A stretch of DNA of 4,434 nt from IMG/VR virus record IMGVR_UViG_2541047689_000001. The stretch is one strand, 5' to 3'. This DNA is from a virus (lineage: Duplodnaviria > Heunggongvirae > Uroviricota > Caudoviricetes). The notes beneath the pieces were generated by a model. It made no database searches, was not told the DNA's origin, and worked only from the letters and a program-made list of their open reading frames with translations. Positions 1 through 4,434 of the stretch are shown one piece after another (position 1 is the first letter of the stretch; each line of letters begins with the position of its first letter). The position numbers were made by a program, and so were the translations under genes.

Positions 1-384
1 GCTGCGGCGAAATTCCATTTTGCAACCGGAGGATTTACGGGAACCGGCGGCAAATATGAGCCAGCGGGGATTGTTCACCGTGGTGAGTTTGTCTTTACGA
101 AGGAGGCAACCAGCCGGATTGGCGTGGGGAATCTTTACCGGCTGATGCGCGGCTATGCCACCGGCGGTTATGTCGGTACACCGGGCAGCATGGCAGACAG
201 CCGGTCGCAGGCGTCCGGGACGTTTGAGCAGAATAACCATGTGGTGATTAACAACGACGGCACGAACGGGCAGATAGGTCCGGCTGCTCTGAAGGCGGTG
301 TATGACATGGCCCGCAAGGGTGCCCGTGATGAAATTCAGACACAGATGCGTGATGGTGGCCTGTTCTCCGGAGGTGGACGATGA
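1..384 (+). CDS. H: Tail tape measure protein, C-terminal 127 codons; 5' end of the gene lies upstream of the window
   Basis: Frame 1 is open from base 1 to the TGA at 382-384. The translation (AAKFHFATGGFTGTGG ... MRDGGLFSGGGR) is recognised as the C-terminus of lambda gpH. The stop overlaps the M start (ATGA at 381-384), as in lambda. The track entry 124..384 is only the part after an internal Met. Confidence 0.9.
   Translation, partial: AAAKFHFATGGFTGTGGKYEPAGIVHRGEFVFTKEATSRIGVGNLYRLMRGYATGGYVGTPGSMADSRSQASGTFEQNNHVVINNDGTNGQIGPAALKAVYDMARKGARDEIQTQMRDGGLFSGGGR
370..374 (+). promoter_or_regulatory. Shine-Dalgarno (GGAGG) for M, 6 nt upstream of ATG 381
   Basis: GGAGG is seen directly at 370-374, embedded in the last codons of H. 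Confidence 0.55.
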
Positions 385-710
385 AGACCTTCCGCTGGAA
401 AGTGAAACCCGGTATGGATGTGGCTTCGGTCCCTTCTGTAAGAAAGGTGCGCTTTGGTGATGGCTATTCCCAGCGAGCGCCTGCCGGGCTGAATGCCAAC
501 CTGAAAACGTACAGCGTGACGCTTTCTGTCCCCCGTGAGGAGGCCACGGTACTGGAGTCGTTTCTGGAAGAGCACGGGGGCTGGAAATCCTTTCTGTGGA
601 CGCCGCCTTATGAGTGGCGGCAGATAAAGGTGACCTGCGCAAAATGGTCGTCGCGGGTCAGTATGCTGCGTGTTGAGTTCAGCGCAGAGTTTGAACAGGT
701 GGTGAACTGA
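381..710 (+). CDS. M: Minor tail protein M (109 aa)
   Basis: Complete ORF with ATG at 381 and TGA at 708-710. The translation (MKTFRWKVKPGMDVASVPSVRKVRFGDGYSQRAPAGL ...) is recognised as lambda gpM. It is translationally coupled to H and to L. Confidence 0.93.
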   Translation: MKTFRWKVKPGMDVASVPSVRKVRFGDGYSQRAPAGLNANLKTYSVTLSVPREEATVLESFLEEHGGWKSFLWTPPYEWRQIKVTCAKWSSRVSMLRVEFSAEFEQVVN

Positions 711-1408
711 TGCAGGATATCCGGCAGGAAACACTGAATGAATGCACCCGTGCGGAGCAGTCGGCCAGCGTGGTGCTCTGGGAAATCGACCTGACAGAGG
801 TCGGTGGAGAACGTTATTTTTTCTGTAATGAGCAGAACGAAAAAGGTGAGCCGGTCACCTGGCAGGGGCGACAGTATCAGCCGTATCCCATTCAGGGGAG
901 CGGTTTTGAACTGAATGGCAAAGGCACCAGTACGCGCCCCACGCTGACGGTTTCTAACCTGTACGGTATGGTCACCGGGATGGCGGAAGATCTGCAGAGT
1001 CTGGTCGGCGGAACGGTGGTCCGGCGTAAGGTTTACGCCCGTTTTCTGGATGCGGTGAACTTCGTCAACGGAAACAGTGACGCCGATCCGGAGCAGGAGG
1101 TAATCAGCCGCTGGCGCATCGAGCAGTGCAGCGAACTGAGCGCGGTGAGTGCCTCCTTTGTACTGTCCACGCCGACGGAAACGGATGGCGCTGTTTTTCC
1201 GGGACGTATCATGCTGGCCAACACCTGCACCTGGACCTATCGCGGTGACGAGTGCGGTTATAGCGGTCCGGCTGTCGCGGATGAATATGACCAGCCGACG
1301 TCCGATATCACGAAGGATAAATGCAGCAAATGCCTGAGCGGCTGTAAGTTTCGCAATAACGTCGGCAACTTTGGCGGCTTCCTTTCCATTAACAAACTTT
1401 CGCAGTAA
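710..1408 (+). CDS. L: Tail tip protein L (232 aa), with a C-terminal cysteine cluster
   Basis: Complete ORF with ATG at 710 (overlapping the M stop, TGATG) and TAA at 1406-1408. The translation (MQDIRQETLNECTRAEQSASVVLWEIDLTEVGGERYFF ...) is recognised as lambda gpL. An AGGTGG Shine-Dalgarno-like sequence sits at 697-702. The C-terminal 60 residues carry cysteines at C173, C182, C205, C208 and C212. Confidence 0.93.
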   Translation: MQDIRQETLNECTRAEQSASVVLWEIDLTEVGGERYFFCNEQNEKGEPVTWQGRQYQPYPIQGSGFELNGKGTSTRPTLTVSNLYGMVTGMAEDLQSLVGGTVVRRKVYARFLDAVNFVNGNSDADPEQEVISRWRIEQCSELSAVSASFVLSTPTETDGAVFPGRIMLANTCTWTYRGDECGYSGPAVADEYDQPTSDITKDKCSKCLSGCKFRNNVGNFGGFLSINKLSQ

Positions 1409-1412
1409 TCCC

Positions 1413-2156
1413 ATGACACAGACAGAATCAGCGATTCTGGCGCACGCCCGGCGATGTGCGCCAGCGGAGTCGTGCGGCTTCGTGGTGAGAACGCCGGAGG
1501 GGGAAAGATATTTTCCCGGCGTGAATATTTCCGGTGAGCCGGAGGCGTATTTCCGTATGTCGCCGGAGGACTGGCTGCGGGCAGAGATGCAGGGTGAGAT
1601 TGTGGCGCTGGTCCACAGCCACCCCGGTGGTCTGCCCTGGCTGAGTGAGGCCGACCGGCGGCTGCAGGTGCAGAGTGATTTGCCGTGGTGGCTGGTCTGC
1701 CGGGGTGAGATTCATAAGTTCCGCTGTGTGCCGCATCTTACCGGGCGGCGCTTTGAGCACGGGGTGACGGACTGTTACACGCTGTTCCGGGATGCTTATC
1801 ATCTGGCGGGGATTGAGATGCCGGATTTTCATCGCGGGGATGACTGGTGGCGTCACGGTCAGAATCTCTATCTGGATAATCTGGAGGCCACAGGGCTGTA
1901 TCAGGTGCCGTTGTCAGCGGCGCAGCCGGGCGATGTGCTGCTGTGCTGTTTTGGTTCATCGGTGCCGAATCATGCCGCCATTTACTGCGGCGACGGCGAG
2001 CTGCTGCACCATATTCCTGAACAACTGAGCAAACGAGAGAGGTATACCGACAAATGGCAGCGACGCACACACTCCCTCTGGCGTCACCGGGCATGGCACG
2101 CATCTGCCTTTACGGGGATTTACAACGATTTGGCCGCCGCATCGACCTTCGTGTGA
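1413..2156 (+). CDS. K: Tail assembly protein K (247 aa from ATG 1413), with JAB/MPN metalloprotease and NlpC/P60 cysteine peptidase motifs
   Basis: The frame is open from the TTG at 1371 (the track start) to the TGA at 2154-2156. The first ATG is at 1413, 5 nt after the L stop. A canonical JAMM motif H68-x-H70-x7-S78-x2-D81 (VHSHPGGLPWLSEAD, nt 1614-1655) is seen directly, with an upstream Glu at E20. An NlpC/P60-like Cys (VTDCY, C121) and His (NHAAIY, H187) follow. The start is uncertain: an internal ATG at 1557 (M49) is preceded by GGAGG at 1541-1545. Confidence 0.85.
   Translation: MTQTESAILAHARRCAPAESCGFVVRTPEGERYFPGVNISGEPEAYFRMSPEDWLRAEMQGEIVALVHSHPGGLPWLSEADRRLQVQSDLPWWLVCRGEIHKFRCVPHLTGRRFEHGVTDCYTLFRDAYHLAGIEMPDFHRGDDWWRHGQNLYLDNLEATGLYQVPLSAAQPGDVLLCCFGSSVPNHAAIYCGDGELLHHIPEQLSKRERYTDKWQRRTHSLWRHRAWHASAFTGIYNDLAAASTFV
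1541..1545 (+). promoter_or_regulatory. Internal Shine-Dalgarno-like GGAGG, 11 nt upstream of the in-frame ATG 1557 inside K
   Basis: GGAGG is seen at 1541-1545. It could drive internal initiation of a shorter K form, or it could simply be the Gly-Gly-encoding sequence it lies in. Confidence 0.3.
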
Positions 2157-2695
2157 AAACGGGGGCTGAAGCCATCCGGGCGCTGGCCACACAGCTCCCG
2201 GCGTTTCGTCAGAAACTGAGCGACGGCTGGTATCAGGTACGGATTGCCGGGCGTGATACAGGTGAAACGGAATTATCAGCCCGTCTTAATGAACCGCTGG
2301 CAAATGGTGCTGTGATCCATATCGTGCCGCGTCTGGCAGGAGCCAAAAGTGGCGGTGTGTTTCAGGCTGTGCTGGGGGCGGCTGTTATGGCGGTTGCTAT
2401 ATGGATGCCGGGGGTAGGAATTATGGCGAGTAATCTGCTGTTTTCTCTCGGTGCCAGTATGACGCTTGGCGGTGTTGCACAGATGCTGGCCCCTAAACCC
2501 AGAACCCCCCGCACACAGACAACGGATAACGGCAAACAGAACACCTATTTTTCTTCACTGGATAATATGGTTGCCCAGGGCAATGTTCTGCCCGTTCTGT
2601 ACGGTGAAATGCGCGTGGGATCACGTGTGGTATCTCAGGAGATCAGCACAGCAGATGAAGGTGATGGTGGTCAGGTTGTGGTGATTGGTCGCTGA
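2054..2695 (+). CDS. I: Tail assembly protein I (213 aa): N-terminal ubiquitin-like region ending in Gly-Gly, a hydrophobic middle segment and a C-terminal domain
   Basis: Complete ORF with ATG at 2054 and TGA at 2693-2695. The translation (MAATHTLPLASPGMARICLYGDLQRFGRRIDLRVKTGAEAIRALA ... ; C-terminus NGKQNTYFSSLDNMVAQGNVLPVLYGEMRVGSRVVSQEISTADEGDGGQVVVIGR) is recognised as lambda gpI-like. It starts inside the 3' end of K in a different frame, with a 103-nt overlap. An AGAGG Shine-Dalgarno-like sequence sits at 2038-2042. Confidence 0.9.
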   Translation: MAATHTLPLASPGMARICLYGDLQRFGRRIDLRVKTGAEAIRALATQLPAFRQKLSDGWYQVRIAGRDTGETELSARLNEPLANGAVIHIVPRLAGAKSGGVFQAVLGAAVMAVAIWMPGVGIMASNLLFSLGASMTLGGVAQMLAPKPRTPRTQTTDNGKQNTYFSSLDNMVAQGNVLPVLYGEMRVGSRVVSQEISTADEGDGGQVVVIGR

Positions 2696-2713
2696 TGAAA
2701 AACGTTTTATGTG

Positions 2714-2740
2714 AAACCGCCTCCGGGCGGTTTTATCGTT
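2714..2740 (+). terminator. GC-rich hairpin followed by a U-rich tract in the I-J intergenic gap; possible weak intrinsic terminator or RNA stability/processing element
   Basis: A perfect 8-bp inverted repeat is seen: AAACCGCC (2714-2721), loop TCCG (2722-2725), GGCGGTTT (2726-2733), followed by TATCGTTTAT. The T-run is interrupted, so terminator strength is doubtful. Confidence 0.3.
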
Positions 2741-2743
2741 TAT

Positions 2744-2747
2744 GGAG
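2744..2747 (+). promoter_or_regulatory. Shine-Dalgarno (GGAG) for J, 8 nt upstream of ATG 2756
   Basis: GGAG is seen at 2744-2747 in TATGGAGCATGACGAATGGGT. Confidence 0.55.
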
Positions 2748-2755
2748 CATGACGA

Positions 2756-4434
2756 ATGGGTAAAGGCAGCAGTAAGGGGCATACCCCGCGCGAAGCGAAG
2801 GACAACCTGAAGTCCACGCAGATGCTGAGCGTGATAGACGCCATCAGTGAAGGGCCGGTTGAAGGTCCGGTGGATGGATTAAAAAGCGTGCTGCTGAACA
2901 GTACGCCAGTGCTGGACAGTGAGGGGAATACCAATATCTCCGGTGTCACGGTGGTTTTCCGGGCAGGTGAGCAGGAGCAGACACCGCCGGAGGGATTTGA
3001 ATCCTCCGGCTCCGAGACGGTGCTGGGTACGGAAGTGAAGTACGACACGCCGATTACCCGGACCATCACGTCTGCAAACATCGACCGTCTGCGCTTTACC
3101 TTCGGTGTACAGGCACTGGTGGAAACCACCTCAAAGGGGGACCGGAATCCGTCGGAAGTCCGCCTGCTGGTTCAGATACAGCGTAACGGTGGCTGGGTGA
3201 CGGAAAAAGACATCACCATTAAGGGCAAAACCACCTCGCAGTATCTGGCCTCGGTGGTGGTGGATAACCTGCCGCCGCGCCCGTTTAATATCCGGATGCG
3301 CAGGATGACGCCGGACAGCACCACAGACCAGCTGCAGAACAAAACGCTCTGGTCGTCATACACCGAAATCATCGATGTGAAACAGTGCTACCCGAACACG
3401 GCACTGGTCGGCGTGCAGGTGGACTCGGAACAGTTCGGCAGTCAGCAGGTGAGCCGTAATTATCATCTTCGCGGGCGCATTCTGCAGGTGCCGTCGAACT
3501 ATAACCCGCAGACGCGGCAATACAGCGGTATCTGGGACGGAACGTTTAAGCCGGCATACAGCAACAACATGGCCTGGTGTCTGTGGGATATGCTGACCCA
3601 TCCGCGCTACGGCATGGGGAAACGTCTTGGTGCGGCGGATGTGGATAAATGGGCGCTGTATGTCATCGGCCAGTACTGCGACCAGTCGGTGCCGGACGGC
3701 TTTGGCGGCACGGAGCCGCGCATCACCTGTAATGCCTGGCTGACCACGCAGCGTAAGGCGTGGGATGTGCTCAGTGATTTCTGCTCGGCGATGCGCTGTA
3801 TGCCGGTATGGAACGGGCAGACGCTGACGTTCGTGCAGGACCGACCATCAGATAAGGTGTGGACCTATAACCGCAGTAATGTGGTGATGCCGGATGATGG
3901 CGCGCCGTTCCGCTACAGCTTCAGCGCCCTGAAGGACCGCCATAATGCCGTTGAGGTGAACTGGATTGACCCGGATAACGGCTGGGAGACGGCGACAGAG
4001 CTCGTGGAGGATACGCAGGCCATTGCCCGTTACGGCCGTAACGTCACGAAGATGGATGCCTTTGGCTGTACCAGCCGGGGGCAGGCACACCGCGCCGGGC
4101 TGTGGCTGATTAAAACGGAGCTGCTGGAAACGCAGACCGTGGACTTCAGCGTGGGTGCTGAAGGGCTTCGCCATGTACCGGGGGATGTCATTGAAATCTG
4201 CGATGATGACTATGCCGGTATCAGCACCGGTGGTCGTGTGCTGGCGGTGAACAGCCAGACCCGGACGCTGACGCTCGACCGTGAAATCACGCTGCCATCC
4301 TCCGGTACCACGCTGATAAGCCTGGTTGACGGAAGTGGTAATCCGGTCAGCGTGGAGGTTCAGTCCGTCACCGACGGACTTAAGGTGAAAGTGAATCGGG
4401 TTCCTGACGGCGTTGCAGAATACAGTGTGTGGGG
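2756..4434 (+). CDS. J: Tail tip / central tail fibre host-specificity protein J, N-terminal ~559 codons; 3' end lies beyond the window
   Basis: ATG at 2756 and the frame stays open to the window edge (last full codon ends at 4432). The translation (MGKGSSKGHTPREAKDNLKSTQMLSVIDAISEGPVEGPVDGLKSVLLNSTPVLDSEGNTNISGVTVVFRAGEQEQTPPEGFESSG ...) is recognised as the lambda gpJ N-terminal region. It is missing from the ORF track because it has no stop in the window. Confidence 0.93.
   Translation, partial: MGKGSSKGHTPREAKDNLKSTQMLSVIDAISEGPVEGPVDGLKSVLLNSTPVLDSEGNTNISGVTVVFRAGEQEQTPPEGFESSGSETVLGTEVKYDTPITRTITSANIDRLRFTFGVQALVETTSKGDRNPSEVRLLVQIQRNGGWVTEKDITIKGKTTSQYLASVVVDNLPPRPFNIRMRRMTPDSTTDQLQNKTLWSSYTEIIDVKQCYPNTALVGVQVDSEQFGSQQVSRNYHLRGRILQVPSNYNPQTRQYSGIWDGTFKPAYSNNMAWCLWDMLTHPRYGMGKRLGAADVDKWALYVIGQYCDQSVPDGFGGTEPRITCNAWLTTQRKAWDVLSDFCSAMRCMPVWNGQTLTFVQDRPSDKVWTYNRSNVVMPDDGAPFRYSFSALKDRHNAVEVNWIDPDNGWETATELVEDTQAIARYGRNVTKMDAFGCTSRGQAHRAGLWLIKTELLETQTVDFSVGAEGLRHVPGDVIEICDDDYAGISTGGRVLAVNSQTRTLTLDREITLPSSGTTLISLVDGSGNPVSVEVQSVTDGLKVKVNRVPDGVAEYSVW

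Follow-up and report, generated by a model that had tools for sequence, protein, structure and literature searches.

In bacteriophage lambda, the tail-tip genes are arranged in the order M-L-K-I-J, with K and I overlapping by 103 nt, and K itself (NP_040598.1) is given as a protein of 199 aa in the reference genome NC_001416. K was listed among the JAMM proteins in 2003 (PMC300881) and was described in 2006 as a JAB+NlpC/P60 protein adjoining the ubiquitin-like I, for which cleavage by K was proposed (PMC1779556). Analysis of virions by cryo-EM and mass spectrometry revealed gpI only as residues 135–223 and did not find gpK, which is needed for tail assembly yet is not in the virion (PMC10721106, PMC12617516). 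The review of Goulet et al. in 2020 took gpK as 199 residues and detected the peptidase domain only (PMC7291167), and an expression library from 2025 cites NP_040598.1 (PMC12236752). Related folds are known from outside the phages: stand-alone prokaryotic JAMM/MPN+ enzymes cleave ubiquitin-like proteins, and P. furiosus JAMM1 (5ld9/5lda), the haloarchaeal desampylase and DSY2949 (2kks) share with K the JAMM fold and the E...HxH...S..D motif at equal spacing. For the C-terminal part of K, the fold and the conserved Cys-His-His are common with E. coli MepS and C. difficile Acd33800; these two are cell-wall hydrolases, whilst K is not known to have a cell-wall role and gpK was not found in virions (PMC10721106). 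Lambda also possesses genes with dual starts (S107/S105; C/Nu3), in which an in-frame internal ATG follows a Shine-Dalgarno-like motif, as it does in K.

The window analysed here, by which we mean the whole stretch of DNA of 4,434 nt, belongs to a lambdoid phage or prophage and spans its tail-tip block, a lambda-like H'-M-L-K-I-J' cluster: the 3' end of H (up to 384), M (381–710; Pfam match to PF05939), L (710–1408; PF05100), the long form of K (1413..2156; 247 codons plus stop, 744 nt, 28.3 kDa), I (start at 2054 or later, end at 2695; PF06805) and the 5' part of J (2757 onward). The M-L-K-I-J order is that of lambda, and so is the overlap between the 3' end of K and the 5' end of I (2054..2156), with I in a different frame; this overlap, the L stop codon, the L-K spacer and all features of K given below lie on the + strand. 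Prophages in complete E. coli genomes are 98.6% identical to the window, with matches in 4,587 of 5,426 genomes, and the K region exhibits 97–98% identity with phages mEp460, 434, 21 and lambda relatives. A scan for promoters and terminators between 1300 and 2800 returned chance-level matches only. On the basis of the sequence comparisons and structure prediction described below, we consider it about 90% probable that K is translated from ATG 1413 as one 247-residue, 28.3-kDa protein with two peptidase domains, and that Met49 and the GGAGG preceding it are ordinary coding sequence.

At the junction of the two genes, the L stop codon (TAA, 1406..1408; TAA or TGA in 88/88 close relatives) is followed by a spacer of 4 nt (TCCC, 1409..1412), rather than the 5 nt given in an earlier note on this DNA, and then by the K start codon (ATG, 1413..1415; ATG in 88/88 close relatives). 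The open reading frame 1413–2156 comprises 247 aa plus a stop codon, as that note had it. It had also described this start as devoid of a strong Shine-Dalgarno sequence: there is indeed no such motif upstream of the spacer, and a search of the 20 nt 5' of 1413 for an AGGAGG-like motif found none. The RNA surrounding ATG 1413 is predicted to be unpaired. Since K has no Shine-Dalgarno sequence of its own, the spacer measures just 4 nt and the RNA at the start is predicted to be accessible, K initiation at ATG 1413 probably proceeds by termination-reinitiation coupling to L, and efficient initiation at this codon, lacking as it does a recognisable Shine-Dalgarno sequence, would depend on this coupling. 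The H/M and M/L junctions likewise have overlapping or abutting stops and starts.

The K frame does not open just after the L stop, as had been supposed, but is already open from 1338 and includes an in-frame TTG at 1371 within L. An ORF with a TTG start (1371..2156) was found, and initiation inside the end of L would give a K of 261 aa with MAASFPLTNFRSNP added upstream of M1. However, the L-K spacer (4–5 nt) shows 1-nt indels among close relatives (TAAATCCC, TAATCCC, TAAACCC), which would break a frame running in from L; the ATG starts of the homologues are collinear with M1, with an in-frame stop a few codons upstream, such that their N-termini align with M1; and the Pfam domain starts at residue 3. 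The TTG start was rejected on the spacer indels and the homologue starts, leaving it next to no probability. Where the end of L could be located in the homologues, the distance between its stop and the start of K is mostly -8 to +12 nt.

Starting at ATG 1413, K contains a JAB/MPN+ (JAMM) metalloprotease domain (residues 3–105; 1419..1727), identified by Pfam (PF14464), AlphaFold2 and Foldseek. The E-x(n)-H-S/T-H-x7-S-x2-D motif is present (E19, H68-S69-H70, S78, D81) and is complete only in the product that starts at 1413. The zinc-site motif H68-S-H70-x7-S78-x2-D81 (1614..1655; codon starts H68 1614, H70 1620, S78 1644 and D81 1653) is as stated in the earlier note, whereas the catalytic Glu is not residue 20 (1470–1472), which is Ser, but E19 (GAG, 1467..1469) within the motif P-x-E-x-C-G. 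The long K scores 51.2 bits against PF14464 Prok-JAB over profile positions 3–113 of 114, compared to a cut-off of 25, and the JAMM signature is far beyond chance; K from M49 reaches 23.9 bits, which lies below the cut-off, and covers profile positions 63–113 only. The sole solved structure that sequence search found for K was the JAB protein 2kks, the alignment to which starts at residue 7 and places E-A-C-G of 2kks on E19-S-C-G, and the desampylase JAMM model of NCBIfam gave a weak full-length match.

An AlphaFold2 model of K built on 52 diverse homologues (pLDDT 97, pTM 0.91) predicts a helix at residues 3–15 and strands at residues 21–27 and 30–36. In a Foldseek search, the N-terminal domain of this model superposed on the whole of the 129-residue PfJAMM1 (5ld9) with a TM score of 0.67 and an rmsd of 2.6 Å over 109 columns, and matches to Rpn11, CSN5 and AMSH were obtained as well. 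Residues 1–48 are thus predicted to be helix 1 and strands 1–2 of the JAMM fold, carrying the general-base Glu, and not a leader. As judged from the model, residues 1–105 would form a complete minimal JAMM domain such as is found in the stand-alone prokaryotic JAMM/MPN+ enzymes; K differs from these in being fused to NlpC/P60 and in belonging to phage tail assembly, and its identity to them is only 20–27%.

The second domain of K is an NlpC/P60 (C40) cysteine peptidase domain (residues 111–224; 1743..2084), with 47.7 bits against Pfam PF00877 (cut-off 23) over profile positions 1–105 of 105, and Foldseek matches this domain to MepS and Acd33800. By analogy with the family, C121 (1773–1775), H187 (1971–1973) and H199 (2007–2009) are candidate catalytic residues; among the 52 diverse homologues, conservation is complete for D120 and H199 and reaches at least 90% for C121 and H187. 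K has the lambdoid TAPK architecture of Iyer et al. (2006): JAB+NlpC/P60, encoded between L and the ubiquitin-like I and upstream of J.

A search of 1.84 billion representative proteins returned 1,645 relatives of K at E<=1e-10, and full-length relatives with 35–60% identity align from query residues 4–10 and from their own residues 3–15. The earlier note had asked whether conservation extends upstream of M49, and it does: in 104 full-length K proteins with <62% identity, residues 1–48 include some of the best-conserved positions of K, with H11 kept in 82%, A12 in 79%, P17 in 88%, E19 in 95%, C21 in 90%, G22 in 97%, N38 in 97% and F47 in 91%. In the 52-sequence alignment, no variation is seen at G22, N38, H68, H70 and D81, with S78 conserved to at least 90%; E19 and HxH are furthermore kept in all 92 distinct K homologues from other viral contigs (25–76% identity), hereafter the other-clade homologues.

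Codon-level constraint, which was likewise put forward as a check, was found in the close relatives, a set of 90 loci with 96–99% protein identity. There is no indel anywhere in K in 87/90 of these loci; the other three come from the lambda reference and from two records in the same state. For codons 2–48 (1416–1556), pS is 0.083 and pN is 0.021 in the K frame, whilst in both other frames of the same stretch pN exceeds pS; this pattern points to frame-specific purifying selection on the first 48 codons. Since the spacer upstream varies by indels whereas K has none, which is the pattern to be expected, the coding sequence appears to begin at 1413.

These observations bear on the classical annotation, in which only the short form would be made and the 144 nt upstream of 1557 would be untranslated and open by chance. 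Such an annotation of K is indeed found in the lambda reference and in some phage records of recent date, but the 48 upstream codons bear the marks of frame-specific purifying selection free of indels, the JAMM residues that distant homologues conserve best lie within them, the Pfam domain needs them in order to pass its threshold, and the annotation itself is explained by one base missing in one record, as described below. We give this alternative, which the comparative data contradict, almost no credence. The long form is instead taken to be the real product because four independent lines agree (domain models, including the Prok-JAB scores, distant conservation, frame-specific selection without indels, and structure prediction), which upholds the proposal that the longer form is needed for a complete JAB/MPN site.

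An alternative that preserves the long form is that two products are made: the 247-aa K and a 199-aa, 23.0-kDa isoform from the internal in-frame ATG (Met49, 1557..1559), the start of the classical lambda annotation, by way of the Shine-Dalgarno-like GGAGG at 1541..1545; such an isoform would have the NlpC/P60 domain and no working JAB domain. The signals are real in the sense that the ATG follows a perfect GGAGG at a distance of 11 nt, as had been noted before, that the pair is kept in 86/88 close relatives and that curated records of lambda hybrids annotate a ribosome-binding site there. Against this, a spacing of 11 nt is longer than is optimal for initiation in E. coli, and GGAGG-N(4-12)-ATG occurs twice in the window, compared to 1.83 occurrences expected from shuffles, with one of the two being the real M start: the internal pair is not statistically notable and is expected by chance. 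The GGAGG is made up by codons Pro43-Glu44-Ala45 (CCG GAG GCG), two further CCGGAGG (Pro-Glu) sites lie within 50 nt (GGAGG at 1496 and 1565), and the motif at 1541–1545 thus appears to be a by-product of the coding sequence.

Retention of the pair in 86/88 relatives is, at such divergence, what amino-acid conservation would be expected to give; the close relatives differ at too few synonymous sites (pS about 0.08) for an excess of synonymous conservation to show at the two or three positions around the internal start. Even so, ATG 1557 is replaced by ATA in L012 and by CTG in L032, both 97–99% identical relatives, and a 76%-identical clade (L128–L147) has Ile at codon 49 and no GGAGG. In the 92 other-clade homologues, Ile occupies codon 49 in 84, against Val in 4, Met in 3 and Leu in 2, with GGAGG before this codon absent in all of them, and of the 104 distant proteins 13% have Met and 61% have Ile at position 49. 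A conserved start codon together with a conserved ribosome-binding site, by which a programmed internal start is recognised, is hence not found among the homologues. According to the AlphaFold2 model, the internal start lies behind strand 2, midway through a compact domain, and a product from M49 would lack helix 1 and strands 1–2 of the JAMM domain; as a weak indication, folding prediction also places the GGAGG at 1541–1545 in the stem of a local hairpin. K differs from S107/S105 and C/Nu3 in the same two respects: beyond its closest relatives the internal start signals are not conserved, and they cut a folded domain in two. The suggestion of a shorter isoform made in the earlier note is not supported by this evidence, and production of two proteins appears improbable to us.

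The same note gave classical lambda K as about 199 aa, beginning at the internal Met, and this is borne out: K in the reference (14276..14875, 199 aa) starts at the equivalent of ATG 1557. The lambda reference K differs from that of the window in being without one G, in being annotated from Met49 and in having no catalytic Glu, whereas resequenced lambda has the intact 247 codons. In an alignment with the window, 434, mEp460 and PhiR47_1, NC_001416 shows a gap of 1 nt, CCGGAGGC-TATTTCCGTATG; the G that is absent from J02459/NC_001416 corresponds to window position 1547..1547, the third base of codon Ala45, and falls between lambda 14266 and 14267. The upstream ATG of the lambda reference (14133) opens an ORF of 76 aa only. 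The 199-residue K of the textbooks arose from this missing base: without it the first 44 codons are no longer in frame, and Met49 becomes the first start available.

Restoring the G to the lambda reference gives a 247-codon ORF, which is identical to window K at 239/247 positions and identical to the ORF of lambda imm434, Lambda_AGU, the lambda of an MG1655 lysogen and the lambda of strain CV601. Three independent lambda genomes carry the G, two of them being of the laboratory type with a split side-tail-fibre gene, and these three genomes share the same left-arm differences to the reference: 138 delG, 14266 +G, 20661 A>G and 22444 A>G. In the lambda example of breseq, '14,266 +G' is listed together with a 1-bp deletion near 139, and both match the corresponding computed differences. 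Literature searches found no published statement of the discrepancy at 14266.

The deletion allele is confined to very few records. A 91-nt probe for the deletion obtained 100% matches only in J02459, NC_001416, OR474059 and OR974322 among 50,697 phage records; at a threshold of at least 99%, there was no match among 3,959 matching E. coli records, and no complete E. coli genome carries the deletion allele. A 33-mer of the deletion allele gave 0 exact matches in metagenome and viral contig collections, compared to at least 120 matches in each of them for the 33-mer of the intact allele. We did not accept OR474059 as independent support for the deletion: this unverified record looks to have been put together in silico, and only known engineered or marker changes set it apart from the reference. 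OR974322, a lambda from a 'cloacal swab', has Sam7 but neither cI857 nor ind1, shows odd ends and keeps the reference state at 14266 and at the other three distinguishing sites.

The missing G may be due to a gel misread in 1982 or to a mutation private to the stock that was sequenced, and the reference state of OR974322 at each of the four sites would fit the latter; in both cases, by these comparisons, a K of 199 aa is a peculiarity of one record. A programmed frameshift that would rescue the reference allele was rejected, as GAG-GCT-ATT offers no slippery sequence and the G carried by the resequenced lambda genomes makes such a frameshift unnecessary. If the missing G were a real mutation, the stock bearing it, which is viable, would have to make do with a split or shortened K, and that phage would depend on ATG 1557, which is a point in favour of two products. 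The lambda clade of E. coli in particular may use GGAGG-ATG (1541–1559) for a JAB-less, 23-kDa NlpC/P60 isoform, and, in a related manner, the 1982 stock may have been viable on a split K (the 76-aa fragment plus the 199-aa form). We regard this as unlikely; were the split K of that stock true, the internal start would work and the JAMM domain would be either dispensable or reassembled from two pieces.

The preferred reading, a single 247-residue K from ATG 1413, is in line with most of current annotation. RefSeq assigns a 744-nt CDS (WP_023146277.1, 247 aa) in a 98.6%-identical E. coli prophage, the NCBI pipeline calls the 247-aa K in thousands of prophages, and the long K is also annotated in mEp460, in the curated record of phage 434 and in one recent lambda record. 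The proteins of this kind named 'C40 family peptidase' (WP_023146277.1; mEp460 YP_007112090.1; 434 UMO75284.1) have the same start and length as K of the window at 97–98.6% DNA identity; the product name covers the C-terminal domain only, and there is otherwise no difference of substance. The 199-aa K persists in NC_001416, in lambda imm434 (with a ribosome-binding site) and in PhiR47_1, the last two of these being so annotated although their frame is intact. The PHROGs family phrog_7305 comprises 76 positions, is matched over its full length by K residues 1–76 and equals in length the truncated 76-aa ORF of the lambda reference. Long-form K is therefore already known, both from mainstream annotation and from the literature of 2003–2006, and its biology is not new.

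Taken together with this literature, K would combine an N-terminal JAMM/MPN+ zinc metalloprotease (E19, H68, H70, S78, D81) with a C-terminal NlpC/P60 cysteine peptidase, and would be an assembly factor that stays out of the virion; in tail-tip assembly, its JAB domain would cut the N-terminal ubiquitin-like domain off I. The most-cited record (NC_001416 / NP_040598) holds in its place a 199-residue K without the catalytic Glu and without a third of the JAMM domain, and newly annotated phages inherit this form, including ones whose frame is intact. The practical value of our findings thus lies in a caution for annotation: a start of the 1413 type is advised whenever K is to be expressed, modelled or mutated.

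Within the K/I overlap, where the end of the tail-assembly gene K and the beginning of the downstream gene I share window positions 2054-2156, selection acts according to the I frame and not the K frame: among close relatives, pS is 0.086 and pN 0.006 when the overlap is read in the I frame, and pS 0.009 and pN 0.033 when it is read in the K frame. The overlap contains three candidate starts for gene I, at 2054, 2093 and 2153, and existing annotations differ in which of these is used: the lambda annotation begins at the equivalent of ATG 2054, RefSeq places the start of I in an E. coli prophage at ATG 2093, and in mEp460 and PV340536 the gene starts at the GTG at 2153. In the long form of I, the first residue covered by the Pfam Lambda_tail_I domain is residue 14, the one encoded by ATG 2093.

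At the other end of gene I, the I-J spacer holds a GC-rich hairpin of 8 bp (AAACCGCC-TCCG-GGCGGTTT, window 2714-2738) that is followed by a T-rich run, with the ribosome-binding site of J just downstream. The predicted folding energy of the 65 nt around this hairpin is -20.9 kcal/mol; the hairpin was absent from the output of the terminator scan, which covered 1300-2800.

For some of the K homologues, fusions to a neighbouring gene are predicted: L-K fusions combine PF05100+PF14464+PF00877, and K-I fusions, a type already noted by Iyer et al. 2006 (PMC1779556), include PF06805. Longer predicted fusions include the homologue proteins P0025, P0032, P0054, P0015 and P0035, and K ORFs of 435 aa are predicted in two viral contigs (L187 and L188). 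The L-K fusions could have originated through single-base indels in the 4-5-nt L-K spacer or through assembly errors. In one close relative (IMGVR_UViG_2537561603_000004), presumably a decaying prophage, codon 60 of K is changed from CAG to TAG, a premature stop.

Comparison with the lambda reference NC_001416 over the left 22.9 kb revealed four changes common to LC730321, OM418626 and PV340536, which are lambda genomes of independent sequencing: 138 delG, 14266 +G, 20661 A>G and 22444 A>G. Either J02459 is in error at these four sites, or the stock that was sequenced carried private mutations there. A further record, OR974322, is entitled "lambda isolate P6/2022/SA", with chicken cloacal swabs given as its source; it equals the lambda reference apart from Sam7 (45352 G>A), a cluster of 5 nt at 45037-45041, a single deletion at 46312 and its last bases, which are scrambled. 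This record resembles lambda DNA of laboratory or control origin more than it does an isolate from the environment.

Residues 1-76 of K match the PHROGs family phrog_7305 (76 positions, "unknown function") along the whole length of the family, and the frameshifted upstream ORF in the lambda reference is likewise 76 aa long. Broken K genes may make up a large part of phrog_7305.

What the first reader, a model, noticed from the sequence alone, without database searches (positions are those of the whole stretch)
1614..1973. K carries two distinct peptidase signatures in one small protein
A metal-dependent JAB/MPN (JAMM) motif at nt 1614-1655 is followed by an NlpC/P60-type Cys (C121 in GVTDCYTLF, nt 1773-1775) and a His (H187 in NHAAIY, nt 1971-1973), with H199/H200 as a possible third residue. 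This JAB plus NlpC/P60 fusion in lambda-type K proteins has been noted in comparative-genomics work on prokaryotic ubiquitin-like systems. Its substrate during tail-tip assembly is not firmly established as far as I know.
Basis: partly seen in the sequence, partly recalled or inferred. Interest (0 to 1): 0.5.

Follow-up and report, generated by a model that had tools for sequence, protein, structure and literature searches.

The report
Lambda K: two-peptidase tail assembly protein
The window encodes a lambda-type tail-tip assembly protein K that carries a metal-dependent deubiquitinase-like domain fused to a cysteine-peptidase domain; this is real and strongly conserved, but it was described in 2003-2006, and its cutting of the ubiquitin-like domain off the neighbouring protein I has been reported at a 2025 meeting.

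Summary
K (nt 1413-2156, 247 aa) has a complete JAMM motif (E19, H68-x-H70-x7-S78-x2-D81) and an NlpC/P60 triad (C121, H187, H199).

- **Profile and fold evidence.** Pfam places both halves above its curated cut-offs. A pLDDT-97 model matches JAMM deubiquitinases and NlpC/P60 hydrolases separately. All catalytic residues are kept in at least 93 of 94 homologs of 33-58% identity (S78: 88 Ser, 5 Thr).
- **Context.** The window is a lambdoid H-M-L-K-I-J block, and its K differs from lambda K at 8 non-catalytic residues.
- **Prior knowledge.** The architecture and the idea that K's JAB cuts the ubiquitin-like N-domain of I were published in 2003/2006. Cryo-EM shows only I's C-terminal third in virions. 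F-pyocin work shows the I homolog's N-domain is removed during assembly. A 2025 plenary reports that gpK cleaves gpI. So this is already known.
- **What I add.** The likely cut site is a conserved G83-(S/A)84-K85-x-x-G88 junction in I (nt 2339-2356), best guess 84|85. The lambda reference annotation (199 aa, from Met49) omits the JAB N-terminus and Glu19.
- **Still open.** The role of the equally conserved NlpC/P60 site remains unknown.

The parts
1413..2156 (+). Gene K, 247 codons plus stop: tail tip assembly protein K, long form
   Evidence: ORF and translation. 8 substitutions relative to lambda's in-frame 247-aa ORF. phrog_30, E 1.9e-162. AF2 pLDDT 97, pTM 0.91.
1419..1727 (+). JAB/MPN+ (JAMM) metallopeptidase domain, residues 3-105
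   Evidence: PF14464, E 1.3e-13. PDB 2kks, E 1e-5. Foldseek: PfJAMM1 5ld9/5lda, TM 0.67-0.69, rmsd 2.5 A; also AMSH, Rpn11, CSN5.
1467..1469 (+). Glu19, the JAMM general-base glutamate (PAESCG)
   Evidence: Conserved 93/94. Lies upstream of Met49, the start annotated in lambda.
1614..1655 (+). JAMM zinc motif H68-S-H70-x7-S78-x2-D81
   Evidence: H68, H70 and D81 invariant 94/94; S78 is Ser or Thr in 93/94. The His residues end strand 62-69 and S78/D81 flank the start of helix 79-88.
1743..2084 (+). NlpC/P60 (C40, papain-like) peptidase domain, residues 111-224
   Evidence: PF00877, E 1.7e-12. Foldseek: MepS/Spr, LytE, Acd33800, TM 0.57-0.69.
1770..1775 (+). Asp120-Cys121; Cys121 is the nucleophile at the N-terminus of helix 121-131
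   Evidence: D120 94/94, C121 93/94. DSSP helix 121-131.
1971..1973 (+). His187, general base of the NlpC/P60 triad (NHAAIY)
   Evidence: 93/94. Aligns with the catalytic-position His of 8idc_E and 4xcm_A.
2007..2012 (+). His199 (third triad residue) and His200
   Evidence: H199 93/94, H200 88/94. H199 aligns with the third-position His of 8idc_E and 4xcm_A.
2100..2141 (+). C-terminal helix of K (residues 230-243), encoded inside the K/I overlap
   Evidence: DSSP. Many distant K homologs end near residue 225. The overlap with I is 64 nt from the 2093 start or 103 nt from the 2054 start.
2093..2695 (+). Gene I (200 aa from ATG 2093; 213 aa if ATG 2054 is used): the proposed substrate of K
   Evidence: PF06805 Lambda_tail_I, E 1.4e-24. 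The homologs' N-termini fit the 2093 start. Solved as lambda gpI in 8iyk and 9e7m.
2093..2344 (+). Ubiquitin-like (beta-grasp, MoaD/ThiS-type) N-domain of I, residues 1-84
   Evidence: Iyer 2006. Predicted beta-beta-alpha-beta-beta-alpha-beta order, but at low confidence. Best fold matches MoaD, SUMO, Ub, Ddi1-UBL, none significant.
2339..2356 (+). Junction G83-A84-K85-S86-G87-G88: predicted processing site, best guess the 84|85 bond
   Evidence: K85 and G88 invariant and G83 at least 90% in 33 sequences. The register against MoaD's C-terminal Gly-Gly puts G83 on G80. pLDDT dips at 81-89. The motif is conserved inside the patch most divergent from lambda.
2423..2692 (+). C-terminal plug domain of I, equivalent to lambda gpI residues about 134-223, the only part seen in virions
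   Evidence: Cryo-EM papers. Mapped onto the window sequence.

Best explanation
K is a cytoplasmic, non-structural maturation enzyme of the lambdoid tail tip, built from two intact peptidase domains. The N-terminal JAMM domain uses a zinc held by H68, H70 and D81, with E19 as general base and S78 stabilising the intermediate. It recognises the MoaD/ubiquitin-like N-domain of the neighbouring protein I and cuts the linear peptide bond at the end of that domain, within G83-A84-K85-S86-G87-G88 and most likely between residues 84 and 85. This releases the Ubl and leaves I's C-terminal plug domain in the tip, where it holds the end of the tape-measure protein. The uncut Ubl acts as an assembly checkpoint that blocks premature joining of tip, tape measure and tube. 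K then leaves and is absent from the virion. The C-terminal NlpC/P60 domain (C121, H187, H199) is also an active enzyme, judging by its conservation, but its substrate is not known. What is shown here: both domains, intact and conserved sites, both folds, the K-I gene linkage, and the conserved junction in I. What is taken from the literature: I's N-domain is missing from particles, K is absent from particles, and gpK cleaves gpI. What is inferred: the exact bond, and that the JAB rather than the NlpC/P60 site makes the cut.
For: Both Pfam domains score above their cut-offs. The complete E-HxH-S-D motif and the Cys-His-His triad are at the stated coordinates, and each residue is conserved in at least 93/94 diverse homologs (S78 as Ser or Thr). 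The AF2 model has pLDDT 97, and its two halves match JAMM deubiquitinases, including PfJAMM1 bound to the Ubl SAMP2, and NlpC/P60 hydrolases. K homologs occur in 1,766 phage records, 1,723 of them covering at least 80% of K. The L-K-I-J order is kept down to about 30% identity. I carries PF06805 and an invariant K85/G88 junction after its last beta strand. That junction survives in the region most divergent from lambda. The best fold matches of the I model are MoaD, SUMO and ubiquitin. Literature: the prediction of 2006; only gpI 134/135-223 is resolved and gpK is not detected by mass spectrometry in lambda virions; the N-region of PA0640 (I homolog) is present in stalled F-pyocin tips but gone from mature particles, while PA0639 (K homolog) is absent from particles and its deletion gives tipless tubes; gpK cleaves the Ubl of gpI once I is in the tip complex (plenary summary).
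Against: The only direct experimental statement I could find is a conference summary, not a primary paper. The I model has low confidence (pLDDT 46), so the beta-grasp fold of I rests on published profile searches plus non-significant fold matches. Nothing here shows which of K's two active sites makes the cut. I could not model a K:I complex: the tool gives no coordinates and the fusion alignment was contaminated. The junction has a single conserved Gly followed by Ser or Ala rather than a canonical Gly-Gly, and one Klebsiella phage has Ala at position 83. PA0640 expressed alone in E. coli lost its N-region to unknown host proteases, so loss of the N-domain does not by itself prove cleavage by K.
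Confidence: 0.8

Rival explanations
1. The papain-like NlpC/P60 domain, alone or with the JAB, cuts I. The JAB would then serve mainly to bind and position the Ubl, or the two sites would make two successive cuts (for example at 84|85 and at or beyond G88).
For: The NlpC/P60 triad is as conserved as the JAMM site, so it must do something enzymatic. K works in the cytoplasm, away from peptidoglycan. Most eukaryotic deubiquitinases are papain-like, and Iyer et al. suggested the NlpC/P60 domain might also process the Ubl protein. The junction holds two conserved glycines five residues apart.
Against: An intact JAMM site, with E19 and the zinc ligands essentially invariant, is not expected for a binding-only MPN domain. 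The plenary summary attributes the cleavage to K's 'deubiquitinating domain'. Archaeal and bacterial JAMMs are the enzymes known to cut linear Ubl fusions, and the closest structural match is PfJAMM1 with SAMP2.
Confidence: 0.15
2. The NlpC/P60 half is a peptidoglycan peptidase used at infection, carried in or with the tail as proposed for the 150-residue NlpC/P60-only counterpart g14 of the Rhodobacter gene transfer agent.
For: RcGTA g14 degrades peptidoglycan, is needed for tail formation, and may sit in the tail lumen (PMC7296036). A similar claim is made for roseophage R4C. K gives a weak, sub-threshold hit to TIGR02219 'phage cell wall peptidase, NlpC/P60'. The nearest solved folds are cell-wall endopeptidases.
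Against: gpK was not found in lambda virions by mass spectrometry although low-copy gpZ and gpC were, and it is not resolved in any lambda structure. PA0639 is absent from mature F-pyocin. K's N-terminus is not hydrophobic, so there is no obvious export signal (sequence). The TIGR02219 score of 23.6 bits is far below the cut-off of 81.9.
Confidence: 0.12
3. K's JAB is mainly a counter-defence deubiquitinase that strips host Bil-type ubiquitin-like tags from the central tail fibre J.
For: [quoted passage not shown]
Against: K is required for tail assembly in hosts where no Bil system is invoked (lambda; F-pyocin deletion of PA0639). K is co-conserved with a cis-encoded Ubl substrate next door. 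K has no similarity to any PADLOC defence model at E <= 0.1. At most this would be a secondary benefit.
Confidence: 0.06
4. The motifs are relics: one or both domains are catalytically dead scaffolds.
For: None found, beyond the fact that MPN-minus and inactive NlpC/P60 domains exist in other families (general knowledge).
Against: All nine candidate catalytic residues are kept in 88-94 of 94 homologs whose mean column identity is 29%.
Confidence: 0.02

Closest known systems
Bacteriophage lambda gpK (tail tip assembly protein K; UniProt/GenBank form 199 aa, RefSeq PGAP form 247 aa 'C40 family peptidase')
   Same: The same gene in the same H-M-L-K-I-J block. 8 substitutions in 247 residues, none catalytic. 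About 96-97% nucleotide identity over the window.
   Different: Only allelic differences in K. The adjacent I gene carries a divergent Ubl second half and a linker 10 residues shorter.
TAPK/TAPI pair of Iyer, Burroughs and Aravind 2006 (JAB + NlpC/P60 next to a ThiS/MoaD-like Ubl in lambdoid and T1-like phages)
   Same: Exactly the architecture and neighbourhood described there, including the conserved Gly at the end of the Ubl and the predicted cleavage by the JAB.
   Different: That paper stated that I is not in the mature tail. Cryo-EM now shows its C-terminal domain is.
Minimal archaeal and bacterial JAMM peptidases that release Ubls: PfJAMM1-SAMP2 (PDB 5ld9/5lda), HvJAMM1 desampylase, Deinococcus DRJAMM (cuts a MoaD-MoaE fusion)
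   Same: Same fold (TM 0.67-0.69, rmsd 2.5 A) and same motif. They cut after the C-terminal Gly-Gly of MoaD/SAMP-type Ubls, including linear fusions (abstracts listed).
   Different: Only 22-24% identity. K scores 27.7 bits against a cut-off of 130 on the desampylase equivalog model, so it is not a member of that equivalog. K is fused to a second peptidase, and its substrate junction is G-(S/A)-K, not G-G.
NlpC/P60 cell-wall endopeptidases (E. coli MepS/Spr, B. subtilis LytE, C. difficile Acd33800)
   Same: Same papain-like fold and the same Cys-His-His order.
   Different: 15-21% identity. K has no export signal or wall-binding module and is cytoplasmic and non-virion, so a peptidoglycan substrate is doubtful.
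RcGTA g14 / TIGR02219 'phage cell wall peptidase, NlpC/P60 family'
   Same: Same position between the L-like hub and the J-like fibre genes. Required for tail formation.
   Different: 150 residues with no JAB domain, and no I-type Ubl partner is described. Reported to degrade peptidoglycan and perhaps to be packaged. K scores below that model's cut-off.
Pseudomonas F-pyocin PA0639 / PA0640
   Same: K and I homologs. The I homolog's N-region is removed on maturation, and the K homolog is absent from particles and needed for the tip.
   Different: A tailocin, not a phage. That preprint did not identify the protease.

Membership tests
JAMM/MPN+ metallopeptidases (Pfam Prok-JAB PF14464) | Profile match above the curated threshold | tested here: met
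   51.2 bits against a gathering cut-off of 25, E 1.3e-13, residues 3-105 covering profile positions 3-113 of 114.
JAMM/MPN+ metallopeptidases (Pfam Prok-JAB PF14464) | Complete E-x(n)-H-(S/T)-H-x7-S-x2-D motif (this separates MPN+ from MPN-minus domains) | tested here: met
   E19, H68-S69-H70, S78 and D81 are present and conserved in 93-94 of 94 homologs, counting Ser or Thr at 78.
JAMM/MPN+ metallopeptidases (Pfam Prok-JAB PF14464) | MPN fold, with the His pair at the end of a strand and Ser/Asp on the following helix | tested here: met
   AF2 pLDDT 97; strand 62-69 then helix 79-88. Foldseek matches 5ld9/5lda, AMSH, Rpn11 and CSN5.
JAMM/MPN+ metallopeptidases (Pfam Prok-JAB PF14464) | Zinc binding and (iso)peptidase activity on a Ubl C-terminus | not testable with these tools
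   Only a second-hand report of gpK cleaving gpI.
NlpC/P60 (MEROPS C40, Pfam PF00877) | Profile match above the curated threshold | tested here: met
   47.7 bits against a cut-off of 23, E 1.7e-12, residues 111-224 covering profile positions 1-105 of 105.
NlpC/P60 (MEROPS C40, Pfam PF00877) | Cys at a helix N-terminus, then His, then a third polar residue (His), in that order | tested here: met
   C121 opens helix 121-131, H187 opens strand 187-193, and H199 ends strand 196-199. Each is conserved 93/94. H187 and H199 align with the His residues of 8idc_E and 4xcm_A.
NlpC/P60 (MEROPS C40, Pfam PF00877) | Papain-like alpha+beta fold | tested here: met
   Foldseek matches MepS 8xup/8xud, Spr 2k1g, LytE 8i2e, 9ubf and 7v6s, with target TM 0.57-0.69.
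NlpC/P60 (MEROPS C40, Pfam PF00877) | Hydrolysis of gamma-D-Glu-mDAP or related peptidoglycan bonds | not testable with these tools
Cytoplasmic, non-virion localisation argues against this substrate.
Lambda-type tail tip assembly protein K (phrog_30) | Two-domain protein encoded between L and I/J in a siphophage tail-tip module | tested here: met
   phrog_30, E 1.9e-162. M, L, I and J identified by Pfam on either side. The same order is found in lambda, T1, phi1026b and a Stenotrophomonas phage.
HvJAMM1-type desampylase (NCBIfam NF041370, equivalog) | Score at or above the equivalog cut-off | tested here: not met
   27.7 bits against a cut-off of 130. K works like a desampylase but is not a member of that equivalog.
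TIGR02219 phage cell wall peptidase, NlpC/P60 family (GTA g14 type) | Score at or above the model cut-off | tested here: not met
   23.6 bits against a cut-off of 81.9.
Ubiquitin-like beta-grasp (ThiS/MoaD-type) N-domain in partner protein I | Beta-grasp fold ending in a conserved small-residue tail | tested here: inconclusive
   PF06805 match and a conserved G83/K85/G88 junction. However, the AF2 model has pLDDT 46, the best fold hit MoaD has E 0.017, and hhalign against MoaD gives E 0.12.

The most novel reading that the evidence does not exclude
The NlpC/P60 half of K is not a cell-wall enzyme. It would be a second, protein-directed cytoplasmic peptidase with its own tail substrate. [quoted passage not shown] K would then be a dual-protease checkpoint enzyme of tail assembly.
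Probability: 0.25. Interest if true: 0.55.

Novelty: already known. Interest (0 to 1): 0.18.

Why it matters
The K-I pair is a minimal, virus-encoded counterpart of ubiquitin-like processing by a JAMM deubiquitinase, used as a proteolytic checkpoint in building a phage tail. It is of real interest for the evolution of ubiquitin systems, for tail and tailocin assembly, and possibly for the interplay with bacterial Ubl-conjugating defences. But the architecture (2003/2006) and the K-cuts-I mechanism (reported 2025) are already in the field, so this window adds another allele rather than a discovery. The practical points that remain are these. Many records, including the reference lambda annotation, start K at Met49 and so hide the JAB N-terminus and its catalytic Glu. 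The function of the conserved NlpC/P60 site is still unassigned.

Tried and rejected
1. **Docking model from a natural fusion.** I tried to model K docked to I using the natural in-frame K-I fusion P0035. The first stacked alignment (A3) was badly misaligned. The second (A4) aligned K well, but K's C-terminal tails fell on the first strand of the Ubl and the I half was shallow. Since structure prediction returns no coordinates, the model could not have told which active site holds the tail, so I dropped it.
3. **Fold of I.** The I model built on the admissible alignment A5 came out at low confidence (pLDDT 46). Its fold matches (MoaD first) and the hhalign comparison with MoaD (E 0.12) are suggestive only.
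4. **My own script error.** In one search I compared the window with mEp332 instead of lambda, which briefly suggested that lambda's long K ORF is frameshifted. Searches show lambda's 247-aa ORF is intact and that the frameshift is in the mEp332 record.
5. **JAB-I fusions in phage genomes.** A JAB-only tblastn looking for JAB-I fusions without NlpC/P60 found only ordinary K genes. P0389 (NlpC/P60 plus I in one chain) looks like an assembly artefact with a duplicated segment.
6. **Defence-system similarity.** PADLOC gave no hit for K or I.
7. **Primary literature.** Searches for a primary paper on K-I cleavage found only the conference summary.

Full report
**What the window is.** The 4434-base window is a lambdoid tail-tip module. 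It holds the end of H (to 384), M (381-710), L (710-1408), K (1413-2156), I (2054 or 2093 to 2695) and the start of J (from 2756), all on the + strand. Pfam identifies M, L, I and J. It is 96-97% identical in nucleotides to lambda, mEp332 and many other lambdoid phages.

**The observation.** H68 is 1614-1616, H70 is 1620-1622, S78 is 1644-1646, D81 is 1653-1655, C121 is 1773-1775, H187 is 1971-1973 and H199/H200 are 2007-2012. The strict JAMM pattern H-x-H-x7-S-x2-D occurs once, and in only 39 of 20,000 shuffles of K. The upstream glutamate that completes the JAMM site is present as E19 (1467-1469).

**Family tests.** Pfam places residues 3-105 in Prok-JAB (51.2 bits, cut-off 25) and residues 111-224 in NLPC_P60 (47.7 bits, cut-off 23). 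By sequence, the closest solved chain is a bacterial JAB protein, 2kks (E 1e-5). NlpC/P60 enzymes align over the NHAAIY...LLHH segment, placing H187 and H199 on their catalytic-position histidines.

An exhaustive search of 1.84 billion representatives found 2,672 homologs. I aligned 94 full-length two-domain ones of 33-58% identity, with a mean column identity of 29%. H68, H70, D81 and D120 are invariant. E19, C121, H187 and H199 are each kept in 93 of 94. S78 is Ser or Thr in 93, and H200 is kept in 88.

AlphaFold2 with this alignment gives pLDDT 97 and pTM 0.91. The two histidines end strand 62-69, S78/D81 flank the start of helix 79-88, C121 opens helix 121-131, and H187 and H199 lie on adjacent strands. 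Foldseek against the PDB matches the N-half to PfJAMM1 (free and bound to the Ubl SAMP2; TM 0.67-0.69, rmsd 2.5 A), AMSH, Rpn11 and CSN5. It matches the C-half to MepS/Spr, LytE and Acd33800. No solved structure of K or of this two-domain arrangement turned up. Both signatures are therefore real, intact and under selection.

**Distribution and context.** tblastn finds K in 1,766 of 50,697 phage records, 1,723 of them covering at least 80% of K. These include T1, Tls, HK633, phiKO2, phi1026b and phages of Klebsiella, Ralstonia, Pseudomonas, Vibrio and Stenotrophomonas. The JAB half alone finds essentially the same set, always inside K-type genes. The order L-K-I-J is kept in distant relatives, sometimes with small inserted genes between K and I.

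**The partner, I.** I matches Pfam Lambda_tail_I. Alignments of diverse I proteins show that after the last strand of the N-domain (I-x-I-V-P) comes a conserved junction, G83-(S/A)84-K85-x-x-G88, followed by a hydrophobic, glycine-rich linker and the C-terminal domain. K85 and G88 are invariant and G83 is at least 90% conserved in 33 sequences. Numbering is from the ATG at 2093, so the junction is nt 2339-2356.

The window differs from lambda mostly at 2200-2500, with 113 differences in 300 nt that cover the second half of the Ubl and the linker. Yet GAVIHIVPR-x-AGAKSGGVFQ is unchanged.

My model of I is of low confidence (pLDDT 46). It has a beta-beta-alpha-beta-beta-alpha-beta order in residues 1-78 and a confidence dip at 81-89. 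Its best fold matches are MoaD (E 0.017, TM 0.68), SUMO-2/3, a ubiquitin variant, Ddi1-UBL, ISG15 and Hub1, none significant. A profile comparison with E. coli MoaD (sequence verified against 1fm0_D) is not significant (E 0.12). Its register puts G83 on MoaD's Gly80, so residue 84 corresponds to the C-terminal Gly81. From this I infer, with modest confidence, that the scissile bond is 84|85.

**What is already known.**
- Ambroggio et al. 2003 listed lambda K among JAMM proteins of unknown function.
- Iyer, Burroughs and Aravind 2006 described TAPK as JAB + NlpC/P60 and TAPI as a ThiS/MoaD-like Ubl with a conserved C-terminal glycine. They predicted that K's JAB releases the Ubl, and suggested the NlpC/P60 domain might also take part.
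- Cryo-EM of lambda and Ur-lambda resolves only gpI residues 134/135-223, as a trimeric plug holding the tape-measure C-terminus. gpK is not detected by mass spectrometry and is never resolved.
- In F-pyocin, the N-region of the I homolog PA0640 is present in stalled tips and absent from mature particles. The K homolog PA0639 is absent from particles and its deletion gives tipless tubes. The protease was left unidentified.
- I found no primary paper on this in the library.

**Mechanism.** The best-supported reading is that K is a transient, cytoplasmic maturation enzyme. Its JAMM site cuts the linear bond at the end of I's Ubl once I is docked in the J-L-I tip. This removes a steric block and lets the tape measure and tube join. 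K and the Ubl then leave.

*Shown here:* the two intact domains, their conservation and folds, the gene linkage, and the conserved junction. *Taken from papers:* the loss of I's N-domain, the absence of K from particles, and the cleavage itself. *Inferred:* the exact bond, and that the JAMM site makes the cut.

**The open part.** The NlpC/P60 triad is as conserved as the JAMM site, so it is very likely catalytic, but I could not assign its substrate. A peptidoglycan role, as proposed for the JAB-less RcGTA g14, fits the fold. It fits poorly with K's absence from virions, its lack of an export signal, and its sub-threshold score on the g14-type model. A second protein-directed cut, in I or in the tape-measure protein whose gpH-to-gpH* protease is unknown, is possible but untested. 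The suggestion that phage DUB domains counter the Bil defence system does not explain K's essential role in assembly or its cis-encoded Ubl partner, and K has no PADLOC match.

**Annotation points.** Lambda encodes the full 247-aa K in frame immediately after L, with 8 non-catalytic differences from the window. The classical annotation, however, starts at Met49 (199 aa), behind a GGAGG, and so omits the JAB N-terminus with Glu19. RefSeq/PGAP uses 247 aa. A 2020 review working from the 199-aa form saw only one peptidase domain. The mEp332 record has GGGGG changed to GGGG, which frameshifts the long ORF, and its 233-aa annotation replaces the JAB N-terminus.

**Verdict.** Interest is low. The residual open question is the function of the NlpC/P60 active site.

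Noticed in passing
window 1413-1556 (K codons 1-48); lambda imm21 locus L001 1558-2157: The classical lambda annotation of K (199 aa) starts at Met49, behind a GGAGG at 1541-1545, and leaves out the first 48 codons of the JAB domain, including the catalytic Glu19. The ORF is open and conserved from the ATG 4 nt after the L stop, and PGAP aa. Whether a short form is also made from Met49 is unknown.
   Followed up: partly
L002 (mEp332, PV340541.1) at the position of window 1495-1499: The closest phage record has a G5-to-G4 change that frameshifts the long K ORF after residue 30. Its annotated 233-aa K starts at an ATG that is out of frame in the window (1454) and lacks Glu19. This is either a homopolymer sequencing error or a real, viable frameshift. 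If real, it would bear on whether the JAMM site is essential.
   Followed up: partly
window 2054/2093-2156: K and I overlap by 64 nt (I start at 2093) or 103 nt (I start at 2054) in different frames. K's C-terminal helix (residues 230-243) is encoded entirely within the overlap. Many distant K homologs end near residue 225, and in T1 and phi1026b K overlaps I by only 4 nt, so this tail looks like a lambda-group extension written over the start of I.
   Followed up: partly
window 2200-2500: This is the patch most divergent from lambda (113 differences in 300 nt). It covers the second half of I's Ubl and the hydrophobic linker, which is 10 residues shorter here, whereas K upstream and I's C-terminal domain are nearly identical to lambda. 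It looks like a mosaic exchange inside gene I that spares the junction motif.
   Followed up: partly
proteins P0035, P0015, P0090, P0110, P0084, P0065, P0097: Databases hold many single-member K-I in-frame fusions, and some L-K fusions (for example P0025), from E. coli assemblies. They are most simply frameshift errors or decaying prophage genes within the K/I overlap. P0389 (Vibrio phage Vc1) has a duplicated segment and looks like an assembly artefact.
   Followed up: partly
L009 2250-2474, L010 2239-2574, L013 2300-2955: HK633, phiKO2 and Pseudomonas phage 5400 carry one or two small extra genes (morons, some followed by terminators) inserted between K and I, so K and I need not be translationally coupled.
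   Followed up: no
L011 (Vibrio phage VaK) 2217-3136: In this phage K is followed by opposite-strand anti-repressor-like and KilA-N genes, and there is no I homolog within 1.5 kb. I and J may lie further on, or the module may be interrupted.
   Followed up: no
window 710-1408 (L), Cys codons 173, 182, 205, 208, 212: The C-terminal third of L carries the cysteine cluster (CTWTYRGDEC ... CSKCLSGC) that corresponds to the iron-sulfur cluster modelled in gpL by cryo-EM. Its function is still described as unknown.
   Followed up: no
PHROG matches of K and I: PHROGs contains stand-alone JAB families (phrog_2635, phrog_5556), a stand-alone NlpC/P60 family (phrog_2552), and a family joining a JAB N-terminus to I (phrog_35166). 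These are split or fused variants of K, or gene-calling artefacts. True JAB-I fusions would be Rosetta-stone evidence for the JAB-Ubl partnership.
   Followed up: partly

Follow-up and report, generated by a model that had tools for sequence, protein, structure and literature searches.

A ubiquitin-like domain at the head of a lambda-type tail plug precursor, and the neighbouring JAB-domain protein K as its predicted processing peptidase

Introduction

Why does a phage tail-tip module carry a gene for a deubiquitinase-type peptidase directly ahead of a gene whose product begins with a ubiquitin-like fold, and at which bond would the first protein cut the second? The question is raised by genes K and I in a stretch of 4,434 nucleotides from a virus of the Caudoviricetes (hereafter the window). 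The K-I system is already known. Iyer, Burroughs and Aravind predicted in 2006 that I loses its ubiquitin-like domain to the JAB domain of K, which would cut at the C-terminal-most glycine of the released domain (PMC1779556), a structural frame followed in 2023-2025, and an experimental report came in 2025, when the conference summary of a talk by A. Davidson described gpI as cleaved by the gpK 'deubiquitinating domain' after joining the tip complex (PMC12908700). The window adds another allele. Our analysis concerns the domains of this allele, the tail of its ubiquitin-like domain and the explanations that compete for the pairing.

Results

The window comes from a lambda-type phage and covers its tail-tip module, H'-M-L-K-I-J', with about 96-97% DNA identity to lambda and mEp332, and all features described here lie on the plus strand. 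Genes M (nt 381-710; Pfam Phage_min_tail, 1.2e-39) and L (nt 710-1408; Phage_tail_L, 2.9e-101) precede K (nt 1413-2156), a tail tip assembly peptidase of 247 amino acids from the ATG at 1413, assigned from its reading frame, its Pfam matches and the K annotation in mEp332 and lambda. Gene I (nt 2054-2695; 213 amino acids) was identified by phmmer and Pfam as a homologue of lambda gpI, which is named a tail tip assembly, tail hub internal or plug protein. The 5' part of J (nt 2756-4434), encoding the central tail fibre or tip attachment protein, was recognized from Pfam FNIII-A_GpJ and Phage-tail_3 and from the annotation of matching phages. The hairpin between I and J has a stable fold, yet a consensus terminator scan of nt 2000-2800 was negative. 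The initial annotation had a JAB-domain K adjoining and overlapping I, and this is correct: the two genes share 103 nt in different frames (nt 2054-2156), or 64 nt if I starts at the ATG at 2093. In distant homologues the overlap is just 4 nt, and the start corresponds to Met14.

By its sequence, the product of gene I belongs to the lambda-type gpI, or Lambda_tail_I (TAPI), family. It matches PDB chain 8iyk_I over residues 1-213 (phmmer, 3e-109), residues 14-97 score 86.7 bits against PF06805 (Pfam cut-off 23.8), residues 126-212 match the modelled gpI fragment in 9e7m (2e-47), and chain 25vf_9, a 'putative phage tail assembly protein', is matched at 4.9e-24. Its position between K and J in the order M-L-K-I-J is repeated in the distant loci L005 and L006. 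Lambda gpI (PDB 8IYK, 8IYL, 8K35, 8XCG, 9E7M) is a full-length homologue with the same plug domain in the same place between K and J. Residues 1-67 are identical in the two proteins and the ...AGAKSGGVFQ junction is shared, whereas substitutions fall in residues 68-93, with the ubiquitin-like domain diverging over residues 68-85, H1, the first hydrophobic helix, differs, and the loop between H1 and the second helix, H2, is 10 residues shorter in the present protein (213 amino acids against 223 in lambda). On these comparisons, I is an allelic or mosaic variant of lambda gpI that is found also in many E. coli prophages. P0165, a protein of 2783 residues, gave 23 matches to residues 10-57 of I, but it is the translation of a tandem repeat, similar by chance, and was rejected as a relative.

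The N-terminus of I has a beta-grasp fold of the ThiS/MoaD type, as found in a structure model and by structural comparison, and the ubiquitin-like domain occupies residues 14-95 (nt 2093-2338). Its closest folds are MoaD, SAMP1, CysO and Urm1. At the level of profiles the similarity is marginal: alignments to the MoaD family are weak (E 0.14-1.2), and an hhalign comparison with ubiquitin itself gave a probability of 2%, which is not significant. A full-length AlphaFold2 model built on a 35-sequence alignment has a mean pLDDT of 48, with unreliable hydrophobic and C-terminal parts; a Foldseek search with this model matched ubiquitin-like proteins, and the solved C-terminal structures of gpI were not among its matches. 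In the model of the N-domain, order stops near residue 95 and disorder begins at 96. The ubiquitin-like nature of the N-terminus, as first annotated, thus held up, but the proposal that the domain ends in Gly-Gly was not supported as stated, because the fold stops before that dipeptide and the tail shared by the family is P92-x3-G96-[A/S]97.

Protein K combines two peptidase domains. The first, a JAB/JAMM metallopeptidase domain, covers residues 3-105 (nt 1419-1727; Prok-JAB, PF14464, 1.3e-13) and has a weak PDB relative in 2kks. A motif search located Glu19 (nt 1467-1469), with ESCG starting at that residue, and the series H68-S-H70-x7-S78-x2-D81 (nt 1614-1655), whose letters from residue 68 are HSHPGGLPWLSEAD; judged from these residues, the JAMM active-site motif is intact and complete. 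The second, a papain-like NlpC/P60 domain, covers residues 111-224 (nt 1743-2084; PF00877, NLPC_P60, 1.7e-12) and offers Cys121 (nt 1773-1775) and His187 as candidate catalytic residues, in DC and NHAAIY motifs. The gene pairing is conserved, and the genes upstream of distant I homologues (30-45% identity) also encode JAB plus NlpC/P60.

Downstream of the ubiquitin-like domain, I residues 102-146 (nt 2357-2491) form the stretch VFQAVLGAAVMAVAIWMPGVGIMASNLLFSLGASMTLGGVAQMLA, with no charged residue and with Gly or Ala at 15 of 45 positions, followed by a polar C-terminal part, just as first annotated. In full, the uncharged run extends over 49 residues, and of 20,000 shuffles of the protein only 5 matched this length; the 19-residue Kyte-Doolittle mean in I peaks at 2.04. 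Two helices are distinguished in the stretch: H1, residues 102-117 (nt 2357-2404; mean Kyte-Doolittle 2.12), modelled as a helix over 103-115 in the low-confidence full-length model and carrying an invariant Gly108 (61/61), and H2, residues 122-146 (nt 2417-2491), with conserved G133 and G139-G140-V-A-Q-M-L. Because Hessa-type insertion free energies are positive for the helices (+0.8 to +6.6 kcal/mol; sums of +1.1 for H1, +1.9 for the best 19-mer and +6.6 for H2), membrane insertion of this variant is not clearly predicted. The polar remainder, residues 147-213 (nt 2492-2692), corresponds to the plug or beta-augmentation domain that is retained in the virion, as indicated by the 9e7m match and the plug described for lambda (PMC10721106; PMC11101478).

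For lambda gpI, TMHMM predicts transmembrane helices and H1 and H2 have been described (PMC11101478). [quoted passage not shown] Published work therefore agrees with the earlier suggestion that the segment is a membrane-inserting or buried assembly element.

The bond that K would cut was proposed in the initial annotation to follow Gly101. Residues 91-101 do read VPRLAGAKSGG, and GGCGGT at nt 2351-2356, within the reading frame at nt 2054-2695, does encode Gly100-Gly101. Since I contains three Gly-Gly pairs against 2.9 expected from its composition, the dipeptide alone is within chance, and its meaning could come only from its position. Conservation across 89 diverse I homologues favours the residues just before it. 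The tail P92-R-L-A-G96-A97 (nt 2327-2344) has Pro92 in 89/89 and Gly96 in 88/89 sequences, with Ala, Ser or Gly at residue 97 in 64, 23 and 2 of them, and would by homology be the equivalent of the C-terminal Gly-Gly of MoaD and ThiS: in a weak profile alignment (E 0.14-0.22), P92-x3-G96-[A/S]97 falls on the ...FPPVAGG terminus of the MoaD-family structures 1v8c and 2g1e. The following K98-S-G100-G101 (nt 2345-2356) is a polar spacer of varying length and a putative alternative cleavage site. Its glycines are moderately conserved (Gly100 in 53/89, Gly101 in 75/89), any Gly-Gly occurs in the spacer of only 45/89 homologues, and those without one still directly follow a K gene encoding JAB plus NlpC/P60.

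The cut may therefore follow Ala97, not Gly101, because the conserved tail aligns with the MoaD Gly-Gly and Gly100-Gly101 lies four residues further on, in the variable spacer. We favour G96-A97 as the candidate P2-P1 pair, at about even chances, while the bond after G100-G101 is a possible but distinctly less probable site, kept in play by the fair conservation of Gly101. In our literature search, neither a full paper nor a preprint with a gpK/gpI cleavage site came up. Thus, of the original proposal, cleavage of I by K is backed by prediction (PMC1779556) and, in the conference summary, by report (PMC12908700), but its placement after Gly101 is weakened by the conservation of G96-[A/S]97. 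Should the cut follow Gly96-Ala97, mature I would begin with KSGG, which would form a short, polar cap to the first hydrophobic helix. That the conserved tail is Gly-Ala/Ser at 96-97, and not Gly-Gly, matters for the design of cleavage-site mutants.

Discussion

Our analysis very probably describes a plug precursor, with a ubiquitin-fold N-domain, hydrophobic helices and a plug, from which the N-domain is cut off by the JAB domain of K during tip assembly. The precursor would have three parts, namely the ThiS/MoaD-like domain (about residues 14-95 plus a flexible tail), the Gly/Ala-rich hydrophobic helices (102-146) and the plug (147-213), and would join the J-L initiator complex as the tail tip is assembled. 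The K JAB domain, a JAMM zinc metallopeptidase, would then read the ubiquitin-like domain as a deubiquitinase reads ubiquitin and cut the chain where the flexible tail of that domain ends, after which both K and the ubiquitin-like domain would be excluded from the virion. The remaining fragment would form a trimer in the tip lumen, where its plug would close the tube and its hydrophobic helices would hold the tape measure protein by the C-terminal coiled coil. On receptor binding, the plug would open and the hydrophobic helices would be released towards the outer membrane. The ubiquitin-like domain may serve in this scheme as a module that keeps the very hydrophobic segment soluble, or acts as a steric checkpoint on it, and that can then be removed.

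The fold, the domain order, the JAMM motif and the K-I gene pairing come from our analysis; the literature supplies cleavage by K, the absence of both K and the N-domain from virions, and the placement of H2 and the plug in the lumen. In lambda tails studied by cryo-EM, gpI is visible only as residues 134/135-223 and gpK is absent from virions (PMC10721106; PMC12617516; PMC11101478); a statement relayed in PMC11101478 has gpI resolved 'from position 101 onward'. A virion mass-spectrometry table in PLoS Biology lists one gpI peptide, with 9.9% coverage. In F-type pyocins, PA0640 / PyoF9 (plug or THIP) is paired with the K homologue PA0639 and is seen in particles as residues 127/128-200 alone; it has two predicted hydrophobic helices (residues 94-142). 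Its N-domain is kept in stalled tips and lost in mature particles, and deletion of PA0639 yields tip-less tubes (bioRxiv 10.64898/2026.02.24.707460). The F-type pyocin differs in being a tailocin, not a phage, at about 30-40% identity, and the protease is given there as unknown.

Which peptidase acts on I has more than one answer. The NlpC/P60 domain of K, a papain-like cysteine peptidase, could make the cut in place of JAB, or both could act, one on I and the other on a different substrate, for example H, the tape measure protein. With Cys121 and His187 present, the domain is apparently intact, Iyer et al. raised this option and noted phages whose K has NlpC/P60 only (PMC1779556), and gpH cleavage is still unexplained (PMC12617516). 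We nevertheless regard it as unlikely. The conference summary credits the 'deubiquitinating domain' of gpK with the cut (PMC12908700), the pairing of JAB with ubiquitin-like domains is a conserved association across bacteria (PMC1779556), and a JAB match stands beside NlpC/P60 in all four distant loci with a readable upstream gene, in one of them, where the gene is cut, just under the Pfam cut-off.

Removal of the N-domain independently of K is also conceivable, because PA0640 expressed alone in E. coli loses this region to unknown host proteases (bioRxiv 10.64898/2026.02.24.707460). Host proteases might then trim I in the phage as well, or an unstable appendage might simply be degraded, with K needed in tip assembly for some other reason. 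A conserved and well-folded beta-grasp domain, a near-invariant P-x3-G-[A/S] tail and a JAB gene that is always adjacent point instead to specific recognition, and Davidson's talk, as summarized, reports cleavage by gpK (PMC12908700), so that we give this explanation very little credence.

Just as slight is the chance that the K JAB domain is mainly an anti-defence deubiquitinase that strips Bil-type conjugates from J, with the ubiquitin-like domain of I not its principal substrate. The authors of the Bil study did speculate that the DUB domains which siphophages carry in tail assembly proteins work against conjugation by Bil at the central tail fibre (bioRxiv 10.1101/2023.09.04.556158), but tails cannot be assembled without K even in hosts that lack Bil (PMC12617516), and the obvious substrate is the ubiquitin-like domain encoded in cis, whose tail is conserved. 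An anti-Bil role is compatible, as a second activity of K, with the removal of the N-domain of I by JAB. A combined reading, improbable though somewhat less so than any of these rivals, would place the scissile bond after Gly96-Ala97 and also give the deubiquitinase-type domain of K, the released ubiquitin-like domain or both a second role against host Bil-type conjugation defences, which target J: K would clear J of host modifiers, or the free domain would act as a decoy for host E1/E2. Finally, the idea that the domain, once released, is activated at its C-terminal glycine as a conjugatable or sulphur-carrier modifier of the ThiS, MoaD or SAMP type is hardly credible and was rejected: its nearest folds are of this kind and Iyer et al. 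mentioned possible thiolation-like interactions (PMC1779556), but no E1-like reading frame or Pfam match was found in the window or in the tail modules of loci L005 and L006, most members have Gly-Ala or Gly-Ser at the homologous terminal positions, and the domain is reported as discarded.

We therefore return to I as a precursor processed by the K JAB domain and compare it with known systems. Ubiquitin-ribosomal protein fusions are processed by deubiquitinases, and JAMM enzymes include Rpn11, HvJAMM1 and QbsD. Such ubiquitin-fusion precursors resemble I in having a ubiquitin fold ahead of a cargo, removed by a dedicated peptidase that reads fold and tail; unlike theirs, the cargo of I is a hydrophobic virion plug, and its cleavage is reportedly gated by tail-tip assembly. 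ThiS, MoaD, SAMP and Urm1 are free proteins with a C-terminal Gly-Gly, whereas the domain of I is the N-terminal part of a structural precursor, with a different tail and without an E1 partner. From the system of Iyer et al., with its ThiS/MoaD-like domain, conserved C-terminal glycine, Gly-rich linker, TAPI-C domain and neighbouring K with JAB plus NlpC/P60 (PMC1779556), the present one does not differ in substance. The trimeric plug domain of T5 pb3 sits in the same lumenal position and has a hydrophobic segment for which contact with the outer membrane has been proposed (PMC10721106), but it lies within one large hub protein, without a ubiquitin-like pro-domain and without a K-type peptidase.

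In summary, the K-I pair would be a clear case, from bacterial viruses, in which a JAMM enzyme of the deubiquitinase type recognizes a ubiquitin-fold domain and takes it off, a step used as a checkpoint in the assembly of a hydrophobic tail plug. As such, it bears on how siphophages and F-pyocins build their tail tips, and on how ubiquitin processing arose in prokaryotes.

Results

The 4,434-nt window is 96-97% identical in DNA to Escherichia phages mEp332 and lambda, as well as to many relatives, and the gene names H, M, L, K, I and J come from the records of these matching phages; this identity, together with the annotation, makes the gene I under study that of a lambda-type phage or prophage. 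ORF calling placed the 3' end of H, the tape measure gene, at the start of the window, followed, all on the plus strand, by M (381-710; Pfam Phage_min_tail), L (710-1408; Phage_tail_L), K (1413-2156; Prok-JAB and NLPC_P60), I (2054-2695; Lambda_tail_I; 213 aa) and the 5' part of J (from 2756; FNIII-A_GpJ and Phage-tail_3). The C-terminal part of L (window 1225-1360) contains a cysteine cluster (CTWTYRGDECGYSG ... CSKCLSGC) that corresponds to the 4Fe-4S site seen in gpL of lambda by cryo-EM (PMC10721106). Between I and J, a GC-rich hairpin at 2713-2735 (GAAACCGCC-UCCG-GGCGGUUUU) is followed by a U-rich tract; the region 2700-2750 folds at -20.9 kcal/mol (z = -4.1 versus shuffles), and a simple terminator scan made no call there. 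The hairpin may act as an attenuator or stabilise the mRNA.

As initially annotated, K is a JAB-domain protein whose gene overlaps I; the two share 103 nt, read in different frames. Read from ATG 1413, four bases past the L stop, the K ORF encodes 247 aa, with Pfam matches to Prok-JAB (residues 3-105) and NlpC/P60 (residues 111-224; Cys121 and His187 present) and a complete JAMM signature (Glu19 in ESCG, then H68-S-H70-PGGLPWL-S78-EA-D81). Distant K homologues have 236-238 aa and likewise abut L. The annotated start, at the 5' end of K (window 1413-1559), differs by record, lying at about residue 15 in mEp332 and at the equivalent of Met49 (ATG 1557; 199 aa) in lambda imm21. Because Prok-JAB begins at residue 3 and includes Glu19, the 199-aa annotation would lose part of the catalytic domain. 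Four singleton database proteins of 335-376 aa (P0003, P0004, P0052 and P0285) combine NlpC/P60 and Lambda_tail_I as K-I fusions across the overlap and are probably frameshift errors or prophage pseudogenes; natural I-K and I-J fusions are on record (Iyer et al., PMC1779556).

Nearly all distant I homologues start at the equivalent of Met14 (ATG 2093 versus 2054), and in close relatives I is often annotated at NCBI as 200 aa. The 13 additional N-terminal residues (MAATHTLPLASPG) are limited to enterobacterial lambda-like phages and lie entirely within the K overlap. A Shine-Dalgarno-like GAGAGAGG is found 11 nt upstream of ATG 2054, and no such stretch precedes ATG 2093.

The proposed ubiquitin-like N-terminus of I was borne out by modelling. 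AlphaFold2 gave a poor model of full-length I (mean pLDDT 48) and a better one of residues 1-107 alone, built on 89 diverse homologues (mean pLDDT 73; core 80-87), with strands at 15-19, 29-32, 59-64 and 86-93, helices at 37-47, 49-57 and 71-79, and confidence below 50 from residue 96 on. When the N-domain profile was compared with PDB sequences, MoaD-family proteins appeared below the gpI relatives as weak matches (E 0.14-1.2). The E. coli homologue P0046 (247 aa) carries an exact 37-residue internal duplication (GRRIDLRV...WYQVR) within this domain; it would disrupt the beta-grasp and probably reflects either an assembly artefact or a defective allele in a prophage.

Residues 91-101 of I read VPRLAGAKSGG, and Gly100-Gly101 is encoded at nt 2351-2356. 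The initial annotation took this pair as the end of the ubiquitin-like domain and as a possible cleavage site; it is probably not the motif that the family conserves. Gly-Gly is in itself unremarkable in I, since it occurs three times against 2.9 expected from composition. In an alignment of the 89 homologues (30-95% identity), Pro92 is invariant (89/89), Gly96 is present in 88/89 and residue 97 is Ala in 64, Ser in 23 and Gly in 2, whereas Gly100 is found in 53/89 and Gly101 in 75/89. From residue 97 to the first hydrophobic helix, the spacer varies in length and sequence, and in only 45/89 is there a Gly-Gly no more than five residues from the conserved P-x3-G-[A/S] motif. The weak MoaD alignments set P92-R-L-A-G96-A97 opposite the ...PPVAGG of the MoaD C-terminus, in accord with a model whose last strand runs to residue 93 and whose order is lost from 96. 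The neighbours of five homologues without a spacer Gly-Gly were looked up, and four (P0377, P0379, P0381 and P0383) lie directly 3' of a gene that matches both NlpC/P60 and JAB; in the case of P0379, the contig ends within that gene, and at 23.7 bits the JAB match is slightly short of the Pfam cut-off of 25. From this conservation, alignment, modelling and gene neighbourhood, we concluded that G96-A97 (nt 2339-2344) would be the family-wide equivalent of the terminal Gly-Gly of ubiquitin and MoaD, and that Gly100-Gly101 appears to be part of a lineage-typical spacer. The fifth homologue, P0439 (PF06805; locus L007, 3001-3549), has no recognisable K, L or J in its locus; its neighbours are small genes without a Pfam match, a resolvase and a Cas9 gene, and the locus could be a tail module that has decayed or diverged strongly.

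The segment that follows, residues 102-146 (nt 2357-2491), has the Gly/Ala-rich and hydrophobic character noted initially: no charged residue, Gly or Ala at 15/45 positions and a clearly hydrophobic Kyte-Doolittle profile. It belongs to an uncharged run of 49 residues, equalled in only 5/20,000 shuffles of the protein. Gly108, Gly133 and Gly139-Gly140 are conserved in the family. [quoted passage not shown]

Discussion

Either a membrane-inserting or a buried role had been suggested for the hydrophobic segment, and the buried one fits lambda virion structures. In the lambda tail tip, the plug and a hydrophobic helix resolved at lambda residues 137-152 lie in the lumen, where they surround the tape measure protein's C-terminal coiled coil (PMC10721106); burial in the lumen is the known state of these helices in virions. 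Membrane insertion is still a proposal: summed Hessa-type insertion energies range from slightly to clearly positive, and the helices appear closer to Gly/Ala-rich helices of a packing or pore type than to classical membrane anchors.

Iyer et al. (PMC1779556) described in 2006 a ubiquitin-like domain of I with a conserved C-terminal glycine, a Gly-rich linker and a C-terminal domain, flanked by a K with JAB and NlpC/P60 domains, and predicted that JAB frees the ubiquitin-like domain at that glycine. A 2025 conference report (PMC12908700) summarizes the work of A. Davidson's group, in which gpK reportedly cuts gpI after gpI enters the tip complex. In lambda virions, cryo-EM modelled gpI for 134/135-223 only, and gpK was not detected (PMC10721106; PMC12617516). 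In an F-type pyocin, the N-domain of the I homologue PA0640 is kept in stalled tips and missing from mature particles, and deletion of the K homologue yields tubes without tips (bioRxiv 10.64898/2026.02.24.707460). Very probably, then, I is a precursor whose ubiquitin-like domain is cut off by the JAB domain of K while the C-terminal plug stays. The ubiquitin-fold domain would hold the hydrophobic helices soluble or sterically bar early docking, and the precursor would be incorporated into the J-L initiator before JAB severs it where the ubiquitin-like tail ends. The released domain and K would depart, and the C-terminal fragment would remain as a trimeric plug gripping the tape measure C-terminus.

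Cleavage by the second peptidase domain of K, NlpC/P60, is less well supported than cleavage by JAB, as is removal of the N-domain by host proteases. A primarily anti-Bil role of the deubiquitinase domain of K has been speculated on (bioRxiv 10.1101/2023.09.04.556158) and is likewise less well supported, and the same holds for a conjugation or sulphur-carrier role of the ubiquitin-like domain.

The sources consulted give no experimental gpK/gpI site. We give a scissile bond after Ala97 roughly even odds; one after Gly101 is possible but doubtful, and one elsewhere rather unlikely. Ge and Wang (PMC11101478) state that gpI in closed lambda tails is resolved 'from position 101 onward'; if this is literal, it too would put the cut before Gly101.

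The features described initially are all found at the positions given for them, and the core of the initial reading, that K would process I, was right; as it had already been published, it is not new. What changes is the place of Gly-Gly, which is probably not a conserved recognition or cleavage motif in this family.

Follow-up and report, generated by a model that had tools for sequence, protein, structure and literature searches.

The window, a stretch of 4,434 nucleotides, is a lambda-like tail module with the gene order H', M, L, K, I, J'. The synteny H-M-L-K-I-J is intact, with Pfam matches to Phage_min_tail and Phage_tail_L upstream, and the neighbours in phage mEp332 and in lambda agree. 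The window is 96.7% identical in DNA to mEp332, and its proteins K and I are 97% and 81% identical to those of lambda.

Genes K and I and the overlap between them

Gene K (tail tip assembly protein K, 1413-2156, + strand) starts with ATG and encodes 247 residues, which the ORF, Pfam, AF2 and Foldseek results together resolve into a JAB/MPN domain, an NlpC/P60 domain and a C-terminal helix. The mechanically called ORF opens further upstream, at TTG 1371. Pfam places Prok-JAB on residues 3-105 (PF14464, E=1.3e-13) and NLPC_P60 on residues 111-224 (PF00877, E=1.7e-12), and the Foldseek matches of the AF2 model (pLDDT 93.2) are JAMM deubiquitinase homologues and NlpC/P60 hydrolases. Our search for a solved K structure found none beyond one distant JAB homologue. 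K is an enigmatic protein and is not known from virions.

Gene I (tail tip assembly protein I, 2054-2695, + strand, 213 aa), identified by ORF and Pfam, encodes a 13-residue leader, a ubiquitin-like beta-grasp domain, a Gly-rich/hydrophobic linker and a C-terminal tail-tip plug domain. Residues 14-97 match Lambda_tail_I (PF06805, E=1.4e-24), and the protein matches the lambda gpI PDB chains (8iyk etc.) with E=3e-109. The AF2 model of I is poor overall (pLDDT 49; 61-75 in the ubiquitin-like domain), and only its secondary structure for residues 11-95 was used. In virions cryo-EM resolves only residues 134/135-223 of gpI (PMC10721106, PMC12617516), and virion mass spectrometry lists a single, unidentified gpI peptide (PMC10721106). 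The presence of the C-terminal part only is compatible with a ubiquitin-like domain that has been removed or is disordered.

K and I share the segment 2054-2156 on the + strand (103 nt; ORF list and sequence), which comprises K codons 214-247 with the stop and I codons 1-34. I lies in the -1 frame relative to K, with the first codon position of K on coordinates 0 mod 3 and that of I on 2 mod 3. An identical 103-nt overlap is carried by the lambda annotation (K 14276-14875, I 14773-15444), and it is annotated in mEp332 and BP-4795 as well. The ORF coordinates and these three annotations thus bear out the original prediction of a 103-nt out-of-frame overlap. The overlap is confirmed as genuine and, judging from the homologues, as evolutionarily kept, but it is already known and not a discovery, because the lambda annotation has included it from the time of genome sequencing. 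No relevant explicit discussion of it was found in our literature search, and it opens no long-standing question.

By domains, family, synteny and the 103-nt overlap, K and I here form a lambda-type tail-tip assembly gene pair. The pair shares with lambda the gene order, the overlap, the frame relation, both in-frame ATGs described below and a GAGAGG motif. The window is nevertheless not lambda itself, since I has a linker shorter by 10 residues (213 vs 223 aa). The canonical K start of lambda (199 aa) lies downstream of the ATG used here, and lambda too has an open frame of 247 aa. The same K architecture of JAB and NlpC/P60, with an N-terminal beta-grasp domain and Gly-rich linker in I, defines the TAPK/TAPI system (Iyer, Burroughs and Aravind 2006); their subject was the function of the proteins and their gene neighbourhood rather than the nucleotide overlap, and that K processes I is a prediction.

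The tail of K and constraint on both frames

Judged from one sequence alone, the overlap is unremarkable by chance. K-frame stops occur inside I about once per 36 codons and I-frame stops inside K about once per 19 codons, and therefore a 21-codon run-on of K and a 13-codon open leader of I each have a probability of roughly 0.5. We therefore turned to homologues, compiling 134 unique K/I junctions with K identities of 43-100%; loci were found with a 4-sequence K alignment, a 9-sequence alignment being too divergent. In this set the conserved stop position, the start and Shine-Dalgarno (SD) modules and the codon-position pattern of substitution lift the overlap above chance.

The K stop (TGA, 2154-2156, + strand) is positionally almost fixed. 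It ends at 2156 in 94 of the 134 junctions, at 2150 in 38 and at 2159 and 2144 in one each, which places it within two codons in 133/134, although the lambda-type sequences are closely related and these and the following counts are not phylogenetically independent. Upstream of it, AF2 predicts with high confidence an amphipathic alpha-helix at K residues 230-242, ASAFTGIYNDLAA (2100-2138, K frame, + strand; block pLDDT ~92), with a motif [FL]-x-[GA]-I-x-x-[DN]-[LMI] that is kept from E. coli to Gilliamella, Gallibacterium and Photobacterium. The fixed stop, the conserved motif and the predicted helix argue that the tail of K is real, and our check thus points to a conserved, previously uncommented C-terminal helix on this protein. 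On the same DNA, the I frame encodes beta1-turn-beta2 of the ubiquitin-like domain (residues 15-32, 2096-2149, + strand), as placed by the AF2 strands at 15-19 and 29-32, the Pfam boundary and an alignment of distant I proteins. This agrees with the predicted content of the overlap, the C-terminus of K over the ubiquitin-like N-terminus of I. Rhizobium phage P106B has a long K tail as well, which is unrelated.

The original prediction also held that the overlap is under dual coding constraint and proposed comparing its synonymous variation with that of the flanks across homologues. We carried out this comparison as Fitch steps per site on the 134 unique sequences, stratified by clade and codon degeneracy. 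The results show that synonymous change is about halved in the overlap in both frames, as predicted. I-synonymous sites accumulate 8.9 steps/site in 2096-2150 vs 19.6 in the I-only part of the domain (p=1.7e-7), and the 4-fold sites alone give 8.7 vs 20.8 steps (p=1e-5), with the reduction present within every clade at ratios of 0.3-0.5. K-synonymous sites in 2057-2092 accumulate 11.0 vs 16.8 steps/site (p=9e-4); relative to background, change in this segment, which holds 12-13 informative sites only, stands at 0.44 in the clades with an upstream I start and at 0.77-0.88 where the stretch is not I-coding. As read from these alignments, purifying selection on both frames is shown computationally, so that the segment forms a local conservation valley, with the conservation minimum at 2105-2134. 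Translation of both frames across the shared segment is suggested by the conserved start and SD, the stop position and the two peptides.

Homologues in which K and I do not overlap and vary normally at synonymous sites had been named as the counter-case. Homologues with no overlap or one of 1-20 nt do exist (HK97-like, T1-like, Ralstonia and Pseudomonas D14B); the lambda-like long-tail clade, by contrast, shows an unvarying overlap and reduced synonymous variability. In the 58 unique HK97-like and T1-like junctions taken as a baseline, the K stop falls 7-73 nt before the conserved Gly codon of I, with overlaps of 1-20 nt or small gaps.

Initiation of gene I

The annotated I start (the upstream start, U) is the ATG at 2054-2056 on the + strand, whose A is the third base of the K Lys215 codon and whose TG lies within the Trp216 codon; the predicted N-terminal peptide is (M)AATHTLPLASPGMAR. 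Among the lambda, BP-4795, Citrobacter and Providencia/Proteus/Morganella clades, all 103 unique sequences have an ATG at the equivalent position, and 2054 shows 0 Fitch steps; the remaining clades do not use this codon as a start. It is preceded by an SD-like GAGAGG (2037-2042, + strand) formed by K codons E209 (GAG) and R210 (AGG), the latter being the sole AGG codon in K; the spacing to the ATG, 11 nt here within a range of 11-13 nt, is long and counts against this start. The GAGAGG here gives an anti-SD duplex energy of -9.3 kcal/mol, and the 103 upstream-start sequences all fall between -5.9 and -9.3; in clades that start I elsewhere, the same site averages about -3. GAGG is invariant in the 103 sequences, none of which has an I-frame stop between the upstream ATG and Met14.

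Met14 is the second in-frame ATG (2093-2095, + strand; equivalent to lambda 14812), overlapping the K Trp228 codon, and a candidate for the ancestral start position. In the upstream-start clades the region ahead of it carries no SD (-1.5 kcal/mol), and the codon itself drifts between ATG, CTG and TTG, being CTG in sequences of the BP-4795 type, known from published Stx-converting phages, and CTG/TTG in the majority of Providencia-type ones. In BP-4795-type and in the 4/10 Providencia-type sequences with CTG, the upstream ATG is therefore the sole remaining start.

A different arrangement is seen in the more distant Gilliamella-type and mEp013-type clades (n=31), where I starts at the Met14 position with ATG/GTG in 30/31 sequences and a 58-nt overlap. 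Their SD is strong, a GGAGG/GGAGA drawn from the K W223-R224 codons (TGG AGG/AGA CA). The window has TGG CGT CAC at these codons (W223-R224-H225, 2079-2087, + strand), the end of the conserved K core. R224 is invariant as a residue, yet its codon is AGR in 31/31 downstream-start vs CGN in 103/103 upstream-start sequences. In 20/31 of the downstream-start sequences the I frame is interrupted by stops ahead of the Met14-position start.

These data bear on four other readings of the locus. Were Met14 the start in the window too, the true overlap would be 64 nt, the 13-codon leader would go untranslated and the longer annotation would be a partial artefact. The Pfam match begins at residue 14, no structure is predicted for residues 1-14, the N-termini of distant I proteins lie 1-8 residues ahead of beta1, many RefSeq (PGAP) I proteins are the 200-aa form starting there, and the position is demonstrably used as a start by the downstream-start clades. 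We nonetheless consider this reading unlikely, given the lack of an SD ahead of 2093, the invariant upstream ATG and GAGG with no intervening I-frame stop, and a drop in K-synonymous change over the leader that is confined to clades having the upstream ATG. The sequences thus suggest that Met14 is probably not the main start in this clade, and that the 213/223-aa form of I rather than the 200-aa RefSeq form is probably correct for lambda-type phages. A further reading ascribes the low variability of 2060-2135 to a recombination joint, an RNA element or selection on initiation at the 5' end of I rather than to dual coding. Megablast matches to Stx phages do end just past the overlap (at ~2185, ~2250 and ~2382), and I-synonymous suppression is somewhat stronger nearest the start codon (0.39 vs 0.53), where reduced change can partly reflect selection on initiation. 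The suppression is, however, codon-position-specific in four separately analysed clades, both peptides are conserved and no RNA structure is predicted. The I-synonymous sites 2125, 2128 and 2131 show 3, 0 and 0 steps against the mean of 19.6, and the two invariant ones are those at which a change would alter the conserved Asp239 and Leu240 of K, which makes this reading very unlikely.

The remaining two readings concern how ribosomes reach I. The original prediction held that translation of I is linked to that of K and might control their ratio, and we found no support for either part. Termination-reinitiation or unmasking of the ribosome-binding site would make I synthesis depend on K translation. 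The neighbouring junctions are of the classic coupled type (H/M with ATGA at 381-384, M/L with one shared base at 710, L/K 4 nt apart), K/I overlaps in HK97-like and T1-like phages are short, and every ribosome translating K necessarily crosses the I initiation site. Yet the K stop lies 100 nt downstream of the I ATG and 58-64 nt from Met14, with 61 nt in the window itself, distances that exceed the usual back-scanning reach after termination, and I has its own conserved SD. No stable RNA structure masking the I SD or AUG was found in 2000-2130 (MFE -26.3 vs a shuffle mean of -30.9 kcal/mol, z=+1.48); the region is less stable than shuffled sequence, and there is therefore no masked site for K-translating ribosomes to open. 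Ribosome traffic over the site would be expected to hinder initiation, if it had any effect. Dependence of I on K, with control of their ratio, is in our view quite improbable, the more so as the locus has no slippery site. By analogy with lambda G/GT, a programmed -1 frameshift could instead yield a K-I fusion: the I frame is likewise -1 relative to an upstream tail-assembly gene and is open from 2021, fused TAPI-TAPK architectures were occasionally noted by Iyer et al. 2006 (PMC1779556), and the protein database holds K-I fusions (P0003, P0004, P0052). Inspection of the codons found no slippery heptamer X XXY YYZ in the K frame over 2021-2156, and I-frame stops lie directly ahead of the I start in related clades. 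A G/GT-like case would have a downstream frame without initiation signals of its own, whereas I has conserved independent start and SD modules, and frameshifting can hardly be credited here. The database fusions were rejected as frameshift products, as they reflect 2-nt deletions near a GA run in K genes already disrupted upstream.

A maintained arrangement and its possible origin

The explanation that we favour, and hold to be quite probable on the comparative evidence, is a maintained K/I arrangement in which I is made by independent internal initiation and both frames are selected. I would be translated from ATG 2054 inside K, served by GAGAGG 2037-2042, and not by reinitiation or frameshifting. 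The overlap would then exist for two reasons. The K helix extends past the NlpC/P60 core (which ends at about residue 226, nt 2090), and the DNA encoding it also encodes, one base out of phase, beta1-beta2 of I (2093-2156). In the lambda/BP-4795/Providencia superclade, the I start would also lie 13 codons upstream of the ancestral one, so that a short, probably disordered leader is laid over the last beta-strand of the K core (2054-2092). This arrangement may serve compaction and the preservation of two functional peptides, rather than control of a ratio.

The K tail is found in a single clade only, while beta1-beta2 of I is universal. It is the tail that was probably acquired, K being read through into I by overprinting, with gain rather than loss assigned by parsimony on a modest outgroup sample, and the I start may later have shifted upstream together with its SD. 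The complete scenario can be put forward only tentatively, as a possibility: the K helix would have arisen de novo by overprinting of the ancient I beta1-beta2 and have turned into a conserved part of the K structure, after which the I start moved 13 codons upstream and the SD was rebuilt as GAG-AGG (E209-R210), replacing TGG-AGG (W223-R224). It would offer a small and clean case in which a start site and its SD have migrated within an overlapping gene. If it is true, lambda-type phages, in which both ATGs are retained, could produce two isoforms of I.

Short coupled overlaps of the ATGA/TAATG type, such as H/M and M/L here or K/I in HK97-like and T1-like phages, likewise join adjacent late genes on the same strand of one operon. 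They span 1-20 nt with the stop beside the start, whereas here I starts about 100 nt inside K behind an SD of its own, and the peptides of both frames are conserved and structured. Overprinted genes of the phiX174 type likewise have two frames under purifying selection, a suppressed synonymous rate and one younger frame. In contrast to these, the present case concerns only 34 codons, where two genes of a large dsDNA phage meet, and the younger frame has extended a C-terminus rather than created a gene. In recoding, refactoring or mutagenising K or I, 2054-2156 should be treated as dual-coding, as almost any substitution within it will change one protein or the other.

Gene layout and chance expectation

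The genes of the window form a lambda-like tail-tip module. From the ORF calls, the sequence and Pfam matches, their order is the 3' end of H (to 384), M (381-710, Phage_min_tail), L (710-1408, Phage_tail_L), K (1413-2156, 247 aa, with Prok-JAB at residues 3-105 and NlpC/P60 at residues 111-224), I (2054-2695, 213 aa, Lambda_tail_I at residues 14-97) and the beginning of J (from 2757). The closest DNA match is phage mEp332 (96.7%), and lambda is ~95% identical apart from one short divergent piece. K and I share exactly 103 nt (2054-2156), with I in the -1 frame relative to K, confirming the coordinates of the original prediction. The overlap is already in the databases: one of the same 103 nt is annotated in mEp332, BP-4795 and the standard lambda record (K 14276-14875, I 14773-15444).

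The canonical lambda K start at 14276 (199 aa) falls inside the JAB domain (locus L002, 1614-1759); the frame is open, like that of the window, from an ATG a few bases past the L stop (MTQTESAILAH...), giving 247 aa and a full JAB domain, and the classic start looks too far downstream. In Pseudomonas phage vB_PaeS-D14B two small hypothetical genes separate K and I (L088, 2300-2955), so their adjacency is not obligatory. The I-J spacer (2696-2756) holds a strong hairpin at ~2711-2737, AAACCGCC-TCCG-GGCGGTTT, followed by a U-rich run. It folds at -20.9 kcal/mol (z=-3.19, matched by no shuffle) and looks terminator-like; the terminator consensus scan did not flag it.

Previous work identified the N-terminal domain of I as ubiquitin-like (Iyer, Burroughs and Aravind) and predicted that the K JAB domain removes it at a conserved C-terminal glycine (PMC1779556). 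Cryo-EM structures of lambda resolved gpI only for residues 134/135-223, the tail-tip plug, and did not find gpK in virions (PMC10721106, PMC12617516), which points to K as a non-structural enzyme or chaperone and to I as partly structural. The DNA common to both genes codes for the start of the removable or unresolved domain of I and for the end of K.

Inside I, the K frame meets a stop roughly every 36 codons; inside K, the I frame does so roughly every 19. Both a K run-on of 21 codons beyond its conserved core and an open 13-codon leader 5' of the I domain have roughly even odds by chance. In a single sequence the overlap is therefore not beyond chance and, with a second in-frame ATG of I at 2093 (Met14), comparison across relatives was required. 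We parsed junctions by tblastn and ORF logic in 80 close relatives on viral contigs, 80 loci on bacterial contigs (one genome per species, queried with a 4-sequence K alignment), 16 annotated phage loci drawn across the K tblastn ranking, and 131 HK97-like and T1-like loci. The long-overlap set comprises 134 unique sequences with 43-100% K identity, and its junction region aligns without gaps. Near-identical lambda K/I DNA was also present on short contigs of unrelated taxa such as Neobacillus, Pseudoxanthomonas, Shewanella, Bradyrhizobium, Streptomyces and Vibrio (L093-L104, L113-L117, L121-L123, L137, L147, L151); coverage is ~1x where contig names state it, and the pattern resembles contamination of genome assemblies with lambda DNA.

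Two initiation modules for I

The position of the I start decides the length of the overlap, which would still be 64 nt if translation began at Met14. That is where the Pfam domain begins, and RefSeq contains many proteins of the corresponding 200-aa form. In the AlphaFold2 model of I, which is poor overall (pLDDT 49), residues 1-14 are unstructured; the ubiquitin-like part (residues 11-95, pLDDT 61-75) carries beta1 at 15-19 and beta2 at 29-32.

Across relatives, however, two alternative initiation modules co-vary with clade. In the lambda-type, BP-4795-type, Citrobacter and Providencia/Proteus/Morganella clades (103 unique sequences), the codon equivalent to 2054 is invariably ATG, preceded by a Shine-Dalgarno (SD)-like GAGG or GAGAGG 11-13 nt upstream (anti-SD duplex -5.9 to -9.3 kcal/mol), and no I-frame stop lies between this ATG and Met14. 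Met14 itself lacks an SD here (-1.5 kcal/mol), and its codon drifts, being ATG in lambda-type, CTG in BP-4795-type and TTG, CTG or ATG in Providencia-type sequences. The Gilliamella-type and mEp013-type clades (n=31) present the reciprocal arrangement: the upstream position is unusable as a start, with I-frame stops between the two positions in 20 sequences, and the Met14 equivalent is ATG or GTG in 30, lying 7-8 nt past a GGAGG or GGAGA built from the K W223-R224 codons. K R224 is accordingly AGG or AGA in 31/31, against a background usage of 23%, and CGN in 103/103 of the upstream-start sequences. The only AGG codon of the window K is R210, within the SD.

Mainly on this reciprocity, we accept 2054 as the probable functional start in the lineage of the window, hence the full 103 nt. 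By this comparison the longer I form is favoured in lambda-, BP-4795- and Providencia-type phages, and in mEp013- and Gilliamella-type prophages the shorter one. Deposited annotations differ: the Met14 form (P0006, P0032, P0050 and others) is frequent in RefSeq/PGAP, and GenBank lambda and many other records carry the longer one. In Providencia phage PSTCR8lys (L083, 2127-2789), I is annotated from 2346 (148 aa) without K overlap; the ORF with the ubiquitin-like domain opens at ATG 2127, giving a 97-nt overlap, and the deposited start is probably wrong.

Constraint in both frames and the predicted K C-terminal helix

On neighbour-joining trees we tallied Fitch steps per site for each codon phase. 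Both flanks show the normal pattern, with 16.8 steps at K position 3 against 6.2 and 4.2 at positions 1 and 2 in the K-only flank, and 19.6 at I position 3 against 4.9-8.1 elsewhere in the I-only rest of the ubiquitin-like domain (2157-2345). Within 2096-2150, I position 3 (K position 2) falls to 8.9 steps (p=1.7e-7), or 8.7 against 20.8 at 4-fold sites only (p=1e-5), and the ratio is 0.3-0.5 in each of four clades taken separately. K position 3 falls to 6.0 in 2093-2150, where it is I position 1 (p=2e-11), and to 11.0 in 2057-2092 (p=9e-4); the latter reduction depends on clade, the ratio being 0.44 where the segment encodes the I leader and 0.77-0.88 where it lies outside I. In a sliding window the conservation minimum falls at 2105-2134. 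The I-synonymous sites 2125, 2128 and 2131, at which changes would alter K Asn238, Asp239 and Leu240, show 3, 0 and 0 steps. Rough omega estimates are ~0.46 for the K tail (0.25 at K core position 2) and ~0.35 for I beta1-beta2. Synonymous variation is thus reduced in both frames, which supports the dual coding constraint; the overlap is real, conserved and probably dual-coding, as originally described.

The invariant W223-R224-H225 (nt 2079-2087) closes the conserved core of K. In distant K proteins (HK97-like, T1-like, Pseudomonas, Ralstonia, Acinetobacter) only 3-12 residues follow before the stop; lambda-like K proteins carry ~20 additional residues. This extension, found in E. coli, Citrobacter, Providencia, Proteus, Morganella, Gilliamella, Gallibacterium, Photobacterium and mEp013-like prophages of many Enterobacterales, bears a conserved amphipathic motif, [FL]-x-[GA]-I-x-x-[DN]-[LMI]. 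The position of its stop varies by no more than two codons in all but one of the 134 sequences (2156 in 94, 2150 in 38, 2159 and 2144 in one each). The AlphaFold2 model of the window K (50-sequence alignment, mean pLDDT 93.2), whose two domains match JAMM deubiquitinase homologues and NlpC/P60 hydrolases, forms an alpha-helix at residues 230-242 (pLDDT ~92). Together, the motif, the fixed stop and the modelled helix indicate that the K tail, coded by nt 2100-2138, is a real structural element. Site 2122 is the most variable of the overlap (27 steps): A/G is synonymous in I (Leu TTA/TTG) and exchanges Tyr and Cys at K residue 237, which appears to be a tolerated position on the helix.

Translation of I and probable history of the junction

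The proposal that I translation is linked to K found no support. The I start lies 100 nt before the K stop, so termination-reinitiation is implausible, and K/I is unlike the classic coupling junctions of the same window, H/M (ATGA), M/L (one common base) and L/K (4-nt spacer). The predicted fold of RNA 2000-2130 is weaker than that of shuffled controls (z=+1.48), so ribosomes translating K have no masked site to expose. Independent I start modules are conserved. The regulatory interpretation is therefore unsupported, although ribosome traffic across the I start could affect I output. A -1 frameshift like that of lambda G/GT is unlikely, as 2021-2156 contains no slippery heptamer.

The short GA repeat that forms the SD (GAGAGAGG, 2035-2042) lies in or near 2-nt deletions fusing the K frame to I in a few chromosomal prophage copies. 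These deletions explain the K-I fusion proteins P0003, P0004 and P0052; K is already disrupted upstream in the same genes, so prophage decay or errors of assembly are the probable background.

At every one of 58 unique HK97-like and T1-like junctions, the K stop precedes the conserved Gly codon of I by 7-73 nt, and the genes either overlap by 1, 4, 8, 14 or 20 nt or leave a small gap. A similar ancestor would have had its K stop at or just within the I start. In the lambda-like lineage, K may then have run ~20 codons into I, so that the two genes shared 52-64 nt and K gained a new helix at its C-terminus by overprinting. In the lambda/Providencia superclade, a new ATG at K Lys215-Trp216 (AAA TGG) would have taken over initiation, the SD shifting from W223-R224 to E209-R210 and the overlap growing to 97-103 nt. 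Parsimony over the outgroups sampled favours gain of the K tail, but that sample is modest and the long K tail of Rhizobium phage P106B is unrelated. The start/SD switch, the conserved helix and the quantified constraint modestly refine a known feature and do not define a new kind.

Many Stx-converting phages have Megablast matches that end at ~2185, ~2250 and ~2382, which suggests mosaic recombination joints just past the overlap and within I. K is inherited along with the first part of I, and the linker and C-terminal part of I vary: at 96-99% K identity, I identity ranges from 77 to 100%.

Follow-up and report, generated by a model that had tools for sequence, protein, structure and literature searches.

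The locus analyzed here raises the question of why a compact phage tail operon holds one open gap, directly ahead of the tip attachment gene J, and what the RNA hairpin in that gap does. The window (the whole stretch of 4,434 nt that was analyzed) is a lambda-type tail-tip module, comprising the end of H, the tail genes M (381–710), L (710–1408) and K (about 1413–2156), the tail assembly gene I, and the first 559 codons of J, which extends past the window end. Gene I (Pfam Lambda_tail_I) occupies an open reading frame at 2054–2695 on the plus strand and closes with a TGA codon at 2693–2695. The ATG of J (MGKGSSKG..., Pfam FNIII-A_GpJ and Phage-tail_3) follows on the same strand at 2756–2758. 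The I-J gap thus spans 2696–2755, that is, the 60 nt given in an earlier, sequence-only reading of this DNA. This reading had also singled out the gap as the sole real one of the module, and the layout agrees with it: stop and start codons overlap at the H/M and M/L junctions, L and K are separated by 5 nt, and K and I overlap by 103 nt. The arrangement is common. The region 2400–3050 of the window is 92–97% identical to about a hundred lambda-like coliphages, and the 141 nt around the I-J junction show 100% identity to several Escherichia coli chromosomes, with 8620 sites in 4278 of the 5426 complete E. coli genomes.

All parts of the gap element lie on the plus strand. An A/U-rich spacer of 15 nt (2696–2710) leads from the I stop codon to the extended stem at 2711–2736, and the distance to the 8-bp core is 18 nt. 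As identified by inverted-repeat search, the core is formed by the 5′ arm AAACCGCC (2714–2721) and the 3′ arm GGCGGTTT (2726–2733), which enclose the loop UCCG (2722–2725), a UNCG-type tetraloop with a C-G closing pair. This is the single inverted repeat within 2600–2850, and its arms are 100% complementary and 4 nt apart, which bears out the perfect 8-bp stem and 4-nt loop reported before. Five of the eight pairs are G-C, and the stem can be extended to 11 bp with G-U and A-U pairs. On its 3′ side, the stem is followed by UUUUAUCGUUUAU and then by the ribosome-binding site of J. The U-rich tract TTTTATCGTTTAT occupies 2731–2743, and its first three Ts double as the A-U base of the stem; directly past the G+C core (CCGCC/GGCGG), five of eight bases are T. 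The earlier description of this tract as U-rich but interrupted is accurate (TTTT ATCG TTTAT after the stem). In the window the tract is broken up (UUUUAUCG) and three of its Us pair with an upstream AAA, so the signal is moderate. Finally, the Shine-Dalgarno sequence of J, GGAG (2744–2747), begins 10 nt past the 3′ arm, as had been stated, and 8 nt before the ATG.

The estimate of folding energy that had been proposed as a check yielded a stable hairpin, with −13.2 kcal/mol (z = −4.2) for the 8-bp core. The extended stem at 2711–2736 folds at −16.9 kcal/mol (z = −5.6), a value reached by none of 200 shuffles, and the entire 60-nt gap folds at −20.9 kcal/mol (z = −3.3). The opposite strand folds less well (−11.3 kcal/mol) and has no T-run. 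In dinucleotide shuffles of the 4434-nt window, perfect hairpins with stems of 8 bp or more and loops of 3–8 nt occur at a rate of 0.44 per shuffle, and about 0.006 are expected in a given 60 nt. Collectively, these values show a defined and non-random structure in the gap. The window contains only one other perfect 8-bp hairpin, which has a 3-nt loop and lies inside J (4362–4380, plus strand); it may be due to chance, given the expectation of about 0.44 per window shuffle. Weak terminator-like sites with stems of 6–7 bp are found inside L and at the L/K border (1023–1039 and 1360–1376 on the plus strand; 844–860 on the minus strand). Lambda has them too, and their number equals the shuffle expectation. 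A simple terminator scan of the window does not list the I-J hairpin, since the scan extends the stem to its maximum and thereby consumes the first Ts of the tail; a second scan, in which terminal A-U pairs are trimmed, finds it. At a permissive E-value, a scan of 2500–2950 against Rfam 15 brings no family to its gathering threshold; the best matches score 13–19 bits against thresholds of 40–56 and all cover the bare hairpin only.

The hairpin is not peculiar to this phage. Phage lambda (NC_001416) carries the same I-J hairpin at 15460–15485, also delimited as 15463–15482, with the loop TGCG, and phage 434 carries it with the loop of the window. Position, stem and flanks are the same in all three, and the window holds another copy: it differs from 434 at three bases only, two in the spacer and one past the T-run, and from lambda additionally at the N position of the loop. 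In the curated 434 record OL657226.1, 15466–15485 is annotated as a 'terminator', and further terminators are placed after D, J, a lom-like gene and the tail fibre assembly gene; the label of the I-J site carries no experimental qualifier and is taken to be a prediction. The window hairpin is thus the already annotated I-J terminator hairpin of lambda and 434. No 3′-end or terminator mapping for the I-J site was found in the searchable literature.

Furthermore, the I-J hairpin has counterparts along the lambda late operon. Each of the gaps longer than 40 nt (D-E, E-FI, I-J, J-lom and lom-stf) harbors a hairpin on the sense strand with Ts behind it, the hairpins other than that of I-J lying at 6097–6118, 7163–7180, 18920–18935 and 19612–19633 of NC_001416, respectively. 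The remaining junctions are all 15 nt or shorter, and it seems that late-operon gaps exist wherever such hairpins are housed. The hairpins behind D, E, J and lom share the build of the I-J element, namely a short spacer after the stop codon, a G+C-rich hairpin and a T-run, whereas their sequences are unrelated to it. They begin 16–26 nt after the stop codon (2 nt after E), and the next start codon follows 16–29 nt on. They also differ in their neighbors: the genes ahead of the D and E hairpins have very abundant products, and a gene known to be expressed in lysogens lies between the J and lom hairpins, whereas what precedes the I-J hairpin is an assembly gene of low copy, without cargo in the window.

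A comparable element has been described in the P22-like phage L, where a predicted Rho-independent terminator lies inside a single-promoter late operon that is transcribed by antiterminated polymerase. Its authors noted that such terminators within an operon are no isolated case and that what they do is unknown, and they considered partial termination or the stopping of spurious transcripts (bioRxiv 10.1101/2020.10.05.325894). Phage L belongs to another phage group, its terminator is at another junction (the end of the procapsid module), and that paper holds no comparative or covariation analysis. The I-J hairpin has a place in a recognized class, that of the intra-operon terminators of lambdoid late operons.

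To follow the element beyond close relatives, we set up a survey in which J N-terminal queries were compared with GTDB genomes and IMG/VR, and the J start and the upstream open reading frame were located in 306 loci. The resulting set contains 145 unique I-J junctions with J identity down to 33%, and these junctions are phylogenetically non-independent. Some contigs that are short and of low coverage carry a lambda-identical I-J junction with about 98% J identity (L086, L088, L090–L101, L106, L112 and others) under assembly labels such as Streptomyces, Paenibacillus, Bradyrhizobium, Shewanella and Bacillota MAGs; they are most likely lambda DNA contamination or spike-in.

In this set, a detector for a hairpin plus T-run was positive in 86 of the 90 gaps of 36–80 nt, and in 75 of the 90 at dG ≤ −8. 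With the same detector, none of the 39 gaps of 20 nt or less was positive at dG ≤ −8, and the rest of the same loci gave 54 sites in 469 kb, a background of about 0.01 per 90 nt. When the T criterion was dropped, a hairpin at dG ≤ −8 was present in 72 of 80 gaps of 36–80 nt. The median folding z of the gaps was −2.44, compared with +0.21 in coding controls. In the relatives, the median spacing is 17 nt from stop to stem and 19 nt from stem to ATG. The stems themselves are diverse, as about 40 different ones occupy the I-J position in loci from Escherichia, Edwardsiella, Budvicia, Limnobaculum, Providencia-type, Pasteurellaceae and Ignatzschineria sources. Among the distinct 4-nt loops, 14 of 21 are UNCG or GNRA, and where the loop is polymorphic (C/G/U/A), in the lineage of the window and in Edwardsiella, the variable base is the N of UNCG. 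In many distant lineages, I and J overlap or stand close together, and the hairpin is absent.

Among close relatives, about 66 IMG/VR loci with a gap of 59–60 nt have an invariant stem, and variation is found in the loop, in the spacer and past the T-run. The second base of the loop is C or G in these loci; the loop variants seen in relatives are UGCG, UUCG and UACG, again with the polymorphism on the N of UNCG.

Across the wider set, the roughly 40 differing stems keep their pairing, which supports the proposal that the stem is conserved with compensatory changes. RNAalifold, applied to a MAFFT alignment anchored at the J start only, arrived at the same 8 pairs, and compensatory double changes affect 3 of these. 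Because MAFFT misregistered rows of differing loop length, pairs were counted on a gap-free set of 4-nt loops. In this loop-anchored alignment of 15 sequences, 93% of the cells are paired and 4 of the 8 pairs have changed on both sides; the covariation score is 0.576 compared with 0.200 in shuffles, and 0 of 500 shuffles reach it, on an alignment that is itself fitted to the structure. Part of the stem diversity could come from recombination and not from compensatory mutation. Collectively, the structure has been conserved through compensatory change.

At least 5 Ts in the next 8 nt follow every one of the 72 stable gap hairpins, compared with 3.8% of 994 background hairpins, and an upstream A-run accompanies only 3% of the gap hairpins, so the signal is one-directional and lies on the strand of late transcription. 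A bidirectional terminator was considered and rejected on these grounds, as the opposite strand of the window folds worse and the A-run is found in just 3% of relatives. The sequence-only reading had set termination aside, which was too hasty in view of a T-run at all stable gap hairpins on the late-transcription strand only. The window element combines a G+C-rich stem and short loop with an adjacent U-run, in sense orientation behind the I stop; a stable stem that folds fast, an adjacent U-tract, sense polarity and a post-stop position together make the architecture of an intrinsic terminator.

In lambda, the polymerase of late transcription is modified by Q and ignores terminators, and the late operon is the textbook example of a single promoter with a single antiterminator and a single RNA of 26 kb. 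On this established knowledge of Q, the late antiterminated polymerase probably does not stop at the hairpin, and since Q-modified polymerase ignores terminators, the element would act on unmodified polymerase. The reading that we favor, with somewhat better than even confidence, is that the hairpin is a Rho-independent, intrinsic terminator: polymerase without the late antiterminator would be stopped there, which would insulate J and bring transcripts of cargo to an end, and antiterminated polymerase would read through. Termination itself, its efficiency, the antiterminated read-through and the benefit of insulating J are what we infer. The copy in the window may be a weak terminator, judging from its interrupted U-tract with three Us in the stem.

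The sequence-only reading had suggested a stability or processing element or a tuning of J translation. Both are possible and less supported than termination; a role in stability leaves the universal U-tract unexplained, and tuning finds support only in the lineage of the window. As a stabilizer or processing element within the read-through late RNA, the hairpin could act in two modes. After a downstream endonuclease cut, it could block 3′-to-5′ exonucleases and protect the H-M-L-K-I segment; alternatively, a cut in the A/U-rich spacer could leave a protective 5′ stem on the 3.4-kb J message. The stability of the hairpin, its extra-stable tetraloop and the conservation of structure rather than sequence are consistent with such a role. 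The lambda hairpins behind the abundant head genes D and E also fit segmental stability, and published work links terminators to greater stability of upstream mRNA (PMC11696848). Given antitermination, a stabilizing or processing role would also be the sole action open to the hairpin during lytic growth. However, a stabilizer needs no U-tract, and yet all 72 stable gap hairpins have one against the background of 3.8%, in the sense orientation only. In addition, the hairpin is missing in sodC variants and at compact junctions. The stoichiometry of the lambda tail bears on this as well: the products of M, L, K and I are not high-copy, which leaves no obvious need for stabilization. REP elements, the stable stem-loops between cistrons of polycistronic E. 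coli RNA, resemble the I-J hairpin in being intercistronic; unlike it, they have no adjacent U-tract and follow their own consensus sequence. We consider a stabilizing or processing role unlikely.

Control of J translation was weighed on the pairing around the ribosome-binding site. The minimum-energy fold pairs GUUUUAU with AUGGAGC, forming a weak lower stem (2704–2710/2742–2748) that would hide the Shine-Dalgarno sequence of J; a ribosome ending I would free it and thereby tie J to I translation, or the occlusion would set a low level of J. In the lineage of the window, the mean unpaired probability of the Shine-Dalgarno region is 0.31, which amounts to predicted occlusion, and the variant with lipoprotein cargo, with a different upstream sequence, is still able to pair with it. 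The spacing from the I stop to the stem, with its median of 17 nt, is about one ribosome footprint. In contrast, the lower stem contains three G-U pairs and is absent from the centroid structure of the gap, and in other lineages the Shine-Dalgarno region is about half or more unpaired (0.45–0.86). Moreover, the flanking pair 2703/2749 shows all four combinations, with a C/A mismatch in the window and no consistent covariation. Relatives without any hairpin must still express J, and the universal U-tract beside the stem again has no explanation under translational control, which we regard as improbable.

Two further candidates for a product of the gap were examined. A 22-codon open reading frame (2695–2763, plus strand; MKNVLCETASGRFYRLWSMTNG) could link I and J by translation, as the I stop (TGATG) shares bases with its ATG and the J start with its TAA, and its frame is kept in lambda. 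However, nearly every change in close relatives is non-synonymous, two variants whose gap is 59 nt long are frameshifted and end early, and the gaps of distant relatives differ in length and sequence, where the frame is absent. As a gene it was rejected, and the likelihood that it serves as a translational link is close to nil. An Hfq-bound small RNA that ends at the I-J hairpin was likewise set aside. The lambda RIL-seq study identified three small RNAs only, namely PreS at tL2a, and LPR2 and 6S RNA in the late operon; it places none at the I-J hairpin, which is weak negative evidence.

Two junction types besides the plain gap occur among close relatives. In the first (L062, L066, L068, L071–L074, L081 and L082), an AT-rich insert of 480 nt carries a plus-strand gene for a predicted lipoprotein of 112 aa (MNKTILFCTIIALTGC...) without a Pfam match. 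Behind the insert stands a homologous hairpin, AGCCGCC/GGCGGCT, with G-C in place of an A-U pair, and next comes the same TTTATGGAG-ATG. This cargo adjoins J, the receptor-binding gene, and a receptor-blocking exclusion lipoprotein would be plausible there. In the second type (L012, L030, L031, L107 and L110), an insert of about 700 nt carries sodC (PF00080, a periplasmic Cu/Zn superoxide dismutase) on the minus strand; the I stop is directly followed by a different hairpin, and J has none ahead of it. In L108 and L109, the sodC arrangement seems to survive as a remnant of 336 nt. Just past the I stop, the length of a C-run in the 3′ region of sodC, which encodes the Gly-rich C-terminus on the other strand, varies between L012 on the one hand and L030 and L031 on the other, and L030 is 3 nt longer than L012. 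As the sodC relatives and those with compact junctions do without the hairpin, the element is dispensable. Judged by sequence comparison, the I-J hairpin is common and selected, not obligatory.

Foreign DNA and recombination joints are found immediately 5′ of the hairpin, and the block from the hairpin through the Shine-Dalgarno sequence to J is intact. In the Pasteurellaceae-type loci L271 and L281, AT-rich inserts lie just 5′ of the hairpin. In L210 and L173, two different IS-like elements reach to within a few bases of the hairpin's 5′ foot, about 30–45 nt before J; both loci lack the I gene, and the hairpin is where homology to cargo-free relatives sets in. Insertions may be drawn to the hairpin, or they may persist only where they spare it. 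KilA-N or Bro-N genes lie upstream in L122, L283 and L287, where the I gene is undetectable. The long gap of L119 and L120 was rejected as cargo, as the I gene lies inside the apparent gap. Most relatives were collected via J, and the impression that the hairpin stays with J is partly an effect of this sampling. Within the Pasteurellaceae type, L282, L285 and L286 share with L283 and L287 an identical 3′ half of the hairpin and downstream sequence, whereas the 5′ arm differs: the former, with I present, have a weaker hybrid stem, and the latter, with Bro-N upstream, have a perfect 10-bp stem. On its face, this difference looks like a recombination joint within the hairpin.

These junctions recall morons, which bring their own promoter and terminator and can thus be expressed from repressed prophages (PMC3594210). 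Compared with moron cassettes such as those of HK97 and HK022 and lambda lom, the I-J hairpin sits where the downstream terminator of a moron would, and it is homologous to the hairpin behind the lipoprotein cargo in L062, L066 and related loci. In contrast, the 60-nt gap of the window holds neither a credible gene nor a promoter-like site; without cargo and without a gap promoter, the window represents at most an empty slot and no moron. The hairpin could be an evolutionary leftover, that is, the terminator of a deleted I-J cargo gene that no longer has a function in this phage. The use of I-J as a recurrent slot for foreign DNA, the homologous hairpin at the same place in lipoprotein-cargo relatives and the dispensability of the element in some relatives all fit this explanation. 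However, most junctions of several distant lineages, by a wide margin, carry no cargo, and these have kept pairing, U-tract and stable tetraloops through sequence change. The invariance of the stem among the roughly 66 close relatives, with variable loop and flanks, also speaks against it. In L131 and L135, two degenerate prophages with a broken I, the stem is weakened or the T-run lost; such decay is expected if intact phages are under selection, and it was seen in these two cases only. A functionless leftover is accordingly an improbable explanation.

Under the terminator reading, the RNA emerging from 2711–2743 would fold into a stem of 8–11 bp with a G+C core, a UNCG tetraloop and a following U-tract, and an ordinary elongation complex would be released. 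During lytic growth, polymerase modified by the antiterminator (Q in lambda) would ignore this signal, and J would be made from the same long RNA. The targets would be polymerases that do not come from the late promoter, such as those producing moron or IS transcripts in the I-J slot or starting spuriously in the prophage, and the hairpin would keep such transcripts out of J and the genes beyond, in line with one of the two roles put forward for the terminator of phage L. Promoter-like sites upstream of the gap in the window occur at chance level (2 found, 1.8 expected), with none in the gap itself, and hence this phage offers no identified transcript that needs stopping. Translation may add a further layer. 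The stem starts 15–18 nt past the I stop, and a ribosome terminating on I may partly suppress the hairpin. In published work on the terminator tR2, a terminating ribosome represses termination at short distance, with efficiencies of 0.12 and 0.8 for two constructs at 17–18 nt. Taken with the position of the I stop, these data suggest that I translation may modulate the element.

A bolder version of the terminator reading can be formulated, which we put forward as speculation and think unlikely to hold. The block of hairpin, U-tract and ribosome-binding site would be a conserved gate that belongs to J and not to I, a translation-sensitive terminator that passes antiterminated or ribosome-trailed polymerase and aborts all others; it would keep J silent in lysogens and provide a safe docking site for cargo and IS elements. 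If this were true, intra-operon terminators would be an organizing principle for the sites at which morons accumulate in lambdoid genomes.

Collectively, the survey indicates that the hairpin before J is no accident, as pairing, U-tract, tetraloop type and spacing are kept down to about one third J identity. The element itself was already known, and what is added here is comparative evidence for selection on a terminator architecture and for a role as the boundary of a cargo slot. For annotation, the result favors the label terminator over a new kind of regulatory RNA, and it turns a vague annotation into a question that is directly testable in lambda. The survey also suggests a reason for the clustering of cargo genes at certain junctions in the tail operons of prophages.
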